From positions 124,062,001 through 124,126,000 of the forward strand of contig OX597816.1 in assembly GCA_951406725.2 (NCBI GenBank): 64,000 nt of DNA, in the 5' to 3' direction. The notes beneath the pieces are model-generated. The model was not told the origin of the DNA, searched no databases, and saw nothing but the letters and a program-made list of their open reading frames with translations. This document shows positions 1 through 64,000 of the stretch, one piece after another. Within the stretch, counting starts at the first letter, position 1. Each line of letters opens with the position of its first letter. The translations under genes were made by a program, and so were the position numbers. This stretch comes from Octopus vulgaris (taxonomy: Eukaryota).

Positions 1-960
1 CCACTGAGATCTTATTGTTGTATAGGCATTCACTATCTTCATGTTGGTGTATGCATTTGTTTGATTCTTTGGTAGATACTGATGTGGTGTATCTATGATG
101 TGTGTGTTGTATATAAATATGGGGTTGCATTATTCTGGATGTTAAACTTTAGTATTGAGTTGCTTCTAAGTTTCCCTTTTGTTTCTCAACTTCCTTTAAT
201 GTATCCATTACAAATCGTATATCATCTACATTAATTGGTGTATATTACGTATTTATGAATTGCTGTTATTCTGTTCTCTCATGGGAATAAGTAGAATGCT
301 GCAAACATTGGATGTAAGGAGGAAATCTATGGTCACTTCATCCACCTGTGTGAGTAAATTACCATGTGGGCAGTGAAAAGGTACTTCAGTTGTACATATC
401 TTAAGTAGCTTTTATAATAAATTTGCTGGTATCACAGGTGGCTTTAATTTCAGGTGTTTATATATATTCCTTATTCTGATTTGAATCATTCCTACCACTG
501 AAACATTAGAGTATAAATTTTCTACATCTAACACAAAGATGCTATACCAAAAGTTTTTATTTTTTCTAAAATCTGTAAAAGATTTTGCAGATGACTTAAT
601 ACTATATTTCTTTGGTGTATTTTGTTTAATAATACTGTCTGTCTCTTTGGTTTAGACGTATTCATTTGGGATATTATGGATCTGTCGGGGATTGTTATTT
701 GTGTACTTTTACTGTGCTGGGAAAAATTCTCCTCTGCATGAAAAGTAAGGGGATCATATTTGTGCATTTATTGTTGAAATTTATTTGTTTGATTTTATTT
801 CTATCTGTTTGGTGCTATCTTTCTTGATCTTCATAAATTTGTTTCTGTCTACTTAAATTATTAATTTTTTTATTGCTCTTGACTCTAATCATGATTACAA
901 ACATATTACTTGTCTTAACTCTTTCAGATTTTTACATTGTTGCCTTTTGTTCAGTGCTGT
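1..960 (-). mobile_element. Penelope-like element reverse transcriptase, decayed (continues past window start)
   Basis: Minus-strand translation across frameshifts gives LDVENLYSNVSV (SLDVxSLFTNVP-like), LLKICTTEVPFHCPHG, QVD..., a Y/VDD-like segment, and IPDRSIISQ (PLRPIIS-like). Confidence 0.7.
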
Positions 961-978
961 TTAAAAGTTTCTGACTTA

Positions 979-1403
979 GGTGCAGGAGTGGCTGTATGGT
1001 AAGTAGCTTGCTTACGAACCACATGGTTCTGGGTTCAGTCCAACTGCATGGCACTTTGGGCAAATGTCTTCTACTATATCCTTGAGTCAACCAAAGCTTT
1101 GTGAGTGGATTTGGTTGACAGAAACTGAAGGAAGCCCGTCGTATATATGTATATATATGTATGTATATGTGTGTATGTATGTGTGTGTATACATTTGTGT
1201 GTCTGTGTTTGTCTCCCAACATCGCTTGACAACTGATGCTGGTGTGTTTACGTCCCCGTAACTTAGCGGTTCAGCAAAGGAGACAGATTGAATAAGTATT
1301 AGGTTTACAAAGAACAAGTCCTGGGGTTGATTTGATTCGACAAAAGGCGGTGCTCCAGCATAGCTGCAGTCAAATAACTGAAACAAGTAAAAGAGTAAAG
1401 AGT
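979..1403 (+). mobile_element. tRNA-derived SINE, family A (internal TA/TG microsatellite)
   Basis: A-box-like gtggctgtatggtaag and B-box-like gggttcagtcc; homologous copies near 5590, 10045, 31340 and 54680. Confidence 0.8.
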
Positions 1404-1829
1404 AATATTTGTTAGTTTGTGGAACTTTGTTTTTATTACATTCACCATGAATTTGGTGTTCAAATTTTTTGCTATGTTTTTGCTCCTCAGATTTTTAAAA
1501 ACTTTTAGTATAGAAGCATGATATCATCATTTTTCTTGTTATAGTCATATTTAAGTTTTAGGTGAAAGTTTCTACTGAGGTTGAAGAGTGCAATTTATTC
1601 AATATTTGCGAGTATGCTTTGATAAGTTTGTGAACTTATCCTCTTGAGCAGGTAGAGAGATGTTTCTTTTGTTTAGTTTGCATAGATTTTTGATGTTGTA
1701 GCTTCTAATATGTCTCGAGAGAATATCCTGTATTTTAATACAGGTCCCAAACTGAGATAAAGTACTTGATAAAATACTGAATGAACATGCACTAGTATAA
1801 TGATAATAATAATGATAATGATGATGATA

Positions 1830-2386
1830 ATAATGCCCTGATCCAGTACCAGGCACCGGCTCTCATGGCTTTTGATCTTAACTGATTGGAAGTGTTAACA
1901 TGGACATTGTTTTGTCTTGCTATAAAAGATGGGATATAGCAAATATTATGCTCGATACCACAGATTTGCTTGTCAGTTGTTTGACCGTAACTAGTTGAGC
2001 ATGTTTCTCAGTAGCTGATGATATGTGTATCTCTAATCACGAGCAGAAGTAGTGGGGGAGCATCATAGCCATGTGTTGAAAGGAATTCTTAGAAGTTTGG
2101 ATAATTCACCTTTGGAGACATGAGTGGTTCATTCAACATCCTTAAACAGACCTTATTTAGGGACTTTTTGAGTAGATTGGGCTACTTAACCTAAAGAAAA
2201 TTCTAACTGGGCCTCCACCTGTAAGGTCATGTACCCCATCTGCAAGATCACCATGTCATGCACATATGGCTGTGATGCATGTGCCGGGTGTACCCTTATC
2301 AGACAAGTTGTCATGATGGGTATAGAGGGCTTCATATATTTTACCCCAGTATCACTTTGATGGCATGCGCTGCTCTCTCACTCAAT
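1830..2386 (-). repeat. Interspersed repeat (SINE-like), bounded by AAT/GAT microsatellites
   Basis: Complex sequence block flanked by trinucleotide tracts; family assignment is by recollection only. Confidence 0.4.
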
Positions 2387-3555
2387 GCTACTACTACTAA
2401 TAATGATACTAATAATAATAATAACAGCAACAACAACAGCACCCCACTTAATGAGATTGTAACTACTTTGCATCTAAGTACCAAGTCTTACTATTCATAG
2501 AATGCTACTCTGTGAGATCTTTGACAAGAGGTTGCTGTCGGCTCTCACAAAATTAAATGAAGCAAGTAAGGCAAGAGCTCTGAGAAATAAAATTTAATAA
2601 TAATGATGATGACAATGATGATGATGATGATGATATTAATAATAATTATAACAACAACAACAACAGCAATAATAATAATAATGTGCAGGTGTGTGCACGT
2701 GTAGGTAAGTGTGTGTGTGTAAAGAGGGATTTTAATGGTAGGATGGTTAATTGGCTAGCTAGTTAGACATAAGCAGGAATGTGGCTCTTGAGAAATAGTG
2801 AATAAGTAAAATATTGGTGAAAACGTAGTGTAGAAATTAGAAAAATGAATTATTAGAGTATTAACATGGCAACAGTTCTATTAACAGAATGGAAATATAT
2901 ATATATAGAGGGCACTCTACATATATTTTTGTTAATCTCAATTTTGTTAATTTCAGCAATGCCTCAGGTGTTGTGAAATAAGATGAACTAGAAGAGATAG
3001 CAGCCACATATCATTAGTTACAGAATTTTCTACTGTCAAGTATTCAAGCCAGTACTTTTACCTCCTCAACAGCTTACTCTACCACTTTATTCCTGTATGG
3101 TGTTGATGGAATTGTGATAGGGTTTGAACTATTCTAGCTTAAAACATCAGTGAAAAAATTCTCAGATAATCTATGGAAGCTTATTTCCATTTTAAGCAAA
3201 TCTTTACCACAATGTTGTCACAAAATGTCACAACACTTTCAGGATTGCTTGTGGCATTTTGCAAAGTCTATGTGAAAGGGAATTGGATTTTTTTTTTCAA
3301 TTATTTTTGGATTGATGTACGCATTGGCATACATTTTCTGACAAATTCACGAAGCACACGTATAAATATTTATATGCTAGCTTATAAATACATGCCCATT
3401 AACAAATGTATATATACATACATATACATACATATATACATACACATATATATATATACAGATAGATGGATAGATAAATACATACATACAAACATACAAT
3501 CACACATGTGCGTATGTACATTTGTATATATATATTTCTACATAAATACATACAT

Positions 3556-3615
<60 letters not shown>

Positions 3616-3719
3616 GTACACACACATATACATACATACACACATACACATGTGTGTGTGTGTGTATATGTATGTTTATGGAAAAATACCTCTTTTAGAT
3701 CTCTATTGAAAACGTGATT

Positions 3720-4600
3720 TTTGTTTCTAATTTTTTTATATACTTTATTAGAGCTCCTTGCAGTTTATTTTGATGAGTTACGTTCCTAAATCCATTATCG
3801 ACATTTTTAGCCCTTCATAATTTCAAATTCAGGTTGAAGTGTAGTTGCTGACTGTTGCTAACTCATGGTGGTAGGCAAGGCCAATATGATTGGTGTAAAC
3901 ATTACCCAGTGAACTTGAATTTTGACAGATTTATGTCATGAGGCTGGTGTTATTTTTGTTTTATGTTTAGCAAACATTAACATTGTGTGCTTTGTGGGAC
4001 ATTGTGATATGTTACACTTTATGTATTTTCAAGTTTACAAGCCTCTGTAGTATATAGCGTAAACATATAGTATAAACAATCAAATATCATGCTATCTTTC
4101 TAACTCTTGGAGCAGTTCACATGAAATTTTTAGTCCCATAAAGCCATCTTGGTGCATAAGTCAATGTATCATTTTGGTTGTAAATTTTAGTCTAAAAAAT
4201 TTCACTTGAATGCTGGAAAATACATTACTTCCATTATTAATCCTCTATGTTGGTAAGGAATTCTTTAGTATTTAGATGTGCTGTCCATTAATGTTTTTCT
4301 ATCTAGTTTTGCTGTTTATGGTGCAGTGTACTTATACTGTAGCTGAACCTTGTTATAAGGGAATGGTGAACTGAGAAGAAAGTCTAGTACTTGTATGTTG
4401 TAAAATCAGTCATTTGTAGGCTGCTCTTGAGTTTACACACTTGTAATTTGTTAGTGATAAGGCTTGTAATTTTAGAGTGTTAATGGTATGTTATTTGTAT
4501 TTAAAGTTTGGTGTAATACGAACAATGGAATGGGAGAGTATATTAGCAAAAGCCTTATAAAAGAGAAGACATAATGCATTATGCTATTAAATAGCGTATA
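3720..4600 (-). mobile_element. Possible highly decayed PLE GIY-YIG endonuclease remnant
   Basis: Weak resemblance to Y-x-C...YIG spacing (VHCTINSKTR...GQ/ST); many stops. Confidence 0.3.
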
Positions 4601-4666
4601 TTGTAAGAAGCCCATTTCTAATTCTTTTTCTCCTTATATATGTACACACATAGGTGGTGTAATATA

Positions 4667-5543
4667 CAAGGTGGTATCAAAAAGTTCCTGGATTACTTCT
4701 GTAGCATGCCAACAGATGGCAGCACATGATTGCATGCACAGTGAAAGCTAGCAGTGATGTTCCCGAGGCAGTATGCCAAGTGACATTGTTTTGTTTACTT
4801 CATAAGTTGTGAAATTTGTGTTTTTTGTGATTAGATGTATGCTGCATGAACAAAGAGCTAGCGCAAAATTTTGCATTAAACTTGGAAAGTCTGCTACAGA
4901 GAAATTGAGCATGTTTCAGCAAGTTCACAGCGACAAGGCAATTGACTGTATGCAATGTTCTGAGTGGCACAGGTGCTTCAAAAATGGAAGAACATCTCTA
5001 AAAGATGATGAGTGATCTGGAAGAACTGCCACAAGTGTCACCCCCAGAAATGTGGTATTGTGCATTGTAAATTTATCCTTTAGGGCAGACCAGCAATCAA
5101 GAGTTCTACTGTGGCATTTTGAAGCATTTGAAGGAGGCCATTTGGCAAAAGTGACTGGATCTGTGGAGTGCAAAGAACTGCATTCTTCATGGTGAAAATG
5201 CATCGCCACCAAGCTCTCCTCACTTGTGAGTTTCTTATCCAAAACAACATGGTATCACTTCTGCACCCACCCTATTCACCAGATTTAGCACCTGCAGGCT
5301 TCCATCTCTTCCCCAAGATGAAAATGCAGCTCAAAGGTTACTGTTTTTACAAGATCCAGAATGAATTGCAAAAGGTCCTCAACTCGCTTACGAAAAATGA
5401 CTTCCAGGCCAGATTCCGAAAGGGACAGGAAGGCTGGTACCAGTGTATTGCTGCACAAGGTGACTATTTCGAATGAGATAATAATGAAATAAATTATCTT
5501 TTATTAAAGATAACTAGTCTGGGAACATTTTAATACCACCTCG
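4667..5543 (+). mobile_element. Mariner transposon, internally deleted
   Basis: Imperfect TIRs caaggtggtatcaaaaagttcc / ggaacattttaataccacctcg flanked by TA; HTH EQRASAKFCIKLGKSATE; HPPYSPDLAPAGFHLF. Confidence 0.92.
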
Positions 5544-5591
5544 TACATATATTCATGTATGTAAGTATCTATATATGGAGATATTCTTATA

Positions 5592-5790
5592 TTCTTTTGT
5601 TTCAGTCATTTGAATGCAGCCATGTTGGAGCACTGCCTTTAGTTGAGCAAATCGACCCCAGGACTTATTTTTTGTAAGCCTGGTACTTATTCTATCAGTC
5701 TCTTTTGCCAAACCGCTAAGTTATGGGGGTTGTAAACACAGCAGCATCGGTTCTCAAGTGATGTAGGAGGGACAAACACAGACACACAAA
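5592..5790 (-). mobile_element. SINE family A, 3' half
   Basis: Reverse complement of 1200-1400. Confidence 0.75.
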
Positions 5791-5796
5791 TATATC

Positions 5797-5831
<35 letters not shown>

Positions 5832-5986
5832 TTATCTATATATATATTTATTTATTTATTTATTTATATATATATATGTATATACATATATATAGGGAGA
5901 ATTCACAAAAAGAAAACAAAAGACAAAGACAGGTGGTGTAGAAAACAAACAGATGTATTATTATAATGCTCAGGAATTGAAAATGT

Positions 5987-6022
5987 CTTTAATGTTTCAA
6001 TCCTATGCTCTTCCACAGAAAA
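5987..6022 (-). ncRNA. Degenerate minimal hammerhead motif (family H1)
   Basis: Minus strand tttt CTGTGGA A GAGC atag GATT GAAA CA TT aaag; homologous to 21915 and 44686. Confidence 0.45.
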
Positions 6023-6124
6023 GAACACAGAAAGAAACCAGGAGAGAAACAAGGAGAGAAATATATATATATATGCAATTATAATATGACAATGTTTGAC
6101 ACACACACATATATATATATATAT

Positions 6125-6271
6125 GGTTGGCGTTAGGAAGGGCATCCTGCGGTAGAAACTCTGCCAGATCAAGATTGAAGCCTGGTGCAGCCATCTGGTT
6201 CGCCAGCCTTCAGTCATTCGTCTAACCCATGCTAGCATGGAAAGTGTACGTTAAACAATGATGATGATGAT
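6125..6271 (+). mobile_element. Short 3' tail of RTE-associated repeat ending in (GAT)n
   Basis: ggttggcgttaggaagggcatcc...catgctagcatggaaag...gatgatg matches the tails at 43560 and 60960. Confidence 0.75.
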
Positions 6272-7549
6272 GTATATGTTATTATAATACGGCACTGTAC
6301 CTGAAGAGACCTACTAGCAAATCTTGTAAACTTAGCCTGCAATGTAAACAGACATTTTAACTGTAATTTTGCCCCATTTCTATTTCTTTTTCTCTACCCT
6401 CTCTTATTACCTTTACTTCCCTCCAGTAAAGGATATCACCAAAAGTGTTAGATCCTTTTCTCTTATTTTATTTGGTGTATTTATTTTCATCATTCACATT
6501 CTTCATTCGATATTGTTTCATTACTGTTTTGCCCCCTTTTCACCACAACTCATCTAACCTTATACATTATTTGTTTGTTTTTCTTGTCATTACTTTCTAA
6601 TCTTCCTCATTTTACTAGTGAGTGATTTTTTATTGACTTACATTCTTATGCTTACATAGAACAAATAATTGCTATTACTTCACAGATTAACAATTCCAAT
6701 ATAGAACATATATGATATACATAGACACACTCACTCAAATGTATATATGTATATGTGTGTGTGTGTGTGCATATGTGTGTGTGTATACTTATTTATATAC
6801 ACATGTATACACACACACACATATATACAAATATTGCATGTGCTAGTGATTTGCTGTGTGTGTATGTACACATACACATGCATATACACATATATAGCAA
6901 TCTTTTGGATCTCTTATGTGTATATATATATATATATATACACATATATGCATGTGTGTGTGAGTGTACATGCACACACACATCATGTCACTAGCACATA
7001 CAGCAGTCAATCAGAATGTTAAATGTTATAGGTATGACCCAAAAGGTTTTACCTTATGTCCCCGATTGTTTAATGGCTTGAAATCTAATTCATCTTTGCT
7101 ATAAACAGCAAGTTATATAATTTTCGCTTTTGTTGTAGACTTATTTTGGTAGCGTATTTTTTTTTGTTTTTGAGTTTCAAACCTCTATGGAGAACACATA
7201 ATGAAGCATTATAATGTCATAAAGTTCATTCCACTAGAATAATTTTAAATTCAATTTCCCCAAATATTTGGGTCTCTTGGAAAACACTAAAGAATTTATC
7301 TACAGGAAATATATTTAAAGGAAGTTAGGATGGTGGAACCAATTCCTCATAAAGATTATAGCAAAGCAAGACATATTTGTAAAGATTCTTACCTATCTAA
7401 TGAACATTTTCTAAGGCCTCTGTCATTCAAATTCTGTTGGAAAAAGATGGGAAAACTTCAGTCATTGAAACTGTAGACTTGAAACTAAACTGGGCTTTGT
7501 TTGGGGTTTGATATCATGATTCGTTGCAAGAATGTAACTAGAAAAATTG

Positions 7550-8102
7550 GGGGAGAAGTTTTAAGGAATGTTAATTCTTCAGTAAGTCTGTAGGTAAGAT
7601 ACAATTCAGTTATACCTCTTGACATATTTGAATAAAGCCAATGTCATCGGTGACAGACAATCATGAGTAGATTGAACAAAATACCTTGACTCCCAAGACA
7701 CAAGCAGGTAGGTATTGCTGTTCATAAGCATTTTGTTTATCCCTGTATTCTGGGATTAAAAATGACTTACTCCTGCAATTCAGAATATGCTGTATAATTT
7801 ATAGAAGTTTTTCCTACCTTATTTCTTATAAATAATGAATAGGTAAGTAGCTATGCCCTAACTTCCTATCTGTTTGAAGATCACAATCTTATTATAGAAG
7901 AGGAAAAGGATGCACATTGCACATAAGGAAAATTAGGTTATCTAAGCTCTGAATACAAACACCTATACATATGACACCTATAATTTGAAGATTGTCCCAT
8001 TTGATAACTATGATTTGAACATATCCCAGTTTGAGCATAAGAAATTATGCTAAGCCTATATGCCTATTTGTATAAGTATATTCATGAGTCTATACATATA
8101 TA

Positions 8103-8135
<33 letters not shown>

Positions 8136-8149
8136 ATATATATATATTT

Positions 8150-8183
<34 letters not shown>

Positions 8184-8266
8184 GTATGTATATGCATATA
8201 TATTTGTATGTACGTATGTATGTATATGCATATATATGTATATATATATATGTATATATACATATG

Positions 8267-8300
<34 letters not shown>

Positions 8301-9330
8301 CATGTATGTATATCTTGTGATATTTACATTCCACCGAAAGATACATACACGCAAATACACACAGGTTTACAGCAGTCATTCAGACATATATATATATATA
8401 TATATATATGCACTGATGACCATATATTATGTAGATGGCAGTAAGCAACAAATCCCTCACCATTGTTTGAATGATAGGGCATTTGGAAAGAGAACAAAGA
8501 GAGTAGTTCACTAAAAGACACCAGAGATGAGTATTAGAAGCTTATAATAAAAAAAAGAACACACACACATGCTTGGCAGCATAGTTTTCCTTGAATCAGC
8601 AAAATGTTTGTACATAAGTCTTACACTATCTATTCTATATCATTGTTTTTGACAATAATCCACAGCGTTAGTGAAACTAATCTAAGTATATACAGTGTCA
8701 ATTTTTCACCATCTGAATGCTTCCATTTCAGAATTTCATTATTGAATGTGAAAGGTGTTACTAGCACTGATTGTCACTGGACAGTGGATAGAGTTTTCTA
8801 TGCTAGAAATTTAAAGTGGATGCAGATCAATGAAATTTAACAAGTAGTGACAATGAATAGCTTAAATGTATGACTGAAATTTTCTCTGAACTTTTTCTTA
8901 CTCATAGCAGCTATTTCTTCTTCTTTTTTTTTCCCCTTGATAGTCTCAGTAAATAATCCAAAAGTCCCGGTGCAAATTTATCAACAGTTTAAATATAGCA
9001 GTATAAAAGATTATGTTACCCAAGAAGATTCTTGAGACCAGCAACAAAACAATGCTTGAAAGTCATTGAAGAATTATTGGATGTTGGAATTATTTTGCAT
9101 ATTTTCAATCAGCAGCAAAACAATTACTCAAACTAGTTCAAAGAAAGAGACAGTAGCAAGAATTATATACAGCAAGAAATATTTCCATGTATTATCACTG
9201 CAGTCAACATTGGCATTACATACAGATCACAGATTCTTTTCCATTGATGTTCTTGGAGGATCTGGTAAAACATATTAGTATAATATGCTTATTGGCTGCT
9301 TGAAGCAATGAGGAAAACTGTTCTCTGCTT
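7550..9330 (+). mobile_element. Helitron RepHel relic interrupted by a microsatellite
   Basis: SECFHFRISLLNVKGVTSTDCHWTVDRVFY (cf. ERFYLRLLLLHVKGPTSFEDLRTV) and PIF1 motif I-like FFSIDVLGGSGKTY. Confidence 0.7.
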
Positions 9331-10044
9331 TGTAATCATAGGAATAAATGTAGTTTTGTGAGATTTGTGACAGCAGATTTAGACTTTCTATCATTAACTG
9401 GATCCACCAACATTCTCTGTGAAAACTCCTTCCTTTGACTAAATATATCCTCTAAGATTCTCTATAATTGCAGAAACATCTATACTATTTGCTGGTGCTC
9501 TTAGAATAATTGATATACTCCTAAATACGATAAGGAGAAATAACAAAGAGAACGAAAACAGATTTACATTTTAAGCTTCAGAAGTCTTGCCTATTTTTGC
9601 AGTTCTGTTTACAGATTGTATTTCTAATACATATGTTAGCTAATTGATTCCTCTTTTCTGAAAACTTCCGCCTTTCAAGATAGTTACTTTGGCATTTACT
9701 TGCTAAAATGAGTAAAACCAATTATTACTGGTATAGATGTGAATTTATAATTTGGGTATAGAAGCTGGCTATAAAAGGTTTCAAAGCAGATGTTTATAGT
9801 TATCCTCCTTCTCTTTAATCTTTGAAGAGTTATTCACATCAGTAGGGCAACTGACCTCTGTGGTGACACATACATTTTTCTTCTCTGTCCCAGACAACTA
9901 TATCTGGCTTATTATGTTTACACTTGGTAGAGGTTTTGATGGAAGTCTTCCTCCAATACTCATTATATTAATGTTTACATATCTATTCAATAACATGGAC
10001 GGGGTTCTCTATATCTACCTCAGGACAGTCTTTCTATATTTTTA

Positions 10045-10443
10045 TGTGGTTGTATGGTAAGAAGCTTGCTTCTCAACCACATGGTACCAGGTTCAGTTCC
10101 TATGTGTGGCACCTTGGGCAAGTGTCTTCTACTATAGCCTCGGGTTGACAAAAGCCTTGGTAGACAGAAACTGGAAGAAGCCCATCGTATATATTTATAT
10201 ATATATATATGTATACATTGGTGTGTCTGTGTTTGTCACCCCACACTATCGTTTGACAACCGATGGTGGTGTGTTTACATCCCTGTAATTTAGTGGTTTG
10301 GGAAAAGAGGCCAATAGAATAAGTACTAGGCTTACAAGGAATAAATCCTGGGGTTGATTTGTTTGACTAAAACCCTTCAAGGCAGTGCTCCAGCATGACT
10401 GCAGTCTAATGACTGAAACAAGTAAAAGATTAAAAGAATAAAA
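10045..10443 (+). mobile_element. SINE family A
   Basis: Homologous to 979-1403. Confidence 0.8.
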
Positions 10444-10444
10444 G

Positions 10445-10478
10445 TATATGTATGCATGCAAGCATACATGTATGTATG

Positions 10479-10514
<36 letters not shown>

Positions 10515-10626
10515 GTATATACGTATAAATATATGAATATATGTATATGTGCATATATATATACATACATATATATACATATACTTGTACATATATACGT
10601 ATAAATATATGAATATATATTTATAC

Positions 10627-10669
<43 letters not shown>

Positions 10670-10727
10670 GATAGATAGATAGATAGATGCAAGTGCACAC
10701 TTAGACACACAGTGGTATGGTATTATA

Positions 10728-10764
<37 letters not shown>

Positions 10765-12354
10765 AAATACATATATGTATATATACATGTATATATATAT
10801 ATATGTATAGCTATATAACTGTTGAAATATTATCTTTAAGATTGTGTGATAGCACTAATGTTTACAAATATAAATTTTTTAAATTCAAATGTAATGATTC
10901 TCATATTTCATCTATTTGTCCATGTATCTACCTGTCTGTCTGTGTGTCTCTATTTTCAATCTTTCTGTCTGTCCATACACACACCCACATGCACACACAC
11001 ACACACATGCACACACACACATTCATACATACACAAATACACCCGTAGACACATACATGCATGCATAAACACATATATACATATATATACATATACACAC
11101 ATACGTACTAACATATCTACATACATAAATACATACATATACCCACACATACATCCATATACACATACATATATATATACATACATACAAATATACATAC
11201 ATACACACAGATACATACATACATGCATACATATAACCATATATGAATAAACACATACATATGCACATACATACATGTAAACATGTATACGCACATATAT
11301 GCATACATACATATATACATACATACAACAATATGTATACATACAAACATGCATACATACACCCACATACAAGCATATATGCATAAACACATACACATAG
11401 ACACATATACTGACAGATATCCAATGTTTTGATGATGTCAAATGATAAGTTTATTATTGTTTTTGTTCCTTTGATTTAAAAGTCATATTCGACTTCTTTG
11501 AATAGTCTTGTGTCATGAATTATATAGTTGAGAACAGAAATAGTGCAGCAATACGATCCAATATCACATCACAGCTACACAATGCCTTATAATAGAGAAA
11601 GACAGAAAGTTGAAAAGAAATAAAGTGAATACAGCACCCGTAGTTCTAACAGGCTATTATCCTTCCATTAATGCGTCTTCTTATTTCAGCATTGTAAAAA
11701 CACCAGATTTCTCTGAAAGAAATGAAATAAAACAAAAGCTTATAAACACACACATACATATGCACACACATGCACATATACACATGTGCATACAAATATT
11801 TACTCTCTCATATGGTATTATAAAATGCATGTATTATATCATATACACACACTTAAATCTACGTATACACATGCACATATACATGCTCACAGAAATTATG
11901 CACACAACAGGATATTGCATATACACATATATACACATATATGCACCATATGCACACTGTATATTTCCTAATATGCTCATACATATATGTACATTAGCAC
12001 ATTGTGCATACACACAATTAGGGAGACATTTGTATGATACTGCATAGACATATGCAGCACACACTTGCATTTACATCAATACTTCTCAACATACATATGC
12101 AGATAGATGCAGGTGCACACTTATGCACATAGTGGTATGCTATTGCAAGATACATCTCACACATAAATGCTTGCCCTTGCACCAACAAGTCTTTATGCAA
12201 ACACACACATGCATACAAGTAGACACAGATATACATACATATATATATGTATATATATATATATATATATATAAACATTGGATATCTGTCAATATATGTG
12301 TCTATGTGCATGTGTTTATGCATATATGCTTGTATGTATGTATGTGTGTTTGTT

Positions 12355-12391
<37 letters not shown>

Positions 12392-13541
12392 GTGTATATA
12401 TATGTATATACATATGTGTATATATGAGTGTGTGTGTGTGTATGTATGTATGTATATATAAACAGACATATGCACACAGTGATGTACATTATTTTAGAAT
12501 TATATTGTATACAGACATCTCCCACCATCACTTGTACATGTCTCAAAATATCTTCACATCTATATACACACAGACAGGTAGAACAGGTGCATGCACACAC
12601 ATGCACACATGTACATGTTTATGTGCATACATATATATTTTCAGTCAACCCTGTTACATACAGTGTTACATTCACGCTCACACTCACGTTTGCACTTACC
12701 CTCCTCCTCGTACATCCTATCAAGTTACATAAGCACAAAGGAGCTCAGTAGGGAACTTTTGTCTATGTGGTTACTAATCTACTAGAAATAGCAGTCAAAT
12801 CTCCCTTATATCACACTGCCTCCTTAACAAAAAGAACACATTGGGTAATGTAGTTCTGTTTTTGGAGTTTATTTTTCTCTGTACAGAGAAAAGACTGAGT
12901 GGTCATGGTTGGAATGCTTCTGATCATGGATTTGCTCAGTCATGACCGACCTGGGGCTAAACAACATCAATAAGTTATAAAGACTTATTGATACATATGC
13001 CTTTATCTACACAAAAACACAAAAATTTCACTCATTCAGCTACAGTTATGTACATATATTACACAACGAGTACACACTCTTACTACATCCATTAAATGCA
13101 CTAATATACATAACACTAACACACACACAGACACAGACACACACACATACATACTTGAAAGCTATATCCAACAGTAACTATGTACGCATACTAATATTAA
13201 CATACACATACAGTTGCTTGTACACATGCACTTACACATACTGCATAATAGAGATAAACATACAAAATAATACTCATTAATAGATGCAGATTCTCTTACA
13301 AGCTCCCATCTATTACATAACAAATGCATATGCTACACAGAGCACACATATTGCATAATATAATACACATATATTACATAACAGACATAGATATTACATA
13401 ACGCACATGCATATATTTCACATAATGAATACATACATATTATATAACATACGCAGGTATGTCACACAACAAACATACATATATAGCAAATACACATGTG
13501 TATATAAATATCGCATAATAAACACATATAACATAAAGAAC

Positions 13542-13583
<42 letters not shown>

Positions 13584-13705
13584 GTATGTATCATCATCAT
13601 CTCCATCATCCTTTAAAGTTCTTTTTCCATGCTGGCATGGGTTGGACAATTCGACAGCATGGAAAACAGACATATACACACATGCACGCACACACACACA
13701 CACAT

Positions 13706-13746
<41 letters not shown>

Positions 13747-13771
13747 TATATACATACACACACACATATAT

Positions 13772-13802
<31 letters not shown>

Positions 13803-14110
13803 CACATATATATCTATACATACAGACTTAAACACACACACATATATATATATATATACACATACTCTCACACACACACCTATCCCACCTCACATCCACA
13901 CATATGCAACATGCATACTTGAAACACATGCACATGCACAGACATCTATATTCAAAAGCAATTATGCATACACAGAATATAACATAAATTCACTGACATG
14001 TTCACACACATACACAACACAAGGCACATGCATGCACACATGCAAACACACATGCGTGAACACACACACACACAGCATACACACACACACAGCATACACA
14101 CACACACACA
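10445..14110. repeat. Extended degenerate (TA)n/(CA)n/(CATA)n microsatellite field
   Basis: Direct reading; source of many spurious ORFs. Confidence 0.85.
12750..12966 (+). repeat. Short interspersed repeat family D (ctagaaatagcag...ctggggctaaacaac)
   Basis: Related copies near 17755-18060 (-), 21345-21545 (+) and 61590-61760. Confidence 0.55.
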
Positions 14111-14480
14111 AACACTTTGCAAAGTAATGTTAGACATTAGTCAGACATTTCAACAGTAATGTGAGGTTGGTTTAATATTATTTGGGATTTTTTAATATCA
14201 AAATCTTGTTATGTTTGTTGTTATTGTTGTGTGCCTTTATGTGAGTTTTGTCTTTTTTTCTTTTACACATATTGCAAAAAGACAAAAACAAAACCCTCAA
14301 AACAACTGTAGCAGCAGCAGCAGCAGCAGTAGAAGACTGAGCAGTAGAAAGGAGCAGAAGAAAGAAAAGCACAATAAAACCAATAAAAAATGAGTACAGC
14401 AAAAATAAAGGCAAACAATCAGGGAAACAACTGATATAAAACTGGGTGTGTATAATAATACTAACAAAAATAATAATAAC

Positions 14481-14529
<49 letters not shown>

Positions 14530-15302
14530 GTAAAAGCGGAGGGAGACCAGATCCATTGATTCATTACACCACCAAAATATATCAAAGGGAATTAACTCTT
14601 GCTGTTTATTAGCGCTTAGCTCTAATACCTCATTAACGAAGTTATTATTCTAGAGAAAATTGTTATTTATTTATTATTTATTATTATTTTATCTTGCTAT
14701 TGGATGATATTCATGTTTGCTTCAATATCTTTTTTGAACTGAGATTGTTTTATTATATTTTTTAATTATCTATGTTTGTTATAGTGAAATTTATGATAGG
14801 CTATTATTTTAATTTTTTAGAAATTTTTTTTTCACTTCCTTTGAAAAGAATTGTAATTTAGAATATAAAAAAAATTAAGGTAAATTGGTAGAGAAAAAAA
14901 AAGAAAGAAAGCAATCATCTTTATTGGATAATGAAATTTTTAATATTTTTGGTAGGCGGTATTTGATTTATTTATATTTTTTACTTGATATTCTATTTTA
15001 TTTTTATACAACCCACAAAGTTTACAACTGCTTGGCCTCTCAAACACTGATCAACTATCCTAGCAATCTCATATCCACAACATATCAAACACTTCATCTC
15101 AAAGACTAGTCTTCATCAACAGGAACAGGAAACATTTCAGTTAGCGCCAGTTAATAACTCCCTACTAAATGCAAGTGCTTCTCACATTAAAATATTACTC
15201 CCATATGTGGGACACCAGTACTGCTGTCATAAACAGGTAAGAGCCGAAACTGGACCAAGCAAGCCAATAGGCATGAGTCTACATTTTGTATAGAAAGGAA
15301 AG

Positions 15303-15510
15303 GGTGGCGAGCTGGCAGAATACTTCAGCAGGCAAAATACTTAGCAGTATTTTGTCTGCCACTACGTTCTGAGTTCAAATTCCGCCAAGGTCGACTTTAC
15401 CTTTCATCCTTTCGGGGTCGATTAAATAAGTACCAGTTATTCACTGGAGGGCGATGTGATCGACTTACACTCTCCCCACAAATTTCAGGTCTTGTGCCTA
15501 TAATAGAAAG
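15303..15510 (+). mobile_element. tRNA-derived SINE, family B
   Basis: gagctggcagaa head, B-box gagttcaaattcc, core ctttcatcctttcggggtcgat; copies at 17058, 33530 (-), 41530, 58260 and 62130. Confidence 0.8.
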
Positions 15511-16117
15511 TTTTGTATAGGAAGGGGACTATTTCTCTTATTAGAGGTAAATATTGGACCTCTGATGAAGAGAGGATTTGGTAGAGTGAGAAGAAACCCA
15601 GTTTGTGTGTGTGTGTGAGTGTGTGCCTATGTGCATGCATGTGTTGTATGTTTGTGCATGCATATGTGTGCCCATTGATGTGTGTGTGTGTGTGTGTATG
15701 TGTGTGTGTGTGTATCCCCTTGTCATTATATCACACAACAGAATAAGCAAGTGTCACCATTGCACCAATAGTGTTCTGTGCTTCCAATCTTTAATGAAAA
15801 CATGCTCAGCCATAGGAAAATATTACTTTGACATCAGAAAGGGTATAACTGACTGCAGGAAGCTTGCTTCAATAAATTCCATCTGACCCATACAAGCATG
15901 GAAAATTGGATATTGATGACATTTATTAGCAACAGGAGCATTATTAGCACCAAGAGGTAATATTTACCCCCACTTAAATGGGGATGTCCTATTAGAAAAA
16001 AAATAATACTACAATAGTTACCATGGAAGAAACTCTCATATTGGCTTTTGGTACAAAAGGCAGTCTTGTTTTTATCATTGGCAGAGAGATGAATTTCCAC
16101 CATCTTCAGCACTGAGA

Positions 16118-16164
16118 CCACTAGATCACATGATTTTGACCTTGCTTGGTTTCATCAGTGATGG
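16118..16164 (-). ncRNA. Type I hammerhead motif, copy 1 (G12 mutated)
   Basis: ccatca CTGATGA aacc aagcaa ggtc AAAA tcatgtga TC tagtgg. Confidence 0.7.
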
Positions 16165-16472
16165 ACACTTGACCACTAGAGATAGCAGTGACTCATCTCC
16201 CCACCAGCGATATACAGAAAAAGCAGTGGCAGAACAGGCATTGATATCAGGATTAGCCTGCTGTCTTGTTAAAAAATATGCATAAGCAACAGAGGCAGTA
16301 TTAATAGTGAAAGGTAATATTTATCTCCACTTAAATGTGGATGTTCTGTTTGAACAAACTATGCTGTAGTATTTGCTATGAGAAAAACTCTCATATTAGC
16401 TTTTGGTGCAGAATGCACTCTTGTTTATACTGCTAACAGGGAGGTTAATCTTCATCACCTCCAGCACCAAGA

Positions 16473-16519
16473 CCACCAGATCATGTGATTTCAACCTTCC
16501 TTTGTCTTGTCAGTGATGG
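16473..16519 (-). ncRNA. Type I hammerhead motif, copy 2 (G8 mutated)
   Basis: ccatca CTGACAA gaca aaggaa ggtt GAAA tcacatga TC tggtgg. Confidence 0.7.
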
Positions 16520-17057
16520 ACTCTTGACTGCTAGAGATGTTCAAACTGATAATGATGCTCATACTCAGCATCAGTTGTGTCAGTTTCACCATTTGCAAAG
16601 AGGGCTTGCAAAAATCATAGATGTGGTCCTTCTTTACCTGACTGAGGTGTATTGATTTGCTCACTGATGCACAGTGGACTTGTGATTATATTTGCTGCTG
16701 TTGTTGTTCCATATATTCACAAATTTGAAAGATGGAAACAGATGATTAGATCTATTACAATACTTGCAATAATTTGATCCTTGAGATAAAATACCGGCAG
16801 TTCAGATATCTAGCCCACATACTCAGATAGGACAAGAGCAAAATATGAAATATAGCTTTTAGATGGGCACCATCTGCTAAACACTAGCCTGAACATCCAA
16901 AGCAGCGTCTGGAGTAGAACAGTTGAAGACAAGCTAAGATAAATGTATAATCCAAGAAGCAAGCATGATGAGATGCTAAAGACAAGTTTGAATGTCATTC
17001 CATCAAAACCTTATTTGCCAACTGAGGAAAAGTGGTTTAATATAAATACTAAATAAG

Positions 17058-17270
17058 TTGGTGAGCTGGCAGAATTGTCAGTATGCTGAGCAAATGCTTA
17101 GCGGCATTTAATTCCTCTTCCCATTCTGAGTTCAAATCCCACCAAGATAGACTTTGCCTTTCATCCCTTCAGGGTCGATAAAATTAAGTAGTTTTAAACA
17201 CTGGGGTTGATGTGATTGACTTACTCTCTCCCCTGAAATTGCTGGCCTTGTGCCAAAATTTGAAATCAGT
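17058..17270 (+). mobile_element. SINE family B
   Basis: Homologous to 15303-15510. Confidence 0.75.
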
Positions 17271-17530
17271 ATAAATAATAATTGTAATTGTTCCTAATTC
17301 AGGTACATGACCAGCAGTTTTGAAGGGAGGCTGTTGGTCAATCCCGCTGACTTTAGTTCTTGACTGGAACTATATTTCATTAACACTGAGGATAGGAAAA
17401 TCAAAATCGACCTTGGCTGGATTCGAACTCAGAACATAAAGAGCTGAAACAGATAAAGCAAGGCATTTTGTCAAATGTCATGACAGTTCTGCATATCCAC
17501 TACCCACGCCAAAACAAATTTTGCAAAATG

Positions 17531-17564
<34 letters not shown>

Positions 17565-17597
17565 TACATACATACAGATATATATATATTTATATGT

Positions 17598-17648
<51 letters not shown>

Positions 17649-18169
17649 TTTACACACACACACACACACACACATATGTATGTATTTGTGATCTTGGAAA
17701 TTCCCATTTCTTAGTAGAGTGACTTTCATCTGATCGATTGTTCTTGTCCAATGTTGTTGTTTAGCTCCAGGTCAACTCTGATCAAACAGACAGACTTATG
17801 ATCAAAGGCTCTTCCAGTTGTGAACATCCTATCCATTTTTCAGATGTAGTGTTTCAGCATCACATTATTCAATGTTAATATTATGTATGGAATGTATATA
17901 TGTGTGTGTCTGTAATTGAATCTCTGTTAATCTACAGATATTTATTTATACTTTCTGTTTAATATGGTCTTCCATTTCTTTTTCTAAGATAGTAGAATGT
18001 GATATTAGGGACATTTGGCTGATGTTTCTAGAAGGTCAAATGACTACATAGAGGCTTCTTCATTAATTCATAGTTCATGCATTAGAGGATGCAGGTGACA
18101 GGAAATAAAAAAAGTAAATGCAGAAACATTATGCCATTTGAGATGAGCTGCCACATTCATTATCGTTAA

Positions 18170-18424
18170 CTCATTCATCATCATCATCATCGTCGTCGTC
18201 GTCATCATCATCATCAGTGGCATTACTGGTGTCATCACCACCATCCTCTTCTTCCGCCTCAATATGATCTTTTCATCTCCTCTTACTCCTCCCCTTTCCT
18301 CCTCCTCCTCCTCCTTCTTATCACCATCATCATCATCACCACCATCATCACCATCACCATCACCATCACCATCATCATCATCATCACTATGACCATTATC
18401 ATCACCACCACCACCACCACCACG

Positions 18425-18473
<49 letters not shown>

Positions 18474-18515
18474 CCACCACCACCACCACCACCACCACCA
18501 TCATTATCATCATTG

Positions 18516-18552
<37 letters not shown>
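18170..18552. repeat. (CAT)n/(CAC)n/(CCT)n compound microsatellite
   Basis: Direct reading. Confidence 0.95.
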
Positions 18553-21500
18553 GAATAACTATTCAGGTTTTGCAAAAAAAACTCAGGAAACACGATAATC
18601 TTAATTATTAAATGAATGTAGTTAAAATGTTGACTTCAGTTCCTCATTAATAGTAAAAATTCCATATTATTTGCATAACTAATTTCACATTAAAGTTTTA
18701 AAATATTGAAACTTTGTTATATTGTTAAACTGGATTTGATTTAAAAAGGAAAAAAAAAATGAACAAAAACATTAGTGGTAATATTAAGTGTTGTTTTGTG
18801 GTGCAACTTTGATTAAATAAGGTTAAAATAAAAATGGTATTAATACTAGCTTATCCTATTCTTGATACCTTTTGCTATTAAAATCTCATATATCAATATT
18901 TATTATTTGATTCTTTCATTTTTATTTTTTCATTTAATTCTGTATCTACTCAATATAATATTTGATATTTTATGTTGTGAGCTTAGCTATTAAAACTCAT
19001 AATAGCATATATCAATACTTCAATCAATATTTATTTATTTATCACATGAAACTGTGGATAAACTGTGCTTTTCTATTCACAGTTACAAGGAACTTTCAAG
19101 GGCTGATAATTGGAAGAAAAATTGTCAGTGGTTTATTGACACTCGTGGAGAGGGTATAAATACTGTGATGTTCATGGCCTTCCTAAGGGAAAATTAAGCG
19201 AACTGGAAATTGATTCCATCTTCCCACCCCTAAACAGGAGCAATGCATAAACTAGAGCTCTTGCAGCCATTCCAAATGTTCCGCCACTCAATCACTGAAG
19301 ATCTCTTCTAGTAAATACACATCCTCAACATAACAAAGACTATATCATGAAAACTGGATTTTTTCTTTAAAATCAGAAAATACTTAAATTCCCAAAAGAC
19401 ACTCTGGAAACCTCTACAAAGATTCCAGTTGATAACTGCTTTTGCACCTGGTACAAATACTGCAGTTAAATTCATTGACGTTGAAGACTACATCCAGCAA
19501 TGACTGATTAACATGAAATCCCTCATAGACAAGCTCCAGCTTCTAGACCCATAGTTATATTGTCTCCTCTTTTTAGTCTTTTCTATGGTTATGTAATGGC
19601 CTCTGCACTTCAGAGCTACCTGGTCTTGTTCTTTCTCCATTCAGGTACTTTCAACTCATTCATTCCTCCTTCTCTTGTTAATCATGTTGTGTCAAACTAA
19701 CGACTTACTACATTCAACACAAACTACTGCATCTGATTCCTTCTCCACAACATGTGGCTTACTAGAACACTCTCTGTACATGTCCTTTTTGCATTCACAG
19801 TGATACTAATTCTTCATGTCTGATGATCGTGAGGAAGAGTGCAATGCCCCTAAATGCCTACATAAACTGAGCTTTGATACTGTAGGACATTTCTTTCCTG
19901 TCTACCCTTAATGGTTTTAGAGTCACAGTCAGTCTGCGCAATCCAATCTCACTTTTTTGTATTGGAGGTCTGACCACAGTGGTTCAGTAGGCTAAGACAG
20001 CAGTTGTGACCAGCAGGCTGTAGTGGCGTTCTCCTAGGTTAGTTGCCTTGCAGGACTGTAGAGCTCCACCTAACTTAGAATTGCTAAAAGGGTATCACAG
20101 AAGACATTAGACTGGCTGTGGGATCCCATAACTTGATTTGCTGTTGAGATTGACTCCCTTAACCATTACCTTTCCCAAGACACTCACAAATCAGTGAGGG
20201 TTTGTGCTTGAAGTTTCTTTTACAACGTGCTAATTAACCCATAGCTGGGACCTGGAGAGGTGCTACTATTATGGATCAGAGTAACCCTGGGAACAGTAGC
20301 AGATAAGAGGTGGTTCCACACTCTTCAAAACCCGGAACTCTCAAACCAGATGCCCACTATTGGATGCAGTTTAAAGTCATAATCAGGATTAACAGTAGTA
20401 TGATGGAAAAAGGTATAAATTATAGATCTTTTTGTTAGATGCATTAAGAAGAATTTTTCTGCAAACTTTATGCATTAGCAATGATTTCTTATGAACTTGC
20501 CGGATAGATGGGTATGGAATGTGTGAAATCAATTAAATCAAGCATAGTTCATGGCAGGTAATTAATCTATTGGCCCCAAAGGGTTGAAGGTATAAAGAAT
20601 AGCATGAGGGATTTGAACACAGAATGTAGTGGAACAGAAATAAATAATAAAAATTAATTAGTCTAGCATGGTAATGTATTTCTTACTTCACTGCTTTTTC
20701 CATGTTTCTGTTATAATAAATTCTAACAATGGCAAAAAGCATCATACATGCTATTGCAGGAGGAGGGGAAGTTTAATTGATGGCATACAACCCAATGTAT
20801 TATTTGTACATATTTTATATCAATACTGTAGAGATAACTGGCATAGATGAACCCAATGGAATTTAAACTCAGAACATAAACTATACAAGTAAATATGACA
20901 AAGCATTTAGTATGACACATCTATCTTCTCTCTCTTTCTCTCTCTCTCACTTTCACTCTCTCTCTCTTTCGCCTTCCCTCTTACTCACTCACTTACTGTC
21001 TACTTCATGCTGTAATTAATAACCTTACACATGATGAGATGAAAATTAATTATTAAAAATGTTATATTTCTTATAATTAAGCTATATATTGATTTGCACA
21101 TGTATATATGTGTAAGGTCAATGATTCTGAAATATTGCCACCTATATTAATTTCTGTTAATACTTTATACAGAATAATGGAATAGCAAAAAGAGCAGAAC
21201 ACCAAACCTAATTACTTACAACATTTAATTTCCTTACTTTGTGTTCCAGGTTCCAGTGCCATTTAGGTGACATTCCATTTCATTCCTCTTGTTGGTTCAA
21301 GTTACTATGCATTATGTCTATACTTTGAATCATAAATCAATGAGGGAGTCTCTATGTGGTTTTTTGCCTTGCTAGAAATACTAATCAAATATTTTTCGGA
21401 TCAGCTTCCTCTCACCTTAAAAAAAAAATGGTAACATGTTAGATAATGTAGTCCTACATGTTCCTGAAAAGAGGGGATGTTCATAGCTGGAATATCTTTC

Positions 21501-21914
21501 ACTATATGTCTAGTTGATCTAATCTTACCTTGGGCTAAACAATTACATGTTAAATCAGTTGTTTGTATGCCACACTTAAGAATGTGTGATATCATTCTAT
21601 GTTTTAGGCTTATATAAATAAGTATACTTGTAGGCATTGTATGTATGTATATATATATATAAATGTGTGTGTGTGTGTATTGGTGGGAATGGCAGCACTA
21701 CTTGTGTTTGCAGTTGGTTCATCAGAGGCCTCCATGACACTAAACCTTGATATAGCTCAGAATGCCAATACACTCAGACTGGCCATCTTTGCACTCTCCT
21801 GTCCCCCCAAAAAACCACTTTTTCTACCTCTTTCTATTTCTGGTCACTTCAGCAATGTGACTGCCCACAAGCTATGGTTGATCTTTTTTCTTTCTTTGGA
21901 CTTTTCCTTTCTCC

Positions 21915-21947
21915 TTTCTGAAGAAGAGCTATGCTTGAAACGTTAAA
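21915..21947 (+). ncRNA. Minimal hammerhead motif (family H1)
   Basis: ttt CTGAAGA A GAGC tat GCTT GAAA CG TT aaa; extra A after A9 and palindromic ACGU stem III, as in PLE-type minimal HHRs. Confidence 0.6.
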
Positions 21948-22049
21948 AATTCCTGAGCGTCTACCTAATACATTCTTTGTGCACGTTTTCATCTATTATT
22001 GTTAATTTTATTCTTCATTTATTTGAATTGACTATATATATATATAAAT

Positions 22050-23304
22050 ATACCAGCAAACACACCCATCCTTTAGATGGTTTAAGTTGCTATGGTGGTA
22101 TTTTTTCATCAAATAATTGAACTACTGAGAAGGTTTATGAGTAGTATGGCAATCTATGTTTCTGATTAACCTAGGAACAGAAACCAAATTGAAGGCTGGT
22201 TATTGTGGAGGTTGTTGCACTTTAATGATCATAGAACATATAGGTTTGCAACCGATGCAAAGTAGAGCACTGAAGTGTTTTAGGAGTAGATTATGGATAA
22301 TGACTACAAAATATAGTTGTTTTATATGAAAGTGAAATATCTTTTCAGAAACAGGCATGTAAATGTACACCATATGGAAATTGAAGGAAGACGTTGAAAC
22401 TCTTCCTCAGTGAGTTTATTTTATTCAATAGCAAAGGAGCTATTTTTTCAGAGAGAAGTATGATTGGTACATTCAAAAAATGGCAATATAATACCTACTT
22501 GAAAAAGTAGAGTTAAGGGAATATATTTGCTACGCGCTTACAGTATACAACCACTCTGAAATTGACTTCAGGTAACAAAAAATGAAGACATGAAGAGTTC
22601 GACTTCAGCTCATGAATACTGCTTTGAATCTCTAGCAGTTCACAGTGAAAAAGATGTTGTGTTCAAAATATCATAATGAATGGGTACATAAGCATCCTTA
22701 AAGTTAAACAACGCATTGGTAGGTAAACAAAGGTATCAAAAAAACAAGAGAGGGAAGGAAACATCATCTTTCAAGTAACTCAGAATAGGTAAAGGTAAGC
22801 TTGCCAAATTTAAATGCAGTTTAAATATGGAGATTAGGATTGTTAGGCATTGGATATTTACTGTGTTCAGTGCTCTTAGTCAATTTAATCACCATCGCGG
22901 GTGGACAGATGAAATAAATAAATAGACAAAATCCTTTCAGTTTTATAATATTCTCTAGCCAAGTAATAATACACAATTACAACATATATATAAATAATAA
23001 ATCCAAAAAATATGAAACCACTAAAATATTTTCTCTAATGCCAATATACAACCATAGAAATTAAAAATGTATGGAAGATCCTACATACAAAAAACTATGT
23101 ACATATAACAAATTAGAGAAAAACCTATGTAAACCACTGTTTTTCCTGGTTTGTCCATTTACACATGAGCTCTGGCTAAAATGTTATAGCGCATGACCAT
23201 CCTTGAAACATAAGTAATGTGCATATAAAGTTTGGTGAAAATCAGTTGTGAATTGTGGAAATGTATGTGTTAGTCGATATACACACACACTGTGATTTAT
23301 ATAT
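22050..23304 (+). mobile_element. Possible non-autonomous Helentron/HINE-like element
   Basis: Start ataccagcaaacacacccatcctttagatgg and end aagtttggtgaaaatcag...cacacacac...tttatatat resemble DINE-1/HINE termini. Confidence 0.35.
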
Positions 23305-23670
23305 GCCATGGAAAGGTCAATGCTTGGTATCTGGTTGAGAGAGCACATAAGTAGCAAGATCATCAGAAAGAAGTCCCGCGTGAGAGATGTCATCGCAGAG
23401 TATACACGCAGCAAGTATAGATGGGCTGGACATGTCGCCTGGCTCACCAATAATCAGTGGACGCACGCAGTTGCCGAGTGGTACCCGCGTGAGTGGAAAA
23501 GACCACCCGGAAGTCCTCCATGACAGTGGAGTTACGATTTTAGGGGGACGATTGGGATCACGTGGATGACAAAGGCGCAATCCAGGGAGGAGTGGACAGC
23601 GTGCTGTGACCAGCGGTGTCAAATGGACGCCTGACGGACTGGTCAGTCAAGGTGATCAAGGTGAAGGTGA
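23305..23670 (+). mobile_element. RTE-clade LINE 3' end
   Basis: MERSMLGI...RWAGHVA...EWYPREWKRPPGSPP; short tandem tail caaggtgat. Confidence 0.88.
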
Positions 23671-23687
23671 TATATATACATACTGTG

Positions 23688-23730
<43 letters not shown>

Positions 23731-24006
23731 ATTATGTAGGTAGATTAAAGTCCAAGCTGTGTCCTTTTAAAGAACGTTTGTTTATTAGAAAATTGCTATT
23801 TTTAAATCTCAGAAAGTGAGATATTCAGCAACAGTACTTTGTAGTAAAAATTGTTTACCAACGTAAAATGGCAGTCCTGGTTTACGATGAATGTTGCTGT
23901 AATTAAGCCCCAGGAGACATCATCTCCAGCTGGCTATACGATACGATCTGTGTCCTTATACTTTCAAACAAAGGAATCTAGCACCCCAACTCAGCTCAAA
24001 ACAGTA

Positions 24007-24051
24007 TCTGTGTATCATGATTTCCAGGTTATTTCCCTTCATCAGCACAGA
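24007..24051 (-). ncRNA. Type I hammerhead motif
   Basis: tctgtg CTGATGA agg gaaataa cct g GAAA tcatga TA cacaga: 6-bp stem I and palindromic stem III. Confidence 0.75.
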
Positions 24052-24225
24052 ATAATTGTTATGTAGCAAACAATCTTTACTACAAAGTACTGTTGCTGAA
24101 TATCTAACATTATGAGACTTAAAAATAGTAATTTTCTAATTTATAGATCAGTTACTAGTTGTCACTTTGAAAACTATATATTTCAAACGAGAATTTGGCA
24201 GTACCACTTCTAGCCAAACAATTAT

Positions 24226-24270
24226 TCTGTGCTGAGGAAGGGAAATAACCTGGAAATCACGATACACAGA
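24226..24270 (+). ncRNA. Type I hammerhead motif (inverted sister copy)
   Basis: tctgtg CTGAGGA agg gaaataa cct g GAAA tcacga TA cacaga. Confidence 0.7.
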
Positions 24271-24951
24271 TATTGTTTTGAGCTGAGTGGGTGTGCTAGA
24301 TTCCCTTGTTCGAAAGTATAAGGATACAGATCGTGTTGTATAGCCAGCTGGAGATGATGTCTCCAGGAGCTAAATTACAGCAACATTTGTCCTAAACCAG
24401 GGCTGCCATGTTATGCTGGCAAACAATCTTTACTACAACATTTGTTTATTCTAGTATCTCAATTCCGTATGTAGATATCATATTTATGAGAGGTACATGT
24501 AAGAGTTGAAAATTCAGGAAATATTGCTTGCTGAATAATTACATATCAAGACAGAAGATTGGAAAAATGTTTCATTTGCTGATAGAAGTCACAAAATTGT
24601 ACTTGCAGGATAAACATGTAAGATATCTCCTATTGGAAATTCTTTTGACAGAGAATCAAATAATTTTTAGATATGTGTGTGTACGGGTATATGTGTGTGT
24701 TTGTATTTATATGTATGTATATATATATGTGTGTGGGTGTATACAAAAATACATATATATATATAATATACATATATAAACATACATATATATATATATG
24801 TATATATATACACACACACTATTTGTATATTAATTCTACCATAAGGCTCATGTTAAAAAAGAATCTTAACAATTTTTGAAGTTGATCACATGGAGACATT
24901 GGTGTTCATCTCCATTTTGGATTAAAACACACATTCTCATTGTTCGACATT

Positions 24952-24991
<40 letters not shown>

Positions 24992-25052
24992 TGTGTGTGT
25001 ATGTGTGTGTGCATGTGTGTTTATATATACATACATATATATATATATATGC

Positions 25053-25091
<39 letters not shown>

Positions 25092-25099
25092 TATATATA

Positions 25100-25750
25100 T
25101 CTTGACAAATCAGCTGCTACAGAATTTGGTTCTCTACTTGAGCCTGTAATTTCTTTTCCTTCGAATGTATTTTTTATCTTTATTAAATCTCTTGTGCCCC
25201 CTTGTGTGGAATACTGTTATCACATTTGAACTGCTGCCATTGCTCATGTTCTATCTCTCCTTGAATAAGTTCAAAAACAAGTTTCTAACATCATTAGTCT
25301 TGCTTTGGCAGTTAAACTTCAATCCTTCTCTCATTGTCGCTGGAACATTACTTCCTTATCCTTATCCTATGAACACTTCCAGTGCATCTTGTCCTCTCTG
25401 ACATCCTTCTCTTGTACCTCCTTTTTATACTAGTCATTAAGTGATCCTCCTTTCTGTTAATTCTCTTCAGTTTACTAATTTTGACCTTTCCTGTAACAAG
25501 TATTTGTTTTCTAGTTGTTTCTTTTTCATGAACATCTATTTTATGGAACTCTCTTCCTCCTTATTTCCCTGTTAAATACAATCTTAATTGTTTTGATTCT
25601 TGTGTTGAACATTTTGTGATAACTTGGAGCTGATTCTCGTTTGAAAATTGTTGTTAACTTTTCTTTTGTAACTCTCAACATACTCAGTTGTTGCTTGAGG
25701 CCTGTTTCATTGATGCCTTGCTGAAAATAACTTCTAATAAAAAATTAAAG
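25100..25750 (+). mobile_element. CR1/Jockey-group LINE 3' fragment
   Basis: IKSLVPPCVEYCYHI*...LSLLE*VQKQV (cf. YKSLVRPxLEYCxxIW...LLDxVQ). Confidence 0.6.
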
Positions 25751-26512
25751 AAATTGTAAGGCAAATATATGAGCTTGTGTTTTACTGTGTGTTTACTAAA
25801 ATACAATGCTTCTATTAATATATGTGTACGCCTATGTGTGAATTATTCATGTAATAATAATCATATAGAGATATATATTAGGAATTACAAATATATTAAA
25901 ATAGGTGCCACTTAATTCCCCATTAGACATAGCTATGTCTCAATGTCAAGGAGAGATGAGTTAAAAACAAAAACGGCTGTGGATACACAACTCTTTTCCT
26001 CCAAAGTGGAAGAAAAGTCTTGCCTATCTATAGTAGGTTTTAAATACAGTTTTTGGTTATTTTATTATTATTATTTGCTGTGAAGTGGTAACACTGTCAC
26101 TTGACTAACTGCTGTCGCTGATCTGTTATTGAGCTAATGGAAAACAAACATAGAAGTTTCTATGTTCACACAAATTATGCACAATACTTCATACACAGAT
26201 AAGACTAACAGTGGCTTACTAAAACAACAATCCTTGCCACCTCTCTCCTAATTACATGAGAATTGCAGACTTTAAAAAAAAAATGCTACTGAACAACTTT
26301 TCCTTTACTGATGGGACTGAGTTGGCAATTACAACATAACAATATCCAGAGAAAGTTGATATTTGGCTTAACATTGATATTTGCACATCCTGGTGGAATT
26401 TGTATGTATATCCTTACTTGAATATTATATATTACTTTTGCTCTGCTGTAGAATATTGAAGATTGTATTACATAAAGATATATCAAACAATACGTGTGTG
26501 TATGTATATGTA

Positions 26513-26564
<52 letters not shown>

Positions 26565-26990
26565 CATTCATGCACACACACACACAAATGTTCAATATGT
26601 ATGCTTGGTGTTTTCTTCTATATAATGTACATGCACTTTTGGCTTTTGTTGCTATTTTTACTTGGCTTATTGCTAATTTCTATCCCATCTTTTTATCCCT
26701 TTTTGATATGTTGCATAAGTATCTGAGCATTCAACCCGCATATACTCACACACACACAACTTTGACCCTCTATAAATCCTAAATTTATTTTTATTGGCGC
26801 AACTGTCTTTGAAGACTCATATTGCCATTGAATGCTCAAAATGAGGAGTAGATAGACTGCCCACAACTGATGAAGTGTTCTTTCACAGTGTTAACTTATC
26901 CTGTTTTCCATATTTTTTTCGTTGTTTAAGTATTTCATGTTATTTGCACCGTTGGTGACGTTCTGTACCCATATATGCATGTGTATACAT

Positions 26991-27045
<55 letters not shown>

Positions 27046-27063
27046 TATATATATATATTTATG

Positions 27064-28275
27064 TCATCATCATCGTTTAACATCTGCTTTCCATGCTAGC
27101 ATGGGCTGAAAGGTTTGACTGAGGACTGGCGAGCCAGATGGCTGCACCAGACTCTAATCTGATCTGAAAGAGTTTTTACAGCTCAATGTCCTTCCTAACA
27201 CCAACCACTCCAAGAGCGTAGTGGGTCTTTTATGTTCCACAGGCACAAGGGCCAGCCAGGAAGTACTGGCGACGACCATGCTCAAATGGTGTTTTTTATG
27301 TGCCAACTGCACAGGAGCCAGTCCAGCAGCACTAGCAATGATCTCACTCGAATGTTGTTTTTTCACATGCCAATGGCACAAGTGCCAGTGAGGCGACACT
27401 TGTAACAATCTAGCTCGAAAGGTGCTTTTTATGTGCCACTAGCATGGGAGCCAGTCAGTGGTCCTGGCAATTATCACACTCAGATGGTGCTTTAACATTC
27501 CACTGGCATGGGTGCCAGTCAGGCAGTGCTGTCATCGGCCACGTCAGTGAATTTGATTTTGATTGTGATTTCAATTGTCTCAACAAGTCTTCACAAGCTA
27601 AGTTTAATGTCCAACGATAGAAAGGTATGCATAAGTAGGCTGGTTATACCGTTGGAATAGGCCACAGTTTATAGTCTCAATTGGCTTGCTGGGTTTTCCC
27701 AAGCACAGCATATTTCCAAAGGTCTCAGTTACTAGTCATTGCCTCAGTGAGGTCCAATATTCGAAGGTCATACTTCACCACCTCATCCCAGGTCTTCCTG
27801 GGTCTACCTCTTTCACAGATTCCCTCAACTGCTAAGGTGTGACACTTTTTCACACAGCTGTCCTCATCCACACCACATGACCATACCAGCTCAGTTGTCT
27901 CTTTTACACACCTCAACTGATGCTTTGTAGGTCCAACTTTTCTCTGAAGGTGCTTACACTCTGTTGTGTATGCACACTGACATTACACATCCATCGGAGC
28001 ATACTGGCTTTATTCCTTGAAAGCTTACGCATGTCCTCATCCGTCACAGTCCATGTTTCACTGCCATGTAGCATGGCTGTTCATTTACATGCATCATACA
28101 GTCTACCTTTTACTCTGAGTGAGAGGCCCTTTGTCACCAGCAGAGGTAGGAGCTCTCTGAACTTTGCCCAGGCTATTCTTATTCTAGCAGCTACACTTTC
28201 AGAGCATCCACTCTTGCTACTGACTTGGTCACCTAAGTAACGGGAGCTGTCAACTACTTCTAGTTTTTCTCCCAG
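27064..28275 (-). mobile_element. RTE LINE 3' fragment with tandem-repeat 3' UTR and (GAT)n tail
   Basis: Minus strand RGRPRKTWDEVV; UTR with gtgccac/ggcac subrepeats. Confidence 0.85.
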
Positions 28276-28407
28276 AAATTGTACACATATATACTATTTA
28301 TTATTTATTATTTAATTGAATGTGACACATCCATTTCCAAGAATATCTCTACTCTTCTTTTCAAAAATACATAATACTGTACCAAGAACTTTCTTTTTAT
28401 TATTCTA

Positions 28408-28451
<44 letters not shown>

Positions 28452-28532
28452 AAATAGGGTAATAATAAATTATTATTACCAGTGGCCTAGCACAAAAAAT
28501 GAATTAGTCATTAGACTATATATTATTCATAT

Positions 28533-28749
28533 AGAAATACAATAAGAGGCTTCCAAATAGGAAAGCATTGTGCTAGAACACAAAAAAAGGGATAAATTCA
28601 CGAAAGGAATGAAAATTAAAAACATTTACCATCTCAACTATATTCCAGTTGAGATGGTAAATGTTTTTAATTTTCATTCCTTTCATGAATTTATCCCTTT
28701 TTTGTGTTCTAGCACAACGCTTTCCTATTTGGAAGCCTCTTATTGTATT

Positions 28750-28752
<3 letters not shown>
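28533..28752. repeat. Near-perfect palindrome, arms about 106 bp, 7-nt loop
   Basis: agaaatacaataagaggc...ccatctcaact [atattcc] agttgagatgg...gcctcttattgtatttct. Confidence 0.95.
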
Positions 28753-28783
<31 letters not shown>

Positions 28784-28791
28784 GACACATA

Positions 28792-29005
28792 CAAGGAGGT
28801 TCTGGAAAGTTCCTGGCTTTAAGGGTATTATGAAAGGCCTGGCTGGAGGCCCATTCCTTCCAAGGTCTTTTACAGGGCTTAGAGGAAATGAAGGACCACT
28901 GCAATAAGTGTGTGAATCTGAGAGGGAAATACGATGAATAAATTCATAATTAACAGATCTTCCTGTATTGTCTTTTCTCCAAAACAAGGAACTTTTCAGC
29001 ACCCT
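28792..29005 (+). mobile_element. Short mariner-derived MITE-like relic
   Basis: TA + caaggaggttctggaaagttcctgg resembles the TIR at 4667; far end aaggaacttttcagcaccc. Confidence 0.45.
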
Positions 29006-29042
29006 ATCATTAGTGTGTGTATGTGTGTGTATGTATGTGTGT

Positions 29043-29088
<46 letters not shown>

Positions 29089-29151
29089 TTATATTTATCT
29101 ATTTATTTATATATATAATCAAAGTAAGCAACAAGGATATCCAGAAGTAAT

Positions 29152-29200
29152 GCAGTATGATCGTTTCATGCAACTTCATTTAATTGAACATTCTGGCTGC
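29152..29200 (-). ncRNA. Degenerate hammerhead motif
   Basis: gcag [damaged CUGA core] atg...gcat GAAA cgatca TA ctgc; same GAAACGATCRTA as 41867 and 41986. Confidence 0.4.
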
Positions 29201-29261
29201 CTCAACTTAAGTACTATATTCATCTGAATCTAAACTTTTGAACTCATCTACCATACCCAAA

Positions 29262-29300
<39 letters not shown>

Positions 29301-29339
29301 TATATAATGTCTCAGCATATATATATAATGTCTCAGCTG

Positions 29340-29530
29340 GATTGATATATGACGTTGTTCCAGTTAGGATTTTTATTTTCATGTTTGAAAATGACCTCCT
29401 ACTCTTAGTTACATACCTTGTGAAATATGGAAAGTAAGATAACCATACGTGCATGCCTTACCAAAGCAAATGCAAAATGGAACATGTCTTGAGCTCATGC
29501 AAAGTTTTACTATTCCAAAGGAATTGAAAG
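29340..29530 (+). mobile_element. HERO/RLE-type non-LTR fragment (CCHC knuckle region)
   Basis: RIF...DLL...KYGK...C...MEHVLSSCKVLLFQ (cf. DLLPTP.NL..WG...C..C...EHILSSC..AL.QG). Confidence 0.5.
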
Positions 29531-31302
29531 ATGGAATTAGACAGAAAACAAAAATGCCAGCTTTAAAGGAAATTCTTCAATTAGTCTCAGATTTTCAGCT
29601 TTTCCATAGTGTCTGAAACTGAAAAACCACTGAAAATTAACATACAATATAGATTTACTTACTACTGTATTCAACGAAAACTTTAAATAACTTTGGAAAA
29701 AGTTATCAGTTCTCTACATCTGTCTTATTTACACATTGTGTAAGAAATTTGATTAAAGAAAAAAAATTAGGATCAAAATTTGAGGTGTAGCATTATACAA
29801 GGGTTTAAAGAAGAAAAGGCAAAAAGAAAAAAAAATGCTTAACAAATCTGTGAAAATGAAGAAGTCAAAAAGAAGATAGCAAACATAGTATTCCAGAGAT
29901 ATCTAATGATTAATGTACACACTTTATTACCTGTGGCTGTGAAGCACCATAGAGATGGTGAATACCTCCAATAGCACATTGCTAATTCTGTTAGCAAACT
30001 GGTAGTGAGTCGTTATATATTGTGTTGTTCAAAAGTGATTATTTGATTTAAAAGAATATAATTTAAACTGAGAAAGTTACATTACTAACATGTAGGAGTT
30101 GAAAAAAAAATTCTATATATAAAATAAAAGTATGACTATAGGCACAAAAATTACTTGTGTAGTGAAGAACTTCATTTCACAACTGCATAGCCTTGGGTTC
30201 AGTCCTCTTGCATGGCACCTAGAGCCATGGTATTCTGCTATAGCTCCAGACTGGCCAACACTTTGTGAGTGAAATTAAGAGTTGGAAACTGAGCAGAAAC
30301 CTGTTACATGTGCGCATGCATACATTCATACCTACTCACCTGCCAAAGGTCAACTTTGCCTTTCATCCTTTCAGGTTTGATAAATTAAGTACCAGTTGTG
30401 TACTGGAGTAGATCTAACTGACTAGCCCCCTTTCCAAAAATTTCCTCTATTTCTTGTAGTTAGCATTCCTTTACTCATGCACTGATGATCTAAATAATTT
30501 TCCATTTCTCGTTACCTAAATTGTTGAGTCCAAACTGCCAACATCTCTGCACTCATTACTCTAGCCAGTTTTTACACCCTAGAACATTGACCCCTTGAAA
30601 TTTTCTTCCTGCTCATGTCTTCCTTTCAGGTTTATCATCCTAGAACAGTTTACATGGAACCTTACTGGAGTGGGGCTAACCTTCATATAATCCTGAGTAG
30701 TACTCTTTCCTCATGACACTCTAATGACAACAACAAATAAAAGAGTACAATATAAGTGTCAATGTCAAAACAAACATATTACTTGCAGTGTAAAATTTAA
30801 ACATAGTTATAGTATTTGCTGTAATGAACTATGATTGTTTGGCCTCTTGGAAGTGTGATATTGTTGAGATCAACTTCAGGCTATGGTGAAAGAACAAAGC
30901 TCAGCTGCAGAAAATGTTAAGCACTAAAAAGTAGACAGTGAAAGCAGACTCATTATCTAGAATGAGAAAAAGTATAAACGTATTAGCAGATTAGGTGAAA
31001 GAAAAAAGAGAAGTATGTATGTGTGTGTGTGTGTGTGTGTGCGTATGCATGTATACATATATATACATACACACACACACACACACAATATGCATGTATG
31101 TATAAATAACAACAGATGGATAATGTTTCAATTCACTACGGCCATTTCCAATGAATTTTTAATTAATTAATAAAGACATTACATCATTAGGAAAAAAACC
31201 ATTTTCCTTAGGTAAATACATGAACCACAACATTTAAAAATGTTCAAAAATCAACAGCATATGCACCTTCATGATTTCTGGTTCACTTGAATCCTAATCT
31301 TT

Positions 31303-31339
<37 letters not shown>

Positions 31340-31550
31340 TTTGCTCTTTTACTCTTTTACTTGTTTCAGTCATTTGATTGTGGCCATGCTGGAGCAACGC
31401 CTTTAGTTGAGCAAATCAACCCGAGGACTTATTATTTGTAAGCCTAGTACTTATTCTATCGGTCTCTTTTTGCTGAACCACTAAGTTATGGAGAAGGAAT
31501 ATTAAAACCCTCAGTTGTCAAGCGATGTTGGGGACAAACACAGACACATA
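31340..31550 (-). mobile_element. SINE family A 3' half, adjoining the Gypsy LTR
   Basis: Reverse complement of 1200-1400. Confidence 0.75.
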
Positions 31551-31557
31551 TACATAT

Positions 31558-32539
31558 TGTTATGAACCTGCTGTCGCTCAACTCAAACTCGGGACCCTAA
31601 GTCGAGCGAAGACGATCACACTCAGTCAAATCGGGAATCCGCCACAGAAAATGGTGGTGTGATGACAGCGAACACGGACCGGTGACCGGAGATAACAACA
31701 ACAAAAACAACAGGAAGAAAGAGACACGGCGGAAGGCAGTAGCTTACATTTAAGAACAGTTTATACAATTATTACAACATCAAATAAAACTTAATACATA
31801 TCAGATGCATTAAAGAAAATAACATGCAACAGAATTAAAAAGAAAGCCAACCAAAGGCATGCACAATACAACAAGTCCGAAGACAATCAAAACATTAATG
31901 TTCAATGCAACATAGAGTTCGAAACAGTTCAAATCAAAGTCTTTTTCTTTCCTTCTTTCTCTTTCTTTAACACAATGTTCTTTTCCTTTCTTTTTAACAC
32001 AATTCACAATTCTTTTTCTTCTTTTTACAACAGATTACAGTTTACGTCATAATCTCGTTTCTTTTACATTTCACGTCAAAAACATAAACAAAGCATACCA
32101 CATGTTTCCTCATTTACAAACTCCTACTACAAGCATTCTAGTCTTCTCGCCGTAATCTCCCTTTCGCTTTACATGTCCTCAGTGCTATCTGCCTGTCCCT
32201 CTTGCCTCTTGCCAACTGTCATCTCTGCATCGACCCTCATGCCAACTGACAGTCTCAGGCAAAACTGACCAACCCAGGCCAACTCTCTCTTGCCAACTGC
32301 TCCTGATGCCAACTCATCTCCTCTTGCCAACTGATCAACAAAACCCCAGCTCCTGCATTTTAAAGGGTAGCATTTTAATTTTTTTTCCTTAAACTTTGCT
32401 TGACCGGAAAAGGGTCAGAGGTATTCTCCAACCTCATTAATTTCATTAGAAATGACAGGACAAAAGCTTTTCCCCGTCTATCTGGCACCAAACCACGAAA
32501 CCAGGCCACAGCACTCTTTCTCCGAATGACCCCGTATCA
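31558..32539 (-). mobile_element. Gypsy 3' LTR (about 980 bp)
   Basis: TG...CA termini with imperfect inverted ends (TGATACG/CATAACA); PPT agggagggggtag directly upstream on minus (32540-32552); internal tgccaactg subrepeats. Confidence 0.8.
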
Positions 32540-32552
32540 CTACCCCCTCCCT

Positions 32553-33480
32553 AAGCTTTGTCGACCCGACAGAAGCACACTATAACTGTACCTCTGAGGG
32601 TGAGCTCCAGCAGATGTTCCAGGAATTGGAGGTCTCCCTGGGTAGCTTCTCTTCTAGAGGTCTCGCTTCCTACGGCCACCATTTCACCACCGGCCACAAG
32701 TTGGCATCTTCCCTCAGCGGTTGGGAAACGGTTCTGCCAATGCCGCAAGGCTTCCTACGAGCTGCCTACAATAGGCGCACCATCCGAGGAAGTTCCTTAA
32801 CTCCCTCACACAAGCAGGGTCCGGCCAATCCTTCACAGTGGCCACCTCCCTCAGCGCTATGTATCCCACGTAGCACCTTGCTGTGCCGTCTCCGTTCTGC
32901 ACAACCAAGGCCGACGACCAGAGACCGCTCTGCCTTTTCACTGCTCCCTGTCATCGATATCTCCTCATTTTCCGTAGCCGAACTGGGACCATCTTCCGAC
33001 CTTGCTGCCTCCTCAAACGATGACCGCCCGAGTCGATGAAGCACTCCGCCAGGTCCATGCGACCAACATCCTGCATACCTCGTGACCAACGTCCTGCACT
33101 TTTCACCAACGGTTGCTTCTTTCGCAACACCCGAGTGCCAGCCAAGCACCGGCGACTCCTTGCAGACCGCTTCCGCAACTGTACAGGCAGACCATCAACT
33201 CCTTCAACTGCGCTCTTGTATTGGCACAACTGGCCCTGCCACTGGTTCACCGTCTGGTGCCGTTTTCTGATTTGCCCTCTACAAATCGCTTGTGCCGCCT
33301 CCAATAAATCGGCCGACCTAACCAGCACTCTGTCAGCTTCTGCCTCTACCAGGGTCCACCCGACCCTCACTCGAGCTTTCAGCATGCACTGCCTGTTGGG
33401 CTCCACCAGCCCCAAGCAACCATCGAACACAAATCTCACCCGAGTGCCAACCAAGCACCGGCGACTCCCTCCAAGTAAGC
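32553..33480 (-). pseudogene. Gypsy pol remnant with large internal deletions
   Basis: WSSALVVQNGDGTARCYVGYIAL joined to VKDWPDPACVRELRNFLGWCAYCRQLV..AALAEP; upstream protease-RT spacer-like LVEP...VLVR. Confidence 0.8.
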
Positions 33481-33529
33481 AAGCTACTTACCACACATCC
33501 ACTCCTGCTCATATAAAATATATATATAT

Positions 33530-33760
33530 CTTTCTTTATTGCCCACAGGGGGCTAAACATAGATGAGACAAACAAGGACTGACAAAGGGATTGAGTCAAT
33601 TACATCAACCCCAGTGCATAACTGGTTCTTATTTAATCAACCCTGAAAGAATGAAAGGCAAAGTTGACCTCGGCAGAATTTGAACTGAGAACGTAATGGC
33701 AGATGAAATACCGCTAAGAATTTCGCCTGGCATGCTAACATTTCTGCCAGCTTGCCACCT
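33530..33760 (-). mobile_element. SINE family B
   Basis: Reverse complement of the 15303 family. Confidence 0.75.
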
Positions 33761-34059
33761 TTTATACACATATATATTATTATGAGTATAAAGGAATAAG
33801 ATCAGGATGGCATCAACCACATAGCAATTTTTATAGCCGTATCAAATTTCTAAATCTCCCCCTCACTTCCTTTTATCTCTCAAAAACCATAACAAAGTAA
33901 CATTAGTCATGTATAAATACACTCAGATCACTTTGTACCACATCTGTGGACAGGCTTTGACTACGGCTACATTGTCAAAGACATATGTTTGTAAATGCAT
34001 TTGCTAGTTCTCTATGAAGGAGAAACACTTGTCGGTCATATTCAGTGTAATTGTCTTAC

Positions 34060-34104
<45 letters not shown>

Positions 34105-34770
34105 TATATATATATCTGTATGTATGTACACACACACATATATATGTATATTTTCAGAAGTCAAACAAGTATAGTAATAGCCAAACAGATGGGAAGACAT
34201 ACTTAATGCACTGAATGCACAGATGTACAGATGAACGGAGAACAGACACAAGTCACAAATTTTTTGCCAGGCTGTGTGAATACAATTTCATGCCATTATT
34301 GGTAATATTGCATCCACCCTGGAGGCAACAAGCAAGAAAACTTAGTGGAGAAGTGACCAAAACATAACAAAACAAGACAAACAACAAAGAGGAATGGGGG
34401 CAAAAAAAAAAATGAAATAAATAACTGAATATGGCCTTAAGGGCAGGCAAAGACAACAAAAAATAATACTACATAAAGCTGTGGGCTAGCAGACAAACAA
34501 GTGTGGAGTAATGCAAATGAGAAGGAAAACTGTCTTACAGGACTAAAACATACACAAGGGAAAGGTAGAGTGAGCAGCTCAGAAAAGTATGACTGATCAG
34601 GTCGAAGGCAAATGCAGAAAAGAATGACACTACCTTAGATTGTGACCAGTCACGTGGTTGTGGCAAGTGGGAGCAGGAGTCAGAGGGACTAGAGAACAAC
34701 GGGGAAGGAAAGAGAGAAAAAGAGAGGCAAAAGAAAGCAAAGAGATAGACTAATATATATGAGTGTGTGT

Positions 34771-34801
<31 letters not shown>

Positions 34802-35999
34802 CGTGCGCGAGAGTGTGTGTGTGTGTGTGTGCGTGCACTAGAGTGTGTGTGTGTGTGTGTGTTCAGTGTAATATATGAATTCATAGGATTATGTGTCTGT
34901 CACAGAAAGCTTCTCTATCAGTTTGGTTAGCAGACCACATAATAATCCAACACAGAGGAATATAATGCAAAGTTCTTTGCAGTTGAAATCTAAGCAATCC
35001 AATTGATGAGATTATTTCCTGAGAAGTACAGGGAGCATAAAAAAGTCAGGTGGTATAAGGAGTGAATATATTTATTTAACCATTTGACATCCTTAGGGTT
35101 ACAGTCGTTTCACAGCTTTCATCATGCTATGCATTATACAATACAATTGAAAATTTACAAACCAATGTAGATGAAGAAGGCTAGCTCTTCAGATCACCAG
35201 AACATCAGGGTTACAGCAATGTATCAACTAAAGTGTTTCCCCAAACTTTTTATCAATGGTTTTTCTGTATCCCTTGTTCTACAAAACAAGTTCTAGAAAT
35301 ACCTAAGTATTGATGAAAATATATCATACAAAGGTACCTTGAACAAGGAGTAACTAAAGAACATTACACCATTCAATAAGAGTTTTCCTTTTTATAGACA
35401 ATATATATCATGACGCAATTCAGGCGCAAAAGATAGTTATGATATATTTCAAACAGAACAGCAAAGCTCTTAAAATCCCAAGATGCAGCCACAAGTGTTG
35501 ACTATATCATCCTTCTGTGGAGCAGATGACATATAATCAGCAGGTATCCAAAAATTTCATTGTGGAACTACCTTATATGGCAATATGATGTTGTTGCTAA
35601 AACAAGTATATGACACTGATCTCAAGATGCTGAATTTTACAGAAGAGATAACAAAGGACTGAGATGATTGACAATTTGCTGTGCTTGAGTAGCCCCATCC
35701 ATCACAGTAGAAATGGTAGCCTACTGACATTTAAGATATTTGACATTCTATGGAAGAAATCCTGATACTAGCTGTGAATTTCCACAGAAGCATTGATTTT
35801 GATGAAAAGTGGGAGCAAAAGGCTTATGATCAGTACAGATAGACTTTGAGTGCTGTATGATAGCAGCAAAAATAAATACATCAACGAAGTGTCCCATGAC
35901 AAAGTGAATAATATCCTGTTGTGAACTCCTTAAGAAATACTCACTTTCTAATGATCTCCCATATAGACACCAAAAAGTGCAAAATTTGCATGTCTCTGT

Positions 36000-36510
36000 A
36001 AAAACCTGGAAAAGACAAGGACATTCCTGAGGATACTTCCTTCGAAGATTTTCTGCTAAAGGCTGATGTCAACCCACAGGAATACCAGGGTGTGGTGAAA
36101 CTAGTGAAATTGGGGAAACAGGTGGTATTGAAGTGTCAACCTTCAGAAAGGTGGGTCTATCAGTATAATCCGAAGATCCTCAAAACCTGGCATGCCGACA
36201 TGGACCTGCAGTTCATCATGGACCCATACTTGTGCATCATGTACATCACCAGTTACATGATGAAAAGTGAGAGGGCTATGAGTGAACTGCTGAAAAAAGT
36301 AGCTGAAGAAAGTAGAGGTGAAGACTTGAAATCAAAACTGAGAATAGTAGGATCAGGTTTTCTGAACAACAGGGAAGTTAGTACTCAGGAGGCTGCCTAC
36401 AGGATCCTCTCCCTGCCACTGAAGAGGGCCAGTTGAAAAATGCTGTTTATCAACACTGCACCAAAAGACAAATGTGTATCCATGCTTAAGCCGCAGAAGA
36501 TCCTCCAGAA
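36000..36510 (+). mobile_element. Helentron/Helitron2 Rep-region fragment
   Basis: YNPKILKTWHADMDLQF...YITSYMMKSE...FLNNREVSTQEAAYRILSLPL. Confidence 0.8.
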
Positions 36511-37304
36511 ATATTTTTAAGTGAATGTGATTTCAAAAATGTAAATTGTTTGTACAATAAATATTTATATTTTAGCTTTCTTTAAGCAGACAATATTTTA
36601 ATGTTTTTTAAAATTATTTTCAAGTAAATACCATTACAAAAATCTTTGTTGGCATAAATATTTCATAAAAGACCCATTCGTAACCTCAGTGTGAAATAAT
36701 TTTTTTCCATGGGATTTTTCAAGTGCATTCAATGTATCTCATGCTATTTCTAGCATGCCCTAACTATCACACAACTACTGGGCATGCAAGATATAGCAGC
36801 CAAACTTTTCTTTTTCTGGAGAAAGGAGCTGCTTACGCGTGGTTTTGATGCTACATTTGTTGAAAGCATGCAAAATAACCGGGAAAAGAAAAAAAAGACC
36901 CACAAAACAAAATTCCATTGCTGGGAAACTCCGACTTTCTCATTGACCCAACATGTTATGGGTAGTCTAGTATATATCAAAAATGGGGGAAGGCTGGTTT
37001 ATAGGATTACCCTAGGTTTCCTGTCCATAAATGGTTTAACTTCCCAAAAGCTTGTTGGCCCATGACCTCTTAAAAATATGGGCCAGCAGGATTTTGGGAT
37101 CTGACAATACACCATAAAGCTAAACCCTCTATGAACAGGAAACCTAAGGTAATCCCTTAAATCAGCCTTCCCCATTTTTAATATATGCTGCTCTACATCA
37201 TATAGTGTGCTTCTTCTTTCAGATGTTTGTTTTTTACAAACGATATATATATGTATGTATGTGTATATGTGTGTGTGTGTGCTTGTGTATGTGTGTGTAT
37301 ATTT

Positions 37305-37341
<37 letters not shown>

Positions 37342-37392
37342 CATATATATATACATCTATATACACACATATATATACACATATATATGTAT

Positions 37393-37452
<60 letters not shown>

Positions 37453-39636
37453 ACATGTATGTATCTATATATGTATATATATATGTATATATATCTATGT
37501 ATATATATATGTATATATATCTATGTATATATATATGTATATATATCTATGTATATATGTATATATATATAAAACCTCACTATATGTAAAGTTGCAAGCA
37601 AAGAAAAGTTTAATCAAAAGGGATGGTGGGACTTATTTGAAGAATCAGATGATGAATCAGATCTTGATAGTTTTTAAGCGATAAACTCATTTATGGATGA
37701 TGACCTTTTTTTAACCTGTGCTACAGCTTTCATTCAATAGCTTTTAAGCAAAAGTTACTGAGCAAACAAATCCAGGAACCATGCCAGATATAGTGTTTGT
37801 GTTTAGTTTTTTTTGTTTTTTGTTTTTAGCTTCAATGTTTTATGTGTGTTAAATTTTACAGCAATATTCCATTGGTTTCTTTAATAAAATTATAAATAAC
37901 TATGGCTGTACTTGGAGGTCACATTATATAACATGATAAAATATATTACTAACTTTTAGTAGCAAAAATTGAGGGATAGGATGCATTATATTTAAGATCA
38001 CATTTTACTTGATAAATGTGGCTATTTTCCTTTTAATAATTCAAGTGCTATTGAAGATGAAGATAATGGAAATAATTGTTCCTAACATTGGAATGCAAAT
38101 TTTAAAAGAGAGGTATAATTCATAGGAATGATTCCAGTTTGACTAATTCAACCTTAAGGATGTATGATATAATATAGATATAATACCAATTTTCTGGCAA
38201 TTGATTTCATTTTCACATCCAAAATGACAAGCACACATAATTATACCTCATGATGAAACATCACAATGGTTAAAAAAAATAACACCCAGTCAAAACCTAC
38301 AACTAAAAGTACAAGACGAATTAACATTTAGTGAGAATTTAATTGAAGAAAATGTCCTTAATACTCAAATAAATAATCTGAAACACAGCAAGCATAACAT
38401 GAACAGTAGCAATTATTACACTCCAAACTCTATGGACCATTCATTTTGTAGTTTTCTAAAGACAAACCTTTCTTTAAAGCAAAATGAACAAACAAAAAGT
38501 AGACTGGAGAATTTTATAAAATCCAACAACATTTCTTTGTCATCGAAGATAACCCAGGAGAATGTGAAGAGAAAAGTTATATAACTCTGACTATGTAAAG
38601 ATGGAAGTGACCTAAATTTCACTTCACATTCAGTAATGCAACAAGCTTCTCCAGAATATATCATGAATATTTATCGCACATGGAAAAAGGGAAGAAAAAT
38701 CATAGCTGTATATAATGAACTTTTTCAATCAAAAAACACAGGCTGAAATTATCATGGGCCAATGAAAGACACTGGATATGTCGTAGATCTCTGGCATAGT
38801 TACCTCTGTCTCAGTACTATAAAGAGGTCAAAGCAGACATAAGGAATGTGATCTGTCAAAATAGGATGTCAAAATGGACTTGCAAGTCCTAATGAACTCC
38901 AAAGGCCACAGAGCAGTACCAGAACTATACCTAATAGAAGATGTTGAAACAAAAGCATAAGATTGAAGAGACTGAGTAGAAAGCCTTCTTGTTGTATTAT
39001 TAGAGCAAAACACACCTTAGAAGTTGGAAAACTAAGTAAAAATAAGAGTAACAAAAATTATGAAGAGCAACACCAACAACATAACAATCCTTGGGAATTA
39101 CAAAAAAATATCTTTAGGTCAAATATTACAGATAGATGAACAGACACCTCTTCTCCTAACCTGTAGTGACACAATTTTATCGTGCAATGAGAAAGAAATA
39201 ATTAGAGATGAAAACACAAATGGAAAAAGAGAAAGACAGAAATCTCCACTATACCCCACCACCACCACCACCATCACCAAAAATAGATAAAAAGACTCAG
39301 TACAAAACAACCAAAACTCTTGAGGAGAAACAATTTCTTCTAAACGACACCAAAATACCTCCTCAGGAAAATAACGAAGGAAGTGCAGAGAACAAAGCTG
39401 AACTAAGATTTACTGTCCTCTGAAAATCAAATTAACAGATAATAGACAAAATCACGTATCTCTGATGCCACAGACTTACGGAAGACGATATAATGACACC
39501 TAAGCAATTAGTTTTGGAATATAAACCACGTGCATATAATTAAAATTAACACATTAAATAAGAAAAAAAATTTTTTTTTTCAGATATCGGTGTATTTCAA
39601 CATCAAATAACCTGCCACCAAAAAGAAAACAAAGAG

Positions 39637-39722
<86 letters not shown>

Positions 39723-40022
39723 AAACATGAAAAGAAAGTAAATGTATTTGGTTGTTCTCTAACACAATTTAAGAAATGCTTAAATGCACATGATTGTGGA
39801 ATCCCAAACTCAACCTAATTAGTAATCTTTCATGTTATATATTCTTTGAATTATCTTGTGTTAATTGTTATGTGTTTTATCATATTTTTAAAAAATAAAT
39901 TTATAGTTCATCCACCACTGTCCGTGAAACCACAGTTTACAACCAGGAAACACAATGTGAAGACAAGAGAAATGCAAATTCACACAAACACACAAATGCA
40001 CAGACAAACATATATGCATATA

Positions 40023-40672
40023 TCATCATCATCATCATCGTTTAACGTCTGCTTTCCATGCTAGCATGGGTTGGACGATTTGACTGAGGACTGGCGAGCT
40101 AGATGGCTACCCCAGGCTCCAATCTTGATCTGGCAAAGTTTCTACTGCTGGATGCCCTTCCTAACACCAACCACTCCGAGAGTGTAGTGGGTGCTTTTAT
40201 GTGCCACTGGCATGGGGGCCAGTCAGGCAGTACTGGCAATGACCTCGCTCAAATCTTTTTACACATGCCACCGGCACAGGTGCTAGTAAGGCGATGCTGG
40301 AAACAATCACACTTGAATGGTGCCTTTTACATGCCACCAGCATGGAAGCCAGTTAGCTGCTCTGACAATGATCATGCTCGGATGGTGCTCTTAGCACCCT
40401 ACTAGCATGGGGCACAAGTACCAGTAAGGCGACGTTGGTAATGATCACACTCGAATGGTGCCTTTTATGTGCCACTGGCACGGAAGCTGGTTAGCCGCTC
40501 TGTCAACGATCACACTCGTATGGTGCTCTTTGCACCCTGCTAGCACGGATGCCAGTCATCGAATTTGATTTCGATTTCACTTGCCTCAACAGGTCTTCCC
40601 AAGCAGAGTTTAGTGTCCAAAGAAGGAAAAGGTATGCATAAGTGGGCTGGTTACGCCTCTGGCATAGGCCAC
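40023..40672 (-). mobile_element. RTE-associated 3' UTR repeat with tandem subunits
   Basis: Homologous to 27064-27700 and 43200-43705. Confidence 0.8.
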
Positions 40673-40868
40673 ATACATACATATATTTGTGTGTGTGTGT
40701 GTATGTATACATGCACACACACACACACATATATGGAGAGAGAATGTAGAGAAAAGTCAGGAGAAATGAGATGACTATATTTATCTCAAACTGCCCAACT
40801 TTCTTTTTATTCTATGTGTACTTCTCATAATATAATCTTTACTGATTGGATTTACTGGATTTCAACTG

Positions 40869-41230
40869 CATAGGAATCTACATTTCACTCCTAGTTATTG
40901 GTTTACTAGGGAGTTTGTAGCTATGGCCACTGAAGGAGCTTTTTGTCATTGCCATTGTATTATATAGATCCATATATTGTACATAAATCTTTTTATAGAT
41001 GTATATTCAGACACATGCATTGTTCAATAAGCTATTTAGCTTCTAAATCAGTGGATGAATTTATCAGTGGGCAGTTTAGCTTAATGATAAAGCACTCAGC
41101 CAGACCTTTGGGGGATGTGTGTTCGAGTCTCATGGCTGTTCATTGACAAATTTTTCTGCCTTGTAAGGGTAATTTACCTAGTATTTTTGTTGTTCTAATG
41201 GCAAACCTGCTTTCGAAAAAGTATCTTCTT
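40869..41230 (-). mobile_element. Possible PLE GIY-YIG tail with decayed HHR (40869-40925)
   Basis: AECFIIKLNCPLI (EA..I....P.LN-like); catag [damaged core] actccctag...ctaggagt GAAA tgtagat TC ctatg. Confidence 0.35.
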
Positions 41231-41866
41231 GTTTGTATCATACAATACACATTTCAATGCTTCTAATAAAAACAAAAGTTAGTTTAATTATATACACACA
41301 CACACACACATACACACATATGTACTTTTTTATGTATGTATGTACATATGTATGTATAAACATATTAGCCAAAGTTTACAGTATTGTTGATCAGTTTCAG
41401 CTTATTTTACCAATCACTTTTACACTGGGTTTCAGTTATCTAGATATTAGACAACTGCACAGTTAAGAAACACCATTTACTGTTATCTAATAACAGTGCA
41501 AAAATTATTGGTAAGATTGACTGGAAAGGTAGTAAGTTGGCAGAAACGTTAGCACACCTGGCAAAATGCTTAGCGGTATTTCGTCTGCTGTTACATTTTG
41601 AAAACTCTTGCCTAAGGTGTTATGCAGCGGGGCTCAACCCGGAACCATATGGTTGGGAAGCAAGCTTCTTACACAGGCACTCGTATACTTGTATACATAT
41701 GTATGTATGTATGTATATATATATATATATATATATTATATTAAATTAGTGATAAAACCACTATTAGGCAAATCATACAATGAAAAACTTAAGCCAATAC
41801 ATAAGATTAATTAATTTATATTATTTAAATATATATCAAAATTATTAAAAAATATAATTAGTATAA

Positions 41867-41930
41867 CACTACGATCGTTTCATGGCTGTCCAATTCTTAA
41901 AAATTTCGAGTTACAGTCATTCTTCAGGTG
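41867..41930 (-). ncRNA. Type I hammerhead motif, intact core
   Basis: cac CTGAAGA atgactgt...acagccat GAAA c gatc g TA gtg. Confidence 0.75.
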
Positions 41931-41985
41931 GTTTAAATATTTAACTTAGCGATTGACTAAACCTCGCTAAGTTAAATATTTAAAC

Positions 41986-42049
41986 CACCTGAAGAATTAC
42001 TGTAACTCGAAATTTTTAAGAATTGGACAGCCATGAAACGATCATAGTG
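41986..42049 (+). ncRNA. Type I hammerhead motif, sister copy (stem III G>A)
   Basis: cac CTGAAGA attactgt...acagccat GAAA cgatca TA gtg. Confidence 0.65.
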
Positions 42050-42259
42050 TTATACTAATTATCTTTTTTAATAATTTTGATATATATTTAAATAATATAA
42101 ATTAATTAATCTTATGTATTGGCTTAAGTTTTTCATTGTATGATTTGCCTAATAGTGGTTTTATCTCTAATTTAATATAATATAATATTTTACTATAAAA
42201 TTGGATTCAATCCTAAATCTGATTTTTCCCTGTAAGTTTGGATTTATTCCCTAATATTT

Positions 42260-42301
<42 letters not shown>

Positions 42302-42326
42302 ATATATATCTATATCTATCTATCTA

Positions 42327-42371
<45 letters not shown>

Positions 42372-42392
42372 GTATTATATATATATATGTAT

Positions 42393-42453
<61 letters not shown>

Positions 42454-42454
42454 C

Positions 42455-42609
42455 TAAATGTAATATGTAACAATTATTCGGTAGCCTAGATAAAACTCCG
42501 AGTTTCAGATGCAGGATAACTGAAGAGATGGTGGCGTGGATTTCCACCTCGGCATCCAAAACTCGGAGTTTTATCTTGGCTACTGAATAATTGTCACATA
42601 TTACATTTA
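42455..42609. repeat. Imperfect inverted repeat overlapping an HHR (42514-42576, +)
   Basis: ggataa CTGAAGA gatg...catcc AAAA ctcggag TT ttatct; the inverted partial copy keeps GAAActcggagTTttatc. Confidence 0.65.
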
Positions 42610-42699
42610 CAGATAAATTTCTCTTTTTACATAATATTGAGGTCTCTTTCTTTGTTTTGTTATCTTCTGTTTTTATCATAGAATATGAATAGCCTGGGC

Positions 42700-43702
42700 A
42701 AAGTTTAGACAGCTCCTACCCCTACTAGCGACAAAAGGTCTCTCACTCAGAGTGAAAGGTAGATTGTATGATGCATGTGTGTGAACTGCCATGCTTCACG
42801 GTAGTGAAACATGAGCCATGACTGCAGAGGACATGCGTAGACTTGAAAGAAATGAAGCTAGCATGATCCGCTGGATGTGTAATGTCAGTGTGCATGCACA
42901 ACAGAGTGTAAGCACCCTGAGAGAAATGCTGGACGTAAGAAGCATCAGATGTGGTGTGCAAGAGTGATGCTTGCGATGGTATGGTCATGTACTGTGGATG
43001 GATGAGGAGAGATGTGTGAAGAAGTGCCGCTCCCAAACAGTTGAAGGAATCAGGTAGACCCAGGAAGACATGGGATGAGGTAGTCAAGCATGATCTCAGA
43101 GCGTTGGGTCTCACTGAGGCAATGGCAAAGGACCAAGATCTCTGGAGATGTGCTGTGACTGCAAAGACCCGGGCTGCTTCCGGCACCAGTTCCGCATAGC
43201 CCCTGTTCATTCAAAGTACCTTGGATCCCAGAACATTCATTGTGCTTGAGGAGACCTGTTGAGTCAAGTGCATGTACATGAACATCGAAACAAATATCAA
43301 GGAAATAGTAGTTCTGATACCTGTTCCGGTGGCACATAAAAAGCACCATCCGAACGTGGCTGTTGCCAGTGCCGCCTCGACTGGCTTCTGTGCCAGTGGC
43401 ACATAAAAGGCACCATCTGAACGTGGCTGATGCCAGTGCCACCTTGGCTGGCTTCTGTGCCGGTGGCATGTTAAAAGCACCAACCGATCGTGGCCGATGC
43501 CAGACTCCCCTGGCACCTGTGCTGGTGGCACGTAAAAAGCACCCACTACACTCGTGGAGTGGTTGGTGTTAGGAAGGGCATCCAGCTGTAGAAACACTGC
43601 CAGATCAGACTGGAGCCTGGTGCAGCCCCTGGCTTCCCAGACCCCGGTCGAACTGTCCAACCCATGCTAGCGCGGAAAACGGACGTTAAACGATGATGAT
43701 GA

Positions 43703-43705
<3 letters not shown>
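42700..43705 (+). mobile_element. RTE LINE 3' fragment with tandem-repeat UTR and (GAT)n tail
   Basis: KGRLYDACV..MLHGSET...LERNEASMIRWMCNV...LRWYGHV; GRPRKTW. Confidence 0.88.
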
Positions 43706-43736
<31 letters not shown>

Positions 43737-44230
43737 TCATCATCATCGTTTAACGTCCGTTATATATATATTCATATATATATATATGTATATAATACAG
43801 CGAGAAATTCATTTTAGTACCACTAAGTTGAATTTCTCTCCCCTGTGGACTCGGAAATAACTTCCCTAAGATTAATAATTTTATGTGTGTGTATATATAT
43901 GTATATATATGCTCCCATCCAACCCATGGTAGCATGGAAAACGGACGTTAAACGATGATGATGATGATGATGTTGGACTCTCCTGTTGAAGCCGATGTAT
44001 GACCGTTCAACTTTAACCGAATGACCTGCACAAATGATTTGTTTATTCTGATCAAATGTTCATGCACTGTACATTATCTCACCCACTCCATCAAATCAAC
44101 AAGGTGCACAAGGTACACTGTGTACCACATGTCAAGTGTCAAAGTGGTTGTAGAATCACTCTCTCTTCCCCTCCCTCTCTCTCTTCTCTGTCTATCTGTG
44201 TGTTTGTTTCTCGTTCCACCACTCTCTGTC

Positions 44231-44270
<40 letters not shown>

Positions 44271-44361
44271 TCCCTTTCTAACAGATGTATGGTCTTTGCC
44301 TTAGCTTCAAAACAATTTAAATAGGTTACCTGATACTGCATGAAAATATACATATACAAAC

Positions 44362-44393
<32 letters not shown>

Positions 44394-44493
44394 CATGTAT
44401 ATATATGCATATATATATGTATATGTATACATATGTATATGTATATGTATATATATATATAAATATATATATATGTATATATATATATGTGTG

Positions 44494-44528
<35 letters not shown>

Positions 44529-44542
44529 ATATCTATCTATCT

Positions 44543-44597
<55 letters not shown>

Positions 44598-44685
44598 TAT
44601 ATACATTTCAAAATGTAACCACAAGTGAATCATTGGCGATTTTTTCCCTCTGTCTTCCTTTTCTCTTGGACTTTTTCTGAGTCCT

Positions 44686-44720
44686 GTTTCTGACAAAGAG
44701 CCTTGCTTGAAACATAAGAC
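44686..44720 (+). ncRNA. Degenerate minimal hammerhead motif (family H1)
   Basis: gttt CTGACAA A GAGC ctt GCTT GAAA CA TA agac. Confidence 0.5.
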
Positions 44721-44834
44721 TACCTTTCTTTCCTTCCCCGGGCATTTGCTGATAATTTGCATGTACCACATACTTTCATTGTTGTTTTATCTTGTTGTGT
44801 TTTCCGGGGGGAGGGATTAACTATATATATATAT

Positions 44835-45107
44835 ATAAAGCGATGGCTTGTTGCCAACATAATGTGGCAGTCCCAGGAAAGGGAAGCATGCGACTGCTAT
44901 TTAGCTCCAATAAACACTGTTTCTAGAAAGCTAAATGACACAAGTGTTCCGTGTCCTTAAGTTTTCAAACTGTTTGAAAACTTAAGGACACGGAACACTT
45001 GTGCCATTTAGCTTTCTAGAAACAGTGTTTATTGGAGCTAAATAGCAGTCACATGCTTCCCTTTCCTGGGACTGCCACATTATGTTGGCAATAAGCCATC
45101 GCTTTAT
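44835..45107. repeat. Near-perfect palindrome, 136-bp arms, 1-nt spacer at 44971
   Basis: ...ccttaagttttcaaac t gtttgaaaacttaagg...; arms resemble the pseudo-LTR at 24310-24425. Confidence 0.95.
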
Positions 45108-45200
45108 CATGTTGTTACTGCACAACTCTGAGAGATTTAGAAATGCAATATTTCTGTATATACATATATATATATATATATATTTTTATTTTATAGAAGG

Positions 45201-45251
45201 AGCTTCTACAGGACTAGAACTGTTTCATTCAAAAGAAATCATCAGGAAGCT
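45201..45251 (-). ncRNA. Type I hammerhead motif
   Basis: agcttc CTGATGA tttc tttt gaat GAAA cag ttctagtc ctg TA gaagct; note the U-U opposition at the base of stem II. Confidence 0.75.
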
Positions 45252-45566
45252 AGGTGACAAGAATAGTTTTGGCATTTATACATTTAGGCAGATTTAAAGT
45301 GGTGGTGGTGGGGGACTTTTTGGGGTAGGCATGGCGCAAACTGTCTTTCTTAGGGGAGTGGTCAAAAGAATCAGTGATAAAGTAGATAAAAGAATAAATA
45401 GAATGAAGTTTTAGGTAAAAAAGAAGACTATCACTTATATATATATACATATATATATACATACATATATATATATATATATACATATACACACATACAT
45501 ACATACATATATATATATATATGCACCCACATACATACATATACGTACACACCCATACACATACTC

Positions 45567-45617
45567 AGCTTCCTGATGATTTCTTTTGAATGAAACAGTT
45601 CTAGTCCTGTAGAAGCT
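45567..45617 (+). ncRNA. Type I hammerhead motif, identical inverted copy
   Basis: Same sequence as the reverse complement of 45201-45251. Confidence 0.75.
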
Positions 45618-45700
45618 CCTTCTATAAAATAAATTAATTTACTCTGCTATGTATTGAGTACCTTATTTACTGTGGTTAACCCCGACTCAACCCGGGACCT

Positions 45701-45734
<34 letters not shown>

Positions 45735-45802
45735 TTAATAAGGGTCGTATTTATCGTTATGGTAAAATCTGGCGTGTGATTGAGTGGATTTCATCCAGAT
45801 AG

Positions 45803-45884
45803 TTTTGGCTGACGAGCTACAAGTGGATTTTTTTGTAAGTAAAATTACATTTAATTCATTAATAGCGAAACAATTGTCCCAAAA
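45803..45884 (+). ncRNA. Type I hammerhead ribozyme with fully canonical core and GUC cleavage site (after 45878)
   Basis: ttttgg CTGACGA gcta [about 43 nt] tagc GAAA c aatt g TC ccaaaa. Confidence 0.85.
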
Positions 45885-46030
45885 ATAATCTGTATTTTTG
45901 TTATTTTTTATTTGCCCTGTCCGTGTGAGCTAACAATCGTACTGACTTTCATGGGAAATATGTATTTTTGTGGTTAAAACCTTTTGGATTAACTGGTGCT
46001 AGAGTGAGCCATATAGTGACCACTCTCTTA

Positions 46031-46172
<142 letters not shown>

Positions 46173-46186
46173 GACATATATATTTG

Positions 46187-46472
46187 TGGAGGTGCAATGG
46201 CCCAGTGGTTAGGCCAGTGGACTCGCAGTCGTAGGATCGTAGTTTCAATTCTCAGACCGGGCATTTTGAGTGTTTATTGAGGCTCTGGCAGGGGGTTGTG
46301 GTGATCCCTGCTGTACTCTTTCACCACAACTTTTTCTCACTCTTTCTTCTGTTGGCCTGCTCACTTAGCCAGTGGGGTGGTGTCATTGAAGGCTAAAATA
46401 ATGTGAACCGCATAGTGACCAGCGATGTGTAGCAACATCTGATGGGCCTGGTCGGTCATGTGATTACATGAT
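46187..46472 (+). mobile_element. tRNA-derived SINE family C with RTE-like 3' tail
   Basis: tRNA-like head gcaatggcccagtggttagg...gtttcaattc; tail gtgaccagcg...ctggtcggtcatgtgat matches the RTE end at 23606-23660. Confidence 0.75.
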
Positions 46473-47129
46473 ATTTATATTTACATATAAGGCTGAGCGC
46501 AAAATACTGAACCTTACAAAGGAGATGACAGAGGACTAAGATATGGTACTCAAGAAGACCTGCTCACAACAATGGAGATTCTAAAACCAAAGTGCCACGT
46601 AAAAAGCACTGGTTGTACATTCTGTACAGAGGTTGGTGTTAGGGAAAACATCCAGCCTTAGAACCCATGCCAAATCAGACTATGGAACCTGGTGCAGCCC
46701 TTGGCCTTGCCAGTTCTTGTCAAGCTGTCCAGCACATGCCAGTATGGAAAATGGACATTAAGTGTCGATGAGGATGATGATGATTATGATTATGATGATA
46801 CACACATACATGCAAACACACACATACACACATGCACAGTGAGACTGAAACTAAAGCCATGTGGTCAGGATGTAGACTTCTTAAACACAGTCATGCCTAC
46901 TTCCACGTGTGTGCATGTGTGTGTGTGTGTGTGTGTGCATGTGTGTTCACTTATTATTATATTATTATATTATTATTATATCTTTCAACATCTTGTATAA
47001 AGATCTTACCCTCTCCTTTCAGATTTGTAAACGAGTTTTTATGGCACCATTTTATCTTAACCGGTAACTTTAGTGAAAGTGTCATATTTTTGATATCCCT
47101 TTAAGCCACTGTGGTTAATAAAGAGATTG

Positions 47130-47160
<31 letters not shown>

Positions 47161-47162
47161 TA

Positions 47163-47220
<58 letters not shown>

Positions 47221-47589
47221 CAAAGGGAAAATATTATGCCAATTTGTATGGAATTCTTGAATGCTGGAATAAAGAAGTTGACAAGGTCATAATCCTGCCA
47301 ATTACCAGTGGAAGTCTGGGAGTAGTGATGAGGAATTTGAGAATAAATTGTGGAATGCTAGATCTTGGAACAATGAATTAAATTGATACTAGTACTTTAC
47401 TGGTACTTATTTTATCAACCTAGTAAAGATGATAGTCAAAGTTAACCTTAGTTGGATTTGAAACCAGAAGGTTATGGAATATAACTACACACTGTTAAGC
47501 ATATTGGTTCGACGACATACTCAGTCTGCTGTTCACTGATCCTATGACAATAATTGAGGTTTTCATTTTCAGATTCTCAGATGCTTTGT

Positions 47590-48410
47590 AACAATGATTT
47601 CTTTTTGATATATTTAGATAATGATTTCTTTTGACAGGAATACATAATATACATAATAATAATAAACATATTACAGCAACGAACAATATGAACACCTACA
47701 TATACCACCTATATATGAATTCCGAAAGTGAATATCTACATAAATATTTTTTTTTGAAAAAAGCCAAATCAGTCATAAAAAATAAAATCTCATATTGAAG
47801 AACCTTCACAGACTCTGTACATTAGCTAGATATAGCTGGAATTTAATCAATAATGGCTATTCTAACATTGTAGTCAACCAACATATCAAATGTTACAGAG
47901 GAAAAATAAATTGATTTTACTTATACAAACACTAATGAAGTATAGCAAGGCTACAAGAAAATGCACACATATAGCAAGTATACAAGAAAAGGCACACATA
48001 CACACACACCCAAAGAATATTTTAGGCAGACAAAAATGTACTATGGTTACTGGACTGATGAATTTGTCTTAAAAAAGCTGATAAAACACTACACTAAATG
48101 CATTAACCTTAATGATAAACTAGTATTGGAAATTTATTATAAAATCATAAAGATTAGAAACTTGGTTATCAACAATAAACCAGAAGCCAGAAAGGATGAG
48201 AAAATGTTCCAAATGACTAATGTAATATACTGATTGAACTGCAGATATGAAAGTTGGAAACTTCATCATCCTAACTGCTATACCACATTATTCAACAGTC
48301 AAACCATGCATTTCTAACAAGGTACTATTGTAAAACATTACAATACATATTATAATACATAACATGACAGATAACAGTCTTGTTCCATGGAAAGTAGCCC
48401 ACCCACAAAG
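47590..48410 (+). mobile_element. PLE C-terminal remnant (thumb/linker and GIY-YIG start)
   Basis: MNSESEY, LINNGYSNIVVNQHIK, MTNVIY*LNC, TMHF*QGTIVKH. Confidence 0.6.
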
Positions 48411-48466
48411 ATAAGAGACAAATAATAGAATCAATTTTTTAATATGTGTGTGTGTGTTACTATATA

Positions 48467-48498
<32 letters not shown>

Positions 48499-49299
48499 CA
48501 TGTGTGTGTTGCCTATGTACAAAATCATTATTAAGGAAGTCATCCTCCTCCTCCTCATCATAATAGGCTGCCCATTAATAAGTGACCATAACTATTTATA
48601 AAATCATGAGTCAAGCTGTCAAAAGTGGATCACATTCCCCCCACTGGTTTCTGTCCTGGGCTGTTATGGTTCACCTGTGGGTATTAATATTTTATCTCTT
48701 TGTTACCTTTAACCACTTCCTTGCCTCTAATCTGAACAACAGGGTTGCTAATTCTATTGCTCAGTATATTTTGCACTTCATATGGACCTTATCCTTTGTA
48801 TGCTGTTTTACAATTATGCTCTCTCAACTTTACAGATGCTCATCACATGATTTAGTTTGTTTCAGAGCTTACGATCACAGCTGATTACTCTGATTTTATT
48901 GGTAAAGCAGCTTGTCACTACCAATTTCTTCATTTTAACAGTGTAGAGCTAGAGATAGAACTGGACTGTAAGAGAACTTCCATCTTCTAGATATCAATAT
49001 TCAGAGCTTTGTGGCTGCACAATCACAAGTGCCTATCAGATCCTCAACTATGGAAGACAAGGGCACAATCATCAGCAAGCAGTATCCCTCTCTCCCTTTT
49101 CCTCCCTCTCTCTCTCCTGATCCATCTCTGTCTGTCTGTCTGTTTCTCTCTCTCTAACAGATGTATGGTCTTTGCCTTAGCTTCAAGGCAATTTAAGTAG
49201 GTTAGTGTTTGATGTTAACCTGTCTAAATACCTAAAACTACATGAAAATATATACTACAAATACACTGAAAGTATAACTGTATGTATATATATATTTTT

Positions 49300-49608
49300 T
49301 TTTATGTGCCCTTTTCACGCCTAGCCAGGCTCATGGGCCCAGTTTCCCAGTTTCTGTGGTGTATGTGTTACCCCCAGCTGGACAGGACATCAGTGCATCG
49401 CAGCGTTACTCAAGAAACAGGAAGAGAGAGCGAGAGAAAGTTGTGGCGAAAGAGTACAACAGGGGTCACCACCACCCCCTGCCAGAGCCTCGTGGAGCTT
49501 TAGGTGTTTTCGCTCAATAAACACATACAATGCTTGGTCTGGGAATCGAAACCATGAAGCTCTGACCATGAGTTCGCTGCCCTAACCACTGGGCCATTGC
49601 ACCTCCAC
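49300..49608 (-). mobile_element. SINE with family C head and a different tail
   Basis: Minus strand gtggaggtgcaatggcccagtggttagg...ggtttcgattcc. Confidence 0.7.
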
Positions 49609-49624
49609 ATAACTGTATGTATAT

Positions 49625-51250
49625 ACTTTCATTTAATGAAAAGCATCTTAAGCTATGCAAACAAACAGGCTGAGAATAATGTTGGATAATGTTGGTGTGA
49701 GAAAACAGTCTTGTTTGACTCCCACAGTAACATTAAACTGTATGACTCTGAAGGTTATCTGAGTAACTAAACCATCATGCAATTGTGTAAGGACACTGTC
49801 ATATATTTGAATTTTGATGTCCTATGAATGACATCCAAACCTTCTAAATGCCTGCAGCATGTTTGGCCAGTTTAATGTGTTGAATGCCTTCATAAAGTCA
49901 ACAAAGGGTATATACAGTGCCTTGTTTTGTTGCACACATTTCTTCTCACAGAGGCAAAACACCACATCTATGTTGTTTCTTTATTAGTGTCTTCATCACT
50001 AAAGTAAACAGAAAAATCTCTTGATAGTTTTTACATTCACTCTTATATTACCTTTCTCGAATATTAATATGGTACTAGCATTTTTCCAGTTTGGGACATC
50101 CTTTGCCAGTCATGCTTCCAGAATTAAATAATGGAGACATCTACTGAGTTTGTTTGTTTCTTATTATGCACTTTTATTATCCTGTCCACTCCTGGTGCCT
50201 TTCTTTCTGAGAGTGGTCTTAGTGGCAACCAATATCTCTTTTATATTTACTAGTCCTCCATTGATACATTATTTGTGTCACATTTTACAAGGTTTCTAAT
50301 CGAAGCACCCTTGTACATTGAGCATTTGCTGAAAGTGTTCAAATATTCATAATTTTCCTGGAACATTTCTGATCTGTCACCTGATCTCAGCTGAGCGACA
50401 CTTTTTTCTGCTTCTCTGGCCAAAATACATTCATCAGTGCAGCATCAAAGATATACATGTTACTGAAATCAACAGCAATTTGCTGCATGGTAGCTTTATT
50501 TTTCTATCACTTAAACTTCATTCTGTAGGCTTCTTGTTAGTCTTGATCAAGTGGTGGGAATCTAGAGATATATTTATTTGTGTTACTCTAATATTGAAAA
50601 AGAAAAAAAAAATGAACAAATAAAAGAAATTCTCTTGACATTTCTTCACAGGACTTACAAATATTGCTTTAACTATTGTAAACAACACTGCAGAAGCAGA
50701 ATAAGAACTATCTTGTATTCATACGAATTGGCTTTGCTGGTATGTCTCCCATAATTCCAGAACATTATCCATATCACTTTCCAGAGTGGCTTTCTCAGTC
50801 TTTTTTATTGCTAGTATAATGACTTTGGAGGTTTGGCCTTGTTCAGTTCATGGAAACTTCTGTGAAGATTGCCTTTGATTAAGGTATTCAGTGATCGATG
50901 CTACAGTTTGGCCTTTTCCACCACTCATGTAAAATGTATATCATCTATGTTCTGCAACCTAGTTATGATACAGCCAAGTAGATACCAGAGCTTCAAGCAT
51001 GGATGCATTCTAGCTGCTTCCCACTCGTATTCTGTTTGAAGGAAGTCTTGGCATTAATGACACTCTGCTTAGAACCTAAAATGGGAAATTTCCCAATTGA
51101 GTAGTCTGCCAACAACAGCCAGGCTGCTTATCTCCTTGTCAAATGTGAAATCTCTTATTAATTTTAGCTTGTCTCTCTGGGGTACATTGCATATTATCAT
51201 TTGGTGAGTGCTGCAGAACCCTTATTTTGTATCATCATGGCTGATGACAC
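49625..51250 (-). mobile_element. RTE/BovB LINE relic (APE end and RT)
   Basis: MHPCLKLWYLL (WxHPRSKxWHLID-like), FVDFMKAFNTLNW, VGVKQDCFLTPTL. Confidence 0.7.
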
Positions 51251-52481
51251 ATGAGCATAAATACTGAACGATGTAGCATTCCTTTCTCATAGAAACTCTG
51301 AAGCTCCCAGTCTAGTGACCTGGTAGCAGTTGTGGTTCTTGGCTTATCCCTTTCATTACTGTATTTATTTTGAGATGCTCTGTGTTGCTTTCAATTACTT
51401 CAAATATAACAAAGAATTTAGAAAATAACTTAGTTATCATTCAGCTTGTGTTAGGGCCTGATAATGGCTTATTTTCTTGTATCCTATTGCACTTTTAAAT
51501 GCTGCACAGAATGGGAGATAGCTAGAGTTATTCAAGGTACTTTGGGCATTATTCAGTTCAGTATTTTTTTGACTTATTGACATTATTTCCATTGCAATTC
51601 TTACAATAGTTTTCTTAGTTACTAGTCTCCTACACTTGATGAGCTGTAGTATACATAACAGCTAAAGATGGGCCCCAAAAAGATGAAATAGCTCAAGACT
51701 CAACATCTATCCAATACCACCTATATGTTCTGTAGCAACAACTTATATGGGTGGACATACATCACACTGTTGTTATCTAAAGGCCAGATGATGCAGTGAT
51801 ATAGAAATTAAAGAAGTGGTTTATCAGAAGTAATGGGCTGTTAGAATAAATGCATTACAGTATCTAAGCTTATTTCTATATGTTTGGAGTTCAGTTCTTG
51901 TTGGAATTGACATTGCACATATATGTTTATGAGAGACATGAACCACATTTACTACATAATATAGCACTGTAGTTGAAACCATTTCTTCCCATTTATAATT
52001 ATAATGTTCTCGAGAAAGGCATACAATACATACAATCTTATTTTCCCTCATTTATCACTCTGCCGAGGCATTGTGCTTATGCAAGAAATCAATAGAATAT
52101 GAATCAACAATTAAGAACCAAAAATGTCACATATACACACATATAGCAAAAACATGGGTATAAATACTTACACAATCCAGATCTGCAGGCAACAGTACTT
52201 TGGTAAAATTGACAAGTGTTTGGTTATCTCTAAGTGCTAAGCTCAAATCCAAATTTTCTCATAAGAATAGCTTATAATGGGTTGTGACAGGTTGGTATGC
52301 CCTAAGATGTACAGCAGTGTCATCAGTGATAGCCTGTTGACCCAATGGCGTTTACAGCTCACAAACAAACGAAAGCAGGCACAGACACTAGAGTATATAT
52401 TTATGTAAATATACCTGTATATTTATACATTCTGCGAGTGTATGTATATGTTTGGGTAAGGATATAAATATATATATGTAC

Positions 52482-52522
<41 letters not shown>

Positions 52523-52548
52523 CATGTATGTGTGTGAGGGTATAGAGC

Positions 52549-52602
<54 letters not shown>

Positions 52603-53274
52603 ATGTTGTGTGTGTGTGTAGATATAGATATATACATACATATATATATAACATTTACACCACTCATGCTACACTGCATATGCACATATATGTATGAATG
52701 TGAATATGTCATCATGATCATCATCATGATCATCATCATTATCATCATCATTTTATGTTCATTTTTCATGCTGACTTGGAGAGGAAAGTTTGACAGGATT
52801 CTCTGAGTTGGGAGAACCATATCTTACTTCAGTCTATATACAGAGAGACAAAGAGAGAGATAGATAGTATCCACCCACATGTCCGTCTCTGCTTATCTCT
52901 CTCTCTCTCTATCTATCTACCTCTCTATCTATCTATCTATCTATCTGTCTGTCTGCCTGCCTGTCTGACTGTCCGTCTGTCTGTCTGTCTGTCTTATACA
53001 TGTCTATTTCACCGTCTGTATATGTATGTATGTATATGTATAAATAAATAGACAGTATGTTTCTCTCTTTCTCTTTGACTTTCTGTCTCTCTCTCTCTCT
53101 GTTTTTCTCTCTGTCTCTCTTACTTTTTTCCTGTCTTTATTTCTTTCTTTCTTTCTTTCAAACTATAACTATGTTCAGTCTGATGAAGATATTTCAAGCG
53201 TCTGTTGTTATAGCTTCGGGCTGACTAGAGTCCTTGAGAACAGATTTGACAAACAGAAACTGAAAAAAACCTTG

Positions 53275-53309
<35 letters not shown>

Positions 53310-53860
53310 CACACACATACATGCATATGTGTGTGTGTGTGTGTGTGAAAGAGAGAAAATATGAGATGTATGTGTATGCATATGCTTATCTCCTTCGTTT
53401 TACATTACATGGTTGTGGTAAGAACTGTCATTCATTTCGAATATCCTGTCTAAACATCTCTAACTATGGGGAAATATTACCTTCCAGGTGAAGGTGGACA
53501 ACAAGAAGGACATCTTGCTGCAGAAAATCTCCCTCAATAAACTCTGTCTGACTTATGCAAGCAAAGCAAAATAGATGTTAAAATGATGGTGATGATAACA
53601 TATATATTAAATATATTAAGTAGACACACACACACACACACATATGTATGTATATATGTATATGTATATGTATATATTATGTATATATATATACATACAT
53701 ACATACATACATACATAGCCAACAACTGATGAAGGGTTCTTCTTTGGGTTACTTACCCTGCCTTCCATTTTTTTCTCTCATTGTTTGCAGATTTAAGTCC
53801 TTTGCTTGTGTATTTCATGCTGTTTACTGTTGGTGATGTCCTGTACCCATATATGCATGC

Positions 53861-53917
<57 letters not shown>

Positions 53918-53920
<3 letters not shown>

Positions 53921-54178
53921 TTGCGGCCAAAATGTTCAAAACGGCATTGTTTTCGTCAGAAAAGTAGGTATAAGTTTTTATCAAAATAGTTTTATATTCT
54001 ATATAAAATCATCCATAACCTTTGTATTATCCTCTCAAATTACACCAAAATCTCAGGCAATAACAAATAATATCGTATTTATTGTCTGTGAAAATTATAG
54101 AATATAAAACAACTTTGATAAAAAACTTATACCTACTTTTCTGATGAAAAAACGTTCTGAACATTTTGGCCGCCACTG
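53918..54178. mobile_element. Tc1-like MITE inserted in (TA)n
   Basis: Imperfect TIRs of about 85 bp starting cagttgcggccaaaatgttc / gaacattttggccgccactg; TA flanks. Confidence 0.85.
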
Positions 54179-54207
54179 TATATATATATATATATATATA
54201 TAATATA

Positions 54208-54561
54208 AAATGAGACAAGAACGCAAAACATCCAGACAGTTAGGTGATACAAAAAAGGGACAATAAAACATCCAGATAGACGATACAAAGAAAACAAGGA
54301 CAGGTCATTTGGAGTATTCTTTCCTCAGTTGAGTTCCAGATTATCTTTGCAATTTCAGCTGGTTATACTCGAGATTGCTTCAATCTGGCCAGCCCCAATT
54401 GGAGCATTAGATTCCATGGAAAAAAGCAGCGAATATACACGAAAACAAGGACGGAAAAAAATCAGAGAATGTTACACAAATACAAATAACAGCAGGTGTC
54501 TTTCGACTAAGGACAAATTAAATTAAGCTGGCGTGTTTTCTTTCCTCAGTCGAGTTCCAGA

Positions 54562-54565
<4 letters not shown>
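54208..54565. repeat. (TA)n-flanked element with an internal direct repeat of about 26 bp
   Basis: ttctttcctcagtYgagttccagatt near 54318 and 54538. Confidence 0.55.
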
Positions 54566-54593
<28 letters not shown>

Positions 54594-55403
54594 ATTCATA
54601 AACACGTATATATATGTGTATATTTATATTTATGTATATACATATAATTATATATGTACATATATAACCCTAACCCTAACCACATGCTTCTAGGCTCAGT
54701 CCCATTGCATGGCACCTTGTGCAAGTATCTTCTACTATAATCTCAGGCTGACCAAAGCATTGTGAGTGGATTTGGTAGATGGAAACTGAAAGAAGCCCAT
54801 TGTATGTGTGTGTGTCTGTGTGTGTGTATGTATGTATATATATGCATGCATGCATGTATGTGTATATACGTAGGCAGATAGATAAACAGATATTGAATGT
54901 TCATATATTATCATCTTATATCTACTCTCCATGCTTGCATGTATGCAAATATACTTGTGTGTATGTGTGTACGTATATACACGCATGTGTGTTTGTGTGT
55001 GCGTATGCATGTGTTATGTGTGTTTAAGTATGCAATAACACCATGTGTATGTGATTGTTTCGTATGTGATGAGAACATTCAAAGCATCTTGGTAGAGATT
55101 GTTATAACACAAAAATTATAATTGATAAAATACTCTACAAATCATTTTCTGAGATTACATCACAGTTGTTTAACCCTCACATCAGAAGCATTTCAAGTCA
55201 AAATAGAAGTAATTAAAATGGAATTTATTATTGGTATGTTGGGAGATGAGGGGTTAACTGAAGTAATCATCTGAGATTTTTGGCGCCCTTTATGAGTCGA
55301 AGCTAAGCATATACAGATCTATGTTTGCATGAACATGCTCAAGGTTAAATGCATACACACACATGAACATCTCAACATCCTCATATACATACACATTATA
55401 TAC

Positions 55404-55447
<44 letters not shown>

Positions 55448-55449
55448 TA

Positions 55450-56753
55450 CAGGGTTGGGCAGAGAGGATGGATGTTTTTGAAAATTTCACAAAATCATAA
55501 ATTTTAGCTACAAACAAATTTTACTGACATCAATGTGTTCGTATTGAATTAGCATTTGTCAAAATCAAGTCTGGAAAACAACATCCATCATGTTGATACA
55601 TTTCTGAAGGTTTTCTTGGGAGTTGGCCTTCACTCTCTCCAGCACTGCTCTGTTGAGTTGGGTGACTTCTACATGAATAGTTTCCTTCAAGTCATCAAGT
55701 GTATGAAGCTTATGCACATACACATGTGCCTTAAGGTTTTCTCACAAGAAATACTCATACATGGATAAATCAGGGGATCGAGGGGCCAAGGAATGTCAGC
55801 AAGCCTGGAAATGAGATGGTCACTAAAGAGAGGGTGAAGAACGTTCGTTGATGCTCTAGCTGTGAGGGCCATCATCCCATCCTGCTGAAATCACACATGT
55901 TGAATAGGCATATATTATCGTTGTAATTCAGGCACAAAGAAGTTGTTTATCATCTTGATGTAATGCTCAGAGATTACAGTAACAGCATTTCCATTACTGT
56001 CTTCTGAAAAGTAAGGACCAATGACAGCAGCTTTTCCAACACCACACCAGACCATCATTTTTGGGCTGTGCAGTGGTCTCTTGTGCAGTTCTCTCAGATT
56101 TTCAAGAGTCAAATAATGACAGTTCTGTTGATTCACCATGTTGTTGAAATGAAAATGAGCTTCATTACTCATTAACAAAATGAAGTTGTCATTTGCCTCA
56201 AAAATTGCTTCCATCTGACATGCGAAGTTAAGCTGTTGTGCATAGTTGCATATTTTCAACTGTTGCCCAAAGACCAATTTGTATGGGTGGAAATGCAGGT
56301 CTTTATGCAAAATATGCCTTACTGGTTGATTACCAATGCCAAGTTCAGTGGAATGCTTCTGAGTAGAGCAATTCAGAATCTATATCAATGCTTGTCTGGT
56401 GTGTTCTAGCTTTTCTGTACCATTCATGGCACCCCTACCAGTTTCCTATTCATTGGTGTACCTCGTGTACGAAGTGCATTCACCCAAAGTAAGATTGTGC
56501 TATGGGATTTCAGTAAATGTTGAAGTGGCACCAAAACTTACACTAAACTGCTGTGACAGACTCGTTATTCTTCATGTAACTGGCATAGGCTAACATGTGA
56601 TGCTCGATCATTCACAGCACCAAGGCTTCACCTGAAAAGGAACAAAAATGATAAGACACCACAGATCGAATGGTACCTGTTGGATATGTGTCCCTCCAAC
56701 TAGGGCTGAGTAATAGCCATTTAAAAAATTTCAATCAACTCCACCCCAACCTG
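55450..56753 (-). mobile_element. Near full-length Tc1/mariner-superfamily element (rosa/maT-like), decayed
   Basis: TA-flanked TIRs cagggttggg / cccaacctg; HPYK, SNEAHF, LHSPKMMVWCGV, IGPYF, FQQDG motifs. Confidence 0.85.
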
Positions 56754-56756
56754 TAC

Positions 56757-56794
<38 letters not shown>

Positions 56795-57378
56795 TGGGCC
56801 TCACTGAGACAATAACAAGTGACCGAGACCTTTGGGCTGAGACCCTTGTGCTTGAGAAGAGCTGGCAAGCCAAGTGGCCTTTTGCCAGTGCACTATAACC
56901 AGCCCATTTAAGAGTACCCTTCAATCATTCTGCAATAAACTGAACTTGCGAAGACTAGTTGAGGCAAGTGAATCATTGTCATGGCCGATGACAGTACCAC
57001 CTGATTGGCTCCCGTGCCAGTGGCATGTAAAAAGCACCATTCGAGTGTGATTGATGCCAGTGCCAGCTGACTGGCTCTGTGCCGGTTGCACATAAAAAGC
57101 ACCATCCAATCATGGTCATCGCCAGTGCCACCTGATTGGCTCCTGTACCCTTGGCAAGTAAAAAGCACCATTTAAACATGGTCGATACCAGTACCGTCTG
57201 ACTGTCCTTCAGGCTGGTGGCATGTAAAAAGCACCCACTACACTCTTGGAGTGGTTGGCATTAGGAAGGGTATCCAGATCGGATTGGAGCCTGGTACAGC
57301 CTTCTGGCTTGCCAGCCCCCCAGTCAAGCCGTCTAACCCATGCCAGCATAGAAAGTGGACCTTAAACGATGATGATGA
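56795..57378 (+). mobile_element. RTE-associated 3' UTR repeat
   Basis: Homologous to 43100-43705. Confidence 0.75.
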
Positions 57379-57394
57379 TATATATATACATATC

Positions 57395-58170
57395 ACAGTA
57401 CCATAGTATTGAGCACCCATCAATGCACTTCTAATTTTGCTTTGATTGCACCTTTCCATTCCATCTTGTCCTAAATTCCTTGACTAAATAGTCTCCCCAT
57501 CATCAGGGAGGCCTTCCAAGTGGCCTTTTCCAATCCTTTGGATCCCACTTGGCATCTGTTGAATTTTGTGACATGTATAACCCTGCAAAATTTATGCTTT
57601 TGATATTCTGTCATCACATCGTTCACTCCACTCCCTTCTTGAATTATCTCATTTCAAATGTTCTCTCTTAATGATATTCCTATCATGGATCTTTCCATGG
57701 CTCTTTACACCAAAGCCAATAAATGTTCTATCCTCTTCCTAATAGCTCACATCTCATTTGCATATAAGAATGCTGGTAGGGCAGTGCTACTGAAGGGCCT
57801 AGCATGTGTGACATTGTCTAGCTTTGTTTGGAGTACATCCTTTATTGAGGTAAATGCCTTCATTCTGCCTTTATTCTCTTTGAGGTTTCAGCCGCCATAT
57901 CTCAGCACATATTCACTGTGTGCTCTAAGTAGACATACTCCTTTACTTCCTAGATTTCATTTCTTCCCACCTCTAATAAGGGTCCCAATTTAGAAAGGTA
58001 TCAAGCAAGGAAATACCATCTCTCCAAAGCTTTTTACCATATGACTAGAAATACTCATTAAGTACATTGACTAACACACTTCTGATTTGCTGGTGACATT
58101 GTATTCATCATTGCTGAAACCAAAATATGTCAGACTTACCAAATCTGATCAAGATCTTAATAAGTATTTC
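57395..58170. mobile_element. RTE LINE fragment with internal inversion
   Basis: 57395-57990 is RTE C-terminus on minus (MERSMIGISLRE); 57990-58170 is RT on plus (KGIKQGNTISPKLF...FAGDIV). Confidence 0.6.
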
Positions 58171-59419
58171 TGCCTGTGCTGCATTTATCCACTCTTAACT
58201 ATTTCGATTTAGATATATATTTGGCAGTCTTAATTGCTTTATTATTAAACTCTTCTAAAATGGCAAGCTGGCAGAATTGTTAGTATGCCGAGCAAAATGC
58301 TTTGTAGCACTTCATCTGTCTTTTCGTTCTGAGTTCAAATTGCACTGAAGTTGACTTTGCCTTTCATCCTTTCAGGATCGATGTAATTGACTATCCATCT
58401 TCCCCAAATTTCATGCCGTGTGCCTATAGTAAAAAAGAATATTAAACTCTTCTCAACAGTCTATAAATTGCAATTTTTGCTTCCATTTTCATACTGGTTT
58501 GATTTTTTGAGTATCATCCTTTTTATGCTGTAATTCAGGATATCTGTCTTAAAGCCAAGATGTGTCTGGTGACATTAGTTGTGTACAGACAATCAGCTAT
58601 GGTGTCATGTTTTAAATTTGCCTTTAGTCATACTTATGTATTGCATGATGGTGAAACTTTGATTGTGATGTTAGTGTTCAGCTTTCACTTGAGAGAAAAA
58701 AACCTTTGTGTTGCATGCTTTATCTCATTGGCAAATGCTGCTATTCCTGTATGATACACTTTTTTTTATTCAGGTGTTACTGTGGCCGTGGGTTTGCAGA
58801 ATATGATATTTTGTAACTCAGCTTTATCATGTAATTGTTAAATAAACAATATCTGTGGTTAACTGGAAAATGATTTTATAGCAAGTTAAAAAGATTATAG
58901 TGACCTGTTTCTTTACAATGAGTGAGAAGGGAAATAACCAATAATGTTACATCTTGTTTTCTTTTAAGGGGATCATGTGTATGTTCCTATATTACTAATG
59001 ACTGATGTTATTTTATTCTTAAAACCATTGGCCTATATCATGCTATTGTGATTGGCATTTGACTGTCAGGATGTCTTTATTTGCTGACAGATTTAATATT
59101 CTGCTATCATTTTCAGTAAAGTTCTTGAAGCAAAATCCCTTGGTTGTTTATATATGATATGAATGTACTTGATAGTTGACACATACAGTGATATAAGATA
59201 ATGAAATAATTGATAGTATGTTCAATCACTTATGTTATATGAAACTATGCTATATATATAGATTTCAAAGGAATTTCAACATTGCATTTCATCTCAACGC
59301 TATGAAAGGCTTTTTCATAATCAACAAAAGTGATATGCAGAAAACTTGTATGCATTCACTCATTCTATGGGTTGTGTTAGAATGAATATATGGTCTATTG
59401 TACTTTAGTCCCTATAGAA

Positions 59420-60168
59420 ACCTGCTTGCTCTCTTTGATTCACAGATGACATTGTACTCATCACTGAAACTGCTGACTATGCTGTCTGAGCTGGACACCC
59501 ATAACTTAGCAGTAGAAATAGCATGTAAACAAAATATATGTGGTCAGAGGATTTAGCACAAGGCTGAATAGAAGTGGGAAGTGGTGAAATTGAGGAGGTA
59601 AAGGAGTACTTCTGCCTAGGATACACAATGAATATGTGCCAAGATGTGATGCTGAAATTACAAAGACAAAAGAATAAGAGCAGGATGGACGGATGTGCTC
59701 AAAACAAAGATTGACAATACCATGTGCCAGACTCTTCAATAACACCATTCTACCTTTGCTCTTATAGACATGAGGTTTGGGCTACTATGAAGAGGAAAGA
59801 ATATCAGTTGGCTTTGGTGCAAATTGCCAGAGGAAGATTCAAGTTAGGATCATATTTAAAATGAGATCATTCGAGAATGAACTGGAGTGAACAATGTGAA
59901 CATAAAATATTGAAAGCACAAGTTCCACTGGGTTAGACATGCTGCAAGGTTCACAGATAACAGGTGGACCCACGCACTTGCCAAATGGCATCCAAGATAT
60001 TGGAAAGGCTCCTTGGAAGGCTTCCAAGAGGATAAGAAGATTATTTTGTGAAATGATTTGGGTCAACATGAAAAATAATGGTACAATCAAGACAGGATTG
60101 TAAGTGCATTGTGACCAGCAGTGTATAACAGTATAACTGCATCTGATGATGTGGTCAGTACTGTGATA
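59420..60168 (+). mobile_element. RTE LINE 3' fragment
   Basis: FTDDIVLI, LFNNTILP, WVRHAAR, RWTHA; tail gtgaccagcag. Confidence 0.65.
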
Positions 60169-60467
60169 TATAGGTTAAAATCAAAACTGAAGTTGTTAAA
60201 AAGCAAATATTATGCAAATTGAAATATCAGAGTAAAATATAAATATAAGGAAATTAGAACAACAATTTGCACTTTACCTAATATTTCTGTATTTTGGGGT
60301 TCATATCATTTCATCAGGAGAAAATGCAAGCTGGTGGTGAGCTGCTGTCTTTTGCTCATCACTCAATGCTTCACTAAAACAACACAATGCTAATATATGT
60401 ATACACACACACTCATACAGATTTATGTGTATATGAATATATATATATATACATATATCTTCGATAT

Positions 60468-61117
60468 TTAGGTCTCACCAAGGAAATGACTAGAGACCGA
60501 GACCTATGGAAGTATGCTGTGCGTGAGAAGACCCGGCAAGACTAGTCAGGCCATAACCCGTGGCCCCTACCTGGGACGTAGTCAGTCCACCTGTGCATAC
60601 CTTCCTTCTTGTGACACTTGTGAAGACCTGTTGAGGCAAGTGAAAATCAAATCAAATCAAAAAATCAAAAAATCAAACAAAATCAAAATAGATGAACATC
60701 AATGGAATTTGTATCTTTGTGGTACCAGTGCCGGTGGCACACGAGAAAACCATCTGAACGTATCCAAGCGTGGTCGTCTGCTAGCCTTGTCTGGCACCTG
60801 TGTCGGTGGCACATAAAAACACCATCCGAGCGTGGCCGTTCGCCAGCCTCGTCTGGCACCTGTGTCGGTGGCATATAAAAACACCATCCGAGCGTGGCCG
60901 TTCGCCAGCCTCGTCTGGCACCTGTGTCGGTGGCACATAAAATCACCCACTACACTCTCGGAGTGGTTGGCGTTAGGAAGGGCATCCAGCTGTAGAAACA
61001 CTGCCAGATCTGACTGGCCTGGTGCAGCCTTCGGGCTCCCCAGACCCCAGTTGAACCGTCCAACCCATGCTAGCATGGAAAGCGGACGTTAAATGATGAT
61101 GATAATGATGATGATGA
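60468..61117 (+). mobile_element. Young RTE-associated 3' UTR repeat with near-identical subunits of about 62 bp
   Basis: gtctggcacctgtgtcggtggcacataaaa x3; (GAT)n tail. Confidence 0.85.
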
Positions 61118-61133
61118 TATATATATGCATACA

Positions 61134-61204
<71 letters not shown>

Positions 61205-63319
61205 TAAATAAAATCTGTATATGAAAATATACTTGTCTTTAAAAGTAAAATGAATCTGAGTGTGGTTAAAAACCAATTTAAAATGGAATGCAGTATGATT
61301 GGCAGCTGTCTAATTCCTGTTTTCATCCTAACTGGAATCATGTCAGAATGGCTGGTCTCATATAATTCTCATCCAATTGCAATCGACTATATGTAATTTT
61401 GATTTATTTTTAAATCCTTTGCTAGCCTAGTACTGGGTTGACTAAATGAATGTATTCCCTTGTCTAAGTAAAAAAAAAAAGATGAAAAATGAAAGATTGT
61501 ACAGAATACAAAAAATTTTAAAAAAAAGTGTAAGATACTCTTAACTCTACAATCTACTGTATCATATGAAGAATTGGACCACCTATATAATAATTAGATC
61601 TGTTAGAAATAATAGCTAAATTTACATTAAATTACATCTTGTCATGTTGTCTACTCTCAGGCCAGCTTTGATTGTAAAAAACCTGTGATCAAAGACATAC
61701 TTGATGTGAACATCCTGTCATTTTAGAACTACACAAGACTACATGATCTAATGTGTTTATGTATGTTTCACATTTTTATCATGGTGAAGGAAGGGGATAC
61801 GATTGATGATGTAGTTTTAGACTTGTAATGCATTAGAAGATGATGACATGGTCAGTGGGGTTGGCTTGGGGTTAAACACTAACACCATCAACAACAATTG
61901 TATTTGCAGTGTCTATGACACTGTCATCTACAAAAACAGACATTATAGTATAGAACACAACATATATTTGCTTTGTGGGGAATACTATCCCAGACCTTTG
62001 TTCCTCATTAGTTCTATAATCACCAAGTGGCCATCATTATTGATTAATTTTCTAGTTTCAATGATACAGTAATTATTAACTCCTTGGAGACAACACTCCA
62101 TTGTTATTAGAGCTACTAGACAAAATGTCTTGTGGCATTAACATACAGACCTTTACAATCTGAGTTCAAATACTACCAAGATCACCTTTGCCTTCCATCA
62201 TTTTGGGGTTGAATAAATAAATTATCAGTCAAATATTTGTGTCAATGTAATTAGTAAACCATCTCTAATGTCCAATTGCAGACTTCTGACTTTCTTTCTT
62301 CTCTTTATTTTAGTATTTTCATGGTAATTTCCTTTCCTGTAAGCAAAACAGAGGGAGATATATTCAACGTTTTTTATTTGTAACTTCAATGGATAGATGT
62401 TACATTACCTTAGACACTACAAAGAACGTGACTAATTTAAATATAGATGAACTAACTGAAATTTTAACTCCATGCAAACTATATTTCACCTTCAAGGCCC
62501 ATAAAACAAATTTTATATTGATCTATCAATTAGGACTAAATATTAATTAGACATTGTTAGCCAGGAAGATTTTAAATAAAGTGATCCATAAAGCCTCAGG
62601 AATTTTCCTTCTGCCCTTGTGGAACAGCATTATTTCATCATAAAATGGTTTAACCATCAAGCATTTACATTATTCTCTCAAATGTAATGTTTATTTATTC
62701 ACATTGTTTTAAATTAATTATAAAGTATCTTGTAGCTTCAAAATTTCAATCATGTGATTGCTTACTTTTTAGATTGACATTGTAGGATAGGTGTGAGAGG
62801 CCAAATCTGGTTTGTTTGAACATAAAGCTGAATATGGCCAATTTAAATGCTAATGGATTAATTCATACCAGTACTAATTCAACATTGTTGTTGACACCAT
62901 TATTCCAAAAGTCATAAATTTTTAATGACAGTCATATTCTCATTAGTGAATCCAATATTAAAACTGTAATGCATTTAAGAAAATGTTTATCATCTTTTGA
63001 CAGCAGCCAGTACATAGGCTAAAATGACATTGCATTTTTGATGTCAGCATTGGTTCAAATGACACAGCCGAAATTTCTGAATGAATTTGTTATTACATTT
63101 TGTTCTAAATTAAAGCTAAATTTAATTTTTGTATGGAGTGGGCTATGTTGGGGTGATGACATTTCTAACTTAATATGAATAACCAAACACTGATTCATTC
63201 AAGAAAAACTTTGATATATTTGAAAATATCAACTTAAACAATATGTTTAACACTTATATTAAATAATTGCATTGAGATTATATACGTTCTAATTATTTAC
63301 TTATGGGAATCCTTATGAT

Positions 63320-63738
63320 ATTAGGTTCAATCTCACAGAATGACACCTTGCAGCAAGTGACTCCTATTATAGTCCTAGGCTGAACAAAGCCTTGTTAGTG
63401 GATTTAGTAAATAGAAACTTAATGAAGCATGTCATATGTGTGTGTGTGTGTGCGTGTACAAGTTCATGTGTATTTATGTATATATATGTGTATGTCTGTG
63501 AGAGTGTTTCGTGTTTCCTTGTCTTGACATCCCATGAGAGTTGCAAGCAAGTGCCACTGTCATACAAGCAGTGTCATTCATTTCTAGGCTTCTATGAAAA
63601 GTATCTGGAGAAGGGGACATATTACCTTACTTGAAAACTGATGAGGGTTGGAAACAGGAAGAGCATCTAGCAATAGAAAATCTGCCTTAATATACTCCAT
63701 CTGACCCATGCAAGGATAGAAAAGTAAATGTTAAAACA

Positions 63739-63772
<34 letters not shown>
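63320..63772 (+). mobile_element. Old SINE: family A-like head with RTE-type (GAT)n tail
   Basis: ggttcaatc...aagccttgttagtggattt...aacaggaagagcatctag...gacccatgcaag...gatgatg. Confidence 0.55.
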
Positions 63773-63773
<1 letters not shown>

Positions 63774-64000
63774 GATAAATCTGAACCATTAAACAACAAG
63801 ACTAAACTATCCAACCAAAACTGTTAGCCCCTATGAAGCTTTATAAAAGATTTTTTTTAAAGATCAAATAAAGCCTATTACAAATAATAATAGCAATCTT
63901 AGATGAAAAAACAGAAAACAATATACTATGGTTTAATACTTCTATATGATCTTGAAGTAAGCATTTGCATTGTGAGAAAACCCCTAAACCATTTATATAG

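Follow-up and report, generated by a model that had tools for sequence, protein, structure and literature searches.

Non-LTR retrozymes of metazoans are described as tandem units of 150-450 bp with a low GC content and a canonical type I hammerhead ribozyme, those of mussels measuring 350-390 bp (PMC7229834). In vertebrates, their family means range from 98 to 650 bp, the elements are organized as dimers, and an element counts as active if an intact hammerhead is found in two consecutive units (bioRxiv 10.64898/2026.07.22.740005). The same preprint, which has no mollusc among its 35 species, argues that retrozymes originated from the pseudo-LTRs (pLTRs) of Penelope-like elements (PLEs). The pseudo-LTRs of EN+ PLEs have a fixed 3' end that is preceded by a type I hammerhead, are truncated at the 5' end, and are found as insertions longer than one unit in AT-rich or microsatellite targets (PMC4209133; for the Poseidon element PAc, PMC11167929), and their hammerheads are usually of the minimal form (PMC4209133). 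No cephalopod term was found in passages of the text and supplement of PMC4209133, and in passages of the main text of an Octopus vulgaris repeat annotation (PMC13282606), neither hammerheads nor retrozymes nor ribozymes are named. No example of a cephalopod retrozyme turned up in our literature searches, although the supplement of PMC7229834 may list some.

The window analyzed here comprises 64,000 nt of O. vulgaris contig OX597816.1 and consists of AT-rich animal DNA that is dense in microsatellites and short repeats. Within it, we read one locus, with a probability of about 0.78, as a dead 1.7-unit insertion of a non-LTR retrozyme, that is, of a 355-nt noncoding high-copy repeat whose unit includes one canonical type I hammerhead. 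Its basis is a pair of direct repeats at 15925-16183 and 16282-16538, which are 74.5% identical over 259 columns (E = 4e-43; 193 of 257 columns shared by the two copies are identical) and are spaced by 355-357 bp; tandem repeats of 355 bp had been proposed by a sequence-only reading of this DNA. Both copies lie head to tail on the minus strand. Unit A (16282-16538; 257 nt) is the upstream copy and is truncated at its 5' end, the body of unit B occupies 15925-16183, and a 98-nt spacer that occurs once (16184-16281, the 5' part of unit B) bridges the gap from unit A, at its 3' end, to the hammerhead of unit B. The total insertion is thus 614 nt, or 1.73 units. The array is absent from the Tandem Repeats Finder output for the window. 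The 355-nt unit has a GC content of 38-40% and lacks any meaningful match to Pfam or the PLE profiles, which makes it noncoding. A similarity between 16539-16640 and the spacer (P = 0.26) was rejected.

In these respects, the locus resembles the metazoan non-LTR retrozymes, especially those of Mytilus, with which it shares a tandem unit of ~355 bp, a GC content below 45%, the lack of an open reading frame, a high copy number, and one canonical type I hammerhead per unit with a short helix III and a palindromic loop (PMC7229834). It differs from the Mytilus elements described there in that its cores are broken, its family looks old and depleted of CpG, and it has a helix III palindrome of 10 nt. 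The dimer organization and the unit size are shared with the vertebrate elements, by whose rule of two consecutive intact hammerheads this locus is inactive (bioRxiv 10.64898/2026.07.22.740005).

Hammerhead A (16473-16519, minus strand) has C3 at 16513 and a putative cut after C17 at 16479, and hammerhead B (16118-16164, minus strand) has C3 at 16158 and C17 at 16124. The two C17 positions are exactly 355 nt apart, in agreement with the monomer of about 355 nt that had been predicted between the cut sites, in this case those of the ancestor. In both copies, the three stems follow the type I order around CUGANGA, GAAA, and UH, and the form is canonical, with a stem I of 6 bp, a stem II of 4 bp, and 8 nt from GAAA to UC. 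A descriptor that allowed one core mismatch had a single match in the window, which was copy A. Under the same descriptor, 2 of 12 shuffled windows had one match each, and a 3-bp helix III was found in 0 of 12, so that the match of copy A exceeds chance expectation. Hammerhead B was missed by the strict descriptor; a relaxed scan run without a shuffle control recovered both copies. Rfam had no match in the window at the gathering score, and no hammerhead was among the seven matches with an E value of up to 10.

Hammerhead A reads CCAUCA, CUGACAA, stem II, GAAA, an 8-nt near-palindrome, UC, and UGGUGG, so that its core carries G8>A at 16508. Hammerhead B retains CUGAUGA and has AAAA in place of GAAA, which corresponds to G12>A at 16137. 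The claim that the copies carry different core lesions, both at CpG sites, can therefore be read directly from the letters. Further damage, which the earlier reading had not noted, in A consists of U11.1 (16493), an A.G mismatch in stem II (16503), and a palindrome center changed from CG to CA; in B, it consists of A10.1 opposite C11.1 (16151), a C.A mismatch in stem I (16122), and a palindrome center changed from CG to TG. The helix III palindrome is disrupted in both, and neither present copy has an intact catalytic core: A has lost G8, B has lost G12, and stem II is damaged in each. Judged from these lesions, both hammerheads of the present copies are likely dead; in the Poseidon element PAc, a change of G8 abolishes cleavage (PMC11167929).

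Placing family or partner letters at nine positions makes all 30 pairs of a helix III-swapped dimer canonical. The predicted energy of the helix III self-duplex is -12.9 kcal/mol with the family letters versus -3.8 kcal/mol with the native letters, which fits the expectation of activation by dimerization. Predicted folding, in a model without tertiary energy, does not favor the hammerhead form and makes the helix III-swapped dimer improbable, even with the family letters, and says little about the ancestor. Retrozymes are characterized by expression as highly self-paired circular RNA; folded as a circle, the native monomer shows no unusual self-pairing (z = -0.68).

The lesions of the two copies had been described as complementary. 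They do differ and do lie at CpG sites, but they provide no functional rescue, because in a helix III-swapped dimer CUGANGA and GAAA come from one unit and the lesions cannot repair each other. The differences between units A and B comprise 48 transitions and 16 transversions, and no CpG is left in the aligned copies. Sites that read TG in one copy and CA in the other number 7 (3 of them in the ribozyme), compared with a mean of 0.83 in simulations, none of 5,000 of which reached 7. The apparent complementarity is the expected outcome of CpG decay on opposite strands. Furthermore, mismatches affect 10 of 47 columns in the ribozyme and 54 of 210 in the rest of the unit; the ribozyme is thus no better conserved than the remainder and shows no sign of selection. 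The locus illustrates how a hammerhead core that contains CpG can decay into lesions that merely look complementary.

A surviving activity could be imagined if CUGAUGA of copy B joined GAAA and the cut site of copy A around an open stem II and still cleaved after 16479, since every pair in such a hybrid core is canonical, with A10.1-U11.1. We consider this almost certainly wrong. The predicted energy of the hybrid exceeds that of the free ensemble by 8.8 kcal/mol (P of about 6e-7), it would cut at one site only and so release no monomer, and the ribozyme shows, as noted, no sign of selection. By simple counting, moreover, such a lesion pattern arises in about one in eight cases of random CpG decay.

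Evidence for a family comes from contigs of public sequencing runs aligned to 15880-17080. Each of the four DNA-type runs has between 2,515 and 3,787 contigs on this stretch, mostly less than 90% alike. In run X1, the summed depth, which is not a copy number, reaches 28,549 in the unit versus 22.6 over 16741-17027. Most family contigs cover part of the unit, and coverage of the spacer is far lower. The reconstruction of an intact ancestral hammerhead is supported by other members of the family, in which the lost letters are found: the fourth pair of stem II is restored (16503) in 89% of the X1 contig depth, C11.1 is present in 36%, and G8 is present in 28%, all of these shares being biased toward copies similar to the query. 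U7 accompanies G8 at the same share, suggesting that few family copies keep the CpG. Two presumed RNA runs have 27 and 14 contig records that match the hammerhead region, which is no evidence of expression. The family motif had no match in the metagenome and viral contigs. A general hammerhead pattern found 122 metagenome loci; their similarity did not extend past the core, and those inspected had no endonuclease.

Many family copies end at 16285-16289 and continue into AT-rich flanks with an agreement of ~0.5, and the family therefore has a fixed 3' end, at a distance of ~195 nt on the downstream side of the cut site, which is also where the body of unit B ends. At the opposite side, 63 contigs in run X1 and 57 in run X2 leave at 16538 into the unit's own spacer. 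Depth drops from 2,230 to 26 between 16540 and 16541, where only the locus's own contig crosses. Thus, 16541-17030 is essentially single-copy and lies outside the repeat family. In two runs, contig depth is raised over a stretch of ~45 nt within this flank (16586-16630).

This boundary bears on the proposal that the array is the 3' end of an autonomous PLE, in which a decayed GIY-YIG endonuclease end at 16540-17030 would be followed by two pseudo-LTR copies. The orientation fits, with the hammerheads downstream on the same strand, and behind 19 of 38 PLE endonuclease ORFs a hammerhead follows the stop at a distance of 31-398 nt. By eye, the fragments TVHQ and QINTP recall endonucleases of the mollusc type (RMTVHRQQT). 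Protein searches did not bear this out. In six frames, Pfam (run on 9 and on 4 window frames) detected no GIY-YIG domain here, while two control PLE proteins matched RVT_1 and GIY-YIG. A phmmer search of one frame against 1.84 billion proteins had four matches, all to internally repetitive proteins, which were rejected as repeat-protein artifacts. A word search for GIY-YIG (0 of 33 candidates) and a viral GIY-YIG bait (0 of 30) were likewise negative.

For more sensitive comparisons, genome contigs were scanned with a motif pattern, yielding 93 PLE loci with 81 matching reading frames, and 82 relatives of one mollusc-type endonuclease were added. In searches with profiles built from 64 and 30 PLE endonucleases, the region was not among the best 15 domains listed, and tblastx against the 93 loci had a best E value of 0.18. 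Frameshift-aware alignment (five profiles with two penalties each, on the minus strand of 16540-17039) scored 14.0-19.7 bits, where the background across the window is about 16 +/- 3. Of these 10 tests, the highest score, 19.7 bits, was matched by 36 of 396 window segments and 5 of 200 shuffles. As a control, four endonucleases from outside the mollusc profile, 15% mutated and with 1.5% indels, reached median scores of 36-44 (minimum, 12), and at 25% mutation the scores were just 20-23, which indicates poor power beyond ~25% decay. At the age of the repeat, a remnant would probably have been detected, whereas one of far greater age would have escaped. The homology search that had been suggested for this region thus returned background only.

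Reverse transcriptase (RT) profiles gave no telomerase-like RT here, although one built in the same way picked up a PLE remnant in another part of the window. A plus-strand match by tblastn to an RT thumb at 16835-16990, with an E value of 0.009 for the small region searched, was not confirmed by the RT profile and was discarded as chance. The physical link between the hammerheads and a PLE endonuclease end is therefore unsupported, as the stretch in question lies outside the family and begins with target-like sequence. With no other family contig crossing 16540 and a SINE-like tail starting just ~20 nt from stem I, descent from the end of an autonomous PLE is largely refuted already, and we regard it as very improbable. 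We annotate 16559-17040 as a single-copy flank in which the proposed GIY-YIG remnant is not detected.

The sequence on both sides of the array resembles a split target. At 15865-15920 (plus strand), the 3' end of a SINE-like repeat has its (GAT)n tail cut short by the element, whereas other copies in the window continue into TTAAA(GAT)n. At 16535-16558 (plus strand), there is what is likely the resumed or duplicated tail of that repeat, and the junction shows microhomology of a few bases. Of 18,278 window positions, 0.4% reach its tail score (four tails, chosen post hoc). Target-site duplications of non-LTR retrozymes, where present, exceed 4 bp; here, a duplication-like match at the flanks, decayed to 9 of 10 positions, has a P value of 0.034. 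Since the 3' end of the element adjoins the SINE end and 16535-16558 is tail-like, the element likely split the SINE-like tail, with 16540 onward being host DNA, to judge from these matches. The SINE-like repeats of the window presumably resemble those of octopus genomes. Short tandem arrays at 27281-27457, 40273-40545, 43321-43543, 56980-57235, and 60762-60947 consist of related units of 62-67 bp (or 138 bp) and apparently lie within one SINE-like family.

An origin without a circle has a better claim than descent from an autonomous PLE but is still unlikely in our view. Here, two short 3' ends (pseudo-LTRs) of PLEs or PLE-derived SINE-like elements would have inserted serially, or one old copy would have been duplicated locally. 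The 25% divergence between the units fits two separate insertions as well as one old one, the partial cover of most family contigs and the far lower cover of the spacer point the same way, and PLE insertions are described as 5'-truncated partial tandems (PMC8557442). However, the same colinear head-to-tail junction is spanned by two other X1 contigs that differ at 33-44 letters, and the two flanks resemble one split target. The hammerhead is also canonical instead of PLE-minimal: all 19 hammerheads found behind the 38 PLE endonuclease ORFs have 2-4 nt between GAAA and UC, compared with 8 here. Relative to the EN+ PLE pseudo-LTRs described in PMC4209133 and PMC11167929, with which it shares the 5' truncation, the AT-rich or microsatellite target, the insertion of more than one unit, and the hammerhead upstream of a fixed 3' end, the locus has no RT or GIY-YIG ORF attached, and its hammerhead has 8 nt in helix III and leaves no base unpaired ahead of G10.1. 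The 16538 junction is bridged in run X17, which carries another organism label, with 44 differences in ~590 letters; this indicates that the insertion is old.

Under the retrozyme reading, tandem transcripts of the ancestor would have cleaved themselves at each hammerhead, probably as a dimer via the 10-nt helix III palindrome, and the released 355-nt monomer would have been ligated into a circle. The copying enzyme may have been a reverse transcriptase provided in trans, most likely by a PLE, that used the SINE-like repeat's (GAT)n tail for priming, began downstream of the cut site at a distance of ~195 nt, and copied 614 nt, more than one round, before stopping at 16538. Neutral decay would afterward have turned every CpG into TG or CA and destroyed both catalytic cores. 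The unit had no match by blastn among the 93 PLE loci from other animals, so that mobilization by a PLE would be argued by analogy only.

Other parts of the window contain further features. A second, unrelated hammerhead element at 23784-24438 has inverted arms (23839-24060 and 24217-24438) of 222 nt that are 90% complementary, with type I hammerheads at 24045 on the minus strand and 24232 on the plus strand, in both of which CUGANGA and GAAA are intact. It resembles the inverted arrangement of PLE ends and looks younger than the 355-nt dimer. The RT remnant mentioned above is of Penelope type and lies at 346-600 on the minus strand (19.4 bits; E = 4e-5), which was found with a purpose-built profile and not with Pfam. 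A weak match to the linker before the Poseidon endonuclease (25601-25687, minus strand; E = 7e-4) has no continuation and may be due to chance. Open reading frames at 36002-36436 (plus), 55915-56379 (minus), and 5132-5476 (plus) look by eye like fragments of Helitron and Tc1/mariner transposases; Pfam had no supporting match for these three frames.

Among metagenome contigs, those designated L135-L227 in bacterial and archaeal bins encode animal Penelope-like RT and GIY-YIG frames and are evidently host contamination of the bins. Solo minimal-type hammerhead repeats, homologous over 150-370 nt, occur in animal-like metagenome contigs (L002, L004, L008, L009, L019, L025, L030, L032, L045, L066, L071, L072, and others), with no endonuclease upstream in those that were translated.

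The locus itself carries little weight, being a dead copy of a known class. The family likely extends non-LTR retrozymes to cephalopods. More tentatively, at somewhat less than even odds, we propose a cephalopod retrozyme family whose copies all begin at one internal site ~195 nt past the cut and extend beyond one unit, with a circle as the template and a Penelope-like mobilizer. Internal initiation by an RT has been described in vitro for the Poseidon element PAc (PMC11167929). If this proposal is true, the family would be a fossil record of the movement of animal retrozymes, with reverse transcription of circles from an internal start. The family's combination of a fixed internal 3' end and insertions longer than one unit offers a genome-wide test of which enzyme mobilizes retrozymes in animals and whether it copies circles.

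Follow-up and report, generated by a model that had tools for sequence, protein, structure and literature searches.

A near-perfect fold-back in the Octopus vulgaris genome, probably a Penelope-like insertion unit built from two head-to-head hammerhead-bearing repeats

Several described systems come close to the palindromic repeat studied here. For Penelope-like elements (PLEs), Craig et al. (2021, PMC8557442) described an inverted 5'-truncated copy, a one-sided tail of 30-40 bp and microsatellite targets, and Arkhipova et al. (2013, PMC3846280) described head-to-head inverted pseudo-LTRs (pLTRs) and argued for self-priming. The hammerheads of PLEs were characterized by Cervera and De la Pena (2014, PMC4209133), who reported a small palindromic helix III with dimer dependence, called the G10.1-C11.1 pair highly conserved and found hammerhead pairs on opposite strands, 100-700 bp apart, in Schistosoma mansoni. 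In Anolis, Frangieh et al. (2024, PMC11167929) studied the Poseidon element PAc, explained the tail by two start sites of the reverse transcriptase (RT) and reported that the protein, a predicted dimer, cleaves and extends both strands, with uncleaved RNA as template. Retrozymes, as described by Cervera and De la Pena (2020, PMC7229834) and in the preprint 10.64898/2026.07.22.740005, are tandem. Finally, PMC13282606 counts 31 Penelope-like families with recent activity in Octopus vulgaris, and its library may already include the family studied here.

The octopus locus lies in a window of 64,000 nucleotides, which is the whole stretch of DNA that was analysed. Its hairpin joins, head to head, two copies of a 306-bp repeat that carries a hammerhead and belongs to a high-copy family, and this repeat is likely the pLTR end of a Penelope-like element, a class membership deduced from non-coding features only. 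We consider the fold-back to be very probably a Penelope-like insertion unit, based on the following: (i) an inverted 5'-truncated copy adjoins the 5' end of a direct copy, (ii) an optional tail at one end gives the family two 3' ends and, at 74 nt, is about twice as long as the published 30-40, (iii) the pLTR carries a sense-strand type I hammerhead motif, supported by descriptor and shuffles with Rfam negative, and (iv) 5' truncation is frequent, as seen from variable joints and from a 17- to 44-fold excess of 3' depth, depth being a rough measure. Like the endonuclease-bearing PLE units described before, the locus combines head-to-head arms, a one-end tail, a hammerhead in the repeat and heavy 5' truncation with a presumed microsatellite target and no discernible target-site duplication (TSD). 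Unlike them, it holds no ORF, and its tail is longer (74 nt at the locus, ~50-83 nt across six units of the window). No RT or GIY-YIG domain was matched by Pfam in the unit or among the 127 stop-to-stop frames of at least 62 aa scanned in the window, low-complexity frames excluded; the only matches were a Mos1 helix-turn-helix (HTH) and a weak MARVEL. The preliminary description had read the geometry as an inverted 5'-truncated pLTR of a PLE, and this reading agrees with PMC8557442 and PMC3846280, the family contigs showing the two 3' ends and the variable junctions that it predicts. As such, the element is ordinary: its insertion pattern is known and its architecture, including the pairs of hammerheads on opposite strands, is already in print.

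Fold-back geometry and the repeat family

The inverted repeat consists of two arms of 221 nt each (41732-41952 and 41964-42184), 98% complementary and separated by 11 nt, for a total of 453 bp. Four arm mismatches were found, at 41750/42166, 41853/42063, 41872/42044 and 41918/41998, and the near-perfect fold-back of ~450 bp between (TA)n tracts announced in the preliminary description was thus borne out. In the stretch 41742-42262, the observed arm length was 211, compared to a mean of 10 and a maximum of 21 in 100 block-shuffles. Both flanks are microsatellite (41692-41741 and 42263-42452). On the left, repeat and sequence inspection delimits a (TATG)n/(TA)n tract at 41692..41731, the presumed target, and on the right, repeat inspection gives a 190-bp (TA)n/(TATG)n/(TATC)n tract at 42263..42452, neither being assigned to a strand. 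No TSD is discernible within (TA)n on either side of the fold-back.

The left, inverted arm (41732..41952, minus strand), defined by the inverted-repeat search together with the family contigs, is a tail-less copy whose outward 3' end coincides with the first 3' end of the family; at its 5' end it falls short of the direct arm by only 11 nt. The loop (41953..41963, plus strand), 11 nt long, represents the 5' terminus of the direct copy: many contigs start at 41952-41960 with differing upstream letters, a scatter indicating that the loop is part of the right arm and marks the common 5' boundary of the family. The mirrored part of the direct arm, given by the inverted-repeat search, follows at 41964..42184 (plus strand). 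Only the direct copy continues into a 74-nt tail (42185..42258, plus strand), delimited by contig depth and loose ends and finishing with (ATT)n and then (TA)n. This tail had been announced as unique. It is indeed unmirrored, but it is high-copy family sequence. Microhomology at the centre of the fold-back amounts to 1 nt at most, there is no ORF in the unit, and no tandem copies of the element were found at the locus.

Part of the region is contained in 20 of the 24 public sequencing runs listed, under four organism codes, and the contigs of four of these runs placed on 41915-42262 number 3293, 3033, 2932 and 665. The mirror position 42184 is a contig end of the family, followed by (TA)n, in all four runs. 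Among the 24 of 379 loose-end rows listed, (TA)n loose ends behind 42184 occur in 26, 20, 32 and 8 contigs of runs X1, X2, X7 and X9, respectively, and (ATT)n/(TA)n loose ends behind 42258 in 34, 18 and 25 contigs of X1, X2 and X7, i.e., in three of the four runs. These contig exits at 42184 and ~42258 indicate two 3' ends for the family, separated by 74 nt, the inner one being used by the left arm and the outer one by the right arm. At 42155-42166, summed depth exceeds that of both mirrored 5' stretches together by a factor of 17-44, which is a rough measure and not a copy number; such an excess at the 3' end is what 5' truncation predicts. Compared to a depth of ~40-50 on long flank contigs of X1, the family depth points to thousands of copies or more.

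Two of the arm differences can be attributed to one arm thanks to the family contigs. At 42044, G makes up at least 99.7% of contig depth in four of four runs, and since G dominates the family in this way, the A of the right arm is private. At the stem II site, the contigs carry mostly the left-arm letter (112,915 versus 1,297 in X1, with the same direction in X4, X7 and X15), so that the T of the right arm at 41998 is private as well. Inversion points, which the preliminary description had proposed to compare among family copies, proved to be variable, lying near the same centre or at distant points. Joins in other copies include 41943>42064, 41953>42130 and, on opposite strands, 41978/42140; the centre is 10 letters longer in copies from X1 and X7; and in X4 a 104-nt contig crosses a sister hairpin near the same centre, with 6 differences and 4 gaps. 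The exact junction of the locus is absent from the 32 of 407 contig pieces listed. Family contigs are also present in X15, a presumed RNA run that is uninformative on strand, level and editing, and a 25-nt exact pattern had no match in metagenome or viral contigs.

Hammerhead motifs in the two arms

Hammerhead cores of the form CTGAAGA...GAAA...TA start at 41927 (minus strand) and 41989 (plus strand) and face outward. The left motif (41862..41935, minus strand) carries the family letters and a GUA triplet, and it shows the core CUGANGA, GAAA and UH together with stems I to III, as a type I hammerhead requires. Stem I has 3 bp and, beyond these, 3 of 5 pairs, stem II forms 7 of 8 pairs, and stem III consists of 2 bp closing a palindrome; cleavage is predicted after 41870. 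The right motif (41981..42054, plus strand) is decayed. Its core is kept, but G>T at 41998 breaks one stem II pair and G>A at 42044 breaks the second stem III pair and the palindrome, turning GUA into AUA, so that one pair is lost in each of these two stems. As a control, a relaxed type I descriptor, with or without a palindromic stem III, was applied to the window and to 100 local dinucleotide shuffles. The relaxed descriptor gave 9 motifs in the window versus a shuffle mean of 0.3, and the palindromic version 3 motifs versus none in all 100 shuffles; the left arm satisfies both descriptors and the right arm neither.

In line with PMC4209133, the octopus motifs are of type I, with a long helix II, a short helix I, a palindromic helix III and an opposite-strand pair. 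They differ from the hammerheads reported there in that stem II starts with A-U in place of the G10.1-C11.1 pair and has a 23-nt loop, and in that cleavage is here only predicted. Rfam hammerhead models gave no match at E<=10 in the centre, in the left arm or in 45550-45900, and no hammerhead appears among the 150 of 271 matches listed for the whole window; the matches obtained were hairpin-driven miRNA models below the gathering score. Upon free folding, the hammerhead was not the minimum-energy fold of either arm motif (z +1.4 and +0.7), and of four motifs folded only 45795-45890 (z -3.2) formed hammerhead-like outer helices. The divergent hammerheads claimed for both arms therefore stand as outward cores in each arm, with the qualifications that the right motif is damaged, that Rfam is negative and that neither motif is a minimum-energy fold. 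In cofolding, two left-arm copies pair through the palindromic stem III, an 8-nt palindrome. The left motif, modelled as dimer-dependent, could thus pair with a second copy but has no same-strand partner. Both ribozyme motifs are predicted to be either blocked or decayed.

At the predicted cut site (42047), there is no step in the depth of the family contigs, which agrees with uncleaved RNA as template, as PMC11167929 reports for PAc. The octopus copies and PAc would be alike in their derivation from uncleaved RNA, and they also share two defined 3' ends bounding the tail, an AT-rich target (presumed here) and, in the left arm, an ATG at the start of stem II. Unlike in PAc, this ATG meets a stop after 7 codons, and the octopus element has no known protein partner. 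Elsewhere in the window, 29093-29200 (minus strand) holds a decayed relative of the element, 76% alike over 79 nt, in which the GAAA/palindrome half and the ATG...CAT are kept; its automatic alignment showed no usable covariation.

Route of insertion

A one-sided outer extension was found in six of six fold-backs of the window, a count that excludes the MITE-like 36969-37189 and 53918-54178 and the 84-bp palindrome 43678-43761. From sequence asymmetry alone, these extensions measure ~50-83 nt in the six units, and a comparison made without a control revealed no clear similarity between the tails of different units beyond AT-richness. In the four units bearing hammerheads, at least one arm begins ~6-36 nt from the core. 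The immediate neighbour (42453..42688, plus strand) is unrelated, with arms of ~58 bp, a one-sided extension of up to 78 nt and its own decayed hammerhead (core 42520), GAAA being intact in the left arm only. Further on, 45189-45702 has identical 67-bp arms with divergent hammerheads of longer stem III (cores 45245, minus strand, and 45573, plus strand), ~125 bp of microsatellite between the arms and a tail of ~70 nt, and ~23730-24440 is an inverted and partial-tandem unit with divergent hammerheads at 24045 (minus strand) and 24232 (plus strand) and arms ~89% alike, which is related to the fold-back at 44835-45157. Two fold-backs show no hammerhead. In 44835-45157, a 1-nt loop (arms 44835-45107) lies at an internal point of its own family; this unit aligns to the 23.8-kb element with a score of 89 versus a maximum of 37 in 500 shuffles, an alignment from which we read it as a copy cut short below the ribozyme. 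The other, 28450-28752, has 107-bp arms separated by a loop of 7 nt and extends on one side by 83 nt; the last letters of this extension are similar to those that close the tail at 42185-42258. The window also includes a solo element of ~300 bp between (TA)n tracts (45730-46030), whose hammerhead (core 45809) is the best formed of all in the window, having a stem I of 6 bp, a palindromic stem III and a fold z of -3.2. At 44640-44820, a further decayed hammerhead-like motif was seen by eye, with a T-rich end and (TA)n behind it.

Elements of other kinds are also present. Both 53918-54178, which we take to be Tc1/mariner-like, and 36969-37189 are MITE-like, with inverted ends and ~70% self-match, the former being TA-flanked. 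Transposase remnants at 4806-5473 and 55918-56379 comprise a Mos1-type HTH (Pfam E 1e-5) and a frame 40-78% like insect proteins, several of which carry PF16087. The perfect palindrome 43678-43761 arises where two repeat ends, each finishing in (ATG)n, meet inside a (TA)n tract. A 144-aa open frame without Pfam match (36002-36433) is presumably Helitron Rep-like, and a repeat-derived frame at 60702-61088 has 11 protein matches, 10 of them named Octopus, which assigns the window to an octopus.

We propose, as the probable route at this locus, a snap-back of the first cDNA strand. The steps would be as follows: (i) by analogy with PAc (PMC11167929), a trans-acting Penelope-like RT/GIY-YIG protein would nick the (TA)n tract, and cDNA primed at the outer start site of an uncleaved RNA would give the tailed direct copy; (ii) synthesis would halt at the common 5' boundary, which lies 36 nt ahead of the hammerhead core, the boundary being observed and the halt its presumed cause; (iii) the 3' end of the cDNA would fold back, leaving 11 nt as a loop, and copy the cDNA outward; (iv) the copy ends at the inner 3' site (42184), where it would have been stopped and joined to the other end of the target; and (v) the arms have since drifted by four substitutions. 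Under snap-back, one expects a tight centre whose loop belongs to the tailed arm, as is found here and at 42453-42688. This route is also favoured by tight centres in general (loops of 1, 7 and 11 nt), of which one falls at a point of internal truncation. The preliminary description had called the geometry consistent with hairpin priming or template switching, and the tight centre and the ownership of the loop by the tailed arm now favour the snap-back form of the former.

The other route by which a Penelope-like protein could build such a unit is twin priming, in which a dimeric protein would nick both strands and two cDNAs, one tailed and one tail-less, would be started from the two RT start sites and joined mid-way. 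We regard it as rather unlikely at the studied locus, where the tail-less arm lies wholly inside the extent of the tailed arm. Loops as short as 1, 7 and 11 nt, one at an internal truncation, would be unlikely from two independent stops, and the 1-nt loop of 44835-45107, placed at an internal family point, would rarely result from two independent cDNAs. In its favour, PMC11167929 reports that both strands are cleaved and extended, that the protein is predicted to dimerize and that the tail is bounded by two start sites of the RT; the left arm stops exactly at the inner 3' end of the family; and other family copies have strongly asymmetric joints. Twin priming fits better at 45189-45702, its best local case, where the arms are identical and the tail-less one is the longer. 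The microsatellite between those arms argues in the same sense and, like the longer tail-less arm, stands against a simple snap-back there, as do the partial tandem and the only ~89% likeness of the arms in 23730-24440. Snap-back and twin priming may both operate.

Readings outside these two routes are all very unlikely. A single retro-copy later made palindromic by break repair or by replication template switching would suit the unstable microsatellite flanks and the minimal microhomology at the centre, but the inverted arm halts at the second 3' end of the family without flank DNA and the one-sided pattern is common to five other units of the window, which makes it very unlikely. Slightly more improbable still is a MITE or fold-back DNA transposon, with the whole hairpin as the mobile unit: long terminal inverted repeats, TA-rich flanks, the lack of an ORF, and the Tc1/mariner-type remnants and TA-flanked MITE-like element of the window speak for it, and solo copies with unrelated upstream flanks, several centres, the strong 3' depth bias and the one-sided tail against it. 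A MITE with fixed symmetrical ends and one centre is largely refuted by the variable junctions. We give almost no weight to a non-LTR retrozyme, i.e., a hammerhead-cut monomer of tandem repeats spread via circular RNA. PMC7229834 describes elements like this one in being non-coding, AT-rich, ~300 nt long and equipped with a type I hammerhead, and the preprint 10.64898/2026.07.22.740005 derives retrozymes from PLE pLTRs, but the octopus repeat is not in tandem here, the family ends off the cleavage site, and no depth step occurs at 42047. Just as improbable is an artefact of assembly or library fold-back. The absence of the exact junction among the 32 of 407 contig pieces listed would be compatible with it; against it, four positions distinguish the arms, and at two of these the right arm alone departs from the family letter; the left arm stops at a biological boundary of the family, and other copies also fold, with sister hairpins near the same centre in independent runs.

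Double-stranded RNA potential and significance

In read-through RNA of either strand, the antisense copy would come first and a 221-bp duplex is predicted, a putative substrate for ADAR and Dicer. The preliminary description had expected such double-stranded RNA (dsRNA) to compete with ribozyme folding. The duplex is indeed predicted on either strand, and the folding energies suggest an effect stronger than competition: at -324 kcal/mol, compared to +1.5 and +8.4 for the hammerhead folds imposed on the left and right motif, respectively, the hairpin would exclude the ribozyme fold in read-through RNA. Without an ORF and with one decayed and one dimer-dependent ribozyme, the insertion is likely inert.

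According to PMC5625713, 0.44% of 50-bp octopus loci are near-perfect and dsRNA-capable, which is exceptional, and hyper-editing is exceptional too; the frog case was explained by a palindromic repeat, octopus was left out of the repeat analysis, and Penelope was heavily edited in lizard. We applied an ungapped version of the test published there to 63,950 tiles of the window. A total of 1102 tiles passed, versus 381 for direct matches, and 792 of the 1102 lie in tailed fold-backs (362 in the studied element alone). Once the studied element is set aside, the fraction is 430 of 740, and most of the passing tiles outside the fold-backs are microsatellite-related. Since fold-backs hold such a share of the dsRNA-capable tiles, they may feed octopus hyper-editing. 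This idea is a lead only, as it comes from a single window chosen for its palindrome. Its full form, in which long-tailed (50-83 nt) Penelope fold-backs of many families would supply the largest part of the near-perfect intramolecular dsRNA of the octopus genome and thereby the chief non-coding substrate of A-to-I hyper-editing, as palindromic Harbinger repeats do in Xenopus, is a tentative suggestion that we hold to be doubtful. Within the open literature searched, we found no work tying octopus editing to Penelope fold-backs, including in 10.1101/2020.01.19.911685, and none describing PLE tails of 50-83 nt.

Taken singly, this insertion is of little importance, its architecture being already in print. 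The choice between snap-back and twin priming is an unsettled step of Penelope-like transposition, and the octopus, with many unrelated families whose double 3' ends and 5' boundary are sharply defined, is a good test ground for it. Moreover, the fold-backs are a concrete candidate source of the exceptional dsRNA and hyper-editing potential of the octopus indicated in PMC5625713.

Follow-up and report, generated by a model that had tools for sequence, protein, structure and literature searches.

According to the accessible parts of the literature, animal non-LTR retrozymes are low-GC tandem repeats with type I hammerheads that give rise to RNAs, both linear and circular, of 170–400 nt (PMC7229834). 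Retrozymes were tied to the pseudo-LTRs (pLTRs) of Penelope by Li, Clavereau and Pollet (2026) (bioRxiv 10.64898/2026.07.22.740005); in the same work, cleavage in vitro was detected for one of nine predicted frog retrozymes and for none of the other eight. Penelope-like elements are characterized by inverted pLTRs, a 30–40-bp tail at one end, and a bias for (TA)n targets (PMC3846280, PMC8557442), and the tail sits on one of the inverted pLTRs (PMC3846280). The Penelope reverse transcriptase (RT) uses two internal start sites matching the tail; both DNA strands are cut and extended, and the protein is predicted to be a dimer (PMC11167929). In vitro, the anole Penelope protein showed a start site that was alike on both strands, and ribozyme cleavage was not needed (PMC11167929).

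The window considered here, i.e., the whole analyzed stretch of 64,000 nt from the Octopus vulgaris genome, contains an intact hammerhead in a truncated, two-armed repeat copy. The copy is likely that of a non-LTR retrozyme put into a (TA)n tract by a Penelope-like RT/endonuclease. The genomic sequence establishes the hammerhead motif and the monomer, the number of copies, the (TA)n target, both fixed ends, and the haplotype shared by the arms.

Hammerhead motif in the window

A scan of both strands with a strict descriptor gave a sole match in the 64 kb, at 45803–45884. All nucleotides of the type I hammerhead core were checked by position, and the core is complete. The following features were assigned:

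45803–45808 with 45879–45884, plus strand: stem I, 6 bp
45796–45892, plus strand: extended helix I (6 bp followed, beyond an internal loop, by 5 bp, 45796–45800/45888–45892)
45809–45815, plus strand: core C3–A9, CUGACGA; position 7 is C, G, or A among copies
45816/45866, plus strand: G10.1–C11.1 pair
45816–45866, plus strand: helix II (4 bp, 2x2 A-rich internal loop, 8 bp, internal loop, 5-bp hairpin; fold prediction)
45834–45849, plus strand: terminal hairpin of helix II, 5 bp, with the 6-nt loop GUAAAA
45867–45870, plus strand: GAAA
45871–45876, plus strand: CAAUUG, palindromic helix III
45877 and 45878, plus strand: U16.1 and C17
45867–45878, plus strand: GAAA, palindromic helix III, and GUC; cut predicted after C45878
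45881–45885, plus strand: five-A run, where the family has four A; the unpaired U is shifted from 1.7 to 1.8

The core C3–A9, G12–A14, the 15.1–16.1 pair, H17, and the three helices with helix I open, all of which define the hammerhead class, are thus present. The initial annotation, made from the sequence alone, had described the core nucleotides as intact and stem I as 6 bp long, and every base that it listed is found at its position. Two other elements of that description hold in part. The CAAUUG of stem III is indeed a palindrome; as a stem of a single copy it amounts to 2 bp plus a 4-nt loop. As for the long loop II of about 43 nt, a 43-nt insert is located at 45820–45862; its interpretation as a loop was rejected, since the insert is predicted to fold as an extension of helix II capped by 6 nt.

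The motif shares with the canonical metazoan type I hammerhead (PMC4209133) the 6-bp helix I, the 4-bp proximal helix II, the 2-bp helix III with a palindromic 4-nt loop, and the G10.1–C11.1 pair. Unlike the canonical form, it is Rfam-divergent, and its helix II, rather than closing with a tetraloop, is continued beyond an internal loop. The Rfam search at the gathering score found no hammerhead match in the 64-kb window, and hammerhead families were absent from the 33 weak matches obtained up to E 10 at 45400–46200. The motif is likely too divergent for detection, presumably owing to the 43-nt insert.

The fold of the 96-nt stretch around the motif has a z-score of −3.2. Matches with stem I of at least 6 bp and stem II of at least 4 bp appeared in 2 of 40 simulated windows (third-order Markov copies). 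By itself, the motif is modestly beyond chance, which is suggestive and not conclusive; the reality of the motif is settled by the evidence from the repeat family.

Additional pairs of hammerhead-like cores in head-to-head orientation were seen in the window at 45212–45245 (minus)/45573–45606 (plus), 41927 (minus)/41989 (plus), and 24045 (minus)/24232 (plus). The first of them, nearest to the motif, is without a proper helix I. All three pairs belong to other, older repeat families.

Structure of the insertion

The hammerhead had been placed in a unit of about 290 bp (45740–46028) lying between (TA)n tracts and resembling a solo pseudo-LTR or a retrozyme monomer. The tracts were confirmed. The actual extent of the unit is 45726–46037, and it is composed of two arms in opposite orientation, as follows (monomer positions are numbered from the cut site):

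45703–45729, unstranded: (TA)n tract on the left, target of the insertion; overlapped at its end by the inverted arm
45726–45745, minus strand: inverted arm, 20 nt; monomer 270–289, 100% match in reverse, ending at fixed site B
45746–46037, plus strand: forward arm, 292 nt; monomer 401–533 followed by 1–158, 5'-truncated, ending at site A
46001–46037, plus strand: site A end with a predicted hairpin (46001–46026); a similar hairpin precedes the same end in the sister family
46029–46156, unstranded: right (TA)n or mixed microsatellite tract

The forward arm shows three differences from the monomer of locus L004. Since the window carries only monomer positions 401–533, 1–158, and the inverted 270–289 (292 of 533 nt), the insertion is not a monomer; complete monomers occur elsewhere, in tandem arrays. 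The retrozyme assignment gains support at the level of the family. The designation of the unit as a solo pseudo-LTR does not agree with the data: the units are arranged head to tail without an intervening ORF, and no sequence is common to them and the sampled coding Penelope-like elements.

Two other repeats were noted in the vicinity. A repeat head resembling a tRNA-derived SINE is located just to the right of the insertion (46186–46260). At 44835–45107, an inverted repeat begins at a (TA)n tract; its 136-bp arms, separated by 1 nt, are 98% complementary.

Repeat family and monomer

A genome search for further copies, which the initial annotation had suggested, was performed on 2.8 Gb in 227 contigs. 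With the unit as the query, it yielded 1,075 candidates, and the 40 candidates scored among them were 98–100% identical. An exact pattern that extends over the hairpin of helix II and over helix III, and that picks up both the family and a sister family, gave 676 + 670 = 1,346 matches for the two families together and 0 matches in the reversed control. In the tandem arrays, the monomer measures 533–535 nt between cut sites, and units of up to 539 nt occur. Its GC content is 32%, and the longest stop-free frame is 87 aa. The predicted fold of the circular monomer has an energy of −149.5 kcal/mol vs. −105.7 ± 5.4 kcal/mol for 40 shuffles (z −8.1). The ribozyme sequence is identical in 36 of the first 43 distinct copies, and core position 7 is free to vary between copies of the family.

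The family is therefore noncoding and low in GC, as retrozymes are, and it forms tandem arrays typical of the class, the window copy itself being a partial solo copy. Like the animal non-LTR retrozymes (PMC7229834; bioRxiv 10.64898/2026.07.22.740005), it is a noncoding tandem repeat of low GC content, each unit of which contains one type I hammerhead, and it likewise has dispersed partial copies, a strongly self-paired predicted circle, and Penelope-like elements in the same genome. It differs from them in the monomer length, 533–538 nt vs. about 170–400 nt (PMC7229834) or 51–972 bp (bioRxiv 10.64898/2026.07.22.740005), as well as in a helix II longer by 43 nt and in that no pLTR homologue was found in the loci sampled. 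Judged by its sequence, it counts as a new family among the animal non-LTR retrozymes already known.

Two-ended footprint of the insertions

The insertions occupy (TA)n tracts either as one arm or as two head-to-head arms, with arm lengths from 20 nt to 6.6 kb and up to 12 units per arm. The 5' ends of the arms are variable. The 3' ends fall at site A (about 154–164) or at site B (about 276–291), 128 nt apart, and are followed by (TA)n.

Because the sequence queries had biased one arm, a position-ordered sample was taken as well: within the first 100 pattern matches on one contig, every site of the family was included, 32 in all. Sixteen of the 32 sites were two-armed, all of them head to head, and in every case (16/16) one arm ended at A and the other at B; an independent choice of ends would give this result with a probability of about 0.5 to the power 16. 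The remaining 16 sites were single arms (10 A, 6 B), one of which was truncated at its 5' side. The query-biased set comprised 39 sites from two queries, including 27 with two or more arms, the window among them. One of the 27 is cut by the locus edge and was left out; 24 of the 26 assessable sites were A+B and 2 had one irregular end, with neither AA nor BB observed. The 24 include one site called A from the printed flank despite two substitutions and one that holds a 20-nt internal piece. In the sister family, 20 loci gave 14 A+B, 4 single, and 2 other arrangements, and the ends are 116 nt apart.

The family thus shows the features of a Penelope-type footprint, namely, 5' truncation, head-to-head inversion, a tail at one end, and a (TA)n target. 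According to the accessible descriptions of EN+ Penelope-like elements (PMC3846280, PMC8557442, PMC11167929), 5' truncation, partial tandems, head-to-head inversion, the (TA)n target, extension at one end, and two internal start sites are common to both. The family differs from them in having no ORF. Its ends are also more widely spaced (128 nt, and 116 nt in the sister family, vs. the published 30–40 nt and about 40 nt in the coding element of the same genome), and in nearly every inversion its two ends are used one each. Head-to-head arms with two fixed ends are absent from the accessible text of the retrozyme descriptions compared (PMC7229834; bioRxiv 10.64898/2026.07.22.740005). A literature search, mostly outside subscription journals, found neither a one-end-each count nor the 128-nt spacing nor a description of the family.

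Sister family and covariation

The sister family was found beside an unrelated element and is represented by 2,425 candidates. Its monomer of 528–530 nt has 52% identity to that of the window family. Thirty loci were used in the comparison, one of which (L050) was read on the wrong strand. The covariation alignment contained 3 family rows and 5 sister rows and is effectively one comparison of two lineages. Compensatory changes on both sides were detected in 8 of its 20 pairs, including 5 of 6 in proximal helix I and 3 of 4 in helix II. Overall, 96.8% of the aligned cells pair, vs. 31–43% for slid controls. The hairpin stem (8/8 rows), helix III, and the distal pairs of helix I are invariant between the families, and all five aligned sister rows carry U-U in place of G10.1–C11.1. 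A lack of stem conservation in other copies had been named in advance as the observation that would speak against the motif; the stems proved to be conserved and to covary within these two lineages. The compensatory changes in helices I and II, together with the free position 7, indicate selection on the ribozyme fold.

A third hammerhead family was noticed at L197:50–760 and at about position 240 of L125. It has the same palindromic helix III and a short helix II, consists itself of head-to-head arms, and adjoins a copy of the window family.

Template of copying

Units differ by 0.26% if taken from one arm and by 0.32% if taken from opposite arms, compared with 2.9% for copies from different insertions of the position-ordered sample; by this comparison, the two arms of an insertion share one haplotype. 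As for the arm 5' ends, 4 of 47 are close to the cut site, where 3.4 would be expected. A linear cleaved monomer was rejected as the template because the 5' ends are not in excess at the cut site. Since the arms read through this site, have 5' ends that are not enriched there, and reach 6.6 kb, the template would be either a circle or an uncut multimer.

The main alternative to a retrozyme copied from circles differs from it in the template only: Penelope-mediated mobilization would proceed from uncut multimeric transcripts, with the ribozyme and the circles being a side product or a passenger. We consider this alternative a serious one, if somewhat short of an even chance. The frequent reading of arms through the cut site with no enrichment of 5' ends is what it predicts, and ribozyme cleavage is dispensable in vitro according to the accessible data (PMC11167929). 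The recurrence of variants within one array also fits it. At L222:516–9315, a head-to-head array of 4 + 12 units, the same minor variants come up in several units, in one arm as well as in the other. Three variants are each present in several units of a 14-unit array, and two of the three occur in both of its arms; this favours a mixed multimer or later conversion over a single monomer circle there. On the other hand, the units of most arrays are near-uniform, with small indels and scattered changes only, the circular monomer folds far better than its shuffles, and the compensatory changes in helices I and II with the free position 7 point to selection on the fold, all of which speaks against this alternative. 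For circles as the main template, as opposed to uncut multimers, the balance is about even or slightly in their favour.

Penelope-like elements in the genome

The GIY-YIG search of the genome listed 148 matches, and autonomous Penelope-like elements, expected alongside a retrozyme, are present in it. The first coding family has a 781-aa RT + GIY-YIG frame behind a second ORF, contains pLTRs, and is flanked by (TA)n tracts. It possesses two 3' ends about 40 nt apart. In all 11 inverted insertions of this family (41 loci), located in (TA)n, the tail is on one arm only, the query having forced the tail onto one arm in 9 of the 11. The second coding family is very young and has frames of 1,311–1,312 aa (L193, L194, L153–L172), often in divergent pairs; the 150 scored of its 9,768 candidates are all 99–100% identical over 173 aa, and no clear hammerhead was found in the loci of this family that were looked at. 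The third Penelope-like family is older.

Two observations concern hammerhead-like sequences in these elements. The two-ORF Penelope-like family (L064:640–675 and the related loci L035–L060) contains a hammerhead-like core with U3 and A8 replacing C3 and G8, presumably retaining the 3–8 pair. In a locus of the older family (L178:2292–2379), there is an 89-nt match to the sister family with 72% identity (E 0.001), which may be the trace of a related pLTR or of a decayed insertion.

A partial sample of 114 Penelope-search loci (42 GIY-YIG, 70 further, and 2 stretches of the 1,311-aa family) was compared with the monomer dimer. No shared sequence was detected in them, the strong matches being separate insertions of the two non-coding families only, and in none of the sampled loci does the unit flank an RT + GIY-YIG ORF. 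These data bear on the possibility that the unit is the pLTR of an unsampled autonomous Penelope-like element, with the window copy being its truncated end. The target, the head-to-head arms, and the one-sided tail are as in an autonomous element, and frog retrozymes resemble pLTRs in the accessible text (bioRxiv 10.64898/2026.07.22.740005). Nevertheless, this possibility is improbable, considering that arrays with as many as 12 units per arm consist of head-to-tail units without an ORF, that no copy in the arm maps enters a long coding stretch (ORFs were scanned in the first 30 loci), and that the monomer sequence is unmatched in the 114 loci apart from the separate insertions. It is hardly credible that the repeat is a satellite or foldback DNA that spread through recombination at the DNA level and carries a hammerhead that is dead or due to chance: DNA repair can yield tandem arrays and inverted arms, and the strict motif arises in some simulated windows (2/40), but the fixed 3' ends with variable 5' ends, the dispersal across many contigs, the A+B rule common to a coding retroelement, and the covarying ribozyme stems all speak against it.

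Cleavage prospects of the window copy

The motif had been put forward as the best candidate active ribozyme. For the window copy this is doubtful, as it is solo and has a 2-bp helix III and a private extra A; it is probably a poor ribozyme candidate on sequence grounds, and we consider it rather unlikely to cut well by itself. The calculated energy of helix III is +1.7 kcal/mol as a single hairpin vs. −7.0 to −7.8 kcal/mol as an 8-bp self-duplex of two copies. According to the accessible literature, a short palindromic helix III impedes cleavage of the monomer and acts as a dimer in tandem repeats (PMC4209133).

The extra A after the cut site was found in 1 of 43 copies, the window copy itself, and in 0 of 92 further copies; it could be a mutation or an assembly error. 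In solved hammerheads, the U at 1.7 contacts loop II (PMC11875169). In the family, the base at this position is an unpaired or wobble U, whereas the window copy has A; U1.7 and the A beside the 4-bp helix II are conserved in both families and are out of register in the window copy. According to the fold prediction, stem I pairs with probabilities of 0.45–0.96, down from 0.99–1.0, and within the 302-nt unit these probabilities are 0. Relative to the predicted minimum, the hammerhead fold is less stable by 5.6 kcal/mol locally and by 9.1 kcal/mol in the window's own unit. Holding one ribozyme, the window copy would not be able to release a monomer, and efficient cutting would require a partner in trans.

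Possible expression signals

The family sequence is present in 19 of 21 read-run rows, whose kinds are guessed or unknown, with no confirmed RNA run listed. Contigs of four runs were compared with genomic copies; they carry no strand, end, or circularity information, and the comparison has no matched DNA run and no silent-stretch control. In the contigs of three guessed-RNA runs, the A>G : T>C ratios were 14:2, 8:2, and 6:2, as opposed to 12:12 and 16:16 in genomic copies. Among the 15 listed A>G places, 11 have no G in 70–91 copies, 1 is a genomic variant, and 3 are uncovered; one of the 11 turned up as a genomic variant in a later comparison. The A>G excess (L004:900–2300) includes places in the 3' strand of helix I. 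One guessed-RNA run gave a single 565-nt contig, i.e., about one unit plus 30. The A>G excess and the 565-nt contig hint at an edited (A-to-I) sense RNA and a cyclic unit and, without matched DNA, are left uncounted as evidence here.

Proposed mechanism and significance

For the retrozyme mobilized by a Penelope-like enzyme, the following course of events may be suggested. Tandem arrays would be transcribed, and adjacent hammerheads would pair via the palindromic helix III and cut after GUC, which would give monomers. By analogy with published retrozymes, these would be circularized by a host ligase. A Penelope enzyme, probably a dimer, would nick a (TA)n tract on each strand, and reverse transcription of a circular or uncut multimeric RNA would be primed at site A (about 161) by one of the 3' ends and at site B (about 289) by the second. 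The two cDNAs, often running through the ribozyme site, would be joined head to head, and single-arm copies would arise when just one priming survives. The window copy, with its long A arm and 20-nt B arm, may be such a product.

A more tentative suggestion, which we regard as possible rather than probable, is that one circular ribozyme RNA offers the Penelope dimer two dedicated start signals, one per DNA strand and neither used twice. The tail would then reflect the spacing of the binding sites of the subunits, extended from about 40 to 128 nt with structured arms, and the GUAAAA hairpin of the extended helix II, which has stayed constant as other parts of the ribozyme drifted, might be a protein-binding handle coupling the ribozyme to its helper.

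The ribozyme is ordinary in kind except for its long helix II. The formation of the head-to-head insertions of Penelope-like elements and of their one-sided tail is an open question in the field, and the link between retrozymes and Penelope has so far rested on co-occurrence and pLTR similarity. The family provides a countable footprint, namely, two starts 128 nt apart, used one each, with single-haplotype arms, and it has an analogue in a coding element of the genome. The model of priming at two sites on two strands would be directly testable with a small RNA.
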